64,000 nt of DNA from Bacteroidia bacterium (GTDB lineage Bacteria; Bacteroidota; Bacteroidia; Flavobacteriales; Flavobacteriaceae), in contig JAUICK010000007.1 in assembly GCA_030427865.1 (NCBI GenBank), positions 76,831 to 140,830 on the forward strand, given 5' to 3'. Each line of letters starts with the position of its first letter. Position 1 is the stretch's first letter. The notes under the pieces were generated by a model, which saw nothing but the letters and a program-made list of their open reading frames with translations, ran no database searches and had not been told where the DNA came from. Shown in pieces: positions 1 through 64,000 of this stretch. The position numbers and the translations under genes are program-made.

Positions 1-29
1 TTAAATAGATACATAAATAATATTTATCC

Positions 30-60
30 AAACCGTAATCTTTTCGATTACGGTTTTTTT
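30..60 (+). terminator. Intrinsic terminator of an upstream gene
   Basis: Hairpin AAACCGTAATC-ttttc-GATTACGGTTT followed by a T-run. Confidence 0.8.
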
Positions 61-71
61 ATTTTTACAGT

Positions 72-953
72 ATGGCAAAAATATTAATTACTGGCGGTAC
101 AGGTTTAGTGGGCAAACATCTTACACAATTATTACTTAAAAAAAATCATGAAGTAAGAATATTAACAAGAACTCCGAATAATAACAACGAGTTTAAGTGG
201 GATATTGCAAACAATTATGTAGATGAAAAAGCTTTTAAAAACATTGATTATATAGTTCATTTAGCTGGAGCTGGAATTGCAGATAAAAAATGGACTAATG
301 AAAGAAAAAAAGTGATTGTAAGTAGTAGAGTTGAATCTGCAAACTTAATATTTAGAAAAATTACTGAATTAAATGCAAATTTAAAAGGATTTATTTCTGC
401 ATCTGCAACAGGATATTACGGAGCCTTAACTTCTGACACTATTTTTACAGAAGATAACAATGCGGCAAATGATTTTTTAGGAAAGGTTTGTTTTGCTTGG
501 GAAAATGCAGCCCACCAATTTAAAACCATACAAATACCTGTAACCATTCTAAGAACAGGAATTGTGTTAACTAAAAAAGGTGGCGCTTTAGAAAAAATGA
601 AGACTCCCATAATATCTCCTTTAGGTTCTGGAAATCAATATATTTCTTGGATACATATTGATGATTTATGCAACTTATATCTTTTAGCTATAGAAAACAA
701 TTTAAAAGGAGTTTTTAATGCTGTTGCCCCAGAATTTCATACAAGTAAATCTTTTTCAAAAATTTTAGCAAAAGTGCTAAAACGTCCTTTTTTACCTCTT
801 AATGTTCCTTCTTTTTTATTAAAACTTTTTTTTGGAAATATGGCTATTATTTTACTCGAAGGCTCAAGAGTGTCATCAAAAAAAATCGAAAAGAATGGGA
901 GATATTCTTTTCGATTTTCTAAGCTAGAAAAAGCTTTAATCAATTTAAAATAA
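72..953 (+). CDS. TIGR01777 family NAD-dependent epimerase/oxidoreductase (YfcH-like)
   Basis: ILITGGTGLVG Rossmann motif, HLAGAGIA, SASATGYYG, WIHIDD, VNAVAP-like motif. Confidence 0.9.
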   Translation: MAKILITGGTGLVGKHLTQLLLKKNHEVRILTRTPNNNNEFKWDIANNYVDEKAFKNIDYIVHLAGAGIADKKWTNERKKVIVSSRVESANLIFRKITELNANLKGFISASATGYYGALTSDTIFTEDNNAANDFLGKVCFAWENAAHQFKTIQIPVTILRTGIVLTKKGGALEKMKTPIISPLGSGNQYISWIHIDDLCNLYLLAIENNLKGVFNAVAPEFHTSKSFSKILAKVLKRPFLPLNVPSFLLKLFFGNMAIILLEGSRVSSKKIEKNGRYSFRFSKLEKALINLK

Positions 954-955
954 AC

Positions 956-1405
956 CTATTTTAAATCGGTTTCTTTCATTTTTCCAAGCCAAGTTCTTCC
1001 TCCAAGTGTAGATTTATAATAAATATAATTTTTTTCTACTTTAGTAATTTCTATTTTCATCTTTGTGCCTCTTTTAAAAGGAAAATTTGGCAGATTAAAG
1101 TCTTCTATGGTAACATAAACTAAATCTTCTGCTACCCAGAAAAGTTTAGATTTTATAAAATGCTTTCTGTTATTATGAAACTCGTAATGTTCATTTCCTT
1201 TAAAAATAACATCTACATTTCCTCCATCATATTGATAACTATAGGTATTATCTTTTACCAAAGGCTGACCTTTAAATTCTTTTGCATCTTTATCTATAAA
1301 GTTTAAAGAGGTTGGGTTTAATGTCATTAAATAATCTTGAGCATTTACATAAATTGCAAATAATAAAATAAGTGTTAAGAATAATTTGTTTTTAAAATTT
1401 TTCAT
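956..1405 (-). CDS. Hypothetical secreted protein
   Basis: 149 aa ORF with N-terminal signal peptide ending VNA-Q. Confidence 0.7.
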   Translation of the reverse strand: MKNFKNKLFLTLILLFAIYVNAQDYLMTLNPTSLNFIDKDAKEFKGQPLVKDNTYSYQYDGGNVDVIFKGNEHYEFHNNRKHFIKSKLFWVAEDLVYVTIEDFNLPNFPFKRGTKMKIEITKVEKNYIYYKSTLGGRTWLGKMKETDLK

Positions 1406-1460
1406 GTTTTTAAAATTTAGGGGTTAATTTAATATTTAGGGAATTTTTATTTTTTGAAGA

Positions 1461-1631
1461 TTAAAAACCTTCACCTGGTTTTTCTAATGATGAAGCTTGA
1501 GCAGCCATAGGGCTTAAAAGAATAAATGTTCCTAAAGCAGTTAGTGCTGTATATTTGCCATAATTACCGATTTTTTTAAGAGCTTCTTTCCTTGAAATTT
1601 CGATCTCTTCTCTATTTATTTTTTGTTTCAT
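1461..1631 (-). CDS. Small 56-aa Tat-signal-like peptide (absent from the ORF track)
   Basis: Manual translation MKQKINREEIEISRKEALKKIGNYGKYTALTALGTFILLSPMAAQASSLEKPGEGF*; ATG at 1631, TAA at 1461-1463; fills the gap between two co-oriented genes. Confidence 0.75.
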   Translation of the reverse strand: MKQKINREEIEISRKEALKKIGNYGKYTALTALGTFILLSPMAAQASSLEKPGEGF

Positions 1632-1647
1632 TTTTTAAAGTTAAGGG

Positions 1648-4600
1648 TTACTCTAAAATTATTTTTTTTCTTATTTTTTTACTATCAGATTTAACTTCTA
1701 TAAAATAAACTCCTGATTTTAAGTTAGGCAGTTTAATTTCTTGTACTTGTTGTTCTAATAAGTTTTGATTAAAAACTACTTTTCCTAAAATTGATATTAC
1801 TTTTAAAGTAGCTTTTAAGGTATTAATACCAATTACTTTTACAGAGTTTTTTTCTGTTTTGTAAATTTTTATTGCAGTTTTATTTATAAAACTTTCTGAA
1901 GTTAGCGTTTCAGATGTTGTGTGGAGGTAAAATCGTTTACCATCTTCTATATCTTCTACAACTGTTATGCTATATGCAGAGTTGTTTTCATCAATTCTTA
2001 CAAAAACATTTTCTTCTTTATCTTCTAAGTATACTTTTATTCCGTTAGGAATATTTTTAAAATCTGCAGTAAAAGTAATTTCAGAATCTTTTTTTGCATT
2101 TACTCCAACAGGAACAACCATAGTATTAAAATTATTGTCTGGAAGTGCTTGTAAAGCATATTTAGTATCATCATCTCCAATTACTAAATGAGTATATAAA
2201 CTAAACGAAGAGCTATTTGCATTAAACAAACCTGCATCATAGCCCTCATCTAAGCCAATAGTAGTCCCAGTAATATATTTAATATCTGTACTTTTTTCAC
2301 TTGCTCCATTATTAACTTTTAGTTTAATTTCAAACCTATCTGAGTTTCCTCTTAAAAAATAATCTCCAGTTTGATGGCTCTGCATATTTTCATTTATTAC
2401 TACATTTCCATTAGAATTTACTTTAACAAAATAACCTTGACCTGGAGCTAAGTATTTTTCATCTGAAGCATTATTTATAGGTTTGTATGATTTTGATACT
2501 GTATCCCAGAAATAAATCGCTTTAAAACCAGATTGTAGAATAGAAAAATTTACATCTAAAATATTATTTACATTGTCTGCTAAGTCATTAACATTTATAA
2601 AATTAGGGTAAGGGTTACCTATTAAATTCCAACCATTAGAACCAATAGTAACATTTTTTGAAACATTATTTGTATTTACGCTTCCTGTAAAAGTGGTATT
2701 GTCTGCTGTAGATAATCTAATAGAATGTCCCATACCTGAAACAAAATTACCAGATGTAGTAGTTCCGTTTTGATAATATTCCCAACCTGGAGTAACATTA
2801 TTATATGTACCTAACCCTCTATTATTTCCAGAACCAACTGCTAAAGGATTTGCTGATGCAAAAGCATCGATATCTTGATTTTCAACAGGACTTGATATTA
2901 AATGCCAATTTGAATTGTCTTTAATATATCTATTATAAGTAATATTACCTGTTGAATTTCCTTGTACAATTAAAGAACCACTTTGTGTAGCATTAGAGTT
3001 AACATTAATAGCTCCTGTAGTAGTTAAATTGCCTGTAATTGTAATAGATTTCCCTGAACTAATATTTAAAGTTCCTGCTACAGAAACATTACTTACAGTA
3101 ATATTTTCCATATTTAAATTTGCTGTTTTTCCAGAAGGTATAGAAATATTATCTGTAGCCATTGGAAGTCTTCCTAAACTCCAATTAGATATAGTAGCCC
3201 AATTACCTGAATTAGCAGTAAAACTATTAGTTACAGGATCATTATTTATAGTTATAGAAACCTCTTTCTTATAATAATCTCCAACATTTAAAGCAACATA
3301 TGCAACTGTATAGGTACCTGTTGATGAAGCAGAAACGTCTATTTGCCCTGTTGATGAATTTATCGATAATCCAGAAGTGCTTGAAAAAGTTCCGCCAGAA
3401 ATTCCAGAAATTGTTGGTGTTGGGTCTATTCCAAAAGTTGAATAACTACTTGAATCATAAGTAAATTTTGAAAAATCATTATAATGCAACTCTATAAAAT
3501 TTTCTATAACCTTAGCATAATCTCTCGAAAAATAAGGTATAGTTGCACTTCTTGAGTCAGATCTACCATAAACAGAGGTATATGCAGATCCTAGATCTCT
3601 TACTCTTCTGTTTACCTCTGTCATAATACCATCTATGGTACCTCCTCCTCCATTTACAGAACCTCCTCCACCAACAACTGAGTTTGCTGTACCAATGTTT
3701 CCTGAACCATGTCTTATATTACTGTAATAATCACCTGCAAAGTAAGAGTTGTTTCCGGGGTTTGTGTCATCACAAGAACCTTGATCCGAGCCCGTTTTAA
3801 TATGACTCGGAACGGTTCTATACCCCACGCCTCTACTACATCCAGCATGCCCTAAAGCTGCATATTCTGTACCACCAGTGGTTTGCATTAATCCTCCAAA
3901 ACTTTCTGCACCTCTAATTAAGTCTTCGAATGTTAAGTTTTGGATGTTATTACTTATTAAATTTTTTATTGTAACTTTAGATAATTCTGATGCATTTGTA
4001 GCTGTATTATTTAAGTCTTCATCAAAAGAACTACTGCTTAAATTATAGCCTGCCTCTATTCTTGGAATAGAATGACTTTGTCCATGCAAATCTATATATA
4101 ACCCTTTTCCAAATTTACTTGTTACATCTGCGCTTGCTTGGTCTATAAACCCATGGTAAGCATCAAAATATGGTTCAGCAGAAGAGTTTCCACAAGTAGC
4201 TATACTTTTATTTCTATTTGGGTCTAATTTATTTCTTCTTAAATTATTGATTATTATATAGGGATATACTCCAAATTCATCATAACATTTCTTTTGAATT
4301 TCTCTAATTAGAACATCAGTATTGTCATCCATTTCTCCAGTTCCACAACCTCTTGTTGCAAGTTCGCTTCCTGTTAAAGTTCCTCCATGAGGTGCAGAAA
4401 TAATTACTGGCATTGTACCTGGTATGTATTCTATATATTTTTTTGATGCATTGTAATAAGTAGAAGCTACAATTCTAACAGTATATGTATATACTTTTGG
4501 GCAACTTCCGTTTGTTGTATAAGAAACTGTATAAAACCCTGGTGTAGAATCAGATACATCTATTAAACCAGTAGAAGCATTTATGCTTAAACCAGATGTT

Positions 4601-5358
4601 GATGAAAATATCCCGCTTTGACCTGTTGTTGTTGGAGATATATCTGTATCATTTTGAGTGGCAAAAGAAAAAGTATAAGCAAAAGTTGCAACGTCTCCAT
4701 CTGTAATAGATACATTTACTGTAGCACTATTTTGATCAGGAGCAGTTGTTGTATAAGTAACCACATAATTACCCAATGTAGAAGCTGAAAGGTCTATTTG
4801 TCCTGTAGTTGAATTTAACGCTAAACCAGATGTAGATGAAAATGTGCCTCCAGTTTCTCCTGTAATAGTTGGTGTAGGGTCTGATTCTGATTGGCAATAA
4901 CCAGATTTAGAATAACTAAAAGAGGCGTCATCTAATGAATCTATGGTTAATGAATAATCGAATGTAATTTCTGTATTTGCGCTTGCATTGTTTGAAAAAT
5001 CTCCATTAAAACTAAACTCTTCTGTTCCTTCTACAAATATTTTACCATAAGAACCTGTTCCATTCCAATCATCTCCGTAATTATCATAAACTCTAACTGT
5101 GTAGGTTCCGTTTGGAAGACTTACAGTATTTGAATTTTTATTTAAATAAGAAGTATTTGAACCGTTGCCATAATTGTGATCGATAGAGAGAACAACAGTA
5201 TTGGATGAGTTAATAATCTCCATTTTGTTCTCTCCAGAATAGTTTACCCAATTTACATTAATGTAAACATCTGATTGAGAAAATATTGAAAATGTTACCG
5301 AAAAAAATATTAAGACGATTGTTAATCTTAAAAAATTGTAGGGAAATTTTTTAATCAT
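1648..5358 (-). CDS. T9SS type-A sorting domain protein with an N-formylglutamate amidohydrolase-like domain and three Ser/Thr-rich repeats
   Basis: Signal peptide; PVIISAPHGG / LDPNR / IDLHG motifs; WHLISSPV and WNLIGNPY modules; C-terminal LPNLKSGVYFIEVK..KKIILE sorting domain. Confidence 0.85.
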   Translation of the reverse strand: MIKKFPYNFLRLTIVLIFFSVTFSIFSQSDVYINVNWVNYSGENKMEIINSSNTVVLSIDHNYGNGSNTSYLNKNSNTVSLPNGTYTVRVYDNYGDDWNGTGSYGKIFVEGTEEFSFNGDFSNNASANTEITFDYSLTIDSLDDASFSYSKSGYCQSESDPTPTITGETGGTFSSTSGLALNSTTGQIDLSASTLGNYVVTYTTTAPDQNSATVNVSITDGDVATFAYTFSFATQNDTDISPTTTGQSGIFSSTSGLSINASTGLIDVSDSTPGFYTVSYTTNGSCPKVYTYTVRIVASTYYNASKKYIEYIPGTMPVIISAPHGGTLTGSELATRGCGTGEMDDNTDVLIREIQKKCYDEFGVYPYIIINNLRRNKLDPNRNKSIATCGNSSAEPYFDAYHGFIDQASADVTSKFGKGLYIDLHGQSHSIPRIEAGYNLSSSSFDEDLNNTATNASELSKVTIKNLISNNIQNLTFEDLIRGAESFGGLMQTTGGTEYAALGHAGCSRGVGYRTVPSHIKTGSDQGSCDDTNPGNNSYFAGDYYSNIRHGSGNIGTANSVVGGGGSVNGGGGTIDGIMTEVNRRVRDLGSAYTSVYGRSDSRSATIPYFSRDYAKVIENFIELHYNDFSKFTYDSSSYSTFGIDPTPTISGISGGTFSSTSGLSINSSTGQIDVSASSTGTYTVAYVALNVGDYYKKEVSITINNDPVTNSFTANSGNWATISNWSLGRLPMATDNISIPSGKTANLNMENITVSNVSVAGTLNISSGKSITITGNLTTTGAINVNSNATQSGSLIVQGNSTGNITYNRYIKDNSNWHLISSPVENQDIDAFASANPLAVGSGNNRGLGTYNNVTPGWEYYQNGTTTSGNFVSGMGHSIRLSTADNTTFTGSVNTNNVSKNVTIGSNGWNLIGNPYPNFINVNDLADNVNNILDVNFSILQSGFKAIYFWDTVSKSYKPINNASDEKYLAPGQGYFVKVNSNGNVVINENMQSHQTGDYFLRGNSDRFEIKLKVNNGASEKSTDIKYITGTTIGLDEGYDAGLFNANSSSFSLYTHLVIGDDDTKYALQALPDNNFNTMVVPVGVNAKKDSEITFTADFKNIPNGIKVYLEDKEENVFVRIDENNSAYSITVVEDIEDGKRFYLHTTSETLTSESFINKTAIKIYKTEKNSVKVIGINTLKATLKVISILGKVVFNQNLLEQQVQEIKLPNLKSGVYFIEVKSDSKKIRKKIILE

Positions 5359-5434
5359 TAGTTTAGGGGCAAAAAGAGTATTTAATTAATACTTAACTTT
5401 TAAATTTTAGGGGTTAATTGATTATTAATTTTTC

Positions 5435-5442
5435 CAAATATA
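5435..5442 (-). promoter_or_regulatory. Bacteroidetes housekeeping-sigma -7 box of the T9SS gene
   Basis: TATATTTG on the minus strand matches TAnnTTTG, ~77 nt upstream of the ATG. Confidence 0.55.
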
Positions 5443-5479
5443 TATATTTTTTTTTAAATCAAATAAAAAAATAAAAAAA

Positions 5480-6109
5480 CTAAAAGATAGATTTAATATT
5501 TAATGCTACTTCACTCCAAGTTTTAGAAACACCGTCTGCTCCTTTATGTAAATCTTTACATACTGTATTTAAAGAGTTTAGAGCCTCTACTGCATTCCAT
5601 TTTGTAACATCCATAGTTGCATTCATCATAAAAGTATTTTTTTCTATTGTATAAGAAAAAGGTACTTTATTAGAAACTCCATTCATTTTAATATTGGTAT
5701 AACCTGTAGAATCGTTCTCTAAAACTAACTTACCAGATAACAGTTTTGTATTGTCCATAACTGCAAAAAAGAATTTTTTAATTTTAAAATCTCTGCTTGT
5801 ATCTTTTGTAAAGATACTACTAACTGGTATCGAAAATTCTGTATTATTTATTGCTTCTTTAATTGAATTTCCTTCTCCTCCAGAGTTAATATCGACTTTT
5901 TTAAACTGACCTCCAACTGGTATTTTCTCTGTAGTTTTATAAGCTGTAAAATTAATTTCATTTTTAGCTTTTTTTAATGAAAAAGCAGCTGTACTCTTAT
6001 TTTGATTAACTTTATTCTCTTTGCTATAATCGGGTTTTTTTTCTGATTTACATGCTGAAAAATTAAAAACTAATGCTGTTAGTACTGATAAGATGATTAC
6101 TTTTTTCAT
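5480..6109 (-). CDS. YceI-like lipoprotein
   Basis: Lipobox-like FSAC; FTAYKTTEKIPVGGQF and CKDLHKGADGVSKTWSEV motifs. Confidence 0.8.
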   Translation of the reverse strand: MKKVIILSVLTALVFNFSACKSEKKPDYSKENKVNQNKSTAAFSLKKAKNEINFTAYKTTEKIPVGGQFKKVDINSGGEGNSIKEAINNTEFSIPVSSIFTKDTSRDFKIKKFFFAVMDNTKLLSGKLVLENDSTGYTNIKMNGVSNKVPFSYTIEKNTFMMNATMDVTKWNAVEALNSLNTVCKDLHKGADGVSKTWSEVALNIKSIF

Positions 6110-6111
6110 AA

Positions 6112-6378
6112 TTAATCTGTGTTATTTAAAACTGTATTTGCTAATTTTATATATTCTTTTTTTGCTTCTTCAGATGACATACCATTTAGTTGCATCCAAG
6201 CATTAAATTTAAATGCACTTCTAACGTTTAAATTACTATTTAAAGTAAATTTATTCCCAAAATTAGCTTGTTTGTAATATGCATAAAATTTAAGCATTAC
6301 ATCTGGAGCAATGGCTTTTTTTAATTCTGATATTTTATCAAAAGCTTCGTTAAACTTCTTGTCTAAATCAGTATCCAT
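6112..6378 (-). CDS. Acyl-CoA-binding protein
   Basis: LKFYAYYKQA, KFNAW and EAKKEYI motifs of the ACBP family. Confidence 0.9.
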   Translation of the reverse strand: MDTDLDKKFNEAFDKISELKKAIAPDVMLKFYAYYKQANFGNKFTLNSNLNVRSAFKFNAWMQLNGMSSEEAKKEYIKLANTVLNNTD

Positions 6379-6383
6379 TACTA

Positions 6384-7040
6384 TTACTTTTGGGCAATAA
6401 CTTGTTCTCCTCCTTTTACCTTATCTCCTAAAGTAATATTTAATTTAGTTCCTAAAGGAAGAAATATATCTACTCTTGAGCCGAATTTTATAAACCCAGC
6501 ATCTGTTCCTTGTATAACTTTATCATTTACTTTAGCGTAGTTAACTATTCTTTTTGCTAAAGCTCCAGCTATTTGTCTGTATAAAATATCTCCAAAAGAT
6601 GTGTTATTAACAACAACTGTTGTTCTTTCGTTTTCTGTTGATGCTTTTGGATGCCAAGCAACCAAATATTTTCCAGGATGATATTTACTGTATTTTATGG
6701 TTCCGCTCATAGCGTACCTGGTAACATGTACATTAATTGGCGACATAAAAATTGACACCTGTAGTCTTTTATCTTTAAAATACTCTGGTTCTTCTACTTC
6801 TTCTATAACTACAACTTTACCATCTACAGGAGCAACTAAAACATTGTCATTTAAAGGAGCTACTCTTTTGGGGTTTCTGAAAAACTGTAAAATAATAATT
6901 AAAAAAACAATAATTGTAATTTGAATTGTTTTAACCAACCAAGGAATATCAATAAATTTTTCTGCTAAAATAACACCTACTAAAGATAAAATTAAAGCTG
7001 TAATTATTATTTTATATCCTTCTTTGTGAAAACCAATCAT
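6384..7040 (-). CDS. psd: Phosphatidylserine decarboxylase proenzyme
   Basis: FFRNP, APVDGKV, IFMSPINVH and the FGSRVD self-cleavage motif. Confidence 0.95.
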   Translation of the reverse strand: MIGFHKEGYKIIITALILSLVGVILAEKFIDIPWLVKTIQITIIVFLIIILQFFRNPKRVAPLNDNVLVAPVDGKVVVIEEVEEPEYFKDKRLQVSIFMSPINVHVTRYAMSGTIKYSKYHPGKYLVAWHPKASTENERTTVVVNNTSFGDILYRQIAGALAKRIVNYAKVNDKVIQGTDAGFIKFGSRVDIFLPLGTKLNITLGDKVKGGEQVIAQK

Positions 7041-7042
7041 AC

Positions 7043-7837
7043 TTAAATTATAAAATTAATATACAAATATACAAACGGAGCAACAAACAACAAACTATCT
7101 AATCTATCTAAAATTCCTCCATGACCTGGCATAATATTTCCACTGTCTTTAATATTTGCCTGCCTTTTAAACTTAGACTCTACTAAATCTCCAACAGTAC
7201 CCACAACACTTACTATAATGGCTATAATTAACCAATTTAAAACTGTAAATTCCGTATTAAACTTACTTATTGCAAATGCCGCTAATAAGGCAAAAACTAA
7301 GCCTCCAATAAAACCTTCAATAGTTTTTTTTGGTGATACAGAAACAAATAGTTTATTTTTTCCAAAGTTTTTTCCTACTAAAAATGCAAAACTATCATTA
7401 ACCCAAATCATCACTAAAATACTAATCATTAAATTAGGATGATATTTACCTTTATAGATTGGCAGCAATGCTAAAAATAACATAGAAAAAACAAGGTATC
7501 TGATTAACAAGCCCAATTTTGCTCTGTCGTTTGAGAAAGTAATTTCTTTTTTTGCAAAGAGTTGAAACATTAAATAAAATGAAGATAATAATGTAATTAT
7601 TAAAATTACTTTTATAGCATAGTTTTCTGGTCTTTTTAACATTAAAAATAATGCCAAGGCAAAAAATATATATCCAACAAAGCCTTTAAATTGTATTAGC
7701 TTACTAAATTCCCAAATGCATAAAAAACTAAATAGCGAAATTAAAATTACGTACGATTCTTTTGAAAAAAGAATAGCAGATAAAAATATTAAAACGTAAA
7801 TAATGCCTGAAAAACTCCTTCTTAAAAGGTTGCTCAT
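7043..7837 (-). CDS. cdsA: Phosphatidate cytidylyltransferase
   Basis: SPKKTIEG, GDLVESKFKR, KDSGNIMPGHGGILDRLDS. Confidence 0.95.
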   Translation of the reverse strand: MSNLLRRSFSGIIYVLIFLSAILFSKESYVILISLFSFLCIWEFSKLIQFKGFVGYIFFALALFLMLKRPENYAIKVILIITLLSSFYLMFQLFAKKEITFSNDRAKLGLLIRYLVFSMLFLALLPIYKGKYHPNLMISILVMIWVNDSFAFLVGKNFGKNKLFVSVSPKKTIEGFIGGLVFALLAAFAISKFNTEFTVLNWLIIAIIVSVVGTVGDLVESKFKRQANIKDSGNIMPGHGGILDRLDSLLFVAPFVYLYINFII

Positions 7838-7838
7838 A

Positions 7839-8423
7839 TTATAAATCTTCTAATAGCAGCAAATATAAGTTTTTTGAGTTACTGTTTCCGTAGTTTAAGA
7901 AATTATCGTCATTTTTATCAACTCCATAATTTTTTATGGCAGAGATATTGGTGGGTAATTTCTCTTTGTAATTTATTTTAATACCAGTTAATCCTTGCCC
8001 CATATCTTTAACCAACTGACTCGTAGTGGCATAGACTATAAAGTTTTCGGGCATTTCAGAAAGTTTTATGCTTTTTAACTGGTTTGAAGAAAATAGAATA
8101 TCTCCATTATCTGCAATTAAGTGTTCGCATGTTGTAAACACAGGAGTTGTAGCTTTAAAATCTTTAGATACTTTAAATTCTTTTTTATTTGAAAAAGCAA
8201 CTAAATTATCGTCTAAAAGTGTAACTTCTTTCCAGGAATTTTCAACTAAAATATTCTTTAAATTTTCAGATACTTCTTCATTTTTTAAACAATATAAAAA
8301 TTTACCTCCTTTTTCGACAAAATTATGCACAAAAAGATCATCTAAAGATAGATCTACTTCTTGCTTTTGAATTTCCTTATCCTCTTTTATAGGGATATTG
8401 AATAGTTTCTTAAAAAAATTCAT
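7839..8423 (-). CDS. LUD-domain protein
   Basis: FVEKGGKFLYC, TCEHLIADNG..LFSSNQ; usual position downstream of ftsH. Confidence 0.7.
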   Translation of the reverse strand: MNFFKKLFNIPIKEDKEIQKQEVDLSLDDLFVHNFVEKGGKFLYCLKNEEVSENLKNILVENSWKEVTLLDDNLVAFSNKKEFKVSKDFKATTPVFTTCEHLIADNGDILFSSNQLKSIKLSEMPENFIVYATTSQLVKDMGQGLTGIKINYKEKLPTNISAIKNYGVDKNDDNFLNYGNSNSKNLYLLLLEDL

Positions 8424-8437
8424 TCAATTAAAGATAT

Positions 8438-10420
8438 TTATAATTCTTCAGAATTCTGATTTATTGAGGGAATATCTTTTTTCTCTTCTATTATATTATC
8501 AATTTTTTCTTCAACTTCTTCAAAAGGTCTTTTTCCAAATATTTTTTCTAAATCGTCTTTAAAGATAACTTCTTTTTCTAATAATAGTTCAGCTAAAATA
8601 GTTAATTTCTCTTTATTTTTCTTTAATAGCTCAATTGCTCTTATATATTGAGCTTCTATCATCTTAGAAATTTCTTTATCAATTTTTTGTCCAGTTTCTT
8701 CGCTGTAAGGTTTCACAAAGGCATCATTTCCTGAAGAATCATAGTAAGTAATATTACCCACTTCTTCATTTAAACCATATACAGTAACCATAGCTCTCGC
8801 TTGTTTTGTTACTTTTTCTAAATCGCTTAAAGCCCCTGTAGAAATTTTATCAAAAATAATTTTCTCTGCAGCTCTACCTCCTAAAGTTGCACACATTTCA
8901 TCCAACATTTGTTCAGTTTGCACAATCATTCTTTCTGCTGGTAAATACCAAGCAGCACCTAAAGATTGCCCTCTTGGAACTATTGTTACTTTTACTAATG
9001 GAGCTGCGTGTTCTAACATCCAACTAACAGTTGCATGGCCCGCTTCATGAAAAGCAATTACTTTTTTCTCTTTTGGCGTAATTACCTTATTTTTCTTTTC
9101 TAAACCGCCTACAATTCTATCTACCGCATCTAAAAAATCTTGATGCTCTATCAATTTCTTACTATTTCTTGCCGCAATTAAGGCTGCTTCATTACACATA
9201 TTTGCAATATCAGCACCAGAAAAACCAGGTGTTTGTTGTGCTAAAAATTCTACATTTACATCATCACTTAATTTTAGAGGTTTAATATGTACTTCAAAAA
9301 TCTCTTGACGTTCTTTAATGTCTGGTAAGTCTACATATATTTGACGATCGAAACGTCCTGCACGCATTAAAGCTTTATCTAATACATCTGCTCTATTGGT
9401 TGCTGCAAGAACAATTACATTAGTATCTGTACCAAAACCATCCATCTCAGTAAGCAATTGATTTAATGTATTTTCTCGTTCATCATTACCTCCAGTCATA
9501 CTATTTTTACCACGAGCTCTACCAATAGCATCAATTTCATCAATAAATATTATTGAAGGTGATTTTTGCTGTGCTTGTTTAAATAAGTCTCTTACTCTTG
9601 AAGCTCCTACACCTACAAACATTTCTACAAAATCTGAACCAGATAAAGAGAAAAAAGGAACACCAGCTTCTCCTGCAACTGCCTTAGCCAGTAATGTTTT
9701 TCCAGTTCCTGGAGGACCAACTAATAAAGCTCCTTTCGGAATTTTACCTCCTAAAGAAGTATATTTTTCTGGGCTTTTTAAGAAATCTACAATTTCTTGC
9801 ACTTCTTCTTTTGCTCCTTCTAAACCTGCTACATTCTCGAAAGTAGTTTTAACTTTGGTATCTTTATCAAACAATTTTGCTTTAGATTTTCCAATGTTAA
9901 AAATTTGACCTCCGCCACCACCTCCAGCTCCGCCTCCAGACATTCTTCTCATAAAAAACAACCAAATGGCTATTAATATGATGAATGGAAGAAAACCTAA
10001 AATGGTTTCGAACATACTTGTACGTTCTATATTTTCTTTGTCAAAATCAAGATTTTTTTCTTGTTTTACCTTTTCTATATTGTTTTCAAAGTTTTGTAAA
10101 TCTCCAAAGTTATATTCGAACAAAGATGACCCTTTTGAATAAAAAGCAGAACTTACCATTTTCTTGTAACGTTCTTTACTTAGAGCTTCATCTTTAATAT
10201 AAATTTGTGCTAAATTGTTGTTAACTACCACAATTTTTTTTATGTCATTTTCTCTTAATATTTCATTAAACTCGTTTTTTGAAATATTTTTTGAAGCTAA
10301 ATCTCCACTATTAAAAAATTGAACTGCTATTATTGCAATAAAAATGGCTGCATAAATCCAGTACGCGTTAAACTTAAATTTAGGCATATTTGAATTATTA
10401 TCTTTCTTTGAATCGCTCAT
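8438..10420 (-). CDS. ftsH: ATP-dependent zinc metalloprotease FtsH
   Basis: Walker [19 protein letters not shown] region, HEAGH zinc motif, two N-terminal TM helices. Confidence 0.98.
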
Positions 10421-10439
10421 TTATCTTAAAATCAAAAAA

Positions 10440-10808
10440 TTAAACTGGATTTATTTCTGTTATTTTGGCATCTCCCCATAGACTCTCTATATCGTAAAAT
10501 TCTCGAACATGCTTTTGAAAAATATGCACTACAACGTGAACATAATCCATTAAAACCCATTCTGAATTTGACTGACCTTCTATATGCCAAGGTTTATCTT
10601 TCAGTTCTTTACTTACTATTTTCTGAACCGAACCAGAAATTGCATTTACTTGTGTATTAGAACCACCAGAGCAAATTATAAAATAATCGCAAACGGTATT
10701 CTCTATATCTCGTAAGTCTAATAATTGAATATCTTCTCCTTTAACTTCATCAATCCCTTTTATGATTGCTGCAATTAAATTGTCTTTACTTACTTGTGTT
10801 TTTGTCAT
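10440..10808 (-). CDS. rsfS: Ribosome silencing factor (start moved to MTKTQ)
   Basis: KGEDIQLLDL, DYFIICSG, WVLMDY, REFYDIESLW; -7 box TAACTTTG at 10830-10837 lies inside the longer track ORF. Confidence 0.93.
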   Translation of the reverse strand: MTKTQVSKDNLIAAIIKGIDEVKGEDIQLLDLRDIENTVCDYFIICSGGSNTQVNAISGSVQKIVSKELKDKPWHIEGQSNSEWVLMDYVHVVVHIFQKHVREFYDIESLWGDAKITEINPV

Positions 10809-10894
10809 TAACTTTTTTCTAATTAAACGCAAAGTTATTATTTTTTTGCGACTATTTTATGTAATATTACAGTAGTTTACACTTTATTTAACAG

Positions 10895-11626
10895 TTGAAA
10901 ATAATCAAACTTAGTGCCATTGATTCTACCAATTCTTTTTTGAAAGATTTGGCACAAAATTCTATATTAGAAAATTATACGGTTGTAGTTACTAAAAATC
11001 AAACTAAAGGCAGGGGGCAACAAGAAAATAAATGGGTTACAGAACCACTTAAAAACCTAACTTTCAGCATTTTTATAAAGTTTAACAGATTAAAAACTCA
11101 TCAAAAAAAATACTTAAACTTTGCCATTTCTTTAGCAATTTATGATGTGCTTTCGAATAAAAAAATCGATAAAGTTGCTATAAAATGGCCTAACGACATT
11201 CTGTCAGCAAATAAGAAAATTTGCGGTATTTTAATTGAAAATACTTTTATTGGAGATAGAATTAAAAATTCTGTAATTGGCATTGGTTTAAACGTAAATC
11301 AAGAAAAATTTTCAGATAATTTAAAAAATGTTACCTCATTAAAGTTAGTAACTTCTAAGCATTACAATTTAGATAATTTGCTAAACGATATTTTAAGTAA
11401 AATACAAGAAAAAATAGCATTGTTAGAAAACAATCAATTTGAAATCTTAGAGGAAAACTATTTGAAAGTTTTGTATAAAAAAAATATTCCGACAATGTTT
11501 AAAAACTGTCGGAATGAGATTTTTATAGGAATAATTACTGGAATTTCTACTGATGGCAAATTACAAATTCAATTAGAAGATACTTCTATTAAAGAATTTG
11601 GTATTAAAGAAGTTTCTTTTCTTTAA
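10895..11626 (+). CDS. birA: Biotin--acetyl-CoA-carboxylase ligase (no HTH domain)
   Basis: IDSTN, QTKGRGQ, KWPND, KICGILIE, GIGLNVN; TTG start. Confidence 0.93.
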   Translation: MKIIKLSAIDSTNSFLKDLAQNSILENYTVVVTKNQTKGRGQQENKWVTEPLKNLTFSIFIKFNRLKTHQKKYLNFAISLAIYDVLSNKKIDKVAIKWPNDILSANKKICGILIENTFIGDRIKNSVIGIGLNVNQEKFSDNLKNVTSLKLVTSKHYNLDNLLNDILSKIQEKIALLENNQFEILEENYLKVLYKKNIPTMFKNCRNEIFIGIITGISTDGKLQIQLEDTSIKEFGIKEVSFL

Positions 11627-12012
11627 AGTTTACCAATATTTTCTGTTAGTGTATCTACAAATTTAGTTAATGGTTTTTTAATCATCATTGCCATCATTGG
11701 GTTAAAATCGCCATTGAAGTTTAACTGAATTTCTGTTTTATTTTCTGCTATCTCATTGATATCTGCAGCTAAAGTAAATGGTAACTTACTACTTGCAGCA
11801 CCTAAAGTAATGTTAGAAAATTCTGTTTTTTCTTTTAAAACCAATCTAATTTCTGGCATTCCAGGTAAACCAAATAGAAAAGAATCTCCATCAACTTCAA
11901 ATTTCTGAATGTTCTCTGGCATTATTTCTTTAAAATTGTTTAAATCAGAAAAAAAAGTAAACACTTCTTTTGCAGGTTTTTCTACTGTAATCGTATTTCC
12001 GTTTATATTCAT
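11623..12012 (-). CDS. SRPBCC family protein
   Basis: Size and FFSDLNNFKEIMPE / FNPMMAMM pattern. Confidence 0.7.
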   Translation of the reverse strand: MNINGNTITVEKPAKEVFTFFSDLNNFKEIMPENIQKFEVDGDSFLFGLPGMPEIRLVLKEKTEFSNITLGAASSKLPFTLAADINEIAENKTEIQLNFNGDFNPMMAMMIKKPLTKFVDTLTENIGKL

Positions 12013-12021
12013 TCTCTTATA

Positions 12022-12663
12022 TTATTGATTCCATTTACTTGGATTTTTTCTCCAATCATTTAAAGTAACTAACTCTTTTTGAGTTACATAACTGCTATCT
12101 AAAGCTTGTTCTAACAAGTTTTCGTAATTACTTAAAGTAGTTAAACTTACATTTTCCTTTTCGAAATTTTTATCAGCTATATCAAATCCGTAAGAAAAAA
12201 TTGCTACCATACCTTTAACAACTGCTCCAGCTTCTTTTAAAGCTTCTACAGCATTTAAACTACTGTTTCCAGTACTAATTAAATCTTCGATAACTACAAC
12301 ATTCTGACCACTTTCTAAGTGCCCTTCTATTTGGTTTTTTCGACCGTGTTTTTTTGGTTCTGGTCTTACGTAAATAAACGGAACACCTAATTCTTGAGCC
12401 ACCAAAATTCCGATAGCGATTGCGCCTGTAGCAACACCAGCAATTACATCTGGCTTACCATATTCTAATTCAACAATTTTTGCAATTTCTTCTTTTAAAA
12501 AAACACGAACTGGAGGATAAGATAGCGTAACTCTGTTATCGCAATATATTGGCGATTTCCAGCCTGATGCCCAATTGAAAGGTTCATTTGGGCTCAACTT
12601 TATTGCTTTGATTTGCAATAAAAGTTCGGCTGTTTTTTTTGCCGTATCTTTGTTTAAAATCAT
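12022..12663 (-). CDS. pyrE: Orotate phosphoribosyltransferase (start moved to MILNKDTA)
   Basis: WASGWKSPIYCDNR and the VVVIEDLISTG PRPP-binding motif. Confidence 0.95.
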   Translation of the reverse strand: MILNKDTAKKTAELLLQIKAIKLSPNEPFNWASGWKSPIYCDNRVTLSYPPVRVFLKEEIAKIVELEYGKPDVIAGVATGAIAIGILVAQELGVPFIYVRPEPKKHGRKNQIEGHLESGQNVVVIEDLISTGNSSLNAVEALKEAGAVVKGMVAIFSYGFDIADKNFEKENVSLTTLSNYENLLEQALDSSYVTQKELVTLNDWRKNPSKWNQ

Positions 12664-12670
12664 ATCGCAA

Positions 12671-13267
12671 ATGTATAAAGTTTTTGTAAATGATGCCCTA
12701 ATAATTCTTACTTCTTCTTCACAAAAAGAAAATAATTTCCCTACACATTCTTTTAAAAACATTAGTTTTAATAAAATTCTTAAACAACTAAAAAGTAAAG
12801 AAATTAAAGGTATAAATTTATATTCTACTGATTTAGAGAAAGATTGGGAGTCTTTTTGCTCAAATTTAGAAGTAATTCCTGCAGCTGGTGGTTTGGTTTT
12901 AAACAAAAAAAAAGAGGCTTTATTTATTTATAGAAATAACGTTTGGGATTTGCCTAAAGGTTGGATTGAAAAAGGAGAAACCAAAGAAATAGCAGCGATT
13001 AGAGAAGTTGAAGAAGAGTGCGGAATATCAAATTTAAAATTGATAAAACCTTTATTAACAACACATCATATTTATTTTTATAAAGGTGTAAAATTAAAAG
13101 AAACATACTGGTTTTTAATGACTTCTAATTGTGTAAATAAATTAATCCCTCAAACTGAAGAAGGTATTACAGAGGTTGCTTTTAAAGATGAAACAGAAAT
13201 CTCTGAAATTTTACAAAACTCTTATGCAAATATCAAATTAGTTTACGATACTTATAAACAAGGATAG
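12671..13267 (+). CDS. NUDIX hydrolase (start moved to MYKVFVND)
   Basis: Nudix box GWIEKGETKEIAAIREVEEECG. Confidence 0.9.
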   Translation: MYKVFVNDALIILTSSSQKENNFPTHSFKNISFNKILKQLKSKEIKGINLYSTDLEKDWESFCSNLEVIPAAGGLVLNKKKEALFIYRNNVWDLPKGWIEKGETKEIAAIREVEEECGISNLKLIKPLLTTHHIYFYKGVKLKETYWFLMTSNCVNKLIPQTEEGITEVAFKDETEISEILQNSYANIKLVYDTYKQG

Positions 13268-13285
13268 TTTTCTCAAAAAACATTC

Positions 13286-13293
13286 TATCTTTG
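13286..13293 (+). promoter_or_regulatory. -7 box of the SulP gene
   Basis: TATCTTTG, 25 nt upstream of the ATG. Confidence 0.6.
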
Positions 13294-13318
13294 CCGACTT
13301 CTAAAAACAACCAAAATT

Positions 13319-14947
13319 ATGACCGAATTCATTACCAAACGTGTAAAAAACGTAAGAAACGATGTGTTATCTGGAATTACTGTTGCTTTAGCGTTAGTAC
13401 CAGAAGCTGTAGCATTTGCCTTTGTGGCAGGTGTTGATCCGCTTGTAGGATTATATGCAGCTTTTATGATTGGTTTAATAACCTCAATTTTTGGGGGTAG
13501 ACCAGGAATGATTTCTGGTGCAACAGGTGCATTAGCAGTAGTTATGGTTTCTTTAGTATCTGAAGGAAATACTATGGGAAATCCTGAAGAAAATTTAGGC
13601 TTATACTATCTTTTCTTAACGGTTATTTTGATGGGAATTATTCAGTTTTTAGCAGGAGTTTTAAAATTAGGAAAATTTGTACGTTTAATTCCACATCCAG
13701 TAATGATGGGGTTTGTAAACGGGTTGGCTATTGTAATTTTCTTATCTCAATTGGGTATGTTTAAACAAAGAGTTAATGGTGAAAAAGTTTGGTTAGAAGG
13801 CAACTCTCTATGGTATATGATTGCTTTAGTTGCATTAACAATGCTCATTATGTGGGGATTACCAAAAATAAAAGCTACAAAAAAACTACCAGAAGCATTA
13901 ATTGCTATTTTGGTAGTTTCAGCAATTGTAATTTTCTCTAATTTAGATGTGGCTACAGTTGGTTCTTTTATTAGAGATGGTGGTGGAGAGGGTTTAAAAG
14001 GTGGTTTTCCTGTTCCTGTTTTAGAGACTTTTACAAACATTCCATTAAATTGGGAAACGTTAAAATTTATCTTTCCTTATGCTTTAATTTTAGCAGCAAT
14101 TGGTTTAATTGAATCTTTAATGACCTTAAATTTAATTGACGATTTAACAGAAACTCGAGGAAATTCTAACCGCGAATGTATGGCACAAGGTGGCGCAAAT
14201 ATTATTACTGGTTTGTTTGGTGGAATGGGCGGTTGTGCAATGATTGGGCAATCTATTATAAATATAAAAGGTGGTGGACGTGGACGTTTGTCTGGAATTA
14301 CTGCTGCTGTTTTCTTATTAATGTTTATTCTATTTGCTTCATCTTACATAGAGCAAGTTCCTATTGCAGCTTTAGTTGGCGTAATGTTTATGGTAGTTAT
14401 TGGAACATTTGCGTGGTCTAGTTTTAGAGTTATAAATAAAATTCCAAAAACAGATGTTTTTGTATTAATATTAGTATCTTCTTTAACCGTAATTTTTGAT
14501 TTAGCAATTGCTGTAATTTCTGGAGTAATTGTATCTGCTTTGGTTTTTGCTTGGGAAAACGCAAAACGTATTAGAGCCAGAAAACGTTACAGAGAAGATG
14601 GTACTAAAGTTTACGAAATTTGGGGACCACTTTTCTTTGGAAGTATTGCTGCTTTTAATGATAAGTTTGATGTTAAAAACGACCCAGAAAATATAGAAAT
14701 TGATTTTGTTGAAGCCAGAGTTTCTGATCATTCTGCAATTGAAGCAATTTTTGCTTTGGTAGAAAAATATCACGCAGTTGGTAAGAAAATTACTTTAAAA
14801 CATTTGAGTGAAGATTGTAAATTATTACTATATAAATCGAGTCCAATTTTTACAGATATTATTGAAGAGGATATAGATGACCCTCGTTATCACTTAGCCG
14901 CAAATCCAGAAGATTTTCCTAAACCTTTGGGAGAGTATAAGTTTTAA
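13319..14947 (+). CDS. SulP family inorganic anion permease with STAS domain
   Basis: GITVALALVPEAVAF, GRPGMISGATG, GGMGGCAMIGQS, C-terminal GPLFFGS STAS domain. Confidence 0.93.
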   Translation: MTEFITKRVKNVRNDVLSGITVALALVPEAVAFAFVAGVDPLVGLYAAFMIGLITSIFGGRPGMISGATGALAVVMVSLVSEGNTMGNPEENLGLYYLFLTVILMGIIQFLAGVLKLGKFVRLIPHPVMMGFVNGLAIVIFLSQLGMFKQRVNGEKVWLEGNSLWYMIALVALTMLIMWGLPKIKATKKLPEALIAILVVSAIVIFSNLDVATVGSFIRDGGGEGLKGGFPVPVLETFTNIPLNWETLKFIFPYALILAAIGLIESLMTLNLIDDLTETRGNSNRECMAQGGANIITGLFGGMGGCAMIGQSIINIKGGGRGRLSGITAAVFLLMFILFASSYIEQVPIAALVGVMFMVVIGTFAWSSFRVINKIPKTDVFVLILVSSLTVIFDLAIAVISGVIVSALVFAWENAKRIRARKRYREDGTKVYEIWGPLFFGSIAAFNDKFDVKNDPENIEIDFVEARVSDHSAIEAIFALVEKYHAVGKKITLKHLSEDCKLLLYKSSPIFTDIIEEDIDDPRYHLAANPEDFPKPLGEYKF

Positions 14948-17157
14948 ACCATCCCTTCATCAATTAAAGGTAAACTCCTAACACGTTTACCAATAGCATT
15001 AAAAATAGCGTTACAAATTGCAGGTGCTATCACAGGTACCCCAGGTTCACCTACCCCAGTTGGCGGTTCATGCATTTTATCCATAATAGCAACATGAATC
15101 TTTGGAGCATCTTTTATTCTTGTCATTTGATAATCAAAGAAATTATTTTGCTCAACAGCACCTTCTTTTGTAGAAATTTTACCATATAAAGCTATTGACA
15201 TGCCAAAAATGGCTGCTCCTTCTAACTGGTTTCTAATATTATCTTTATTCAGTGCTAAACCACAATCTATGGTTGTCCAGACATTTTCTACTTTTACTTT
15301 TCCGTTATTTACAGAAACCTCAACAGCAGTTGCTACATAACTGTAAAAACTATAATGAATGGCAACTCCTATACCATGATTTTCTGGTAACGATTGCCCC
15401 CAATTCGACATTTTCGCAGTACTTTTTAACACTTCTTTCATTCGTTTAGAATCGTAGGGAAATTTTGATTTTCCTTTTACAACTCTATCTTTTCCAATTA
15501 AATTTAGATGTAACTGAACTGGATCTATTTTAGCAGTACTTGCCAATTCATCAACAAAAGAGTTATTTCCAAACCCACTATGAATATGAACCACAGAACG
15601 TAACCATCCAATTCTTAAATTCGACTCTGCTCTAATATTTTCTAATTGAAAATTAGAAATTTTATATGGATTATTGGTAAAACCTTGATTTAATTCTAAC
15701 CCAGAAGCATAATCTGACATCGGTTTAAAAGAAGATATAATAGATGGAAAACCAACTCTCTGTAACCAACCTAACACTTGTCCGTTATTATCTAATCCTC
15801 CTTTTAAATATTGCACACTTGTAGCATGATAAAAACTATGCTTAATATCATCTTCACGAGTCCAAACAACTTGAACTGGTGCATTTATTTTTTTTGATAA
15901 AGCCACAGCTTCCACCACAAAATCAGATTTTGATTTTCTACCAAAACCACCACCTAAAAAAGTAACGTTAACAGTAATACTTTTTATAGGAATTTCAAAA
16001 AAATGTGCTAATTCTGCTCTTGCCGTTTGCGGGTCTTGCAATGGTGCCCAAATCTCAATTTTATTTTCTTGAAACCAAGCTGTTGCATTAGGCACTTCCA
16101 TTGGTGCATGAACTAAAAAAGGAACTTGATAAGTAGCTTCTATAACTTTTTCTGATTTTGTAAACGCAGTGTTTATATTGCCTGAACTTCCTATAACTAA
16201 TTTTCCTTTTTGACGAACTCTTTTTCTTAATTTCTTTTGAAAATCTTCAGAATTAAATGCATGATTTTCTCCATAATTCCATTCAATGTTTAAATTTAGT
16301 TTTCCTTGAAAAGCAGACCAAGTATTGTTTGCAATTACTGCAACACCTCCTAAAGCACCAAAAAACTTGCCCACTGGCGGAACAATTCTGTCTAATTCTA
16401 TTACTTTTTCTACTCCTGCTGTCTTTTCAGCATCTGATGTATCTACAGCTTTGACTGTTCCAAAAGTAACTGGACATCTTGCTATTGCTGCAAATTTTAG
16501 ATTTGGTATTCTTACATCAATTCCATAAGTAGCTGTTCCGTGAGTAAAATCTTTTAAATCGACACTTTTTAAGGTTTTCCCAATGTATTTAAAATCTTTA
16601 ACTTTTTTTAGTTGAATAGTTTCTTCTAAAGGAACATCTATTTTTTTAGCTTCATCAACCAAATTGCCAAAAGAAATTTTATCATTAGTAAGCGTATTTA
16701 TAACAAAATGATTTTCTGCTTTACAATCTACTTTTTGGATATTCCACTTTTTGGCAGCTGCTGTAATTAACATCATTTTGGCAGCAGCTCCCATTTTACG
16801 CATTGGCTCTAAAATGGTTCTTACACTTCTTGAGCCATCAGTATTTTGATTGCCATATTTAGCATTTCCTGTGGCTTGTTTTACAGAAACGTATTTCCAA
16901 TCTGCTTCCATTTCATCAGCAATTGCAGAAGCCAAAGAAGTTCTGATTCCTTGCCCCATTTCTGAACGAGAAGCAATTAAAGTTACGTTTCCGTTTTTTT
17001 CTAAATGAATGAATAAATTGGGTGTAAAAACACCTTCTATTTGTGGAATAAACTCTTTTTTATCTGAAGACAAATTACATCCTAATAAAATACCACCAGA
17101 AGCTAAACCAAATAATTTTACAAAATCTCTGCGGTTTATTTGTTGAATTTTGCTCAT
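14944..17157 (-). CDS. Xanthine dehydrogenase family molybdopterin-binding subunit (IorB-like) with Tat signal
   Basis: NRRDFVK Tat motif, RSEMGQGIRT, TDGSRS, HAPME, LGGGFGR, GVGEPGVP. Confidence 0.92.
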   Translation of the reverse strand: MSKIQQINRRDFVKLFGLASGGILLGCNLSSDKKEFIPQIEGVFTPNLFIHLEKNGNVTLIASRSEMGQGIRTSLASAIADEMEADWKYVSVKQATGNAKYGNQNTDGSRSVRTILEPMRKMGAAAKMMLITAAAKKWNIQKVDCKAENHFVINTLTNDKISFGNLVDEAKKIDVPLEETIQLKKVKDFKYIGKTLKSVDLKDFTHGTATYGIDVRIPNLKFAAIARCPVTFGTVKAVDTSDAEKTAGVEKVIELDRIVPPVGKFFGALGGVAVIANNTWSAFQGKLNLNIEWNYGENHAFNSEDFQKKLRKRVRQKGKLVIGSSGNINTAFTKSEKVIEATYQVPFLVHAPMEVPNATAWFQENKIEIWAPLQDPQTARAELAHFFEIPIKSITVNVTFLGGGFGRKSKSDFVVEAVALSKKINAPVQVVWTREDDIKHSFYHATSVQYLKGGLDNNGQVLGWLQRVGFPSIISSFKPMSDYASGLELNQGFTNNPYKISNFQLENIRAESNLRIGWLRSVVHIHSGFGNNSFVDELASTAKIDPVQLHLNLIGKDRVVKGKSKFPYDSKRMKEVLKSTAKMSNWGQSLPENHGIGVAIHYSFYSYVATAVEVSVNNGKVKVENVWTTIDCGLALNKDNIRNQLEGAAIFGMSIALYGKISTKEGAVEQNNFFDYQMTRIKDAPKIHVAIMDKMHEPPTGVGEPGVPVIAPAICNAIFNAIGKRVRSLPLIDEGMV

Positions 17158-17618
17158 GTTGCTTGATTTTTAAGTTCAACCGCTTTGTAAATTGCTTTTC
17201 GAATTCTCGTGTACGTTCCACATCTACAAATATTACCACTCATTGCATCATTTATATCTTTATCTGTTGGATTTTGAACGGTATCTAACAAAGAAGTAGC
17301 TGCAATTAATTGCCCTGATTGACAATACCCACATTGCGGAACATTAACATCGTTCCAGGCTTGTCTTAAAAACTCTAAATTTTCTGAAGACCCTTCTATG
17401 GTAAATATTTCTTTTCCAACTGCATAAGAAACAGGCATACTGCAAGATTTTATCAGCTTTCCATCAATCAAGATAGAGCATGCTCCACATTGTGCTACTC
17501 CACAACCAAATTTAGTACCTGTTAAACCTATGATATCTCTAATTGCCCATAATAAAGGCATATCATCTTGTACATCAACCGTGTAAGATTTTCCGTTAAT
17601 TGATAAAATTTTGCTCAC
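17154..17618 (-). CDS. (2Fe-2S)-binding subunit (IorA-like)
   Basis: GTKFGCGVAQCGAC and QCGYCQSG...CRC; GTG start; ATGA overlap with the large subunit. Confidence 0.93.
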   Translation of the reverse strand: MSKILSINGKSYTVDVQDDMPLLWAIRDIIGLTGTKFGCGVAQCGACSILIDGKLIKSCSMPVSYAVGKEIFTIEGSSENLEFLRQAWNDVNVPQCGYCQSGQLIAATSLLDTVQNPTDKDINDAMSGNICRCGTYTRIRKAIYKAVELKNQAT

Positions 17619-17664
17619 TTGTAAATATTTTAGAGTTACAAGTTACATTTTTTCAATTAAAATA

Positions 17665-19353
17665 TTATTCTAAAATAACACTTTTAAATCCATCTTTAAG
17701 ATTGGTAGTTCTTAAACTCGGTACAATACTGTAATTTCTTTTTATAAATTGAATTTGTTTGTTATTAACCGTTGGTAATTCTCCATTACCAGATGTCCAG
17801 AAATAACTTTCTTCAGAAGGTGAATTGAATCTAAAATTGTTTACTGTATACTCTTTGAATTCTAAACTCATACTTGAGTTTGGGCTGGGTTTTACAATAT
17901 TAACAAGTTTTAAAATACTTGTTTTAGTATTTGTTTTTTTAATAGTTGTATAACTGCTTAATTTTAGTTCGGTAAAAAAAGGAACTAAACAAAAACAGAA
18001 GCCAAAATAGATTAATAAAACGATAATCTTTTCTTTTTTAATAAACCATACAAGAATTTGAATACTTAAAAACAACATAAAAAAGAAAAAGAACCTATAC
18101 TGAGGAGAAAACTTCCATGCTAAAATAAAGTGAAATAGAGCAAAACAATAAATTAAAAAAAGAGGTTTTTCTTTACTCTTAACATACCATAAAAAAGGAA
18201 ACAAACTTAATAAAGTTATAAAAAAAGCATTTATTAAACCGTTAATTTTAAAAGAGTTTAACCAAAGAATAAATAACTGAAAATTAGATAGATGTTTTAC
18301 TTCCTTGTAATCAAAAGCAGCACTATATGTACCATTTTTAAATAACGTAACTATTTCTGTTGGTACTTTCCAATCTACATCTACAATATCAAAAAATTCT
18401 AATGGATATAACAAATATCCAGTTAGAATAGTATTCTTTATTAAGAAAAGTAAGACTACAAGACATGATAATATTAGTGGTTTTATTAATTTATTTTTTA
18501 AGTTCTGATAATGCTTTATCAATAAAGTTAATGGTAATAAAATTAGAATACAGGTTGTGATTTTTATCACAAAAAGAAAAATTGTGAGTATTAAAATAAC
18601 TACAAATGTTGAAAAATCTATTTTTTTATAATTTTTTATAAAGAGATAAAAAAGAATCTGACTTATTAAAAATACTGGCAAATCTGGAGATGGCGCATTT
18701 ATAAAGAAAATTAAAAATGGTATAGAGATTAAAGTAGTTCCTATATACAGGTCATATAATTTTTTAGAGGTATTATAATTTTGCAATTTTTGAAAACAAA
18801 ACAAAGAAAATAGTACTAATAAGAATCCATTTAAATCGTTAAAATTAGTTTCAAAAAAAGGAAATGTAAAAGAAGCTTGCAGTATATGCCAACTTGAGGT
18901 TTGTGCAAAAAAGATGTGTAGATTTCCTAAACCTTTTACAAAGCCATACTCATTTAGCCACTTTATAGTTTGCAAGTAATAACTCTCATTATCAAAAATT
19001 GAGGGAACACTTGCAGACATTGTCAAAGAAGCTATAAAAACAATTGCAAGACCTAACTTATACTTCTTTTTAAATGAATTGAATGTATCCTTAAATTTAT
19101 AAAGAAGATTTTTAATTTTCTTTCTAAAAAAAAGTAAACTAAAAAAATTAATACTAAAAAAAACGATATAAAAAACAAAATTTAGTGGCAAAAAAAGTGC
19201 ATAAATCCAAGCAAAAACAGAAATTAAAAACAACCCTAAAACATGGTGAGTTGTAAAATTTTCATCATTTATTTTTACTATTTTTTTGACTATAAAACCA
19301 AAATTTAGTGAACTTATAAATATATATATCCAGTTTATTAATATTAGGAGCAT
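17665..19353 (-). CDS. Multi-pass membrane protein (LIC_10190-like, possible GT-C fold)
   Basis: Many hydrophobic helices; DNESYY..TIKW..EYG..KGLGNLH loop motif. Confidence 0.6.
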   Translation of the reverse strand: MLLILINWIYIFISSLNFGFIVKKIVKINDENFTTHHVLGLFLISVFAWIYALFLPLNFVFYIVFFSINFFSLLFFRKKIKNLLYKFKDTFNSFKKKYKLGLAIVFIASLTMSASVPSIFDNESYYLQTIKWLNEYGFVKGLGNLHIFFAQTSSWHILQASFTFPFFETNFNDLNGFLLVLFSLFCFQKLQNYNTSKKLYDLYIGTTLISIPFLIFFINAPSPDLPVFLISQILFYLFIKNYKKIDFSTFVVILILTIFLFVIKITTCILILLPLTLLIKHYQNLKNKLIKPLILSCLVVLLFLIKNTILTGYLLYPLEFFDIVDVDWKVPTEIVTLFKNGTYSAAFDYKEVKHLSNFQLFILWLNSFKINGLINAFFITLLSLFPFLWYVKSKEKPLFLIYCFALFHFILAWKFSPQYRFFFFFMLFLSIQILVWFIKKEKIIVLLIYFGFCFCLVPFFTELKLSSYTTIKKTNTKTSILKLVNIVKPSPNSSMSLEFKEYTVNNFRFNSPSEESYFWTSGNGELPTVNNKQIQFIKRNYSIVPSLRTTNLKDGFKSVILE

Positions 19354-19391
19354 AATTAAGTTTTATTTAGTGTAAGATAGAAATTTACTAT

Positions 19392-21137
19392 TTATAAAAC
19401 CTTAAAAACTGGTAATCGTAAATGCGCTTTTTCGTAATGAGAAGATTTCTTGTATAAAAAATTTAACTGCATTCTTGGGTTTTTAGCAAAATTTTTATCC
19501 GTTTTTAGTTTCTCTTCAAACGCTTCTTTTATTCGAGGATTTTTAGCTAAAATTTCTTCGGCAATATCTTCAAAAACATACGCAGAATAACCTTCTTTTT
19601 GCTGTAAAATGGTGTCGAAGAAATTCCAGTTAAAAAAAGAATCTGTTGCCTCTGGCTCTAAGGTTTCTAATAGATACCGAATTCCGTTCTGATTTGTTGG
19701 AATGTATAAATCTCCTTTTTTAAATTGAATGTTCTGAGTTACTGATTTTACAATTGTGTTATAATGTAAATAATGCCCTTCATAGGCAGAAGTTCTTGTT
19801 TTGTAATCTGCAATATGATTTACCTCAACAGTAATTGTTGTGTCTTTATCGAACCTTATAAACTCAATTTTGTTGTTTTTTAATCGTTCAATAATTCTAT
19901 GCCAACCTTGTTGTAAAATATAAGCTTTAGGTATTGCTATCTTTTTTGTTGCCGCAAAGTTATTAAAGTAATTTATTTGTTTTGTAAAAGGTTTTGTTTT
20001 ATCGTAAAACAACCTTTTTCCTGTTGTTACTTTACTTTTTATAATTTCTGCTTCAAATCCTTTAAATTGTAGTTCGGTTGAATTTTCTCTATCTACTTTA
20101 TAAGCTATAGGATAAGTTCTTTTATTTAAGATTTCGTCTACTGCTTTATTTCTTAACTTTTTAATTTGAGTAGATTTTTCTTCTGTAAAATCTAATGTAG
20201 AAAGCATTAATTCATAAGTTTGTTCTACTCTTACTTTGTAAGGTTTTAACATATGAGTTTCTACCATTAATCCTAAGGTATGAAACAGAGTTGTATAACC
20301 AGTAGAATATCTTGGTGAGTCAAAAAATTGAGAAAAACCTTGTTCTGGTGTTGTGCCCCAAACATTAACATAAGGTGTAATTTCTATGTTTTTTTCTTGC
20401 AATGATTTTTCTACATAAGGGAGCATTTCGGTTTCAAGAAACTTTCCTAAATTTCCACCTAACTTGTTATGTTGGGTAAATAAATGAGTAATTGCATATT
20501 GATAATCTGCACCATTACTTACATGATTATCAATAAAAACATCTGGATTAACTGTGTGAAAAATTTCTGCAAAGGCAGCAGCATTTTTAGTGTCTTGTTT
20601 AATAAAATCTCTATTTAAATCGTAATTTCTTGCATTTCCTCGAAAGCCATATTCTTTTGGCCCGTTTTGATTTGCTCTTGTATAAGAGTTTCTATTTAAA
20701 GCGCCGCCAACATTGTATACTGGAATAACACAAATAATAGTGTTTTTATATTTTTTTTGAAGAAAATCTTTCTGAATAATATCTCTAACTAATAACATAG
20801 ACGCATCTATACCATCTGACTCTCCTGGATGAATTCCATTATTTATGAGAATTCGATTTTTTGATGATTTTTTAATTTCATCGATATTATAAATTTCTTC
20901 TTGGCTATATACTACTAAATGTAAAGGTTTATTAGAATCTGTTTGCCCAAAAGAAAATAAAGAAACTCCAGAATATTCATCAGCTAAATCTTTATAAAAA
21001 GAAATAACATCTTTGTATTCTGGAGTTTCTGTTCCTTTTGTTTTTTCGAAAAGTGTTGTAAAATCTTTTTCTTTATTATCATTTTTATTGCACGCAACAA
21101 AAGTTAATATATAAAATAATACAACTATTTTTTTCAT
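19392..21137 (-). CDS. M14 zinc carboxypeptidase-like lipoprotein
   Basis: Lipobox FVAC; GIHPGE, DLNRDF, FIDNH motifs. Confidence 0.85.
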   Translation of the reverse strand: MKKIVVLFYILTFVACNKNDNKEKDFTTLFEKTKGTETPEYKDVISFYKDLADEYSGVSLFSFGQTDSNKPLHLVVYSQEEIYNIDEIKKSSKNRILINNGIHPGESDGIDASMLLVRDIIQKDFLQKKYKNTIICVIPVYNVGGALNRNSYTRANQNGPKEYGFRGNARNYDLNRDFIKQDTKNAAAFAEIFHTVNPDVFIDNHVSNGADYQYAITHLFTQHNKLGGNLGKFLETEMLPYVEKSLQEKNIEITPYVNVWGTTPEQGFSQFFDSPRYSTGYTTLFHTLGLMVETHMLKPYKVRVEQTYELMLSTLDFTEEKSTQIKKLRNKAVDEILNKRTYPIAYKVDRENSTELQFKGFEAEIIKSKVTTGKRLFYDKTKPFTKQINYFNNFAATKKIAIPKAYILQQGWHRIIERLKNNKIEFIRFDKDTTITVEVNHIADYKTRTSAYEGHYLHYNTIVKSVTQNIQFKKGDLYIPTNQNGIRYLLETLEPEATDSFFNWNFFDTILQQKEGYSAYVFEDIAEEILAKNPRIKEAFEEKLKTDKNFAKNPRMQLNFLYKKSSHYEKAHLRLPVFKVL

Positions 21138-21141
21138 ACAA

Positions 21142-22107
21142 TTATTCTGTAAAGCGTAGATTTAAAGAATACGTAGAATTGTATGGCTGACCTCTTTTTT
21201 GAGCTGGTGTCCATCCTTTCATTAAAGATAAAACTCTTTTTACTTCAGTATTGTAATCTACTGTAAGCCCTCTAACTACATTAACATTTCCAACAAGCCC
21301 CTCTTTGGTTACTAAAAAATTAACAAAAATATCTCCAGCAATTCCAGCTGTATTTGAATTAAAGTTTTTGTCTACATATTTTCTAACTGCGCTATTGTCT
21401 TTCTTTTTGTAATATGCTGGGCTACTAACTTCTTTATAGGAAAAACTTTCTCCTGCATCATTCCAACTTGTTCCTTTTGAAAGTTTTCCTTTTTTGTATG
21501 TTTCTTCATACTTTTTTACTTTACCTTTATAGGCGGTCCATATACCATGTTTAAGACCATCTTTATAGCTCCCTTTTTCTATTAACCCTTCTTCATTTAT
21601 AAATTCTGCAAAACCATCTCCATCTGTTACAGTTTGTTCTCCTTTTGTGTCCCAAAAGTTTATTATTAAATTTTTAGTTTTGTCACTAAAATAACTTCCT
21701 GAAGACATTTTTTCTTCAGAACGTTTTTTCCCGTTTTCATAATAATAGGTCCAAATTCCTCTCGCTTTTTTTCCGTTTACAGTTTTACCTTCAGAAGCTT
21801 TATTTCCGTTTTTATGATAAGAAATAAAGTCTCCATTTGCTTTTAAAAGCTGTAAACCATTGGTTGTAAATTTAGAGTCTAAAACATATTCGTTTTTAGA
21901 GTCATCTAATAGATATTTTTCTACGTTATAGACATTGCTATTTTTACCAACATTGGTTTCTTTTACAATTACTAATGTATTTGTCTTAACATAAGTAGCT
22001 CTATTATTAACGTAATATAATGTATCACCAACTTTATAGTAGGAATTTTGCGAAAAACCTACACCAACTACCATCATTAAAATTGCTGTAATTACAAATT
22101 TTTTCAT
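21142..22107 (-). CDS. MORN-variant repeat protein with C-terminal TonB domain
   Basis: YYENGKKRSE-type repeats; FLVTKEG..GNVNVVRG...WTPAQKRG TonB-C pattern. Confidence 0.75.
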   Translation of the reverse strand: MKKFVITAILMMVVGVGFSQNSYYKVGDTLYYVNNRATYVKTNTLVIVKETNVGKNSNVYNVEKYLLDDSKNEYVLDSKFTTNGLQLLKANGDFISYHKNGNKASEGKTVNGKKARGIWTYYYENGKKRSEEKMSSGSYFSDKTKNLIINFWDTKGEQTVTDGDGFAEFINEEGLIEKGSYKDGLKHGIWTAYKGKVKKYEETYKKGKLSKGTSWNDAGESFSYKEVSSPAYYKKKDNSAVRKYVDKNFNSNTAGIAGDIFVNFLVTKEGLVGNVNVVRGLTVDYNTEVKRVLSLMKGWTPAQKRGQPYNSTYSLNLRFTE

Positions 22108-22126
22108 TTTTTGTTCTATTTTTAAT

Positions 22127-22588
22127 TTATTGCTTTGATATTCTTACACTTTTTGGAACCAATTTGGTATAATCTCCATTATTTCTGATTACTTCTCTTA
22201 CAATTGACGAAGATATATAAGAGGTACTTGCAGCCGTTAATAAAAAAACAGTTTCTACTGGAGCTAAATCTCTATTAGTATGCGCAATAGCTTTTTCGAA
22301 TTCAAAATCGGCAGGATTTCTAAGGCCTCTTAAAATAAATTCTACATCATTTTCTTGACAAAAATCTACGGTTAAACCTTTGTAGGCAACCACTTTAATT
22401 TTTGGATTATCAGCAAAAGAATCTTCTATAAACTTTTTTCTTTCTTCTAAAGAAAACATGTATTTTTTATTAGAATTTACACCAATAGCAATAATAAGTT
22501 CATCAAATAATGTTACACCACGAGTAATAATATCGTAATGACCAGAAGTAATTGGATCAAAAGACCCTGGAAATATTGCTTTTTTCAT
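22127..22588 (-). CDS. coaD: Pantetheine-phosphate adenylyltransferase
   Basis: FPGSFDPITSGH, RGLR..DFEFE, ISSSIVRE; -7 box TATTTTTG at 22630-22637. Confidence 0.96.
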   Translation of the reverse strand: MKKAIFPGSFDPITSGHYDIITRGVTLFDELIIAIGVNSNKKYMFSLEERKKFIEDSFADNPKIKVVAYKGLTVDFCQENDVEFILRGLRNPADFEFEKAIAHTNRDLAPVETVFLLTAASTSYISSSIVREVIRNNGDYTKLVPKSVRISKQ

Positions 22589-22669
22589 GTACCCTCTTTT
22601 ATACTTTGAAGTATACTATTAAATAATGACAAAAATAGAAAAATAACTTAAACAAAGGGCTTACTTCCT

Positions 22670-23653
22670 TTATTTATAGCTATTGAGGGAACTCTCTATA
22701 GCATTGTCAAATAATTCTTTTAATGATATCCCTGCTGCTTGAGCTTGTTGAGGTAAAATACTCTCTTCTGTAAGCCCGGGAACAGTATTCATTTCTAAGA
22801 AATATGGTTCGCAATTTACTAAAATATATTCAGAACGAGAAAATCCAGACATATTTAAAACTGAATACACTTTTTTTGCTGTTTCTTCTACTTTTATTAG
22901 CGTTTCCTTAGAAATTCTTGCAGGTGTAATTTCTTGAGATTTTCCTTCATATTTCGCTTCATAATCAAAAAAATCGTTCTCAGAAACTATTTCTGTAATT
23001 GGTAAAACTTTAATTTTGCCTTTGTATTGAATTACGCCAACAGAAACCTCTACTCCATCTAAAAAAGATTCTATTAAAATTTCTGAATCTTCTTGATAGG
23101 CTTTTTCAATCGCTGGCATTATTTCATCTAAAGTATGTGCTTTAGAAATTCCATAACTAGAGCCTGCATTGTTTGGCTTTACAAAACAAGGTAACCCCAC
23201 TTTAGCTATAATTTTTTCAAGATTTATCTCATCACCTTTATTTAAATAAACAGAAACCGCAGTTTGTACACCATATTCTTTTACAACACTTAAAGTATCT
23301 CGTTTATTAAATGTTAAAGCCATTTGATAGAAAGGAGCTGAAGTGTGAGGTATATTTAATAATTCTAAGTAACTTAAAAAGATTCCGTTTTCTCCTGGAG
23401 CTCCATGAATGGCATTAAAAACGCAGCTAAAAACTACTTTTTTATTATTTAGAACAAAAGAAAAATCTTCTTTATAAATTGGATATTCGTTATTATTATC
23501 ATCTAAAACCACCCATTTTTCTCTAAAAATATGTACTCTAAACGGATTGTATTTTGCTTTATCTAAATGATTATAAACTACGTTTCCACTTTTTAAAGAA
23601 ATGTTTATTTCGGATGAATAACCACCCATAACAATTGCGATATTTTTCTTCAT
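22670..23653 (-). CDS. ddl: D-alanine--D-alanine ligase
   Basis: GGYSSE..ISLKSG, HGAPGENG, VKP..AGSS, DYEAKY, EMNTVPG; -7 box at 23673-23680. Confidence 0.95.
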   Translation of the reverse strand: MKKNIAIVMGGYSSEINISLKSGNVVYNHLDKAKYNPFRVHIFREKWVVLDDNNNEYPIYKEDFSFVLNNKKVVFSCVFNAIHGAPGENGIFLSYLELLNIPHTSAPFYQMALTFNKRDTLSVVKEYGVQTAVSVYLNKGDEINLEKIIAKVGLPCFVKPNNAGSSYGISKAHTLDEIMPAIEKAYQEDSEILIESFLDGVEVSVGVIQYKGKIKVLPITEIVSENDFFDYEAKYEGKSQEITPARISKETLIKVEETAKKVYSVLNMSGFSRSEYILVNCEPYFLEMNTVPGLTEESILPQQAQAAGISLKELFDNAIESSLNSYK

Positions 23654-23745
23654 TGATTGTAAAATAATAAAACAAATTTATCAAAATAATTATAGAAACG
23701 ACAACGTTTAGTTTTTATATATTTGTGTGTTCTAAAAATCAAAAA

Positions 23746-24303
23746 ATGAGTGTTTTTCAGTTTGTAAAAAGTAAATCCTTTTTTAAACAAGTTGCTTTGG
23801 CAATTACGGGTTTATTGGTGTTTGTTTTTATATTAAAATACTGGTTAGGAGTTACGACTAATCATAATCAAAAAATTCAGGTACCGAATTTGCAAAAAAT
23901 GTCTTTAACAGATGTAGATAAGAAGTTAAAAGAACTTCATTTACGTTTCGAAATTATTGATAGTGCAAGCTACAACCCAGATTATCCTAAAAAATCTGTT
24001 ATAGAACAGAGTCCTGAAGCTGGTGATTTTGTAAAAGAAAAGCGTAAAATTTACCTAACTTTAAACCCTTCTAAATATAGAGATGTTACCATACCAGATT
24101 TGAATGGAAGAACAAAAAGACAGGCAACTTCTCAGTTAAAAGCCAAAGGTTTAAATGTTGGCACCAATTTTACTTATGTACATGACATTGGTAAAGATGT
24201 TGTTCGTGGATTACGTTTTAAAGGAAAAATATTAAATCCTGGCGATAAATTACCTTTAAACTCTATTGTAGATTTAGTTTTAGGTGATGGTAGAGGAAAT
24301 TAA
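23746..24303 (+). CDS. PASTA domain protein (start moved to MSVFQF)
   Basis: N-terminal TM helix, VPNL and IPDL PASTA repeats; -7 box TATATTTG at 23718-23725. Confidence 0.85.
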   Translation: MSVFQFVKSKSFFKQVALAITGLLVFVFILKYWLGVTTNHNQKIQVPNLQKMSLTDVDKKLKELHLRFEIIDSASYNPDYPKKSVIEQSPEAGDFVKEKRKIYLTLNPSKYRDVTIPDLNGRTKRQATSQLKAKGLNVGTNFTYVHDIGKDVVRGLRFKGKILNPGDKLPLNSIVDLVLGDGRGN

Positions 24304-24347
24304 TGGTTAGTAGTTTATGGTTTCCAAAATTGAAAAATTCTAACAAC

Positions 24348-24375
24348 TGTCATTTCAAGCGAAGTCGAGAAATCT
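24348..24375 (+). repeat. REP-like palindromic repeat, intergenic copy
   Basis: TGTCATTTCAAGCGAAGTCGAGAAATCT is 26/28 identical to the copy inside kmo (51744-51771). Confidence 0.75.
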
Positions 24376-24398
24376 CAACTTTGAAACTATAGTAAAAA

Positions 24399-25436
24399 AT
24401 GCAAGAAAATCTACCACAAGATATAGAAAACGACGATTTATACGAACATCACAAGTTTGTAGCTAAACTAGGGCAAGAACCTTTAAGAGTTGATAAATTT
24501 TTGATGAATTTTGTACAAAATGCTACAAGAAATAAAATTCAACAAGCCGCAAAAGCGGGTAATGTTTTGGTAAATGATATGGTTGTAAAATCTAATCACA
24601 AAGTAAAACCAAACGATGTTGTAAGAGTTGTTTTAGCATATCCTCCTCACGAAAATTTATTAGTTGCAGAAGACATCCCAATAGATATTGTTTTTGAAGA
24701 TGATACAGTAATTGTAGTTAATAAACCTGCTGGTATGGTAGTTCATCCTGGACATGGAAATTATTCTGGAACTTTAGTAAACGGCTTAATTCATCATATA
24801 GAAAACTTACCTACAAACTCTAATGAAAGACCTGGTCTAGTGCATAGAATAGATAAAGATACAAGTGGATTATTAGTGGTTGCAAAAACAGAATTTGCAA
24901 TGGCACATTTATCGAAACAATTTTTTGATAGAACTACAGAGCGCTTATATTATGCATTGGTTTGGGGAAATATCGAGGAAGATGAAGGTACAATTGAAGG
25001 AAATATTGGTCGTAGCTTAAAAAACCGTTTGCAAATGGCTGTTTTTCCTGATGGTGATTTTGGAAAACATGCTGTTACGCATTTTAAAGTTCTTGAGCGA
25101 TTAACTTATGTTACTTTGGTGCAATGTAAGTTAGAAACTGGAAGAACACACCAAATTAGAGCACATTTTAAACATATTGGGCACACACTGTTTAATGATG
25201 AACGTTATGGTGGAAATGATATTTTAAAAGGAACTACATTTACCAAATACAAACAATTTGTGCACAACTGTTTTAAGGTATTGCCTAGACAAGCTCTACA
25301 TGCAAAAACATTAGGTTTTACACATCCAATAACTAAAGAATTTTTACAGTTTAATTCTAATATCCCAAAAGACATGTCTGATTGTTTAGAGAAATGGCGA
25401 ACTTATTCTGAAAATTCTAAAGAAGAAATTGAATAA
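24399..25436 (+). CDS. rluD: RluA-family 23S rRNA pseudouridine synthase with S4 domain
   Basis: RVDKFL S4 domain, NKPAGMVVHP, HRIDKDTSG, GRTHQIR, QALHA. Confidence 0.9.
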   Translation: MQENLPQDIENDDLYEHHKFVAKLGQEPLRVDKFLMNFVQNATRNKIQQAAKAGNVLVNDMVVKSNHKVKPNDVVRVVLAYPPHENLLVAEDIPIDIVFEDDTVIVVNKPAGMVVHPGHGNYSGTLVNGLIHHIENLPTNSNERPGLVHRIDKDTSGLLVVAKTEFAMAHLSKQFFDRTTERLYYALVWGNIEEDEGTIEGNIGRSLKNRLQMAVFPDGDFGKHAVTHFKVLERLTYVTLVQCKLETGRTHQIRAHFKHIGHTLFNDERYGGNDILKGTTFTKYKQFVHNCFKVLPRQALHAKTLGFTHPITKEFLQFNSNIPKDMSDCLEKWRTYSENSKEEIE

Positions 25437-25511
25437 ACGCTATTAACCACAATTATTAAACACCCTCTATTTCTCTACAACAGGTGTTTGTTTTTAAGCA
25501 AATGCTAAATT

Positions 25512-26230
25512 CTATTTATGCAAAATTGAATAACCAAATACAATAGATAATGTTTCATGATTAGATTTCCAAGAGATGAAATCTGATAATATATCTCTTT
25601 TATGATATTGCAACTCAACACCATATCTTTTAAACTTATAACCAATACCAAAGGCTAAATTGTTAGTACTAGAAACTTCTAATGAACTTATATTTGAGCC
25701 ATCATTTCTGGTAAAATCAATTGATGAATTCATAGGTAAACCAAATACTAAAGAAGTATTTAAAAAAAGCTTAGAATCTTTATTCAAAAAAAGGTAGTGT
25801 CTTAAAGTTACAGGAATTTCAATAGAACTGTAATTTATATTTGCTCTTAATTCACCTCCAACGACATTACCTGAATTTTTAATTTTTTCAACTTTGTAAT
25901 TTTGATAAGTTGGCTCTATTGCTATAGCCCATTTATTTTTGTTAAAAGGTAAAACAAACTCTGCTTCCAAACCAAAACCAATGCCAACTTTGTTACCAAA
26001 ATTTGTATTTCTTAGACTACTAACTGAGTTTTCTATTGACAAAGAAGAACTATTTATTCGAGGTCTAACATTCAAATTAAATAAGCCCTTTTTTTGTTTT
26101 TTTACATATTTTACAAATTCAGTATTACTACATTTATTGTAATTGATAAAAAGATTAACTAATTTACTTTTTTATATTCAAAGGAGTTAAATGCCCACAT
26201 TGTAAAACTTGAACATTTTAAATCATTACA
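25512..26230 (-). pseudogene. 5'-truncated, frameshifted outer-membrane beta-barrel protein
   Basis: Track ORF has no signal peptide; its frame stays open to 26171 and continues in another frame (NDLKC...FEYKK) across a 6-A run at 26168-26173, then stops at 26231. Confidence 0.65.
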
Positions 26231-26253
26231 TTATACTGATATCTGTCATAACT

Positions 26254-26721
26254 TTAACAACACTTAGAGCTTGGTTCGCAACAAGAGCTTTGTATATCAG
26301 AAATTTTAATTCTTGGTTTTTCAGTTGGAAGTCCACATGCTTTAAGAGCTAAACATGCAGTAACTTTAGAAGTTAACAAAAAGTTTTTACCATCAAAATC
26401 TAAATTGTATTTACCAATAGTTTCTTTGCCTTGGTATTCTATTTCTATTTCTAAATCATCAAACTTAAAAATCTTTTCAGACAATTCTAAGATGTACATT
26501 AATTTCTCTGGATGCAATCTGTGGTCGTAATCATTTTCTTCCCATAATTGGAAATTAATAACGGTTTCACTCCTTACTTTTCCTCCACAATCTATAAAGT
26601 CTTTTGTAATTTTCCCGACTTCTGTAACATGAAAATGAGATGGCACTAACTTTCCATTTGGTAGTTGAAAAGCAATAGTTTCTAAGTTTTTTAAATGGTT
26701 TTTAATCTCTGATAATTTCAT
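26254..26721 (-). CDS. DUF6428-like protein (ars-operon associated)
   Basis: PSHFHVTEVG, FIDCGG..R, QLW...DYDHRL, Cys-rich tail SSCCEPSSKCC. Confidence 0.75.
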   Translation of the reverse strand: MKLSEIKNHLKNLETIAFQLPNGKLVPSHFHVTEVGKITKDFIDCGGKVRSETVINFQLWEENDYDHRLHPEKLMYILELSEKIFKFDDLEIEIEYQGKETIGKYNLDFDGKNFLLTSKVTACLALKACGLPTEKPRIKISDIQSSCCEPSSKCC

Positions 26722-26731
26722 AATATTTATT

Positions 26732-27058
26732 TTAACAACAACTTCCTGTCGATTTTTTATTTAAAAATTTGCCTAAAAGGCTTTTTATGTCTTCCCAATT
26801 TTCTTCATGAATGCAATAACAAACACTTGTACCTTCTATTTTTCCTTTTATTACTCCAACATTTTTTAATTCTTTTAAATGTTGAGAAATTGTGGGTTGC
26901 GCCAAACCAATATCTTTTACTAAATCTCCACAAACACAGGATTTTAGTTTGATTAAAAATTCTAAAATGGCAATTCTTGCAGGATGACCTAATACTTTAG
27001 CTATTGCAGCTATTTTGTTTTGCTCTTCTGTAAAAATTTCTGATTTGGTTAACCCCAT
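26732..27058 (-). CDS. arsR: ArsR/SmtB family transcriptional repressor
   Basis: LGHPAR, CVCGDL metal site, LAQPTISQHLKELK HTH, C-terminal CC. Confidence 0.88.
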   Translation of the reverse strand: MGLTKSEIFTEEQNKIAAIAKVLGHPARIAILEFLIKLKSCVCGDLVKDIGLAQPTISQHLKELKNVGVIKGKIEGTSVCYCIHEENWEDIKSLLGKFLNKKSTGSCC

Positions 27059-27070
27059 ATTAATCTATTT

Positions 27071-27086
27071 ATTGCAATATTACGAT
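27071..27086. promoter_or_regulatory. Candidate ArsR operator overlapping a near-consensus -7 box
   Basis: Imperfect palindrome ATTGCAATATTACGAT (12/16) 13 nt upstream of the arsR ATG. Confidence 0.55.
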
Positions 27087-27114
27087 TAATAATTGAAATA
27101 AAAAATATTTTTTA

Positions 27115-28011
27115 TTATTTGCTTAAATCAAATAAATATCCAACAGATAAACTAAAAAATTTAGTAGTCGGCAAATTACTTTCATTTGCAACTGCATGAG
27201 GCAAATTTAGTGAGTAACCTAATTCGAAATCCCAAGATTTAGTTGTAAATGATAGTGGAATTAAAATTTGCGTATTTAAAAAACTAAAAACTTCTTCTGT
27301 TATTGTTCTTAAAAATGGAGATGTTCTAAAGCGCTGAAGATAGGTATATTCTTGTTTTGCTGCAATAAAACTCAATGTTGGTCTTAACCTTAAGGCAAAA
27401 GTAGAATTTCTTATTAAATTAATTCTTGCAAAAGAGTTAGATATAAATTGATATGATGTATCTGAACCAAATAAATAAGACACAGAAAATGTACTTCCCA
27501 AAGTTCTTTTTTTATTTCTAACACCCAAACTAAGGTCTATAGAATTCGTAAAATCATCAAAATCATCAGAATAAAAATACTTTGTGTACCCCAAATTATA
27601 AATAAATTTATTGTGCCCAAAAGTATTTAAATACCCCAAAGAAATACTCGTAAAATCCCATTGTGGAGAAAAATTTTGATAATAAACCCCAGAAATACTT
27701 GCATTAAAACCTGATGAATGGTAATACGAAATTTGAGGAATACTATTAAATTGATTTGTGCCAGAATCTCTTCCAGAAAAGTAGGTGTTACTATTATATG
27801 CTACTGAAGTATAGATAAAATTATACGAATTCCCTCCTTCTATTAATTCGTCTAAAAATTGTTTATCGTCAAAAAATAAATCATCTAAAATATTATCTAT
27901 ATCTTCATCACTACGTTCTTGTGCATACGAACAAAAAGAGGTTGCCATTGTTAACAATAGCAACCCAAAAACTTGTAATTTTGTTTTTATTTTTTGATAA
28001 AATTTAATCAT
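27115..28011 (-). CDS. Hypothetical outer-membrane beta-barrel-like protein
   Basis: Signal peptide (SYA-Q), alternating aromatic beta-strand pattern, YLFDL near the C-terminus. Confidence 0.6.
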   Translation of the reverse strand: MIKFYQKIKTKLQVFGLLLLTMATSFCSYAQERSDEDIDNILDDLFFDDKQFLDELIEGGNSYNFIYTSVAYNSNTYFSGRDSGTNQFNSIPQISYYHSSGFNASISGVYYQNFSPQWDFTSISLGYLNTFGHNKFIYNLGYTKYFYSDDFDDFTNSIDLSLGVRNKKRTLGSTFSVSYLFGSDTSYQFISNSFARINLIRNSTFALRLRPTLSFIAAKQEYTYLQRFRTSPFLRTITEEVFSFLNTQILIPLSFTTKSWDFELGYSLNLPHAVANESNLPTTKFFSLSVGYLFDLSK

Positions 28012-28020
28012 CTATCCATA

Positions 28021-28494
28021 TTAGTTCCTTTTTGGTCTTGCCTTTTTTCCGTTTGATTTTTTTTCTCTGGGACCATTTTTTAGCTCACCTCTATCTTTAG
28101 CTTTTCTAATTTTATCTATCCTTTCTTTAAGCATTTTTCTTTGCTCTCTGGTTAAGGTTTTTCTAAAACTTTCTCTGGTTTTTCTTAGACGTACTTGCTG
28201 ATTTTTTACCAATTCTTTTTGGGTTTTGGTAAACGTTTTCATTAAGCGTTGCCTAACTTCGTTTCTCGAAATTGTTTTATCTTTTAAAATAGCCAATTGC
28301 TCTTTAGTTAGTGTTGCTTTAAAGGCCTCTCTATTGGCTTTCATAACTTCACGTTCTTTTTGCAATAAGGTCTTTTGTTCTTTCGTAAGTTCTTTGGTTA
28401 TTAACTTGTAATTAGAATCTTGAGCAAAGGTAGAATTGCCAAACATCAATAAACCCAAAAAGCTAATTTGTAATATGATGATTTTCATTTTCAT
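28021..28494 (-). CDS. Periplasmic helical protein, Spy/CpxP-like
   Basis: Signal peptide plus four LTxEQ/LTxxQ motifs; very basic. Confidence 0.6.
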   Translation of the reverse strand: MKMKIIILQISFLGLLMFGNSTFAQDSNYKLITKELTKEQKTLLQKEREVMKANREAFKATLTKEQLAILKDKTISRNEVRQRLMKTFTKTQKELVKNQQVRLRKTRESFRKTLTREQRKMLKERIDKIRKAKDRGELKNGPREKKSNGKKARPKRN

Positions 28495-28540
28495 TTTCTT
28501 GTTATTTTGCTCAATAGCATCTAAAAGTACTAAATTTTAT

Positions 28541-29416
28541 TTAGTTTTTACAACTTTCTTTGGCAGCTTTCATTTCATCTGCATCATTAATTGTAGCAGT
28601 TGATCCGTCTTTATAAGTAATATCTACTGGGTAATTTAAAGCTCCTTTTTCATCTACGTCTGGGTTTGCTTTATGCCATCTTCTTAATTGTCTAAAATCT
28701 GCTCTTTGATTAACTGTAATAAGGGTTGCATCTGGCATTGTAAAACTAACTGGCAAGACTAATCTAAAACATTTTCTTTTGTCTTTTCCTCTTTTACAAG
28801 AATCTTTAATTGTTTTTAATTCGTCTCTATCTAATAAAGTTTGTACAGTATCATCTTCTAAAGTAACATCTACAGGGAAAACTAATTCTGGACGTTCAGT
28901 AACATCTATATTTGCAGTATACCAATCTCTTATTAATGTCCAATCGTCTTTGCTGTTTAATGTAATTGATGAGTTATCTGGCATAATAAAATCGATAGGA
29001 AATACAAATTGAAAACACTTATGCCTTCTCTTTTTTCTTTTTTCATTTGTATTTTCTAATTGTCTTCCTTGAGTCGTAAAAAAAATAGCACTACTAATTT
29101 CTGCTCTAGACACATTATCTGTAATAGCTGTTATTTTATAACCTAAACCTACAGCTAATTCTGCAGTTTCTATAAAACTATCTGCTAAATCTCCATTAAA
29201 TGCAGTTACTATAGCAGATGGTAGACTGCTTTCTTCTACAACTATTGTAGATGCAGCTTCTATTTGCGCTATTAAAGCATCATCACTTGCAGCAGTTTCT
29301 AGTCCATCTGAATCTGAACACGAAGTAAATAATAATGCTGATAAAATAAATGCGGTAATTGAGAAAAATAAAATACTCGATTTTAAAATACTTTCTCTTG
29401 AAATTGTAGTTCTCAT
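28541..29416 (-). CDS. Hypothetical lipoprotein with two tandem Cys-bounded domains
   Basis: Lipobox FTSC; two ~75-aa repeats KCF..V.P..F.MPD...PVD.T..D.....SC. Confidence 0.7.
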   Translation of the reverse strand: MRTTISRESILKSSILFFSITAFILSALLFTSCSDSDGLETAASDDALIAQIEAASTIVVEESSLPSAIVTAFNGDLADSFIETAELAVGLGYKITAITDNVSRAEISSAIFFTTQGRQLENTNEKRKKRRHKCFQFVFPIDFIMPDNSSITLNSKDDWTLIRDWYTANIDVTERPELVFPVDVTLEDDTVQTLLDRDELKTIKDSCKRGKDKRKCFRLVLPVSFTMPDATLITVNQRADFRQLRRWHKANPDVDEKGALNYPVDITYKDGSTATINDADEMKAAKESCKN

Positions 29417-29452
29417 AATTGGTAAATTTTAATTATTAATTGTTTCTATTTC

Positions 29453-29480
29453 TTAGAACCACGTTTATTTAAATAGTTTG
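29453..29480 (-). promoter_or_regulatory. ECF sigma-type promoter of the lipoprotein gene
   Basis: CAAACT-N16-TTCTAA, same geometry as the other two copies. Confidence 0.65.
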
Positions 29481-29486
29481 AAAAAA

Positions 29487-30146
29487 TTATAAAATTATTG
29501 TTTCTATGAATTTATCTTCTGATAATGAATCATCTAAAATCATAGAATCTAAAATTAAATCGTCCATTTTTTGTTCAGAAAGTTCTGCTTTAATAACAAT
29601 TTCATTGATTAAAGTATTATTTGCATAAGCTTCTAACTCATCATCTTCTAAAAACAAAGAGTTAATTAGCACATCATCATTAAAAGACAACAATTCTACG
29701 TTGTTCTCCTCTACTCTATTATTATCAGCATTTTGTAACCAAATGGTTAAACTTAATATAAAAACTACAGATGCAGCTGCTATATATCTAAATTGAGGTT
29801 GCAACCAAAACACTTTTTGTTTTTTTATGGCTACAGGAGTTTCTGCAATCACCTCTTCTTTTTGTATTTTATCTAAAATAGAAAGTTTAGATTTAGCAAA
29901 ATAACCCTCTGGAATATCAGTTCCTAAATACCCTTTATGATGTTGAGTAACATCTGAAATCTTTTCTTTTAAAAAGGTGTTATCAGTACTTTCTTCTTTT
30001 ATTTTTTTTAGGATAGACAACTTAGATTTCGCAAAATAATCATCAGGAAGATCTGTTCCTAAATACTCTTTGTGGTGTTTAGAAACATCTGTAAAACCTT
30101 CTTTTAAAAAGTTTTTGTTGTTTTTATTTGTAGATTTTTCCATCAT
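29487..30146 (-). CDS. Putative membrane-anchored anti-sigma factor with duplicated N-terminal motif
   Basis: Follows the ECF sigma; LGTD.P..YF motif twice; single TM helix YIAAASVVFILSLTIWL. Confidence 0.7.
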   Translation of the reverse strand: MMEKSTNKNNKNFLKEGFTDVSKHHKEYLGTDLPDDYFAKSKLSILKKIKEESTDNTFLKEKISDVTQHHKGYLGTDIPEGYFAKSKLSILDKIQKEEVIAETPVAIKKQKVFWLQPQFRYIAAASVVFILSLTIWLQNADNNRVEENNVELLSFNDDVLINSLFLEDDELEAYANNTLINEIVIKAELSEQKMDDLILDSMILDDSLSEDKFIETIIL

Positions 30147-30154
30147 TATATTAG

Positions 30155-30182
30155 TTAGACCCTAACTTTTTAAAATAGTTTG
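30155..30182 (-). promoter_or_regulatory. ECF sigma-type promoter of the anti-sigma gene
   Basis: CAAACT-N16-GTCTAA within the 39-nt gap between sigma and anti-sigma. Confidence 0.7.
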
Positions 30183-30185
30183 GAT

Positions 30186-30725
30186 TTATATAAATATTTT
30201 TTCTTCAATAATTTTTACTGCTGTATAATAGGTAGATTTTAATGTGCTCTCAGAAACATTCAAAATTTCTGATATCTGCCTAAAACTCAAATCATCAAAG
30301 TATTTCATTTGAAAAACTCTTTTTTGTTTTTCTTTAAAACCATCAATTATTGTATGGAGTTTTCTTTGAATTTCATTGCCATCAAAATATGCATCTTCAA
30401 ATAAAACTTCTAAATGAGAACTTGAAATATCATCAATATTATCAAAAGATTTTTTATTATTTTTCTCTAAAAGACGCATAGATTCATTGTAGGCAATTCT
30501 ATACATCCAAGTATGTAAAGAGCTTTTTCCTTCAAATTTACCAATGCTTTTATACACTCTAATAAATGTATTTTGCAAAACATCATCAGCGTTTTCATGC
30601 GTAGTAACTAATTTTCTAATATGCCAATACAAACGTTCTTGATACGCATCAAGCAACTCACTAAAAGCTTTGTCTTTTAATGTAGTATCTTTTAACTTTC
30701 TTACAAGTTCTTGGTCTTTACTCAA
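30186..30725 (-). CDS. ECF RNA polymerase sigma factor
   Basis: DVLQNTFIRV, TWMYRIAYNE region 2 and region 4 HTH LSFRQISEIL; TTG start. Confidence 0.93.
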   Translation of the reverse strand: MSKDQELVRKLKDTTLKDKAFSELLDAYQERLYWHIRKLVTTHENADDVLQNTFIRVYKSIGKFEGKSSLHTWMYRIAYNESMRLLEKNNKKSFDNIDDISSSHLEVLFEDAYFDGNEIQRKLHTIIDGFKEKQKRVFQMKYFDDLSFRQISEILNVSESTLKSTYYTAVKIIEEKIFI

Positions 30726-30751
30726 ATAATGGGTTTGTTAGTTGTTACTCT

Positions 30752-30779
30752 TTTGACCTTGATACATCAAAATAGTTTG
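30752..30779 (-). promoter_or_regulatory. ECF sigma autoregulatory promoter
   Basis: CAAACT-N16-GTCAAA, 26 nt upstream of the TTG start. Confidence 0.65.
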
Positions 30780-30920
30780 ATGAATTTATAAAATATTTTT
30801 TGATTTACACGAATTCTATAAATTTTACAAATAGTTTTATCGATATAAATTTGATTTATAATTCAACTATTTTTAAAATCATTTGTATTTTTATGATGTA
30901 TTAAAAGCACTATATTTCTT

Positions 30921-31679
30921 ATGAAAATCATTATATCTCCAGCAAAATCCTTAGATTTTGAAAGTACAGTACCCACAAGTTTACATACACAACCTTTGTT
31001 TTTAGAACAATCGGAAAAATTGAATAAAAAATTAAAAACACTTTCTAAAAAGAAATTATCAGACTTGATGTCTATTTCTGATGATTTGGCAAGGTTGAAC
31101 TACGAAAGAAATCAAGAATGGAAAACACCTTTTACGCCAGAAAATTCTAAACAAGCCATATATGCATTTACGGGTGAAGTTTTTAGAGGTATTGATGTAA
31201 ATACTTTAGCTGAAGAAAAGTTGCCTCTTTTGCAAGAACGCTTACGAATTTTATCAGGTTTATATGGTTTGTTAAAACCTCTGGATTTAATTCAGCCATA
31301 CAGATTAGAAATGGGAACGCGTTTAAAAGTAGGTAGAAGAGATAATTTGTATAAATTTTGGGATGACACTGTTGCCAAAGCTTTAAATGATGAAATGACT
31401 GATGATGAATTACTCATCAATTTAGCGAGTTCAGAGTATTTTAAAGTGATTCCAAAAAAGGTTTTAAAAGTACCAATGATAACCCCAGTATTTAAAGATT
31501 TTAAAAACGGACAATACAAAACCATAATGACATTTGCCAAAAAAGCTCGTGGATTAATGGTACGTTATATTATTGATAACAACATAAAAACCATCGAAAA
31601 TTTAAAAGGTTTTGATGTTGAAAATTATCGTTTTTCTGAAGAAATGTCTGAAGGAAATAATTTGGTTTTTACAAGGTAA
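30921..31679 (+). CDS. yaaA: Peroxide stress protein YaaA
   Basis: ISPAKSL, ILSGLYGLL.PLD.IQPYRLEMG, NLASSEY, AKKARG. Confidence 0.93.
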   Translation: MKIIISPAKSLDFESTVPTSLHTQPLFLEQSEKLNKKLKTLSKKKLSDLMSISDDLARLNYERNQEWKTPFTPENSKQAIYAFTGEVFRGIDVNTLAEEKLPLLQERLRILSGLYGLLKPLDLIQPYRLEMGTRLKVGRRDNLYKFWDDTVAKALNDEMTDDELLINLASSEYFKVIPKKVLKVPMITPVFKDFKNGQYKTIMTFAKKARGLMVRYIIDNNIKTIENLKGFDVENYRFSEEMSEGNNLVFTR

Positions 31680-32318
31680 ATGAAAAAGAAAACTTTTTTA
31701 AAAGCTTTTTTCTACCTTATTATTCTCTGTGTTTTAAGTATTTATTTGTCAAACTATGCCATTGAGAAAAATGCGCAAGAAAAAGTTTTTTCAGAAACTA
31801 CAAAAGTACCAAAGAATAAAGTAGGCTTAGTTTTAGGAACTTCTAAACATTTAAGAGATGGAAGAATAAACCTTTATTACAAGTATAGGTTGGAGGCTGC
31901 TATACAATTATTTAAATCTAATAAAATAGAATTTATTGTAATTAGTGGAGACAATAGCACAAAGAGTTATGATGAACCAACAAATTTTAAAGAAGATTTA
32001 ATAAAAGCTGGAATTCCAAAAAATAAAATCTATTTAGACTATGCAGGTTTTAGAACTTTAGATTCTGTGGTTAGAATAAAAGAAATTTTTGGACAAACTT
32101 CTGTAACAATAATATCTCAAGAATTTCATATTGAAAGAGCCATTTATTTAGCAGAACATTTCAATATAAAAACAATTGGTTTTAATGCAAAAGATATCTC
32201 AGGTAAATATGGTTTAAAAGTAAAATTAAGAGAATATTTAGCAAGAGTAAAGGTCTTTGTAGATATTATTTTTAAAGTAGAACCAAAGTTTTTAGGTAAA
32301 AAGATTGAAATTGAATAA
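31680..32318 (+). CDS. sanA: SanA/YdcF (DUF218) family protein
   Basis: GLVLGTSK, ISGDN, DYAGFRTLDS, SQEFH.ERA, REYLARVK. Confidence 0.88.
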   Translation: MKKKTFLKAFFYLIILCVLSIYLSNYAIEKNAQEKVFSETTKVPKNKVGLVLGTSKHLRDGRINLYYKYRLEAAIQLFKSNKIEFIVISGDNSTKSYDEPTNFKEDLIKAGIPKNKIYLDYAGFRTLDSVVRIKEIFGQTSVTIISQEFHIERAIYLAEHFNIKTIGFNAKDISGKYGLKVKLREYLARVKVFVDIIFKVEPKFLGKKIEIE

Positions 32319-32325
32319 CTTTTCC

Positions 32326-32368
32326 AACTTTGAGACTTTGAGACTTTGAGACTTTGAGACTTTGAGAC
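32326..32368 (+). repeat. Octamer tandem repeat (ACTTTGAG)x5.4
   Basis: Five exact units plus a partial unit, between the convergent sanA and sdaA stops. Confidence 0.95.
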
Positions 32369-32376
32369 TAAAAAAA

Positions 32377-33801
32377 TCAACAATCTGCTAAACCTACATT
32401 AATTGCTAAACCACCTTCAGAAGTTTCTTTGTAGTTTTTATGCATATCTTTTGCTGTTTCCCACATGGTGTCAATAACCTTATCTAAAGGTACTTTTACC
32501 TCTTTGGGATCCGTTTCTAACGCCATTTCTGCTGCATTAATCGCTTTTATGGCACCCATAGAATTACGCTCAATACAGGGTACTTGTACCAAACCTCCAA
32601 TTGGATCGCATGTTAAACCCAAATGGTGCTCCATAGCAATTTCTGCTGCCACTAAACATTGTGCTGGTGTACCTCCTAATAATTCTGTCAAAGCAGCTGC
32701 AGCCATTGCAGAAGAAACACCTATTTCTGCTTGACAACCACCCATTGCTGCAGAAATTGTGGCATTTTTCTTAAAAATACTACCTATTTCTCCAGCCGTT
32801 AATAAAAATTGTTTGATGTGTTTAAAATCTGCTTCGTGATTTTCTATCACCAAATAATACATTAATACAGCAGGAATTACACCTGCGCTTCCGTTTGTTG
32901 GTGCAGTTACAACTCTACCTAAAGATGCATTAACTTCATTTACAGAAAGCGCAAAACAGCTTACCCATTTTAAAATTTCTCTAAACTTAACCTCTGTATT
33001 TCTAATGGCAGTAATCCATTCTTTTTGATTGGAATACACCCCATCTTTTATCAATCTTTGATGCGTATTGTATGCACGTCTTTTTACGTTTAATCCTCCT
33101 GGAAGTATGCCTTCTGTATGACAACCTATGTACATACATTCTAACATGGTTTCCCAAATTCTTGATAATTCAGCATCTATTTTTTCTGCTGAATTTATTT
33201 CTAACTCATTTCTTAAAACAATATCAGAAATTAGCAAATCATTTTTTTCACAATATTCTTCTAATTGTTTTGCTCTATTTATTGGATACGGAAAATTTTG
33301 TTTGTTGATTTCTATTTCCTCTTCTAAACTATCATTTTCTTGCACAATAAAACCTCCTCCAATAGAATAATAAGTCTCTGTTGATATTTCTTGCCCTTTA
33401 GAAAATCCTCTAAACGTAACACCATTAGAATGAAATGGTAAAAAATTGCGATTAAAAACAATTGAATTCTTTAAAAAAGGAATTTTTTTTCCGCCTTTAA
33501 AATGGATTTCTTCTTGTTCGTTAATTCTGTCAACAATAATAAAAATATCTTCAATGGGAATATATTCTGGGTCAGCTTCACTTAACCCCAACAAAATAGC
33601 TAAATCTGTAGCATGCCCTTTTCCTGTTAAAGATAAAGAGCCATACAAATCTACTTTTACAGCATCAATTTCATCAAAAACATGGGTATTTCTAATTTTT
33701 TGAATCCATTCTTGAGCAGCTCTCCAAGGACCTAATGTATGCGAACTTGATGGACCTACACCAATTTTAAGCATATCAAAAACACTAATAAATTGCGACA
33801 T
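32377..33801 (-). CDS. sdaA: L-serine ammonia-lyase (Fe-S dependent, single chain)
   Basis: KIGVGPSSSHT.GP, APTNGSAG, GGCQAEIG, GLTCDP..GLVQVPCIERN. Confidence 0.96.
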   Translation of the reverse strand: MSQFISVFDMLKIGVGPSSSHTLGPWRAAQEWIQKIRNTHVFDEIDAVKVDLYGSLSLTGKGHATDLAILLGLSEADPEYIPIEDIFIIVDRINEQEEIHFKGGKKIPFLKNSIVFNRNFLPFHSNGVTFRGFSKGQEISTETYYSIGGGFIVQENDSLEEEIEINKQNFPYPINRAKQLEEYCEKNDLLISDIVLRNELEINSAEKIDAELSRIWETMLECMYIGCHTEGILPGGLNVKRRAYNTHQRLIKDGVYSNQKEWITAIRNTEVKFREILKWVSCFALSVNEVNASLGRVVTAPTNGSAGVIPAVLMYYLVIENHEADFKHIKQFLLTAGEIGSIFKKNATISAAMGGCQAEIGVSSAMAAAALTELLGGTPAQCLVAAEIAMEHHLGLTCDPIGGLVQVPCIERNSMGAIKAINAAEMALETDPKEVKVPLDKVIDTMWETAKDMHKNYKETSEGGLAINVGLADC

Positions 33802-33836
33802 TCGTAAAAATGATTAAAAAATATGCTGTAAATGTA

Positions 33837-33866
33837 AAAAATCCAACTCAAATGAGTTGGATTTTT
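33837..33866. terminator. Intrinsic terminator downstream of the DUF2853 gene
   Basis: 14-bp inverted repeat AAAAATCCAACTCA / TGAGTTGGATTTTT. Confidence 0.85.
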
Positions 33867-33890
33867 ATAGTTTATTAAAACGGTAAGATT

Positions 33891-34232
33891 TTAGAAACCA
33901 TAAACAGATTCTTTATCAAACTTCTTTACTAACATATAGTAAACACAAGCTCTATATTTGTTTCTTTCAGATTTTCCAATTCTTTCCATCACTTCTTCAA
34001 TCCCTTCGTCTAACTCTTTGCTATCAGTTAAACCTAATTTTTTAATTAAGAAATTGTTTTTTACCGTAGCTAACTCTTTTGGGTCAGAACCAGAAACCGT
34101 TTCTGCATCAGCTTTGTAAATAGAAGGACCTAAGCCTTTAGTTACTGCTGCTAATAATTCTGTATTTGAACGTAGATTTCTATCGTCCATAAATTTTTTG
34201 TACAAAGCAACTTTTTCGTCGAATTTACTCAT
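33891..34232 (-). CDS. DUF2853 family protein
   Basis: LGPSIY..DAETVSGSD..EL..VK.NFL.KKLG, KYRA..YY motif. Confidence 0.8.
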   Translation of the reverse strand: MSKFDEKVALYKKFMDDRNLRSNTELLAAVTKGLGPSIYKADAETVSGSDPKELATVKNNFLIKKLGLTDSKELDEGIEEVMERIGKSERNKYRACVYYMLVKKFDKESVYGF

Positions 34233-34281
34233 AATCTTGTGTTTAATGTATTAAGTTTTATTTCATTTTTATTGAACAATC

Positions 34282-34311
34282 CAAATATAAGAAAATAATA
34301 ATTGTATTCAA
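34282..34311 (-). promoter_or_regulatory. Complete Bacteroidetes housekeeping promoter of the DUF2853 gene
   Basis: TTG-N19-TATATTTG on the minus strand. Confidence 0.7.
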
Positions 34312-34412
34312 ATTGGATTTGTTTCTAATACTTAGATACATTTTGTGTCAATATGTCACATCATTTTTAAATATTTTTTAAAAAAACTGACATTTTTCAG
34401 TCAAAAAGTGGT

Positions 34413-34427
34413 TGGCATACCATTTGA
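34413..34427 (+). promoter_or_regulatory. Candidate sigma-54-type (-24/-12) promoter of dnaK
   Basis: TGGCATACCATTTGA: GG-N10-GA versus consensus TGGCAC-N5-TTGC. Confidence 0.45.
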
Positions 34428-34478
34428 CTAATAGAAAATGTAAAATTGAAAAACGAATTTTAATACAAAATAAATATT

Positions 34479-36386
34479 ATGAGTAAAATTATAGGAATAG
34501 ATTTAGGAACAACCAATTCGTGTGTTTCTGTAATGGAAGGTAATGAGCCAGTTGTAATTCCTAATGCTGAAGGAAAAAGAACTACACCATCTATTGTTGC
34601 CTTTGTAGAAGGAGGAGAACGTAAGATTGGTGATCCAGCAAAAAGACAAGCAGTAACAAACCCAACTAAAACGGTTTATTCGATTAAGCGTTTTATGGGG
34701 AATAAATTCTCTGAATCTTCTAAAGAAGTAAACAGAGTACCTTATAAAGTAGTAAAAGGAGATAATGATACACCAAGAGTAGATATTGACGGTCGTTTAT
34801 ACACACCTCAAGAAATTTCTGCAATGGTATTGCAAAAAATGAAAAAAACGGCAGAAGATTATTTAGGTACTGATGTATCTGCTGCTGTAATTACTGTACC
34901 TGCATACTTTAATGATGCACAAAGACAAGCTACTAAAGAAGCTGGTGAAATTGCTGGTTTAAAAGTAGAAAGAATTATTAACGAGCCTACTGCTGCAGCT
35001 TTAGCTTACGGTTTAGACAAAGCAAACGACGATAAAAAAATTGTGGTTTTTGACTTTGGTGGTGGTACACATGACGTTTCTATCTTAGAATTAGGAGATG
35101 GTGTTTTTGAAGTATTAGCTACTGATGGAGATACACATTTAGGGGGTGATGATGTTGATGAAAAAATTATCAATTGGTTAGCTGATGAGTTTCAAGCTGA
35201 TGAAAATATGGATTTAAGAAAAGATCCAATGGCTTTACAACGTTTAAAAGAAGCTGCAGAAAAAGCAAAAATTGAATTATCAAGTTCTACATCTACAGAA
35301 ATAAACTTACCTTATGTTACTGCTACAGCAAGTGGTCCAAAACACTTGGTAAGAACTTTAAGTAGAGCAAAATTTGAGCAATTAATTGACGATTTAATCA
35401 AAAGAACCATAGAACCATGTAAAACAGCTTTAAAAAATGCTGATTTATCTACTTCTGATATTGATGAAATTATCTTAGTAGGTGGTTCTACAAGAATTCC
35501 TGCCATTCAAGAAGCTGTTGAAAAATTCTTTGGTAAAGCACCAAGTAAAGGGGTAAACCCAGATGAAGTAGTTTCTTTAGGAGCTGCAATTCAAGGTGGT
35601 GTTTTAACTGGTGATGTAAAAGATGTGCTGTTATTAGACGTAACACCTTTATCATTAGGAATCGAAACAATGGGGAATGTTTTCACAAAATTAATTGATG
35701 CAAACACAACCATTCCAACTAAAAAATCGCAAGTTTTCTCAACTGCTGTAGACAATCAACCTTCTGTAGAAATCCACGTTTTACAAGGAGAAAGAGCTAT
35801 GGCTGCTGACAACAAAACTATTGGACGCTTCCATTTAGATGGTATTCCACCAGCAGGAAGAGGAATTCCTCAGATTGAAGTAACTTTCGATATTGATGCC
35901 AATGGTATTATTAAAGTTTCTGCAACAGATAAAGCAACCAATAAAACGCAAGACATTAGAATTGAAGCTTCTTCTGGATTAACTGAAGAAGAAATCGAAA
36001 AAATGCGTCAAGAAGCAGAAGCAAATGCAGATGCTGATAAATTAGCGAAAGAAACTGCTGAAAAAATCAACGGAGCTGACTCTATGATTTTCCAAACAGA
36101 AAAACAATTAAAAGAATTTGGGGATAAATTATCTGCAGAGAAAAAAGAGCCAATAGAAGCTGCTTTAACAGAATTAAAAGCTGCTCACGAGTCTAAAGAT
36201 TTAGCTCAAATTGATGCTGCTATGGAAAAGATTAATGAAGCCTGGAAAGCTGCTTCAGAAGAAATGTATGCTGCTCAACAACAAGCAGGTGGTGCAGATG
36301 CTGGAGCACAACAAGGTCAGCCAGAAGCGAATAATACAGAGCAAGGAGACAATGTAGAAGATGTTGACTTTGAAGAAGTAAAGTAA
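34479..36386 (+). CDS. dnaK: Molecular chaperone DnaK
   Basis: [42 protein letters not shown]. Confidence 0.99.
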
Positions 36387-36426
36387 GCAGAGAACCAAAA
36401 TTTCCATAGAAATTTTGTGTGAATCG

Positions 36427-36452
36427 CTTATTCCGTTGAAAAACGGAATCTA
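36427..36452 (+). repeat. Degenerate REP-like hairpin
   Basis: ATTCCGTT-gaa-AAACGGAATCTA; resembles the element at 47038. Confidence 0.5.
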
Positions 36453-36501
36453 TTCAAGGCAATCCTTCTAAACAAAATTAGTTTAGAGTCTATATATATC
36501 T

Positions 36502-36531
36502 AAAACGCAATCATTTTTGGTTGCGTTTTTT
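36502..36531 (+). terminator. Intrinsic terminator of dnaK
   Basis: AAAACGCAATC-attttt-GGTTGCGTTTT plus T-run. Confidence 0.8.
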
Positions 36532-36537
36532 ATATTT

Positions 36538-36602
36538 CAATGCGAGAAACAAAGCAATCTCTTTGCGATAAATTCAGATTGCTTCATTACATTCGCAATG
36601 AC
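36538..36602. repeat. Inverted pair of REP-like units
   Basis: TGCGAG..AAGCAATCT ... AGATTGCTT..TTCGCAATGAC. Confidence 0.65.
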
Positions 36603-36618
36603 GTTTTAAATTCCAATT

Positions 36619-37143
36619 TTGAAAACCTACGACCAAAAAAACTTTTTCAAACATACTTTTTGTGAATTCAAACAAGTAGAGTGTTTTAATTTCCCAGAAA
36701 ACACCAATTACAAAAGTAAATCTGAAAGTGTGTATTTTTATACTGAAAAAGGTGTGTATAGAAAATCCAATCATTGGGGAAGAGTTGCCAATTGTAGATG
36801 GAAGCTAATTTCAAATGAAAACTATAAAACCCAAAACACTGTAATTGGTTTTGCAAAATGGAGGGATTTCTACCCTATCAATTCAACAGAAAAACAATTT
36901 TTTATAGAAGTCAATTTTGAAAAAAAGTCAGCAAAACTTAAACCAAAAAAAAACAATTCTACTACATTTTTATTTTCATTTTCTGAAGCTCAAAAGAAAA
37001 CTCGACAAATTAATCATTTATTAAAAAATGATAATTGGGCACAACATTTTGATATTCCATTAGAAGATTTGCAGCAAAAAATTATTACGAAGTTTATCAA
37101 TTCTAACAAAACTCTCCAAGAAATAAAAAGAAGTTTCAAATAA
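36619..37143 (+). CDS. Hypothetical protein
   Basis: 174 aa; SESVYFYT..GVYRKSNHWGRVANCRW looks like a conserved family motif. Confidence 0.7.
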   Translation: MKTYDQKNFFKHTFCEFKQVECFNFPENTNYKSKSESVYFYTEKGVYRKSNHWGRVANCRWKLISNENYKTQNTVIGFAKWRDFYPINSTEKQFFIEVNFEKKSAKLKPKKNNSTTFLFSFSEAQKKTRQINHLLKNDNWAQHFDIPLEDLQQKIITKFINSNKTLQEIKRSFK

Positions 37144-37209
37144 GAAATCAGCACTTTTCAGTAAATTTGTTTTTTAAATTCTAAATAGCTAACAATCCAA
37201 AAATCTAAT

Positions 37210-38502
37210 ATGAATATTCCACAAACAAGTTTTCCAAGAGTAGTAATTATTGGAGGAGGATTTGCAGGTTTAGCTGCTGCTAAAGGTTTAGAAGAACAAG
37301 AATTACAAGTTGTTTTAATAGATAAACATAACTATCATACGTTTCAACCACTACTTTATCAAGTAGCAACTGGAGGTTTAGAGCCAGATTCTATTGCTTT
37401 TCCTTTGAGAAAACGTTTTAATGATGTTGAGAATTTCTATTTTAGATTAGCAGAAGTAGTTAAAATTCACCCTAAGAAAAACACACTAGAAACTACTATT
37501 GGTAATTTAGATTACGATCAATTAATTATAGCAACTGGTTCTACTACCAACTTTTTTGGAAATACTAACATCCAAAAGTTTGCTATGGAAATGAAATCTA
37601 TTCCACAATCTTTAAACATCAGAAGTTTAATTTTAGAAAATTTTGAAGAAGCTTTGTTAACTTCTAATATAGATGAAAGAAATGCCTTAATGAATTTTGT
37701 AATTGTTGGTGGTGGACCAACTGGTGTAGAATTGGCAGGTGCTTTGGCAGAAATGAAAAAGGCAATTTTACCAAAAGATTACCCAGATTTAGACATCAGA
37801 CAAATGCAAATTAATTTGATACAAAGTTCTGACTGTTTATTGAAAGGAATGAGTGCAAAAGCATCTGAAAAAGCAGAAGATTTTTTAATTGGCTTAGGCG
37901 TAAATGTTTGGAAAAACTTACGTGTTTTAGATTATGATGGAAAAACTGTTAAAACCAATGGAATAGATCATTTTAGAGCAGAAACCGTTATTTGGGCGGC
38001 AGGAGTAAAAGGAGAAACTATTAATGGTATAGAAGCAGAATGTATTGTTGAGAGAGCTAAAAGAATTAAAGTAAATGAATTCAATCAAGTTATACATTAT
38101 ACCAATATTTATGCTGTGGGAGATGTGGCTTGTATGTCAACAAAAGAAAACCCTTATGGACACCCAATGATGGCACAACCTGCTATTCAACAAGGAAAAT
38201 TAGTCGCTAAAAATATCTTATCAAAATTAAAAAACAAACAGCAAAAAGCGTTTGTTTATAATGATAAAGGAGCTATGGCTACTATTGGAAGAAATAAAGC
38301 GGTTGTAGATTTACCCAAATGGAAATTTCAAGGCGTTTTTGCTTGGTTTGTTTGGATGTTTGTACATCTATTTTCTCTTATCGGGTTCAGAAATAAAGCC
38401 ATTGTTTTTCTTAATTGGGTATATAATTACATTCGATTTGACAGAGAAACGCGCTTAATTATTCGACCTTATAAAAAGAAAAACAAGCAGATTAATTTCT
38501 AA
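37210..38502 (+). CDS. ndh: Type II NADH dehydrogenase-like FAD/NAD oxidoreductase
   Basis: IIGGGFAG, FQPLLYQVATG, VGGGPTGVELAG, AVGD, AQPAIQQG; -7 box TAAATTTG at 37162-37169. Confidence 0.88.
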   Translation: MNIPQTSFPRVVIIGGGFAGLAAAKGLEEQELQVVLIDKHNYHTFQPLLYQVATGGLEPDSIAFPLRKRFNDVENFYFRLAEVVKIHPKKNTLETTIGNLDYDQLIIATGSTTNFFGNTNIQKFAMEMKSIPQSLNIRSLILENFEEALLTSNIDERNALMNFVIVGGGPTGVELAGALAEMKKAILPKDYPDLDIRQMQINLIQSSDCLLKGMSAKASEKAEDFLIGLGVNVWKNLRVLDYDGKTVKTNGIDHFRAETVIWAAGVKGETINGIEAECIVERAKRIKVNEFNQVIHYTNIYAVGDVACMSTKENPYGHPMMAQPAIQQGKLVAKNILSKLKNKQQKAFVYNDKGAMATIGRNKAVVDLPKWKFQGVFAWFVWMFVHLFSLIGFRNKAIVFLNWVYNYIRFDRETRLIIRPYKKKNKQINF

Positions 38503-38807
38503 TGGGTACAAAGATTATAAAATGTTCTGAGTGTGCTACAATTAATAAAAATACAGACTATTGCACATTCTGCAATTCTCTGATATCTGATGCTAAAAAA
38601 AGAGAACAAAAAGCAGCTAAAGTAAAACAAGCAGAAATTGATAAAGCTGTTAAAAAGTTAGAAAACCCGAGTTTAGCAGAACGTTTAAAAAAACATCCTT
38701 ACTTTTTGTATAAAATTTTAGGTTGGATTTTATATTCTGCAATTATGATAGTGAGTGCAATTGGTGCAGGTTTAGCATGGTTTATTGCAATGATAGCAGC
38801 AGGTTAA
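38502..38807 (+). CDS. Small zinc-ribbon membrane protein
   Basis: CSEC..CTFC plus C-terminal TM helix; overlaps the ndh stop by 1 nt. Confidence 0.7.
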   Translation: MGTKIIKCSECATINKNTDYCTFCNSLISDAKKREQKAAKVKQAEIDKAVKKLENPSLAERLKKHPYFLYKILGWILYSAIMIVSAIGAGLAWFIAMIAAG

Positions 38808-39163
38808 TGAAAATATCTATTCTTTTTTTCTACATCTTAATTTCATTTTTTATTGGAACCTTCATTTATGCATCCAAGTATTTTGATATTCATTTACCAA
38901 GAATTATTCGGCATTATGTTAATGATTTTTTAATTATACCCATTGTACTCTTTATAAGTTTACAAATCTTACAATGGTTAAAAAATGATAAAAACTATAC
39001 CATAAGTATAGGAATAATTATCTATTTATGCTTACTATACAGCATTCTTTTTGAGTTTGTATTCCCAAAATATTTAGCAAGATATACAAAAGACTATATA
39101 GATATAATTTTATACTTTGCAAGCGGATTTCTGTTCTATCAATTGCAAAAAACAGAGAAATAA
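38807..39163 (+). CDS. Hypothetical membrane protein (start moved to MKISIL)
   Basis: Four hydrophobic segments; TAATG overlap with the upstream gene. Confidence 0.7.
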   Translation: MKISILFFYILISFFIGTFIYASKYFDIHLPRIIRHYVNDFLIIPIVLFISLQILQWLKNDKNYTISIGIIIYLCLLYSILFEFVFPKYLARYTKDYIDIILYFASGFLFYQLQKTEK

Positions 39164-39169
39164 TTTTTT

Positions 39170-39240
39170 ACAATTCATCATTCAAAATTTACAACTCGGT
39201 AGTTCTTTTTATTTAAAAGGATAAAACTCGTACATCTTTG
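39170..39240 (+). promoter_or_regulatory. Direct-repeat-regulated promoter of the TonB-dependent receptor
   Basis: ACAATTCA and ACAACTCGGT with 21-nt period, then CATCTTTG. Confidence 0.6.
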
Positions 39241-39262
39241 TATCATCAAAAAAACAAAACTG

Positions 39263-41419
39263 ATGAAACGCATTTTATTTTTACTTTTTACCATAAATCA
39301 ACTTTCAATAGTTGCACAAATTACCATTTCTGGTAAAGTTACAGATACCAAAAACAACCCTATTGTTGGGGCAAACGTATACTTAGATGGTACTTACGAT
39401 GGTGGTACAACTAATGACAAAGGAGAATTTTTATTTAAAACCGATGAAAAAGGAAAGCAAACATTAGTCGTTTCTTTTGTTTCTTTTGAGCCTTTTGTTA
39501 AAATAGACGATGTTTCTAAACTTAAAAATTTAGTCATAAAACTAAGAGATGATATAAATTCTTTAGATGCCGTAACTATAAATGCAGGAACATTTAGAGC
39601 TGGTGATAAAGCCAAAGTTACCGTTTTAAAACCTTTAGATATTGTTACCACAGCAAGTGCTGTTGGAGATGTTTTAGGTGCATTACAAACACTTCCTGGA
39701 ACTGCTGCTGCTGCAGAAGATGGTCGTTTATTTGTAAGAGGTGGAGATGCAGAAGAAACTCAAATTTTTATTGATGGTGTTCGTGTTTTTACACCTTATA
39801 GCCCATCTCCAAACAACGCTCCAACTCGTGGACGCTATTCTCCATTTCTATTCAAAGGAATTACCTTTTCTACTGGAGGATATTCAGCGGAATATGGACA
39901 AGCTTTATCTGGTGTATTAGATTTAACAACAACTGATAAACCTGACCAAGAAAAGACCGATATTTCTTTAATGACAGTAGGTGTAGGTGTTGGAAACACT
40001 CAAATTTGGGATAACAATTCGTTTAGTATCAATACGTCTTACATCAATTTACAACCCTATACAGAATTGTTTCCAGACAGAAATACTTGGTTAAGCCCTT
40101 ATCAATCTGCAAGTGGAGAAATGGTATATAGACATAGTTTTAAAGACGATTCTATGTTAAAAGTTTATGGAGCTTTTAGTTATACAGATTTAGATGTAAT
40201 TCAAGATGATATTAATTTTGATGATGGTTTTCGTTTCGGATTAGAAAACAGAAATTTATACATTAATAGTACTTACAAAAATAAATTTGGTAACAATTGG
40301 AAAATAGAAACAGGGATGAGTTTTACCAATGACCATTCTACTGTAAAAATAATTGACGATTTAATTAACAACAGTGAAAATTCAGCACATTTTAAGTTGA
40401 AATTCAAAAAACTATTCTCAAGTAGATTTAGAGTTGCATTTGGTTCTGAATATTTTATCACAAAGTTTGATGAAACTTACAACCCAATCAATACCTCCTC
40501 ATTTGATTACGGTTTTAACAACAACTTGTTCGCTTCTTTTGCAGAAACTGATATTTTCTTTTCTAAAAATTTAGCTGCTAAAATTGGGGTTAGAGCAGAA
40601 CACTCCAGTTTTTCTAACGAATTCTCCATTTCACCAAGAACTTCATTATCATATAAAACAGGAACAAATTCTCAATTTTCACTGGCATATGGTACGTTTT
40701 ATCAAAACCCAAGTAATAACTATTTAAAATTCGATCAAAATTTAAGAGCAGAAAATGCATCACATTTAATTGCCAACTTTCAACATACCCAAAAAAATCA
40801 AATCTTTAGAATAGAAGCGTATTATAAAGATTATCAAAATTTGGTAAAATTCGATTCTCAAATGCCAAATTTCTCATCAACCTTTTCAAATGATGGAAAT
40901 GCTTTTGCTAAAGGAATTGATGTTTTCTGGAGGCAAAATGGAAAAATAAAAAATACAGACTACTGGGTTTCATATTCATATTTAGACACAGAAAGAGATT
41001 TTAGAAATTACCCAACCAAAGCAACACCCAATTTTGCTTCAACTCATAATTTTTCTTTTGTTGCTAAACATTGGGTAGAAGACTGGAAAAGTCAGTTAGG
41101 GATTACTTATAATTTTGCTTCAGGCAGAACCTATACTAACCCTAATGAATCTGGTTTTTTAAATAACAAAACCAAACCTTACAACTCTGTAAGTTTAAAT
41201 TGGGCATATCTAATAGACCAACAAAAAATACTATATCTCTCTGTAAACAACGCTTTAGGCACCAGAAATGTTTTTGGCTACAATTACAAAAACACACCAA
41301 ATATGAACGGAAAATTTGATAGACAAGCAATTGTACCTAATACAGATAGCTTCTTTTTTGTAGGTTTCTTTTGGACGATTAGTGATGATAAAAAATCGAA
41401 TCAATTAGATAATTTATAA
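39263..41419 (+). CDS. TonB-dependent receptor / outer-membrane beta-barrel with carboxypeptidase-regulatory-like N-domain
   Basis: ISGKVTD..NNPI.GANV; plug DV.GALQTLPG...FVRGG; YSAEYGQALSG. Confidence 0.9.
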   Translation: MKRILFLLFTINQLSIVAQITISGKVTDTKNNPIVGANVYLDGTYDGGTTNDKGEFLFKTDEKGKQTLVVSFVSFEPFVKIDDVSKLKNLVIKLRDDINSLDAVTINAGTFRAGDKAKVTVLKPLDIVTTASAVGDVLGALQTLPGTAAAAEDGRLFVRGGDAEETQIFIDGVRVFTPYSPSPNNAPTRGRYSPFLFKGITFSTGGYSAEYGQALSGVLDLTTTDKPDQEKTDISLMTVGVGVGNTQIWDNNSFSINTSYINLQPYTELFPDRNTWLSPYQSASGEMVYRHSFKDDSMLKVYGAFSYTDLDVIQDDINFDDGFRFGLENRNLYINSTYKNKFGNNWKIETGMSFTNDHSTVKIIDDLINNSENSAHFKLKFKKLFSSRFRVAFGSEYFITKFDETYNPINTSSFDYGFNNNLFASFAETDIFFSKNLAAKIGVRAEHSSFSNEFSISPRTSLSYKTGTNSQFSLAYGTFYQNPSNNYLKFDQNLRAENASHLIANFQHTQKNQIFRIEAYYKDYQNLVKFDSQMPNFSSTFSNDGNAFAKGIDVFWRQNGKIKNTDYWVSYSYLDTERDFRNYPTKATPNFASTHNFSFVAKHWVEDWKSQLGITYNFASGRTYTNPNESGFLNNKTKPYNSVSLNWAYLIDQQKILYLSVNNALGTRNVFGYNYKNTPNMNGKFDRQAIVPNTDSFFFVGFFWTISDDKKSNQLDNL

Positions 41420-41420
41420 T

Positions 41421-41557
41421 GTTTTTAGAAGCCATTTCCAGCTTTCGCTACTCGCTTTTTTTAGTTTGTTCTCGATACAAATTTGTTCATTCTTCTCAAA
41501 TTCACTCGAACAGACACTAAAAAAGAGCTCAAACAGACCGCTCAATCTGGGCTAAAC
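41421..41557 (-). repeat. Structured interspersed repeat (possible Flavo-1 RNA), copy 1, with nested REP at 41468-41515
   Basis: Arms match the copies at 46163 and 51259; the central loop is expanded to ~60 nt. Confidence 0.8.
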
Positions 41558-41598
41558 ATATTTGCCAATACATAGAATAAATTTAAAAAGTCATTTCA

Positions 41599-41677
41599 AC
41601 TTTGAAACTTTGAAACTTTAAAACTTTAAAACTTTAAAACTTTAAAACTTTAAAACTTTAAAACTTTAAAACTTTAA
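41599..41677 (+). repeat. Octamer tandem repeat (ACTTTGAA)x2 + (ACTTTAAA)x~8
   Basis: About 10 units counted directly. Confidence 0.95.
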
Positions 41678-41685
41678 TAAAAACA

Positions 41686-41756
41686 ACAATTCAGAAACAA
41701 AAAACAACAATTCGGTATTATTCTTGTGTAAACTTCAAGAAAACATTAGATATTTG
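41686..41756 (+). promoter_or_regulatory. Direct-repeat-regulated promoter of the DUF2141 operon
   Basis: ACAATTCA and ACAATTCGGT with 21-nt period, then GATATTTG; same spacing as at 39170. Confidence 0.6.
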
Positions 41757-41777
41757 AATCATCAAAACAACAATACA

Positions 41778-42206
41778 ATGAAAAAATTATTTTTAACAGT
41801 AGCAATTATTTTTAGCGGAATTTTATCCTTACAAGCACAAGAAGAAACTTTCGATTTAACCATAGAAATTTCTGGAATGGATACAGACAAAGGAAAAGTC
41901 TTTATAGCCTTATACAATAGTAAAGAAAACTTTTTAAAGTCGAGTAAAGACAACAAAGGCACCAGTGCTATTGTTAAAAATAAAAAAGCAGTCGCTTATT
42001 TTAAAGGATTAAAAAAAGGTGAATATGCAATTTCATTATTTCATGATGAAAATGACAATAAAAAAATGGATACCAAGATTTTTGGAATTCCAAAAGAACC
42101 TTACGGATTTTCAAATAACGCAACAGGTTTTATGGGGCCTCCAAAATATAAAGATGCTAAATTTAGCTTAGATTCAAACAAAACAATTTCAATCTCTGTA
42201 GACTAA
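41778..42206 (+). CDS. DUF2141 family protein (start moved to MKKLFL)
   Basis: GEYAISLFHDENDN.KMD..FGIPKE.YGFSNN. Confidence 0.88.
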   Translation: MKKLFLTVAIIFSGILSLQAQEETFDLTIEISGMDTDKGKVFIALYNSKENFLKSSKDNKGTSAIVKNKKAVAYFKGLKKGEYAISLFHDENDNKKMDTKIFGIPKEPYGFSNNATGFMGPPKYKDAKFSLDSNKTISISVD

Positions 42207-42829
42207 TGTTAGCTCGAAAAATTTCATATTATGTTTTAGCTATTTGCTGCATTGCAATAGGATTATACCCAGCTATCTATTTTGTAATTGATAGAAAATT
42301 CGGATTGTTGGCAAGTAAAACAGATGCTCTTTTAGCTAATACATTATGGAATACAATGTTTTATACACACATTATTCTTGGAGGAATTGCCTTATTAATT
42401 GGATGGTTACAATTTAATAAAAAACTGAGAGTAAAAAACATACAACTACACAGAAAAATTGGAAAGATATATATCATTTCTTGTTTATTAAGTGGTATTG
42501 CAGGGTTCTATATTGCTCTATATGCAACAGGTGGAATTAGCCCTAAATTAGGATTTACTTCTATGGCTTTGGTTTGGTTTTTTACAACACTTTTTGGATT
42601 TAGAGCTATCAAAAACGGCAATATTATCAAACATCAAAAATTAATGATTTATAGTTATGCAGCTTGTTTTTCTGCTGTAACTCTTAGAATTTGGTTACCC
42701 ATTTTGTCTACTATTTTTGGCGGATTCTTACCTGCCTACAGAATTGTAGCTTGGTTATCTTGGATACCAAACCTTATAGTCGCTTACTTAATTATTACCT
42801 ATCAATTTAAACTACAAACTAAACACTAA
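42206..42829 (+). CDS. DUF2306 family membrane protein
   Basis: FYTHI..G, HR.IG.IY, H.K.MI.SYA...AVTLR.W. Confidence 0.85.
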   Translation: MLARKISYYVLAICCIAIGLYPAIYFVIDRKFGLLASKTDALLANTLWNTMFYTHIILGGIALLIGWLQFNKKLRVKNIQLHRKIGKIYIISCLLSGIAGFYIALYATGGISPKLGFTSMALVWFFTTLFGFRAIKNGNIIKHQKLMIYSYAACFSAVTLRIWLPILSTIFGGFLPAYRIVAWLSWIPNLIVAYLIITYQFKLQTKH

Positions 42830-42833
42830 CATT

Positions 42834-43457
42834 ATGAGAAAAGTATTATTTATTATCGCAATTTTCATTGCGACTGGGATTTCTGCGCAATCAAAGTATC
42901 AAAAAGGAATGCAAAAAGCTTTTCAACATTGGGAAAAAGGAGAAATGACTCAGGCTTCTCAATTATTTGAAAGAATCTCAAAAGCAGAACCTACCAACTG
43001 GTTACCAGCTTATTATGCTGCAACTGTAGAGATTTTAGGAAGCTTTGGAATGAAAGACGAGGCAAAACTTACCGCAAAATTAAATAAAGCACAAGAATTT
43101 TTAGATGTTGCTAAATCAAATTCTGAAAACAACCCAGAAGTTATTATTACACAAGCTTTATTAAACTTAGCTTATATTGCTTTTGACGGACAAAAATATG
43201 GAATGACATTATCTGGCAAAAACAATATGCTATATGCAAAAGCATTAAAAATAGCGCCTAATAATCCAAGAGTTATTTTAGGAAAAGCAGAATGGGAAAT
43301 GGGGGCAGCAAAATTCTTTGGAAAATCTACAAAGCCTTATTGCGAACAAATAAAACAGGCGATAGCATTGGGTAAAAAAGAAAAAATTGAAATTGAATTT
43401 TATCCTAAATTTCAAGTAAAAAGAGCAGAACAAGTTTTAAAACAATGCCAAGGATAG
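42834..43457 (+). CDS. Secreted TPR-like helical protein
   Basis: Signal peptide; WLPAYY, ALKIAPNNPRV. Confidence 0.7.
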   Translation: MRKVLFIIAIFIATGISAQSKYQKGMQKAFQHWEKGEMTQASQLFERISKAEPTNWLPAYYAATVEILGSFGMKDEAKLTAKLNKAQEFLDVAKSNSENNPEVIITQALLNLAYIAFDGQKYGMTLSGKNNMLYAKALKIAPNNPRVILGKAEWEMGAAKFFGKSTKPYCEQIKQAIALGKKEKIEIEFYPKFQVKRAEQVLKQCQG

Positions 43458-43459
43458 TA

Positions 43460-44152
43460 TTAACTTTTTTGAATTAAATCTATCATTAACTTAAAAGAAT
43501 CTTCATTTTTTATCCATTTATTAAATGGTAAATTTTGAAGATTTTTCTTTGGATATAAATAATAAAACATGGTTAAAGCTGCTAAAAAACTCCCAGCTTT
43601 AGAAGGATGAAACCCATCAAAACTATATAAATCTTCTTTATTTTTTTTGTTATTATAAGCTTTCCAAATTTTGCCAACAGGAAACAACAAAGCATTGTTT
43701 TTTTGAGCAGCAATTGTATGATTTTCAATGACCAAATCAAAAGTATAATACCATCTTTTAGATGTCCAAACCATAAAATAAACCAATTTTATATTGAACT
43801 TATCACACAACTTTTTAAGTTTGGCTCCATCTTCAATCAACATTTTTTTTCCTTCTAACTGACTTGAAGGTCCTTGCTGAACAACTAAATAATCGAATTT
43901 ATTTTTTTGCAATAGCTTTTGCAACTTACCTTCATTTAAATGATCTATTATAGCATAATTTGGTGCACATAAACTTTTAGTTTTAATTGACTCATTAAAC
44001 TCTTTTGCAATTTCTTCCAACATTTTAGGTAAATTATTGGAATAGGTTAAACTGTTGCCCACAAATAATATTTTTTGGGCATTTGATTGTAAGCCAATCA
44101 GTAAAATCCATAGAAAAAAAACAGTTTTCAGTTTACAAGAAAATTTCATCAA
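43460..44152 (-). CDS. SGNH/GDSL-like hydrolase
   Basis: ILFVGNSLT, VVQQ, DGFHPS..GS. Confidence 0.8.
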   Translation of the reverse strand: MMKFSCKLKTVFFLWILLIGLQSNAQKILFVGNSLTYSNNLPKMLEEIAKEFNESIKTKSLCAPNYAIIDHLNEGKLQKLLQKNKFDYLVVQQGPSSQLEGKKMLIEDGAKLKKLCDKFNIKLVYFMVWTSKRWYYTFDLVIENHTIAAQKNNALLFPVGKIWKAYNNKKNKEDLYSFDGFHPSKAGSFLAALTMFYYLYPKKNLQNLPFNKWIKNEDSFKLMIDLIQKS

Positions 44153-45234
44153 CCCAAAATTTTATTTACCAAATTTTGTTTTGCTTTTTCATCATTACCA
44201 AATAGCCATTGTAAGACGTTATCTTCCCAGATTTCTCCTTTTTCGGTTTCAGAAATGATGTTTTTTTCAATCGCTAAATCTAAAATTTTACCAGGATAAG
44301 AAGATTGTTTGTCACTTTCCATTTCGCCTAAAGGATAAGGGTCATCCAAACCCATTAAAACTTGTTTTGTACCCTGTCTTTCGAACATTAATTTTAATGA
44401 ATCTGTATCGTGCACTAAAGTGTCAAAGAAAATATTTGGATGCCCAACTGCTTTTCTTGGATGCGTTTTTCCTTCAAACAAATCTGGTCTTCCATCAAAA
44501 CCTTGTATTCTTCTTCCCAAATTCATTTGTGCTAATTGACCTCCGTGCGCAAAACAAGTTCTGATATTTGGAAAACGTTCTTGCATTCCGTTTAAGGTAT
44601 AAAAATGATAGGCATCTCCACATTGCGCCAACATCCAAATTAAGTGAAAACGCCAATTGGTGTTTTCTAATTTTATCATTTTATCTCCATCATAAGGATG
44701 AATTTCTATGGCTAATTTGTATTTGTCTGCGAGTTCAAAAATTCGATCATTTTCTTCATCAAAAACACAGCGCCATTGCCCAATAGAATCCATAAAATGC
44801 GTGGGCAAACACAAAACTTTTAATTCTAATTCGTTTATACAACGTTCCATTTCATATAGCGCACCATAAATAAAACCAGGATGCACTACAAAACCACAGG
44901 TAAATTTATCTGGATGATTGTGTTGCACTTTTGCATTAAAATCGTTCTGAAAACGGAGCGCTTTTTTCATTTCTTCTAAGCGCAAACCATTACCATACAA
45001 TTGAGAAAGATTTAGCACTACTGCATGATCTATTTTGTTTTTTTCCATCCATAACAATTTCTCATTAAGAAAAAAACTGGAATCTGTTACAGGTCGTTTC
45101 CAACCTTTTTGCAACATATGTTTACGCTCATTATCTACCCAGAAAATTTCTTTTTCCTTCATAAATTGAGGGATTTCTTCTGGATAAGGCAATAAATGTG
45201 AATGTCCGTTTATACGTAGTTTTCTTCGTGTCAT
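44149..45234 (-). CDS. nbaD: Amidohydrolase family; likely 2-amino-3-carboxymuconate-6-semialdehyde decarboxylase (ACMSD)
   Basis: HSH metal motif, IHPYD, AHGG, FDTLVHD, GLDDPYPLG; position in the kynurenine cluster. Confidence 0.82.
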   Translation of the reverse strand: MTRRKLRINGHSHLLPYPEEIPQFMKEKEIFWVDNERKHMLQKGWKRPVTDSSFFLNEKLLWMEKNKIDHAVVLNLSQLYGNGLRLEEMKKALRFQNDFNAKVQHNHPDKFTCGFVVHPGFIYGALYEMERCINELELKVLCLPTHFMDSIGQWRCVFDEENDRIFELADKYKLAIEIHPYDGDKMIKLENTNWRFHLIWMLAQCGDAYHFYTLNGMQERFPNIRTCFAHGGQLAQMNLGRRIQGFDGRPDLFEGKTHPRKAVGHPNIFFDTLVHDTDSLKLMFERQGTKQVLMGLDDPYPLGEMESDKQSSYPGKILDLAIEKNIISETEKGEIWEDNVLQWLFGNDEKAKQNLVNKILG

Positions 45235-45245
45235 ATTTTCTTAAT

Positions 45246-45512
45246 TTATGAAAACCAAAATATATTCATTTGATCTAAAAACTCTTTGTCATTAATTGGT
45301 AATTCAGAACTTAATACTGAATCAATTCCGCATCTTGGGCAACATGCAGTTTCTCCACCCTTTGGCTCTAAAATCCATTCTTTTATTTCTTTTGATTCAA
45401 ATAGGTTTTCACAATAAAAACATCCACAAAATTTATTCCGAATAATTTCTTCTTTATGAGAAGAACTTCTATCATGGGCTTCAATAAGATATTTTTCTGT
45501 AAACTTTTTCAA
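45246..45512 (-). CDS. Small Cys-rich putative zinc-binding protein
   Basis: CGCFYC...CCPRCGIDSVL; TTG start. Confidence 0.75.
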   Translation of the reverse strand: MKKFTEKYLIEAHDRSSSHKEEIIRNKFCGCFYCENLFESKEIKEWILEPKGGETACCPRCGIDSVLSSELPINDKEFLDQMNIFWFS

Positions 45513-45513
45513 T

Positions 45514-46044
45514 TTATTTAACTTTATTTGGTGGTTGCATTACAGTTCCACAATTATTGCAAGTACATTTTTCTATATCAGAATAATATTTATCGAAAAT
45601 TATTGGCATATCTGTTTCGATATTATCCAATTTAAATTTCTTTCTGTACAATTGATTTCCACAGTTTTCGCAATACCATTCTAAGGCATCTTTCATTTTC
45701 TTTTTGCGTGGATACTCAATAACCAAACCTACTGTATTTGCTTTTCTTTGAGGTGAATGTGGCACTTTTGCGGGCAATAAATAAATATCGCCTTCTTTGA
45801 TTTCTACATCTATCATTTTGCCTTTATCGTCTATGATTTTTAAAATCATGTCTCCTTCTACTTGGTAGAAAAACTCTGGAGTTTCATTGTAATGATAATC
45901 TTTTCTGTTATTGGGGCCACCAACAACCATCACAATATACTCACCATTATCCCAAACGCATTTGTTGCCCACAGGTGGTTTTAATAAATGACGATGTTCA
46001 TCAATCCATTTTTTAAAATTTAAAGGTTGTACTAAATTGCTCAT
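45514..46044 (-). CDS. nbaC: 3-hydroxyanthranilate 3,4-dioxygenase
   Basis: LKPPVGNK, VGGPN.RKDYH...EFF, PHSPQR, two CxxC rubredoxin-like pairs. Confidence 0.96.
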   Translation of the reverse strand: MSNLVQPLNFKKWIDEHRHLLKPPVGNKCVWDNGEYIVMVVGGPNNRKDYHYNETPEFFYQVEGDMILKIIDDKGKMIDVEIKEGDIYLLPAKVPHSPQRKANTVGLVIEYPRKKKMKDALEWYCENCGNQLYRKKFKLDNIETDMPIIFDKYYSDIEKCTCNNCGTVMQPPNKVK

Positions 46045-46162
46045 TTCTTTTAGATTTTTAGATTGTTGGATATTGAGATTGTTAGACTTTAAAATTACTA
46101 ATTTTAAATGGCTTTTTAAAAAACTCTTTTTGTTGGCTTTTAATTACTAAATTCTGCAAACA

Positions 46163-46250
46163 GGTTTAGCCCTGATTGAAGCAATTGTTTGAGCTCTTTT
46201 TGAGGAACGAAAAAAAGCGAGTGCGAAAAGCAGGAAATAGCTTCTAAAAA
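46163..46250 (+). repeat. Structured interspersed repeat (possible Flavo-1 RNA), copy 2
   Basis: GGTTTAGCCCTGATTGAAGC...GAGCTCTTTTT-loop-AAAAAAAGCGAGTGCGAAAAGCAGG; abuts the SDR stop codon. Confidence 0.85.
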
Positions 46251-46252
46251 AA

Positions 46253-47032
46253 TTACAAACTTTTTGTTCTTCCGCCATCTACAGGAATATTAATTCCGTT
46301 AATATAACTTGCTTGCTCGCTTGCTAAAAACACAATTGCTGCTGCCACTTCTTCTGGCTTTGCAAATCGTTTTGCGGGTGCTGCATTTTTCATAGCTTCT
46401 GCAACTTCATTAAAAGATTTTTCTGTTTTTTGAGCTTTGTTATTAATGATTTCTTTTAGACGTTCTGTACTTGTTGCACCTGGCAACACATTGTTAACGG
46501 TGATGCCGAATTCGCCCAACTCGTTTGCTAAGGTTTTAGACCAATTGGCAACTGCGCCACGTATGGTATTGCTTACACCTAAACCATCTAAAGGTTGTTT
46601 TACGGAAGTTGAAATGACGTTGATAATTCGCCCAAAACATTGGCTTTTCATAAACGGAACCAACGTTTGAACCAAAATGTGATTGCATTTTAAATGTTGG
46701 GTAAATGCATTTTCGAACTCTTCTATTGTTGCATTAAAAATAGGACCTCCTGCTGGACCTCCTGTATTATTTACAAGAATATGGAACTGTAAATCTGACT
46801 TTTCTAATACTTTTTTTAACTCATTGGGTTTAGAGAAATCTGCAATAAGATAGCTATGACATTGTTTGCCATTATGCTTCATTTCAGACAAAGCAGCTTT
46901 TAACTTTTCTTGGTTTCTAGCTAAAAGTGTTACGTTTGCTCCTTCTTCTGCTAATAGTATAGCAGCTGCTTTACCAATACCTTGTGTACTACCACAAACT
47001 AATGCGTTTTTGTTTTTTATGTTTAAATTCAT
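46253..47032 (-). CDS. SDR family oxidoreductase
   Basis: CGSTQGIG, NNTGGP, SNTIR, NNVLPG, IPVDGG; atypical active site lacking YxxxK. Confidence 0.9.
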   Translation of the reverse strand: MNLNIKNKNALVCGSTQGIGKAAAILLAEEGANVTLLARNQEKLKAALSEMKHNGKQCHSYLIADFSKPNELKKVLEKSDLQFHILVNNTGGPAGGPIFNATIEEFENAFTQHLKCNHILVQTLVPFMKSQCFGRIINVISTSVKQPLDGLGVSNTIRGAVANWSKTLANELGEFGITVNNVLPGATSTERLKEIINNKAQKTEKSFNEVAEAMKNAAPAKRFAKPEEVAAAIVFLASEQASYINGINIPVDGGRTKSL

Positions 47033-47037
47033 ATTTC

Positions 47038-47112
47038 TGCCATTCCTGTGTAAACAGGAATCTATTTTTATTTGGTTATTCTGCTATGGATTCCTGCCTG
47101 CTCAGGAACGAT
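47038..47112. repeat. Inverted pair of REP-like hairpins
   Basis: CATTCCTGTGTAAACAGGAATCTA ... TGGATTCCTGCCTGCTCAGGAACGA. Confidence 0.7.
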
Positions 47113-47116
47113 AAGA

Positions 47117-47335
47117 CTATTTATTTTCAATAATCATTTTCTTAATCTTAACCGCTTTTTCAAAATGATCTAATAGATGTGTTTCAATCCACCAAGTGGC
47201 AACTTCCATTAACAAATTTGGGTTGTCATTTTTGTTCTTAAAAAATGCGTAGAATGATACACCTACATTTTCTCATTTTTTTAAAATTTTCTCATCACAA
47301 ATTAGAATGATTTTTTCTCTGATTTCTTTAATCAT
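47117..47335 (-). pseudogene. DUF6500-like small protein interrupted by an in-frame TGA
   Basis: MIKEIREKIILICDEKILKK*ENVGVSFYAFFKNKNDNPNLLMEVATWWIETHLLDHFEKAVKIKKMIIENK*; TGA at 47273-47275. Confidence 0.75.
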
Positions 47336-48773
47336 ATTTTATACAAACATTTTTAGGTTCAGTAAAAAAACGTAAAGCTTCAAAACCACCTTCTCTACCT
47401 ACTCCACTTTCTTTTGCGCCTCCAAAAGGGGTTCTTAAATCACGTAACATCCAAGTGTTTACCCAAACAATTCCAGTTTGTAGTTGTTTAGAAAACTGCA
47501 TGGTTCTATTTAGATTGTTTGTCCATAAAGTTGTTGATAAACCATATTTAACTCCGTTTGCTAAAGTTAATGCTTCTTCATCAGTCTTAAATGACATTAA
47601 GGTTACTACTGGTCCAAATATTTCTTCTTGATTCAATCTACAATTGTTGTCTTGAACTTCTATAATTGTGGGTTGTAAATAATACCCATTTTCATTTCCT
47701 GAGACCACTACTTTATTTCCTCCAAACAAGATTTTTCCTCCTTCATTTTCTGAAATATCAATATAAGATTTTACTTTTTCTAAATGCTGTTTAGATACTA
47801 ATGCTCCAATATCTGTGGTATTTTCTGATGGATTTCCAACCTTTAATTCAGAAACTTTTTTGATAAAGTCTTCTTTAAATTTTTCATAAATAGTTTCTTC
47901 TACCAAAATACGACTTCCACACAAACAAATTTGACCTTGGTTGGCAAAGGAAGAACGCACAGTGGTTTGCAACATATCATCATAATCGCAATCTGCAAAA
48001 ATGATATTTGGGTTTTTTCCTCCTAATTCTAATGATAGCTTTTTAAACATTGGAGCTGCAACTTTGGCAATATGTGCGCCTGTTTTTGTACCTCCTGTAA
48101 AACTAATCGCTTTTATATTTGGATGCTCAACAATTGCCTGACCAGTGGTAGTTCCTAATCCGTGAACAATATTTAAAACTCCTTTTGGCAAACCTGCTTC
48201 GTTACAAATTTCGCCTAAAAAATAGGCTGTTATTGGTGTAATTTCACTTGGTTTAGCAACAACGCAATTTCCTGATGCAATTGCAGGTGCAATTTTCCAA
48301 GTGAAGAGATACAAAGGCAAATTCCAAGGAGAAATACAACCTACAACCCCAAGTGGTTGACGTAAAGTAAAATTAACAGCATTTAAACCCACACTTTCGT
48401 GAGCTTCTGATGAAAACTGGGTAATTGCATTTGCAAAAAACTGAAAGTTGCTTGCTGCTCTTGGAATATCTACTGCTTTTGCTAAACTAATAGGCTTTCC
48501 ATTGTCTTTGGATTCGGCAGCTGCTAAAACATCTATTTTTTCTATAATTAAATTGGCAATTTTTGATAGTATTTTACTTCTTTCATCTAAAGTAGTATTG
48601 CTCCAAGCTGGAAAAGCATCTGCTGCAGCTTGGTATGCTTTTTCTACATCTTCTTTTGAAGAATTTGGAATTTGTCCGTAGATTTCTCCTATTGATGGAT
48701 TGTAGTTATCAATATATACTCCATGTATTGGATTTTCGAATTTTCCGTTAATATAGTTTTGGATTTTATTCAT
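47328..48773 (-). CDS. nbaE: Aldehyde dehydrogenase; likely 2-aminomuconate-semialdehyde dehydrogenase
   Basis: ISPWNLP, FTGGT, LELGGKNP, NQGQICLCGSR, EEIFGPV, DLRTPFGG; context. Confidence 0.85.
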   Translation of the reverse strand: MNKIQNYINGKFENPIHGVYIDNYNPSIGEIYGQIPNSSKEDVEKAYQAAADAFPAWSNTTLDERSKILSKIANLIIEKIDVLAAAESKDNGKPISLAKAVDIPRAASNFQFFANAITQFSSEAHESVGLNAVNFTLRQPLGVVGCISPWNLPLYLFTWKIAPAIASGNCVVAKPSEITPITAYFLGEICNEAGLPKGVLNIVHGLGTTTGQAIVEHPNIKAISFTGGTKTGAHIAKVAAPMFKKLSLELGGKNPNIIFADCDYDDMLQTTVRSSFANQGQICLCGSRILVEETIYEKFKEDFIKKVSELKVGNPSENTTDIGALVSKQHLEKVKSYIDISENEGGKILFGGNKVVVSGNENGYYLQPTIIEVQDNNCRLNQEEIFGPVVTLMSFKTDEEALTLANGVKYGLSTTLWTNNLNRTMQFSKQLQTGIVWVNTWMLRDLRTPFGGAKESGVGREGGFEALRFFTEPKNVCIKYD

Positions 48774-50279
48774 TTATAAATCTGTATTTAAAATTGATAA
48801 ACAAATTTTAATTCCTTGTCTAATATTTCCAATTCTAATATTTTCATTTGGATTGTGTTGATTGTTATCCATATTAACCATTGGTACAATAATAGCAGGA
48901 ATACTTAATTCATTAATTGCTGGGATAATAGGTACTGTGCCTCCCATAGTTCTAATGCTCACAGGTTTTTGTTGAAACGCACTAGTTAAAGCGTTTCTTA
49001 GTTTTTGTCCAAAAGGTGAATTTAACGGAGTTCTAAATGCATTTACACCTGAGTTTCCTTTAAAAGTAACAATTTTGGGGTTTTCTAACCTTTCTTTATC
49101 TGTTGGCTCTCTGTCTAAAACTAAAAAACCCTGTTCTCTTATATGTGTTTTTATTTTTTCTAATTGTTTTGCTCCATCAGTTTCTACCACTAAACGAACA
49201 TCTATGTGCGCAGTTGCATATTCTGGAATAATGGTTTTTAAACCTTTTCCTTTCCATGAAGTTCCTATTTGCCTCACATTTAAAGTTGGATACTGTAATG
49301 CCTCTTGATAGTTCTTACCAACTGCTTCAGGCTTGAAAATAAACAGTGAGTTATTTATTTTTTCTGTGTTATCTGGAACAGAATTTAGAATATTAGCAAC
49401 TTCTTTATCAATTGTAATTCCTTTATAATACTCTTTAATCAAAACTTTTCCTTCTTCAGATTTCATAGAAGATAATAACCTCGAAAGGCTAAATACAGGG
49501 TTCTGAACATAGTTGCCATAATGCCCACTGTGCTGAGGAAGTTTAGAACCATAGGTTGTAATACTACATCTTGCAATTCCTCTACACCCAAAAGTTAATG
49601 TTGGTTGATTCGAATTGTGTGCAGGACCATCCATTATAATCATATAATCTGATTGATATTGGTTCTTGTATTTTTTTAATGTTGATAAAAATCCTTTTGA
49701 ACCATATTCTTCTTCTAAATCGAAAATAATTTTAATGTTGAATTTTGGAGTTTTGTTTTGTTTTTGCATCAATTCTAAGGCTGATAAAAACATTACAACT
49801 GGTGCTTTATCATCGGCAGCTGCTCTTGCAAAAATCCGCCAATCGTCATTAATTTTTTCTTGTAAACTCGACCATGCTATAGATTTCCATCCTCCATCTG
49901 TGTTTTTTTCTTTTAAAACCGGACGAAATGGGTCTTTTTGATTCCACATTTTCGTGTTTACAGCTTGTCCGTCTAAATGAAAGTAAAACAAAACTGTTTT
50001 AAATGAAGGGTTTACAATTCTTTCTGCAAATAAAACTGGTAAGGTAGAAGATTCAAGGTTTTTTAATTGAAAGCCTACTTTTCTGTATTTTTCTTTAACC
50101 CAACTTATGTTTTCATACATTTTCTTGATATTCGAAGGCAGGTTAGGTATGCTTACAAATGTTTTATGATTCATTATAACTTCATAAAGTTTCGAGTCTA
50201 TTTTCGTATCCCAATTTTCTTGGGCATTCAAAAAACAGAACGAAAATAAAACTGTAAATAATACTATTATTTTTTTCAT
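48774..50279 (-). CDS. Secreted M20/M25/M40 metallohydrolase
   Basis: Signal peptide; HLDGQ, RAAADDK, EEEYGS-like motif, DGP, HNPNEN. Confidence 0.85.
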
Positions 50280-50683
50280 GATTGTTTCTTATAAGCAATT
50301 ACTTTAATTTCTACTACCAAATCTGGATGTGGCAATTGATGTACTGCAACTGTGGTTCTTGTTGGGCCTGTTGCTGTATTAAAAAACTCTGCATAAGCTC
50401 TATTATAATCTGCAAAATCATTCATATTTACTAAGAAAGAAGAAACATCTACCACATCTTTTAAACTTGCACCAACTGTGTTTAAGTTTTGATTAATGTT
50501 TTGTAAAACTTCTTTGGTTTGTGTATATGCATCTAATTTTTTAGTTCCCATTTCATCAATAATAACCACTCCTGCAATGGTATTATCTGCTCTTCTTGAG
50601 CTGGTTCCTGAAACAAAAATAAAATCGCCCACTACTTTTACATGTGGATATGCGCCTCTTGGTGTTACTTTTTTTTCTGACAT
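50276..50683 (-). CDS. nbaF: RidA-family protein; likely 2-aminomuconate deaminase
   Basis: [36 protein letters not shown]. Confidence 0.85.
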
Positions 50684-50685
50684 AA

Positions 50686-51206
50686 TTATTTTGTTGCTAA
50701 TTCTAATAATTTTAGAGTTGTATTATAATTTCTTGTGGTTGCTGTTACATTCAATTTTCTTTCAAATAAATTATTAGAAAGTTTGGTTTTCGCAAAGGTT
50801 GATGGACAATAGAGATAAATCAAATCATCAACTATTTTATATGCGTCATCTCCAACATTTTTTATTTCTATTTTTGTATTTGTGGGTATATTGTCTAAAA
50901 AAATAAATGCTACTATTTTCTCGTTTTCTATTGAAAAAGGATAATTCTCAATCGCTTTTTTCCATTCTAAAATTGTTTTAGCAATCACTGGAACAGTATA
51001 TCCAAATCTATTTAAAATTTCTTGTTTTATTTTCTTACAAATTACTGATTTACTTTCCTCAGCATCTAAAATGATATTCCCACTTTGAATATAAGTTTGT
51101 ACATTTTGAAAACCCAAATTGTATAATAAACTACGTAAATCTGCCATAGGTAATTTGTTTTCCCAGAGACATTTATGCCACGTAATAAAACAATGTATTT
51201 TCTCAT
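50686..51206 (-). pseudogene. DUF1697 family gene with a 1-nt frameshift
   Basis: MRKYIVLLRGINVSGK from the ATG at 51206 is out of frame with NKLPMADLRS..YIQSGN; one A missing at 51158-51161. Confidence 0.8.
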
Positions 51207-51258
51207 TTATTTAAACTTTCTATTTCTTATTTAATAAATTAATGGTTTTTATAAATAA

Positions 51259-51348
51259 GGTTTAGCCCTGATTGAAGCATTTGTTTGAGCTCTTTTTTCT
51301 TTTCAGAAAAAAAGCGAGTGCGGAAAGCAGGATTAGCTTCAAAAAAAA
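51259..51348 (+). repeat. Structured interspersed repeat (possible Flavo-1 RNA), copy 3
   Basis: Near-identical arms to copy 2 with a different 8-nt loop; abuts the kmo stop codon. Confidence 0.85.
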
Positions 51349-52773
51349 TTACAATCCAGCTATTTTATCTTCCCTTAAAATATCTTCTGTTTCTTCTTTT
51401 ACTTTGTTCAAAACAATTTTTAGTTCTTTTTTGGTCATTTCTAATGATGTTGAAATGTCTTTATCAGCAATTAAATTCAACAACGCTTTGTCTTGGGCTC
51501 TACCTCTTTTCATTGCTTCATTATACCCTATTTCTTCATTAAAAGTGACTAATGAATATTTTGAAAAATACTGATTTGGAAAATGCTTTTCTAAATCCAT
51601 TTCAAGTTGCCTTTTTTCTTTAAACAAAGGATTTGCAACGTGATCTCGCATTTCGTAAAAATTATCAATTGCCAAATCTGCAATGGCGTCAGTGTCTTTT
51701 TTTCTTGCTTTTTCATAAGCTTTAAAAACAGTTTCCCAATCAAAGATTTCTCGACTGCGCTCGAAATGACACAAAACCTCATCAAAAACTACTACATCTT
51801 CAAAAGAAGCATTCATTCCTTGTCCGTAAAAAGGAACAATGGCGTGAGCAGCATCTCCCATTAACAAGGTTTTCTTTTGATAAGACCAAGGACTGCATTT
51901 TACAGTTCCTAAAGCTCCAGTTGGATTGTTGGTAAACTCTTCTTTTATATTAGGAATCAATGCCAAAGCATCTGGAAATTCTTTCTCGAAAAACTCGGTT
52001 ATTTTTTCTTCGGATGTTAAATTTTCGAAATTAAATTCGCCTTCATCATAACTCAAAAAGAGTGTTACTGTAAAACTTCCATCTATATTTGGTAAAGCAA
52101 TTAGCATAAAATCGCCACGAGGCCAAATGTGTAAATGGTCTTTACTTATTTGATGATTTCCATTTTTATCTGCTGGAATTTCCAGCTCTTTATATCCGTG
52201 ATTTAAATAATTTTGAGCATAACTAAATAAGAATTTACGTTCTGAAATATAACTTTTACGTAACGATGAACCTGCTCCATCTGTTCCGAAAATAACATCT
52301 GCTTTTACTTTAAATTTCTTACCAGTTTCATAACTTTTAAAATGAGCTACTTTGTTTTCTATGTCTACTTTTTTACATCCACTATTAAAATGAATGTTTA
52401 CATTTTTGTGCTTTTCTGCCTCATCTAATAAAATGGCATTTAAATTGCCTCTTGAAATGGAATTGATATATTCTCCTGTTCTACCTGAATAGTTCGAAGC
52501 AAATGTATTTCCTACTCTGTCATGCATTAATCTTCCATACATGGGTATGCAGATTTCTCTGACTTTTTCTTCCACTCCACATAAACGCAAGGCTTTTAAA
52601 CCTCTATCTGACAATGCTAAATTGATGCTTCTTCCAGCAGAAATATCTACTTTACGTAAATCGGGTCTGCTTTCATATACCTCTACTTTATAACCTCTTT
52701 GTGCTAAACGTAAAGCTAAAAGCGAACCACAAAGTCCAGCTCCAATGATTACTATTTTATCGTTTTTATTCAT
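51349..52773 (-). CDS. kmo: Kynurenine 3-monooxygenase
   Basis: IIGAGLCG, GRSINLALSDRG, HIWPRG..MLIALPN.DGSFT, GDAAHAIVPFYGQGMN. Confidence 0.96.
   Translation of the reverse strand: MNKNDKIVIIGAGLCGSLLALRLAQRGYKVEVYESRPDLRKVDISAGRSINLALSDRGLKALRLCGVEEKVREICIPMYGRLMHDRVGNTFASNYSGRTGEYINSISRGNLNAILLDEAEKHKNVNIHFNSGCKKVDIENKVAHFKSYETGKKFKVKADVIFGTDGAGSSLRKSYISERKFLFSYAQNYLNHGYKELEIPADKNGNHQISKDHLHIWPRGDFMLIALPNIDGSFTVTLFLSYDEGEFNFENLTSEEKITEFFEKEFPDALALIPNIKEEFTNNPTGALGTVKCSPWSYQKKTLLMGDAAHAIVPFYGQGMNASFEDVVVFDEVLCHFERSREIFDWETVFKAYEKARKKDTDAIADLAIDNFYEMRDHVANPLFKEKRQLEMDLEKHFPNQYFSKYSLVTFNEEIGYNEAMKRGRAQDKALLNLIADKDISTSLEMTKKELKIVLNKVKEETEDILREDKIAGL
51744..51771 (-). repeat. REP-like repeat translated in-frame inside kmo (CHFERSREI)
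   Basis: TGTCATTTCGAGCGCAGTCGAGAAATCT, codons 335-343; 26/28 identical to 24348-24375. Confidence 0.8.
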
Positions 52774-52789
52774 TTTTTATTATTTGAAA

Positions 52790-52822
52790 AGACCTCAAAG
52801 GTTTTAAAAACCTTTGAGGTCT
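52790..52822. repeat. Perfect palindrome between kynU and kmo
   Basis: AGACCTCAAAGGTTTT-A-AAAACCTTTGAGGTCT, 16-bp arms. Confidence 0.9.
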
Positions 52823-54080
52823 AAACTAACGTTTTTAAGACTTTTACCATTCTAAACACATCCTCAAAAGAATTATACATTGGCACAGGAGCACAACGTA
52901 TAACATCTGGCTCTCTCCAATCTGTAATCACATTGTTTTGGGTTAGTTTTTTGTGTAAATTTTTGTCGGCATTTTTTACTTGAATGGATAATTGGCAACC
53001 TCTTTCTTTTGGATTTTTTGGTGTGATGATTTTGATGTCATTAGAACCAATTTCGTTGATTAAAAACTCAAAATAACCCGTTAGTTTTTCTGATTTTTCT
53101 CTTAAAGCTTCCATACCAACCTCATCAAATAAATCTAAAGCCGCTTTAATAGCTGCCATAGATAATATTGGTGGATTAGACAGTTGCCAACCTTCTGCAC
53201 CTTGCATAACATCAAAAGGTTGTCTCATATTAAAACGTGTTTCTTTATTATGATTCCACCAACCTGCAAAACGTGGTAAGTCTTTATTTTTTGAATGTTT
53301 TTCGTGCACAAATAATCCTGCCAAACTTCCTGGACCAGAATTGAGATATTTGTAGGTACACCAAGCAGCAAAATCTACACCAGATTCATGTAAATTAGGT
53401 TGAATATTTCCTGCTCCATGAGCCAAATCTATTCCAACTACACAATTTTTTGAATGCCCGATTTCTGCAATCCTTTTTAAATCTAAAAACTGACCTGTAT
53501 AATAATTTACACCGCCAATTAGCAACAATGCAATTTCATCTCCTTGTTCTTCAACAATGACTTCTAAATCTTTTATATTCAGTAATTCTTCTCCTTTTCT
53601 TGGTTTCCACTCAATGACATCATCCTCAGAAAAACCATGAAATTTTAGTTGTGATTGTACTGCATATCTATCTGAAGGAAAAGCATCCGACTCAATAACT
53701 ATTTTATATTTGGTTTTGGTTGGTCTGTAAAAACTTACCATTAACAAATGTAAATTTGTGGTGAGCGTATTCATTACCACAACTTCAATTGGTTTTGCAC
53801 CTACTATTTTTGCCATTTTATCGGTTAAATACTCGTGGTAATTTACCCAAGGATTTTTTGCTTCAAAATGACCTTCTACACCAAAATTTGCCCAATCTTC
53901 TAATTCTTGATGGATATACTCTTTAGTTGATTTTGGTTGTAAACCCAGAGAATTCCCTGTAAAATATAACCAGTCTTTTCCATTTTTATCTTTTGGAATA
54001 AGAAATCGATTTCGTAAATGAGAAAGTTTATCTGCTGCGTCTAACTGTTTGGCGAATGTTAACGAATTTTGATATTGCAT
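52821..54080 (-). CDS. kynU: Kynureninase
   Basis: YFTGNSLGLQP, MNTLTTNLH, DLAHGAGN, WCTYKYLNSGPG PLP lysine, WQLSNPP; -7 box TATCTTTG at 54104-54111. Confidence 0.97.
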   Translation of the reverse strand: MQYQNSLTFAKQLDAADKLSHLRNRFLIPKDKNGKDWLYFTGNSLGLQPKSTKEYIHQELEDWANFGVEGHFEAKNPWVNYHEYLTDKMAKIVGAKPIEVVVMNTLTTNLHLLMVSFYRPTKTKYKIVIESDAFPSDRYAVQSQLKFHGFSEDDVIEWKPRKGEELLNIKDLEVIVEEQGDEIALLLIGGVNYYTGQFLDLKRIAEIGHSKNCVVGIDLAHGAGNIQPNLHESGVDFAAWCTYKYLNSGPGSLAGLFVHEKHSKNKDLPRFAGWWNHNKETRFNMRQPFDVMQGAEGWQLSNPPILSMAAIKAALDLFDEVGMEALREKSEKLTGYFEFLINEIGSNDIKIITPKNPKERGCQLSIQVKNADKNLHKKLTQNNVITDWREPDVIRCAPVPMYNSFEDVFRMVKVLKTLV

Positions 54081-54189
54081 TAATTTGAAAAAAATGATTT
54101 TCTCAAAGATAAAACAATTGATTTTTAGAATGAATTATTTGACATCAAAAATTCCTATCTTTATTTTTTTAAAACTTAAAAAACGATTT

Positions 54190-55371
54190 ATGAAATTGTT
54201 GAAATGCATGTTACTTTTATGCTTTGCAACTTTCTATTCTTGTGATAACCACTCTACAATAGAATTACGCTTAAAGGGTATTAATAAAAGTATAAAAGAA
54301 GAATTTGCTCCTGATAAAAGAGTTGCTATTTACGATGTTAAAATTGATAATTCTAATAATAAAATTCTACTTTCTGGAGAAACAAATTTAGAGTTTGCTT
54401 ATCAAAAATTATTAGATAGTTTAAAAAGTATTGATATAGATTTTACTACAAAAGTAAGAGTTTTACCAGATTCTGCTATTGGTGATTTAAAGTATGCTGT
54501 AGCCAGAAATTCTGTAATTAACATTCGTTCTAAGCCAAAACATTCTGCTGAATTAGGGACACAAGGTTTGTTGGGAATGCCACTAAAAGTATTGGATAAA
54601 AAAGGAGATTTCTACAGAATTCAAACTCCAGATAAGTATATTTCTTGGGTAGATAAAGGTGGAATTATTAGAATGAATAAAACTGATTTTGACAAATGGA
54701 ATAATCGTAAAAAAATAATTTACACTAAAAATTTTGGTTATGTATATGCAGACATAAGTGAAAACGCTGAGATTGTTTCTGATATTACCTTAGGTGGAGT
54801 TTTAAGTTTTAAAGGATTAGATTTTAATTTTTTTGAAGTTGAATATCCAGACAAAAGAAAAGGATTTGTAAAAAGAGAAGAAGCTGTTTATTACGACACT
54901 TGGATTTATAATTTAGAAGTAACTCAAGACAACATCGAAAGAATTGCAAAATCTATGGATGGTTTTCCTTATTTATGGGGAGGAACTTCTAGTAAAGGAA
55001 TGGATTGTAGTGGTTTTACCAAAATGGTGTATTTTATGAACGGTTTTATCATCCCAAGAGATGCATCTCAACAAATACATGCTGGAAAAATAGTGGATAA
55101 AAATCTCGATTTTTCTGATTTACAAAAAGGAGATTTACTATTCTTTGGATCAAAAGCAACTAAAAACAAGAAACAAAGAGTGGTTCATGTAGGTATTTGG
55201 TTAGGAAATGACAAAATGGAATTTATTCATGCTTCTGGAAATGTGCATATTTCTTCTATGGATGCTACTCAACCCCATTATGATGAATTTAACAAAAAAC
55301 GATATTTAGGTAGTAGGCGTTATTTAGGTGTAAAAGATAAAATGATTGTTGATTTGAAAAAAAATCAATAA
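54190..55371 (+). CDS. NlpC/P60 (C40) peptidase lipoprotein with SH3 domain, YkfC-like (start moved to MKLLKC)
   Basis: Lipobox FYSC; PYLWGGTS.KGMDCSG, PRDASQQ, HVGIW, FIHAS. Confidence 0.9.
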   Translation: MKLLKCMLLLCFATFYSCDNHSTIELRLKGINKSIKEEFAPDKRVAIYDVKIDNSNNKILLSGETNLEFAYQKLLDSLKSIDIDFTTKVRVLPDSAIGDLKYAVARNSVINIRSKPKHSAELGTQGLLGMPLKVLDKKGDFYRIQTPDKYISWVDKGGIIRMNKTDFDKWNNRKKIIYTKNFGYVYADISENAEIVSDITLGGVLSFKGLDFNFFEVEYPDKRKGFVKREEAVYYDTWIYNLEVTQDNIERIAKSMDGFPYLWGGTSSKGMDCSGFTKMVYFMNGFIIPRDASQQIHAGKIVDKNLDFSDLQKGDLLFFGSKATKNKKQRVVHVGIWLGNDKMEFIHASGNVHISSMDATQPHYDEFNKKRYLGSRRYLGVKDKMIVDLKKNQ

Positions 55372-55420
55372 GTATTATCGAAAAAAAATCAAGTTTTTTT
55401 TAATGTTTATATTCTTAAAA

Positions 55421-57313
55421 TTAATACAAAACTCTAAACTTAATAGTACCTTCTACTTTTCTTAGTTTTTCAATAACTTCTTTGTTGTATTCTTTGTCTA
55501 AATCTGTAATTACGTATCCTACTTTTGGGTCTGTTGATAAATATTGACCTGTAATATTCAAATCGTATTTTGCTAAAATTTTATTGATTTTTGCCATTAC
55601 ACCTGGTACATTTTTATGGATATGTAAAAAACGATGTGCATTGGTTTGTCTTGGCAAACGAATGTTTGGAAAATTTACTGCATCTACTGTATTTCCAGAA
55701 TTAATATACGCCATAATTTTACTTGGTACAAAATCTGCAATATCTCTTTGCGCTTCTTCTGTACTTCCACCAACATGTGGTGTTAAAATTACGTTTGGTA
55801 ATCCTTTTAATTCTGTATAAAATTCTCCGTTTTTTCTTGGTTCAGAAGGATATACATCAACTGCGGCTCCAGCTATTTTACCACTTCTTAAAGCATGTGT
55901 TAACGCATTAATATCTACTACAAAACCACGAGAAAGGTTTACTAAGTAAGCCCCATCTTTCATCTGAGTAATTTCTTTTTCTCCAAAGAAATTTTTATTG
56001 GCAGCATTGTCATCAACGTGTAAAGTTACTACATCAGAAATTTTTAACAATTCTTCTAATGTACTCATCTTTGTAGCATTTCCTAAGGCTAATTTATCTT
56101 CAACATCATAATAACAAACATCCATACCTAATGCCTCTGCTAATACTGATAATTGCTTACCAATATTACCATAACCTACAATACCTAATTTTTTACCGCG
56201 AACTTCTCTTGACCCTTCAGCAGTTTTATTCCACTGACCATTGTGAATTTCTGTACTTCTTTGAAACACAGAACGCATTAACATGATAATTTCTCCAATT
56301 GCTAATTCTACCACAGAACGCGTATTACTGTAAGGCGCATTAAAAACTACAATACCTTTTTCTTTACAGGCTTCTAAATCTATTTGTTTTGTACCAATAC
56401 AAAACGCACTTACTACCATAAGTTTTTCTGCTGCTTCTACAACTTTTTGCGTAACATTTGTTTTAGAACGAATACCTAAAACGTGTACGTCTTTAATTTT
56501 TTCTATCAATTCATCTTCAGACAAACTTTTAGACACTGTTTCTACCGAAAATCCATCTGTAGATAATTTTGCAAAAGCATCTGGATGTACATTTTCTAAT
56601 AATAAAATCTTAATTCTATTCTTTGGGTAACTTATATTTCTTGGCAACTTGTTAACGTATAAAAATTCATCTAAATTTGGGGCTATATGGTCTGCGTTTT
56701 CTGTTGTTTTATCACGAGATACATTTTCTGTATAAGCAAAAAATTTATCGGCTACACCAGCTTTACGAGTTACATAATCGCTATAACCATCACCAATCAC
56801 TTGTATTTCTCCTTCAAGGTTCATGTCTTTTAAACACTTAATTTTTCCATTGTGTTGAGAAAGCGGATTGCTGCTATCAAAGCTAACAATTTTTCCAGTT
56901 TCATCATACTCAAAAGTATTCGCATAAACTCTTTCTGAAGGAATATTGTATGCAGCTACAATAGGATCTATAAATTCTTTAAACCCGCAAGAAATTACAT
57001 AAATATCGTTTGCAAATTCTTCGAAAAATTCTTTATTACTTTCTATAGATTTAGATACTTGCTTTTTTAAAGCTATAACTAAAGCCTCTAAATCAGTTTT
57101 ATTTGCTTCTAATAATCGAATTCTTCTTTCTAAAGATTCTGTAAAAGAAATTTCGCCATCGATACCTAAATTTGTGATATCTATTATTTCTTGAATAATT
57201 TCATCTTTTTTAGGATTTTTCTCTAATGTAATTTCTGCTAATACATCTAACGCTTCAACGCGCGTTAGCGTGCTGTCAAAATCGAAAATATAATTTCTTT
57301 TTGTGGTAATCAT
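55421..57313 (-). CDS. serA: D-3-phosphoglycerate dehydrogenase fused to an N-terminal HAD phosphoserine-phosphatase-like domain
   Basis: FDFDSTL and GDGYSD HAD motifs; GIRSKT, GYGNIG, TPHVGGSTEEAQ, ACT domain; -7 box at 57352-57359. Confidence 0.93.
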   Translation of the reverse strand: MITTKRNYIFDFDSTLTRVEALDVLAEITLEKNPKKDEIIQEIIDITNLGIDGEISFTESLERRIRLLEANKTDLEALVIALKKQVSKSIESNKEFFEEFANDIYVISCGFKEFIDPIVAAYNIPSERVYANTFEYDETGKIVSFDSSNPLSQHNGKIKCLKDMNLEGEIQVIGDGYSDYVTRKAGVADKFFAYTENVSRDKTTENADHIAPNLDEFLYVNKLPRNISYPKNRIKILLLENVHPDAFAKLSTDGFSVETVSKSLSEDELIEKIKDVHVLGIRSKTNVTQKVVEAAEKLMVVSAFCIGTKQIDLEACKEKGIVVFNAPYSNTRSVVELAIGEIIMLMRSVFQRSTEIHNGQWNKTAEGSREVRGKKLGIVGYGNIGKQLSVLAEALGMDVCYYDVEDKLALGNATKMSTLEELLKISDVVTLHVDDNAANKNFFGEKEITQMKDGAYLVNLSRGFVVDINALTHALRSGKIAGAAVDVYPSEPRKNGEFYTELKGLPNVILTPHVGGSTEEAQRDIADFVPSKIMAYINSGNTVDAVNFPNIRLPRQTNAHRFLHIHKNVPGVMAKINKILAKYDLNITGQYLSTDPKVGYVITDLDKEYNKEVIEKLRKVEGTIKFRVLY

Positions 57314-57462
57314 TACTTTAAAATCTTGGTTGATTTAAGTGTGTAAATCTACAAATATAGTAGGGATTTATAAAGTAAACTCGCAGTTTTGTGATATCCG
57401 TTTTATTTACTACTGTTAATAAAAAATAGCGTAAAAAAAGTTATTTTTAACCTTAAAAATTA

Positions 57463-58275
57463 TCAAAATCCTAAAAGAAGCAACCACCAAACAATTGGTA
57501 ACAGCTCTACCCAAAAAGAGCTGTAGTATTTAGATTGGTCTATTTTTGCTCGCATCAGAAAAATAATAACAAGAAAAAAGAAAATCATAAAAGGAGTTTT
57601 TACTTCATTTGATGTTGAAGAAAGATATTCTAAAACCAATGAAAAAACCATTAGTATTAATCCTAATTTTTTAGTTTTTTCAATCCCTATTCTCTTGGGA
57701 ATTGTTTGCAAGGAAATGGCATCATATTTTACATCCCTTATATCAAAAGGCAAAATTAAAACCACTACAATAAAAAAACGTTGCAGCATTAACAAAACAA
57801 TGTTATAAGAAATGTCCTTGCTGGCATCAATTAAAGGAATCAAAACTGTAAAACCTGCCCACACTAAAGCAACTACAATAATTTTTAAATAACTAATTTG
57901 TCTTAAATTTTTTTCAAAACCACTTAAAAAAGGAACTGCATACAATATGGTTAATAAACAAAAAGGCATTACATAACATAGAGTTGTTAAAGAAATTTGA
58001 TAGGCATAATAACAAAGCGCTAAAAAACAAAAAAGAGAGAATATTTGAATAACTTTTAAATCGTTTGTTAAACTTCTATGATGCAATTTGGCAACGCCTG
58101 CATACTTAACAAAATTATAACCTGTAATTGTGCCAAAAAAAACAAAATAATTTAGGTTTTCGTTGTATGGTAAATCAAAATAAATTTCAGTAATTCTAAT
58201 AAATGCATATACAGATAATGCTACAAGAATGCTTGCATTAATACAAAAATTAAAAATCAGCCTTACAATCTTCAT
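57463..58275 (-). CDS. UbiA-like prenyltransferase family membrane protein
   Basis: Multi-TM; LPFDIRDVKYD aspartate-rich motif. Confidence 0.6.
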   Translation of the reverse strand: MKIVRLIFNFCINASILVALSVYAFIRITEIYFDLPYNENLNYFVFFGTITGYNFVKYAGVAKLHHRSLTNDLKVIQIFSLFCFLALCYYAYQISLTTLCYVMPFCLLTILYAVPFLSGFEKNLRQISYLKIIVVALVWAGFTVLIPLIDASKDISYNIVLLMLQRFFIVVVLILPFDIRDVKYDAISLQTIPKRIGIEKTKKLGLILMVFSLVLEYLSSTSNEVKTPFMIFFFLVIIFLMRAKIDQSKYYSSFWVELLPIVWWLLLLGF

Positions 58276-58451
58276 ATTACAAAAATAGGCTTTCTGTTCA
58301 TAACATTCTTTTTTAGTTAATAATTAACATTGATTTACCCAAAAAGTAATAGTACTTATTTTATTAATTCCTTATTTTTGTTGCGCTAAATTTTAATTGT
58401 TTTAAAAACCAACTAAATCGATTGAAATAAGCCCTAACTAAACTTTATTTA

Positions 58452-61289
58452 ATGAATACAAATTCGTTTCAACTTAGACATATTGGTCCTAATAAAGAGG
58501 AGCAAGAAAAAATGTTAGCTGCAATTAAGGCTGATAGTTTAGAGCAATTAATTACAGAAACTGTACCCGATAATATTCGTTTAAAAGACGATTTAGATTT
58601 AGCTCCTGCAATGAGCGAATATGAATACTTGGCTCACATTAAAGAACTTTCTGAGAAAAATAAAGTTTTTAAAAGCTACATTGGCTTAGGATATCATGAA
58701 GCCATTGTTCCCAGTGTAATACAACGTAACATTTTAGAAAACTCAGGTTGGTATACTGCCTACACACCATACCAAGCAGAAATTGCACAAGGTCGTTTAG
58801 AAGCCTTATTAAATTACCAAACTATGGTTTGTGATTTAACAGGAATGGAGTTGGCAAATGCCTCTTTATTAGACGAATCTACTGCTGCTGCAGAAGCAAT
58901 GGCGTTGTTGTTTGATGTAAGAGAAAGAACACAAAAAAAAGCAGGAGTAAACAAGTTTTTTGTGTCTTCAGCAATTTTACCGCAAACTTTATCAGTTTTA
59001 CAGACTCGTTCTACTCCTATTGGAATTGAATTGGTTGTAGGTAATCATCAAGAATTTAATTTTTCTGATGATTTTTTTGGTGCTATTTTACAATACCCAG
59101 GAAAACACGGTCAAGTTTATGATTACACAGAATTTGTTGCTAAAGCCAACAAAAACAATATAAAAGTAGCCGTTGCTGCGGATATTTTATCATTAGTAAA
59201 ACTAAAAGCTCCAGCAGAATTTGGTGTTGATGTTGTTGTTGGAACCACCCAACGTTTTGGAATTCCTTTAGGTTATGGAGGACCACATGCAGGTTATTTT
59301 GCTACCAAAGAAAAATACAAAAGAAGCATTCCAGGTCGTATTATTGGAGTTACCAAAGACAAAAACGGCAAGCGTGCTTTACGTATGGCATTACAAACGC
59401 GTGAGCAACACATTAAACGCGAAAAAGCAACCTCAAACATCTGTACGGCACAAGTTTTATTGGCTGTTATGGCTGGTATGTATGCTGTTTATCATGGTAA
59501 AGATGGCTTAAAATATATTGCTGATGGTATTCATAAATACACAAAAACCTTAGCTATTATTTTAAAAGATTTAGGTTTTAAGCAACTGAATTCTTCTTAC
59601 TTTGATACTATTTTGGTTGAAGTTGATGCCAAAACATTACAACCTGTTGCAGAAGCAAATCATATTAACTTTAATTATGTTGATGATCATCATGTTTCTA
59701 TTTCTATTAACGAAACTGTTGGATTAAAAGAGTTAAAAGCAATTGTAAATTGTTTTGAAGAAGCTTTTAATCTTAAAAGTGGAGCATTACCTCTTCCTAT
59801 TAAAGTTATCCCAGAAAACCTGCAAAGAAATACACCGTTTTTAGAAAACGAAATTTTTAACACGTATCAATCCGAAACCGAAATGATGCGTTATATCAAA
59901 AAATTAGAACGTAAAGATTTGGCATTAAATCATTCAATGATTTCTTTAGGGTCTTGTACCATGAAATTAAATGCAGCTTCTGAAATGTTGCCTTTAAGCA
60001 ATCCACAATGGGGTAATATTCATCCCTTTGTTCCTTTAGATCAAGCAAAAGGATACCAAGAAGTTTTAGAAAGATTAGAACATCAATTAAACGTTATTAC
60101 TGGTTTTGCAGGCACTTCTTTACAACCCAATTCTGGTGCTCAAGGTGAGTTTGCTGGGTTAATGACTATTAGAGCTTATCATCAATCAAGAAATGATGAG
60201 CATAGAAATATTTGTTTGATTCCTGCTTCTGCTCACGGAACAAATCCTGCTTCTGCGGTTATGGCTGGAATGAAAGTTGTAGTAACCAAAACTGCTGAAA
60301 ACGGTAATATAGATGTAGAAGATTTACGTGCAAAAGCAGAATTACATAAAGACAATTTAGCTGCATTAATGGTAACATATCCTTCTACGCATGGAGTTTA
60401 CGAAAAAGAGATCAAAGAAATAACACAAATTATTCATGATAATGGCGGACAAGTTTATATGGATGGTGCAAATATGAATGCACAGGTTGGTTTGACAAAT
60501 CCTGCCACTATTGGTGCTGATGTTTGCCACTTAAACCTACACAAAACATTTGCCATTCCTCATGGTGGTGGTGGCCCAGGAGTTGGCCCTATTTGTGTGG
60601 CTCCTCAATTAGTTCCTTTTTTACCAACGAATCCTGTAATTGCTACAGGTGGAGAAAAAGCTATTACTGCAATTTCAGCTGCGCCTTGGGGTTCTGCTTT
60701 GGCATGTTTAATTTCTTACGGATACATTACTATGTTAGGTGCTGATGGCTTAACTGCTTCTACAAAAAATGCCATTTTAAACGCTAACTATATAAAAGAA
60801 CGTTTACATGGTTATTATGAAACTTTATATTCTGGTGAATTGAATAGAGCTGCACATGAAATGATTATTGACTGTCGTGATTTTAAACAAAACGGAATTG
60901 AAGTTGTAGACATTGCAAAACGTTTGATGGATTATGGTTTTCACGCACCTACAGTTTCTTTTCCTGTTGGAGGAACTATGATGATAGAACCTACAGAATC
61001 TGAAAGTTTAGCTGAATTAGATCGTTTTTGTGATGCAATGATTTCTATTCGTGAAGAAATTAAAAATGCAACTAAAGAAGATGCTAGCAATCCTTTAAAA
61101 AACGCGCCACATACGCAAGAAATGTTAACAGCAGATGAATGGGATTTACCTTACACCAGAAAACAAGCTGCTTTTCCTTTAGCATATATTGCAGAAAATA
61201 AATTTTGGCCTTCTGTAAGAAGAGTTGATGATGCTTTTGGAGACAGAAACTTAATTTGTTCTTGTAACCCAATTGAAAATTATATGTAA
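58452..61289 (+). CDS. gcvP: Glycine dehydrogenase (decarboxylating), P protein
   Basis: [49 protein letters not shown]; -7 box TATTTTTG at 58373-58380. Confidence 0.98.
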
Positions 61290-61313
61290 ACGTATAGCGT
61301 TTTTTAATATTTT

Positions 61314-61342
61314 AAACCGTTTCTTTTGAAACGGTTTTTTTG
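61314..61342 (+). terminator. Intrinsic terminator of gcvP
   Basis: AAACCGTTTC-tttt-GAAACGGTTT plus T-run. Confidence 0.88.
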
Positions 61343-61417
61343 TTTAAAATAAATACAATTCTTCTTTTTTATAATTGATTTTTTTAATGTTTATTTGCCA
61401 AAAATTTAAAAAAAATT

Positions 61418-62026
61418 ATGATGAAGAAATTATTTTTTATAACTATTTTATTTTCAGCTACTTTTACTTTTACGCAACAAAACAATACTTGGGTATTTAG
61501 TGGTGAACTTGGTTTGAGATACGATAAATTACATTATACACAAAACAATTTACCTGATAACAATACAAAACAATTACAAATTTTAGGAAGAGTGGGGTAT
61601 ATTTTTACCAATTCAAATTTTGAAATTGGCCTTGGTATAGGTTTTGGAAGCAGCGAAAGCACCTCTATATTTTCTAATACAAAAGACAAGTACAAGAATA
61701 TAAGTTTTAGACCTTATGCTAAACAATATTTTACAATTAACGATAAATTTGCTTTTCATTTAATTGGAGAATTGGGCTTTAGTAAAGTCTATTTAGACAA
61801 TACTAATGGAAATGATGAAATTGATATCCAAGAGCTTGGAATTGTCTTTAGACCCGGTTTTGTTTATTTTGTAACCAAACATTTTGCATTGACCGCAAAC
61901 TTAGGCTCACTTGGATACATTAGTACTACATCTAAATACAAATTTTTAGATGACAGAAAAAATGAATCTTTTGGTTTTAATTTTAATGGTTCTAACATAT
62001 TGTTTGGTGTTGCTTATTACCTATAA
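61418..62026 (+). CDS. Outer-membrane beta-barrel protein
   Basis: Signal peptide, amphipathic strands, terminal GVAYYL. Confidence 0.8.
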   Translation: MMKKLFFITILFSATFTFTQQNNTWVFSGELGLRYDKLHYTQNNLPDNNTKQLQILGRVGYIFTNSNFEIGLGIGFGSSESTSIFSNTKDKYKNISFRPYAKQYFTINDKFAFHLIGELGFSKVYLDNTNGNDEIDIQELGIVFRPGFVYFVTKHFALTANLGSLGYISTTSKYKFLDDRKNESFGFNFNGSNILFGVAYYL

Positions 62027-62073
62027 ACAAATACAATAAATAGTAAAAACCAGATATTAATCGTTAGCAAAAA

Positions 62074-63579
62074 CTAATAATAAACCTCTTCTAAACTAAC
62101 AATTTTATCTTCTTTTGTGCGTCTAAATATTTGGTTTGGCTTTATCTCTGAGATTGAGTTTTCTCCCATAGCTGCAGTCATTTCTTTAACAGCTTGTATG
62201 GTTTTTTTATGATAATTTTTTACACGTACATTTTTCTTTTCTACAACCAAAGCTTTTACCAAATCTTCATCTTGAGTAGCCACTCCAACAGGGCAAGTAT
62301 CTAAATTACATTCTCTGGCTTGTATGCATCCTAAACTTAACATAAAACTACGTGCCATACCTACTGCATCTGCTCCTAAAGCTAAATATTTTACAATATC
62401 AAAAGCATCAATGGCTTTACCAGAAGCTATTATTTTTATTTGGTTCTTTAATTTGTATTGCATTAAAAGTTTGTTTACAAATACCAATCCTTCAATTAAA
62501 GGTGTTCCAATATAATTAGTAAATTCCATTGGAGCTGCACCTGTACCACCTTCTCCTCCATCTACAGAAATAAAATCAGGATAATTTTTAGCTTTTGCAA
62601 AAGCAGCTATCATTTGTTCAATTTCGTGATTATTTCCTACACATAACTTTATTCCTACAGGTTTTCCTTCGGATAAATCTCTTATTTTTTGAATAAAAGC
62701 AATCATTTCTTCAAAATTAGAAAATGCAGAATGGCTTGGTGGCGAATCTACTTGAGTCCCTACTTCTACTTTTCTAATAGCAGCAATTTCAGGTGTGTTT
62801 TTCTTTGCTGGTAAAATTCCTCCATGACCAGGTTTTGCCCCTTGTGAAAATTTTATTTCAATCATTTTTACTTCTGGTCGAATTGCGTTTTCTTTAAAAA
62901 CTACATCATCAAAAGTCCGTTTTCCGTTTACAGATTTTCCTGCTCCAAAATATCCTGTACCTACTTGGAAAATTAAATCGCCTCCTTGCAGATGATAAGG
63001 TGATATTCCTCCTTCGCCTGTATTATGTGCAAAATTATCCATTTTTGCGCCCTGATTTAATGCCATAATTGCATTTTTACTTAAAGAACCAAAAGACATT
63101 GCAGAAATATTTATAATAGAGCTTTCATATTTTTGAATACATTTGTCTGAGCCAAAAACAACTCTTTCTCCTTTTATTTTGTGATGATCTTTTGGAAATA
63201 AGGAATGTTTTACAAACTCATATCCTTTGGCATATACATTATGCTGTGTCCCAAAAGGTACTGTATCTTTTTCTAATTTTGCGCGCTGATACACCACACT
63301 TCTTTTTTCTCTGTTAATAGGTGTTCCGTTTAAATTATCTTCTATAAAATACTGTTGAATTTTATCTCTTTCTTCTTCAAAAAACCATCGTAAACGAGCT
63401 ACTAATGGAAATGCTCTTAACAAAGAGTGTGAAGATTGAAAGCTATCGTAAAATGCAATTATTGTTAGTGTTGCAGAAATTGATAACAAAATTATGGTGC
63501 CAATTTGCGGAATAAAATATACAAATGCTCCGCATAAAACTGTACTGGCAATTAAAACTGAAAGTATGGTGTTTCTCAT
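62074..63579 (-). CDS. FMN-binding glutamate synthase family protein
   Basis: ISAMSFGSLS, NTGEGG, EIKFSQGAKPG.GG, VDGGEGGTGAAP, CIQAREC...CP.G. Confidence 0.93.
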   Translation of the reverse strand: MRNTILSVLIASTVLCGAFVYFIPQIGTIILLSISATLTIIAFYDSFQSSHSLLRAFPLVARLRWFFEEERDKIQQYFIEDNLNGTPINREKRSVVYQRAKLEKDTVPFGTQHNVYAKGYEFVKHSLFPKDHHKIKGERVVFGSDKCIQKYESSIINISAMSFGSLSKNAIMALNQGAKMDNFAHNTGEGGISPYHLQGGDLIFQVGTGYFGAGKSVNGKRTFDDVVFKENAIRPEVKMIEIKFSQGAKPGHGGILPAKKNTPEIAAIRKVEVGTQVDSPPSHSAFSNFEEMIAFIQKIRDLSEGKPVGIKLCVGNNHEIEQMIAAFAKAKNYPDFISVDGGEGGTGAAPMEFTNYIGTPLIEGLVFVNKLLMQYKLKNQIKIIASGKAIDAFDIVKYLALGADAVGMARSFMLSLGCIQARECNLDTCPVGVATQDEDLVKALVVEKKNVRVKNYHKKTIQAVKEMTAAMGENSISEIKPNQIFRRTKEDKIVSLEEVYY

Positions 63580-63655
63580 TATGTGCTAAACTTTTAAAAG
63601 AATTTAAAAATACACTTTTAGCTGGATATTAAACATTAAAGCTTATAAATATGTT

Positions 63656-63808
63656 GCGTTAAGGATTGAAATGGAAATCCTTTTTATGCTGAATTTGATT
63701 GTACATCTCTTAAACTAAATTCACTTCCTATTAAAAAAAACAAAAGAGTTAAAATAATTTTTTGCATAAAAAGATTGTAATGGAAAGCCTGACCTGAAAG
63801 GTAACGCC
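63656..63808 (+). repeat. Related structured repeat variant (possible Flavo-1 RNA), copy 4
   Basis: GCGTTA..GATTGAAATGGAAATCCTTTTTATGC-loop-GCATAAAAAGATTGTAATGGAAAGCC..TAACGC. Confidence 0.65.
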
Positions 63809-63813
63809 ATAAA

Positions 63814-63843
63814 AAAACTCCAACAAATACATGTTGGAGTTTT
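63814..63843 (-). terminator. Intrinsic terminator of rpmE
   Basis: 12-bp arms AAAACTCCAACA / TGTTGGAGTTTT with T-run on the minus strand. Confidence 0.85.
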
Positions 63844-63867
63844 AAATATGTTGAAAATTTTAAAGAA

Positions 63868-64000
63868 TTACTTCTTGAATTTTGCGTATTTGTTTTTAAA
63901 CTTGTCAATACGTCCAGCTGTATCAACCAATTTAGATTTACCAGTGTAAAATGGATGAGATGTTCTTGAAATCTCTAATTTTACTAAAGGATACTCAACA
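63868..64000 (-). CDS. rpmE2: 50S ribosomal protein L31 type B, 3' part (runs off the window; absent from the ORF track)
   Basis: ...[43 protein letters not shown]. Confidence 0.95.

Follow-up and report, generated by a model that had tools for sequence, protein, structure and literature searches.

A TGTC-tagged hairpin repeat translated within kynurenine 3-monooxygenase of Polaribacter and Tenacibaculum, whose DNA may still be under constraint

Background

REP and REPIN sequences are short hairpins that carry a GTAG tag, and their partner, RAYT, is a Y1 HUH transposase.

A superfamily of CGTC-tagged REPs, which includes elements with TGTC tags, takes in Rickettsia RPE-4 and RPE-6 as well as Neisseria dRS3 (Di Nocera, De Gregorio and Rocco 2013, BMC Genomics 14:522, PMC3733652). 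These REPs are defined by a stem of 8-9 bp whose first two pairs are A-T/T-A, a loop of 4-5 nt, and an unpaired 3-nt tail with the consensus CCA. They are found in several phyla, including Bacteroidetes, and head-to-head inverted pairs are common. Intragenic REPs occur in several species; the CGTC REPs lie mostly between genes, and some are in frame in known enzymes. No dedicated enzyme was found for this superfamily, and neither Polaribacter nor kynurenine 3-monooxygenase (KMO) is mentioned (PMC3733652). The same work describes RPE-1 as "longer palindromic insertions" that sit in frame inside protein-coding genes.

A different kind of partner is seen in the Ssn systems. Ssn proteins are single-domain GIY-YIG single-strand DNA nucleases that are associated with Ssn-related motifs, NTS/SRM (Chenal et al. 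2025, Nat Commun 16:2388, PMC11893778). The motif copies flank the nuclease gene on both sides, and the nuclease, a member of CDD cd10448, cuts single-stranded DNA beside the hairpin. The NTS sequence is CGTCATTCCCGCGMAVGCGGGAATCYRG; Bacteroidota and intragenic copies are not discussed in that paper.

In-frame insertion of a repeat into an enzyme is thus already known. The feature of the locus described here is a translated copy whose DNA is invariant across six diverged lineages.

The KMO gene and its in-frame repeat

The open reading frame at 51349..52773(-) of the 64-kb window (the whole stretch of DNA analysed) encodes KMO, a protein of 474 aa, and is the host of both repeat insertions discussed below. 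The product is similar over its full length to solved KMOs (PDB chains 6lkd, E = 1.5e-89; 5x68, 8.5e-87; Pseudomonas KMO, 2.3e-83), and Pfam assigns FAD_binding_3. The next gene, upstream of KMO at 52821-54080, encodes kynureninase and provides the pathway context.

Copy 1 of the repeat, at 51744..51771(-), is letter-perfect and lies in the sense orientation. Its minus-strand letters, TGTCATTTCGAGCGCAGTCGAGAAATCT, supply the codons for KMO residues 335-343 (C335-I343), CHFERSREI, and the original prediction that this peptide is encoded in frame by a repeat copy is confirmed within the 474-aa reading frame. R1, a covariance model of the repeat family, scores copy 1 at 48.3 bits (E = 4e-8). The prediction also held that copy 1 matches an intergenic repeat at 24348..24375(+) and forms a GC-rich island in an AT-rich gene. 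Both points stand: the two copies are identical at 26/28 bases, a match as good as that being reached by 0/100 dinucleotide shuffles, and the GC content of copy 1 is 46%, versus 32% for the KMO gene and 30% for the window, rising to as much as 50% in 30-nt windows across the copy. The sole CGC codon of the gene falls within it. Reading frames are open through the element in 5/6 cases, so that it is translated as CHFERSREI and tolerated.

In an AlphaFold2 model of KMO, residues 335-339 end a helix (318-339) and residues 340-345 form the loop before the next helix (346-378), with a pLDDT of 85-91 for the insert. Copy 1 is therefore predicted to lengthen one helix and to make the surface loop that leads to the following one, much as had been proposed from the sequence.

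Architecture and distribution of the repeat family

Members of the family consist of a TGTC tag, a 5-bp stem of the form A-NNNN / N'N'N'N'-T, a conserved 12-nt loop (GAGCGNAGTCGA), and a C-T tail. In an alignment of 17 hand-picked copies, 100% of the stem cells are paired and both sides change in 4/5 pairs; 0/500 shuffles reach this, and slid registers pair at 27-64%. Pair 1 is A-T in 17/17 of these copies, and pair 2 is T-A in 10/17. Left out of the alignment were matches at locus L083 (3/5 paired) and locus L087 (ATTTC/GGAAT, with a G-T wobble); a second copy at L148, whose stem aligns poorly, did not match the covariation pattern and was not added. Within the tag of the 17 diverse copies, G2, T3, and C4 do not vary and at least 90% have T1; GTC is present in 127/127 exact matches, mostly with T or C before it. 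Nearly all copies have C as the first base of the tail, then T (sometimes C) and a variable base. A pattern search around the same loop yielded 11 additional stem variants, each fully complementary.

The repeat had originally been called palindromic. This is correct for the 5-bp co-varying stem and incorrect for a strong palindrome: alone, the element folds at -1.5 kcal/mol with a z-score of 0.7, which is not above shuffles, and no longer stem was found. Folding thus rules out a strong hairpin, and only the 5-bp stem has support as a pairing. A strict hairpin scan with 6-nt arms did not pick up the family, whose stem is too short for it.

The exact 26-mer, which the KMO copy fits perfectly, is present in more than 120 genome stretches from at least 7 phyla, with unrelated flanks. 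Its hosts include Clostridia, Negativicutes, Bacteroidales, Flavobacteriales, Cytophagales, Salinibacter, Chloroflexota, Planctomycetota, Spirochaetota, and Verrucomicrobiota, and most of the matches are in genomes and contexts without relation to KMO. In 543 kb of Polaribacter KMO loci there are 40 family members; the repeat is multicopy, as had been claimed. Inverted pairs are seen at L143, L144, L206, L201, and L125 and at many of the exact matches. An exact, in-frame copy is also carried by six further enzyme genes (peptidase M3, HisA, an AMP-binding enzyme, MetRS, a GH3 glycosidase, and UDP-GlcNAc 2-epimerase), and a variant lies inside an SDR. Rfam gave no match on the element at the gathering threshold and none at E <= 1 around 24348; a literature search by the letters of the element found no paper, and keyword searches returned nothing relevant. 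Together, these data show a repeat family built like the CGTC/TGTC-tagged REPs and the Ssn-related motifs and spread over at least 7 phyla.

Within the 64-kb window, R1 finds two significant copies, copy 1 and the intergenic copy at 24348-24375 (45.3 bits, E = 1.7e-7), which lies 44 nt after a PASTA-domain gene and 23 nt upstream of a pseudouridine synthase gene. The rest are decayed relatives. A related variant with a TTGC/GCAA stem, GTCATTGCGAATGTAATGAAGCAATC, is found after dnaK at 36577..36602(-); it has 7 mismatches to the main consensus, a degenerate inverted partner at about 36537-36561, and a weak assignment to the family, made by architecture only. A decayed copy at 41491..41515(-), which matches the consensus at 19/24 positions and falls below significance with R1, is nested in the loop of another repeat of about 90 bp.

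Origin of the insertion and history of its alleles

A short loop is present in 150 distant KMO representatives (38-60% identity) and in metagenome loci (67-80% identity). Distant KMOs thus lack the peptide, as expected from the original prediction, and the segment in KMO is a derived insertion. In an ancestor within the Polaribacter/Tenacibaculum clade, a copy of the repeat entered the FAD-binding domain in frame, at a loop joining two helices, and lengthened the gene by a net 15 nt. Since this gain (5 aa) is smaller than the element itself (26-28 nt), a simple insertion fails at the junctions; a clean insertion of 26-28 nt is ruled out, and 12-15 nt belonging to the earlier loop were either replaced or lost afterwards.

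The insertion is an old polymorphic allele, common to many Polaribacter and Tenacibaculum. The long allele is present in about a quarter of the scored KMOs (52/199), and long and short alleles are distributed patchily in the two genera. On a FastTree tree the state changes at least 20 times, and strongly supported sister pairs disagree. L148 and L162 are near-identical across 6 kb save for short patches, one of which takes in the indel and about 75 nt. Short-tract homologous recombination swaps the long and short alleles between lineages; the window and L204 diverge by about 10% throughout, and this pair is uninformative on a recombination patch. In some lineages the element has decayed, has lost 15 nt, as at L126, or has gained a second repeat inside the loop, as in P0025, and the long-loop subtype of these nested or decayed alleles also flanks the GIY-YIG gene at L201. 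Overall, copy 1 is very probably a copy of a dispersed hairpin repeat that was inserted in frame and then recombined between lineages; the constraint on its DNA, discussed below, is a part that we infer.

A second copy in the same gene

Copy 2, a decayed member of the same family, lies at 51433..51459(+), opposite to the gene. Its DNA in the window, read on the gene strand, is GACATTTCAACATCATTAGAAATGACC, which has drifted toward AT, and it encodes DISTSLEMT (D439-T447) in the C-terminal inter-helix loop, placed by the model at residues 437-447. The original prediction had named DFSTALEMT among the peptides that the repeat might yield; a frame of this type is present in KMO itself, as DISTSLEMT, and this second copy in the same gene had been missed. 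In relatives, the corresponding codons clearly belong to the family (TGTCATATCGAGCGAAGTCGAGATGTC at L201, TGTCATGTTGAGCGCAGTCGAAACATC at L202, and also L121), and at this site the outgroups L192 and L171 lack about 5 aa. Copy 2 came into the C-terminal loop in the orientation opposite to the gene and persists here as protein sequence only. Its drift at synonymous sites indicates that constraint at the level of the DNA is not general.

Invariance of copy 1 and alternative explanations

Among six diverged lineages, picked for their shared peptide, 9/9 element codons are identical in 15/15 pairs, versus 0.62-0.70 elsewhere in the gene; this choice fixes the non-synonymous sites by construction, so that the test rests on about 9 synonymous sites. 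Of 1378 27-nt KMO windows compared across the same lineages, just one, the element, has no variable site (window mean 9.7), and apart from the 27-29 nt of the element no stretch of 14 nt or more in the gene is invariant. As the synonymous sites and the rare, GC-rich codons are all invariant while the gene has diverged, the element, whether as DNA or as single-stranded DNA or RNA, appears to be constrained still. At copy 1 the constraint would act on the DNA itself, and the copy would not be a dead fossil. Most likely, copy 1 is kept as a recognition site for a putative partner protein of the repeat or is homogenised against other copies.

The pattern might instead reflect a single insertion that was tolerated, with the perfect copies representing a young allele recently spread by recombination and the DNA being free of constraint. 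Several observations fit this account: short-tract recombination does exchange alleles at the insertion site, the element decays freely in many lineages, copy 2 has drifted in the window, and the hairpin is weak. We nevertheless consider it rather unlikely, since identity stops at the edges of the element in 6/6 lineages. The codons just upstream differ (GAG GTT TTG, GAA ATT CTT, GAA ATA CTT, GAA GTT CTT), as do those a few positions downstream, and the KMO gene has no long invariant run other than the 29-nt element; that six recombination tracts would share the same 29-nt limits is improbable in itself.

Selection on the protein, with the nine residues recruited for KMO function, for example through stability or an interaction surface, is a still more doubtful explanation. 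The long allele does persist (52/199), an F-E core is retained in most diverged long-form variants, and copy 2 keeps DISTSLEMT despite the drift of its DNA. However, neither synonymous sites nor rare codons can be kept by selection on the protein, and the insert is missing from some very close relatives (P0002 at 91%; L162 compared with L148). Moreover, other lineages carry an unrelated insert (HLSNGKLD) at the same loop, and the same element is present in many unrelated enzymes. As for chance resemblance, or KMO as the source of the intergenic copies, the shortness of the element is all that speaks for either; shuffles gave no match, the exact 26-mer is spread over at least 7 phyla, mostly in settings unrelated to KMO, and outgroup and distant KMOs are without the element and its peptide, so that we regard this idea as refuted.

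A putative nuclease partner

Inverted copies of the repeat bracket a GIY-YIG gene right after KMO at L125, L181, L201, and L202, and the bracketed gene is also present at L028. This gene, of about 100 aa, is found in related Polaribacter and in one Dehalococcoidia genome. Just 1-4 nt separate the end of the 5' copy from the nuclease ATG, and the 3' copy shares sequence with the stop codon at L125, L201, and L202. The product matches Pfam GIY-YIG (E = 9.7e-20), and the solved structures nearest to the Polaribacter nuclease are the UPF0213 proteins BH0048 and EF2693; NCBIfam supplies no useful name for it. One such Polaribacter protein is encoded beside KMO in CP071795.1.

The association appears to be local. 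There is no GIY-YIG ORF within the 64-kb window, and one is present in only 2/120 of the loci retrieved by the element, which rules out a general nuclease neighbourhood and points to a cassette plus scattered orphan copies. A nuclease beside KMO shows no clean correlation with a perfect KMO copy: L125 and L201 fit such a pairing, at L205-L208 the copies are perfect and no nuclease gene is adjacent, and at L137 and L147 the nuclease gene, or fragments of it, accompany the short KMO allele.

A more far-reaching reading, somewhat less likely than not, is that the KMO copy is still a live site, in which nine codons would carry two codes and be kept letter-perfect either by a partner that recognises the hairpin on single-stranded DNA or by homogenisation. 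The likely partner would be the putative small UPF0213/Ssn-like GIY-YIG nuclease, and the family defined by TGTC, a 5-bp stem, and GAGCGNAGTCGA would constitute a separate branch of nuclease-partnered repeats, present in at least 7 phyla, for which we found no description and which the published SRM motif misses.

These loci document in marine Flavobacteria a process known from Rickettsia and a few Proteobacteria, in which hairpin repeats become loop residues of enzymes. They also provide a natural experiment: for a single loop of one enzyme there are long, short, deleted, and nested alleles, copy 2 persists only as peptide, and copy 1 has DNA that is frozen from species to species. Should this freezing reflect recognition by a GIY-YIG nuclease, protein evolution would be linked to Ssn-type repeat systems, and such systems would extend to a repeat class outside the published motif.

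Comparison with known repeat systems

Like the Rickettsia palindromic elements, the KMO copy is a translated, in-frame repeat in a conserved protein, missing from orthologues and placed in a loop of an intact enzyme. The parallel with Rickettsia, drawn in the original prediction, is closer than was recognised there, as RPE-4 and RPE-6 belong to the CGTC/TGTC REP superfamily (PMC3733652); the tie of the KMO-type repeat to these named RPEs is one of shared CGTC/TGTC architecture, by the description given in that work. RPE-1 differs in being much longer and in belonging to another phylum and to obligate intracellular hosts, and nothing in its description (PMC3733652) speaks of translated copies whose DNA stays invariant between species.

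The arrangement of repeat, small GIY-YIG gene, and inverted repeat at L125, L181, L201, L202, and L028 resembles that of the Ssn systems. As with SRMs, the hairpins start with (C/T)GTCAT and are both dispersed and clustered near the nuclease gene. Unlike the Ssn systems, the window contains no nuclease gene, and the Polaribacter nuclease is nearest to UPF0213 structures. The SRM motif, HGTCWYN(0-2)YYVSBRHN(0-5)WNVSBRGN(0-2)RNCYNB, fits 0/6 family copies and has no match in the window; the NTS example does fit it.

In common with the REP/REPIN-RAYT systems, the family has hairpin repeats with a conserved unpaired tag and inverted pairs around the gene of a partner enzyme, and it is set apart from them by its TGTC tag and the neighbouring GIY-YIG nuclease. 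Relative to the CGTC REPs, the KMO-type repeat is distinguished by its 5-bp stem, its 12-nt loop (GAGCGNAGTCGA), and its C-T tail, and it shares with them the unpaired (C/T)GTC tag, the A-T first stem pair, the unpaired tail that begins with C, the inverted pairs, the mainly intergenic placement, the occurrence in several phyla including Bacteroidetes, and, through its copies in six other enzymes, the habit of lying in frame within coding sequence.

Host gene and copies in the window

The 28-base element TGTCATTTCGAGCGCAGTCGAGAAATCT (51744-51771, minus strand; copy 1) lies within an ORF at 51349..52773 (-) of 474 residues and, as the original prediction held, encodes residues 335-343, CHFERSREI, in frame. 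Judged by its sequence, the host protein is kynurenine 3-monooxygenase (KMO). Structures of the rat, human, and Pseudomonas enzymes match it with E = 1.5e-89 to 2.3e-83, Pfam FAD_binding_3 is present, and the gene has kynureninase, DUF1697, and RidA genes as neighbours. The source organism is a Polaribacter. Copy 1 differs at 2 of 28 positions from an intergenic copy at 24348-24375 (+), which is flanked by genes for a PASTA-domain protein and a pseudouridine synthase, and an equal match arose in none of 100 shuffles; the predicted identity of 26/28 was thus correct. So was the description of a GC-rich island in an AT-rich gene, given a GC content of 46% in the element vs 32% in the KMO gene, whose sole CGC codon falls inside the element.

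With a covariance model of the repeat family, these two copies are the only significant ones in the 64-kb window; decayed or variant copies at 41491-41515 and 36577-36602 score below significance. The spacer after dnaK (36537-36602) holds two copies, inverted to each other, of a related repeat whose stem is TTGC/GCAA. Elsewhere, an Rfam Flavo-1 RNA motif (RF01705) is found at 63653-63798 (+), with 47.3 bits vs a gathering score of 42.

A widespread family with a covarying stem

An exact-match scan for GTCATTTCRAGCGNAGTCGAGAAATC, using one genome per species, returned at least 120 stretches with a match. The matches listed, with taxa assigned from record titles, come from Clostridia, Christensenellaceae, Dialister, Bacteroidales, Flavobacteriales (Polaribacter, Gillisia, Flavobacterium, Lutibacter, Flagellimonas), Pontibacter, Salinibacter, Thermomicrobiales, Dehalococcoidia, Planctomycetota, Treponema, and Udaeobacter. 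The DNA flanking these matches is mutually unrelated. An inverted partner at a distance of 20-50 nt accompanies many copies, and stuttered partial copies lie upstream at some loci. In four loci from other phyla (L001, L086, L091, L097), tandem partials consisting of GTCATTTCGAGC plus 10-15 nt, with a period of 21-26 nt, precede the full element; these look as if copying restarted several times. Searched with the covariance model, 543 kb of Polaribacter-type KMO loci contain 40 copies, many of them in inverted pairs, so the repeat is multicopy, as had been proposed.

When four inner stem positions were left free in the search pattern, eleven more stem types emerged (for example ACCTC/GAGGT, ACCTT/AAGGT, ATTCC/GGAAT, ATCCC/GGGAT, and ATGTC/GACAT), all fully complementary and with the common loop GAGCGNAGTCGA. 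Of the remaining matches, one pairs via a G-T wobble and a single exception pairs at 3 of 5 positions. In an alignment of 17 diverse copies picked by hand, the 5-bp stem is paired in 100% of cells and 4 of its 5 pairs vary on both sides; 0 of 500 shuffles reached the observed covariation score, and slid registers were 27-64% paired. Folded alone, the element gives -1.5 kcal/mol (z = 0.7), so that of the term "palindromic repeat" the repeat stands while the palindrome is an overstatement for a 5-bp stem. No Rfam family matches the element. The loop core GCGNAG(T/C), seen for example at 51752-51760, resembles d(GCGAAGC), an unusually stable DNA mini-hairpin. If this likeness holds, the element as single-stranded DNA may exceed the structure that folding programs assign to it.

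Copy 1 as a derived loop

Among 120 close KMOs (at least 82% identity), the loop is short (L-NQDLGD-W) in 75, long (L-CHFERSREIFD-W and variants) in 42, and longer still in 3. About the short length is found in all 150 KMO representatives at 38-60% identity, which lack the peptide as the original prediction anticipated, and also in metagenome KMO loci at 67-80% identity; alignment with rat and human KMO leaves a 5-residue gap at the insert. Because the distant KMOs are short, the long loop is the derived form and adds a net 5 residues. A plain insertion of 26-28 nt does not fit the junctions, where ~15 nt of old loop are replaced by ~30 nt. An AlphaFold2 model of the window protein (mean pLDDT 80.5; 85-91 in the insert region) has a loop at 340-345 that joins helix 318-339 to helix 346-378, so that the insert extends one helix and makes the connecting loop, in keeping with the proposed surface loop.

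The DNA of copy 1 was compared across six lineages picked for the CHFERSREI peptide (the window, L125, and L205-L208; three are isolate genomes), a selection that leaves only synonymous sites informative. Its 29 nt are identical in all six. At identical amino acids, codon identity is 9/9 inside the element in all 15 pairs vs 0.62-0.70 elsewhere in the gene. Of 1378 windows of 27 nt across the six genes (mean 9.7 variable sites), the element alone has no variable site, and it is the sole invariant run of at least 14 nt; strongly conserved motifs such as GQGMNASFED fall short of this. A recent recombination sweep is the less likely explanation for this invariance, since identity breaks off at the element edges. 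We infer instead either purifying selection on the nucleic-acid element, whose function at the DNA level is putative, or homogenisation against other copies.

The state of the loop has changed often. On a FastTree tree of 200 KMOs, with indel columns left out, at least 20 changes between long and short are needed, and strongly supported sister pairs carry opposite alleles (P0001/P0002, L148/L162, L174/L177, P0066/L147). L148 and L162 are near-identical across 6 kb save for a few short divergent patches, one of which comprises the indel and ~75 nt downstream, indicating that short-tract homologous recombination exchanges two old alleles. At one extreme long-allele DNA is perfect (window, L125), at the other strongly decayed (L132); L126/P0060 has the long form less exactly 15 nt. 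In three KMOs, 27 nt, CCTTTCGACAAGCTCAAGACTGGTTCC, stand in place of the three loop bases CGC; copies of this long-loop subtype also border a GIY-YIG gene in the same genome, P. batillariae (L201). Other lineages (L182-L187, L198) have an unrelated 7-aa insert in the same loop (HLSNGKLD, QLPNGKLD, or KLPNGKTD), whose DNA also contains a small inverted repeat, CTTTC-AAATG-GAAAG in L182.

Other in-frame copies

A second, decayed copy (51433-51459) encodes KMO residues 439-447, DISTSLEMT, which fits the element's opposite-strand frame DFSTxLEMT. In the window its peptide is retained and synonymous sites have drifted to A/T; in relatives, the corresponding codons plainly belong to the family and their stem changes are compensated (TGTCATATCGAGCGAAGTCGAGATGTC in L201, TGTCATGTTGAGCGCAGTCGAAACATC in L202, and the stem ATATT/AATAT in L121). 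Outgroup KMOs are ~5 residues shorter here, and in the AlphaFold2 model the segment is a loop joining helix 417-436 to helix 448-473.

Of the six reading frames of the element, five are open (four where the variable base is T). Among 127 exact copies listed, Pfam confirmed six other in-frame host proteins: peptidase M3, HisA, an AMP-binding enzyme of Lutibacter, MetRS, a GH3 glycosidase, and UDP-GlcNAc 2-epimerase. In HisA of Polaribacter sp. MF5-112 (L016:1100-1260), an inverted pair, VISSAVEKS ... DLSTALKVT, divides the His_biosynth match in two. A stem variant in an SDR gene of P. batillariae (L201:10849-10874) is translated as CQFERSREQ. In Polaribacter sp. WD7 (L066:4612-4637), an exact element lies in frame, as VISSAVEKS, within an ORF of 1043 residues for a putative type IIG restriction-modification enzyme.

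A GIY-YIG gene bracketed by repeats

A ~100-aa GIY-YIG gene (Pfam E = 9.7e-20), with UPF0213 proteins as closest structures, directly follows the KMO stop codon in L125, L181, L201, and L202. Inverted family copies lie on both sides of it, their TGTC tags facing away from the gene. The end of the 5' copy is 1-4 nt from the ATG, and in L125, L201, and L202 the 3' copy shares bases with the stop codon. This ~390-bp unit fills the interval from KMO stop to DUF1697 start (L125:4405-4800, L181:4405-4802, L201:7450-7860, L202:1775-2170). At empty sites TAA is followed directly by ATG (L204:3927-3932, L206:4423-4428, L207:2525-2530), a presence/absence polymorphism of the kind produced by a mobile cassette. 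The window (51204-51348) and P. septentrionalilitoris (L208:4426-4570) have instead a ~90-bp structured repeat, so that small repeats of at least two kinds have settled at this junction. The 64-kb window contains no GIY-YIG ORF; a Dehalococcoidia locus (L028) has the same pairing of repeat and GIY-YIG gene.

Relation to known systems

CGTC-tagged REPs, known from five phyla including Bacteroidetes, have a CGTC tag (TGTC in many), a stem of 8-9 bp starting from A-T, a loop of 4-5 nt, and a CCA tail; inverted dimers are frequent and no transposase is known (PMC3733652). The superfamily includes Neisseria dRS3 and Rickettsia RPE-4/6 (PMC3733652), which lends substance to the Rickettsia parallel first drawn for this element. 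In single-stranded DNA, hairpins of the dRS3/NTS type serve as recognition and cleavage targets for the small GIY-YIG nucleases Ssn (cd10448), whose genes are flanked by such repeats (Chenal et al. 2025, PMC11893778). The KMO repeat family is like the REPs in its tag, A-T start, and dimers, and like the Ssn/NTS systems in having a GIY-YIG gene bracketed by repeats. Its tail opens with C in nearly all copies and goes on with T, sometimes C, and a variable base. Its stem and loop plan is different, and the element does not fit the published Ssn-related motif (PMC11893778). Intragenic CGTC-tagged REPs were already reported in several species (Di Nocera et al. 2013, PMC3733652), and thus in-frame insertion of a REP-type element is a known phenomenon. 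The present case adds a new host group and a new enzyme, and its repeat class was not found described in the literature.
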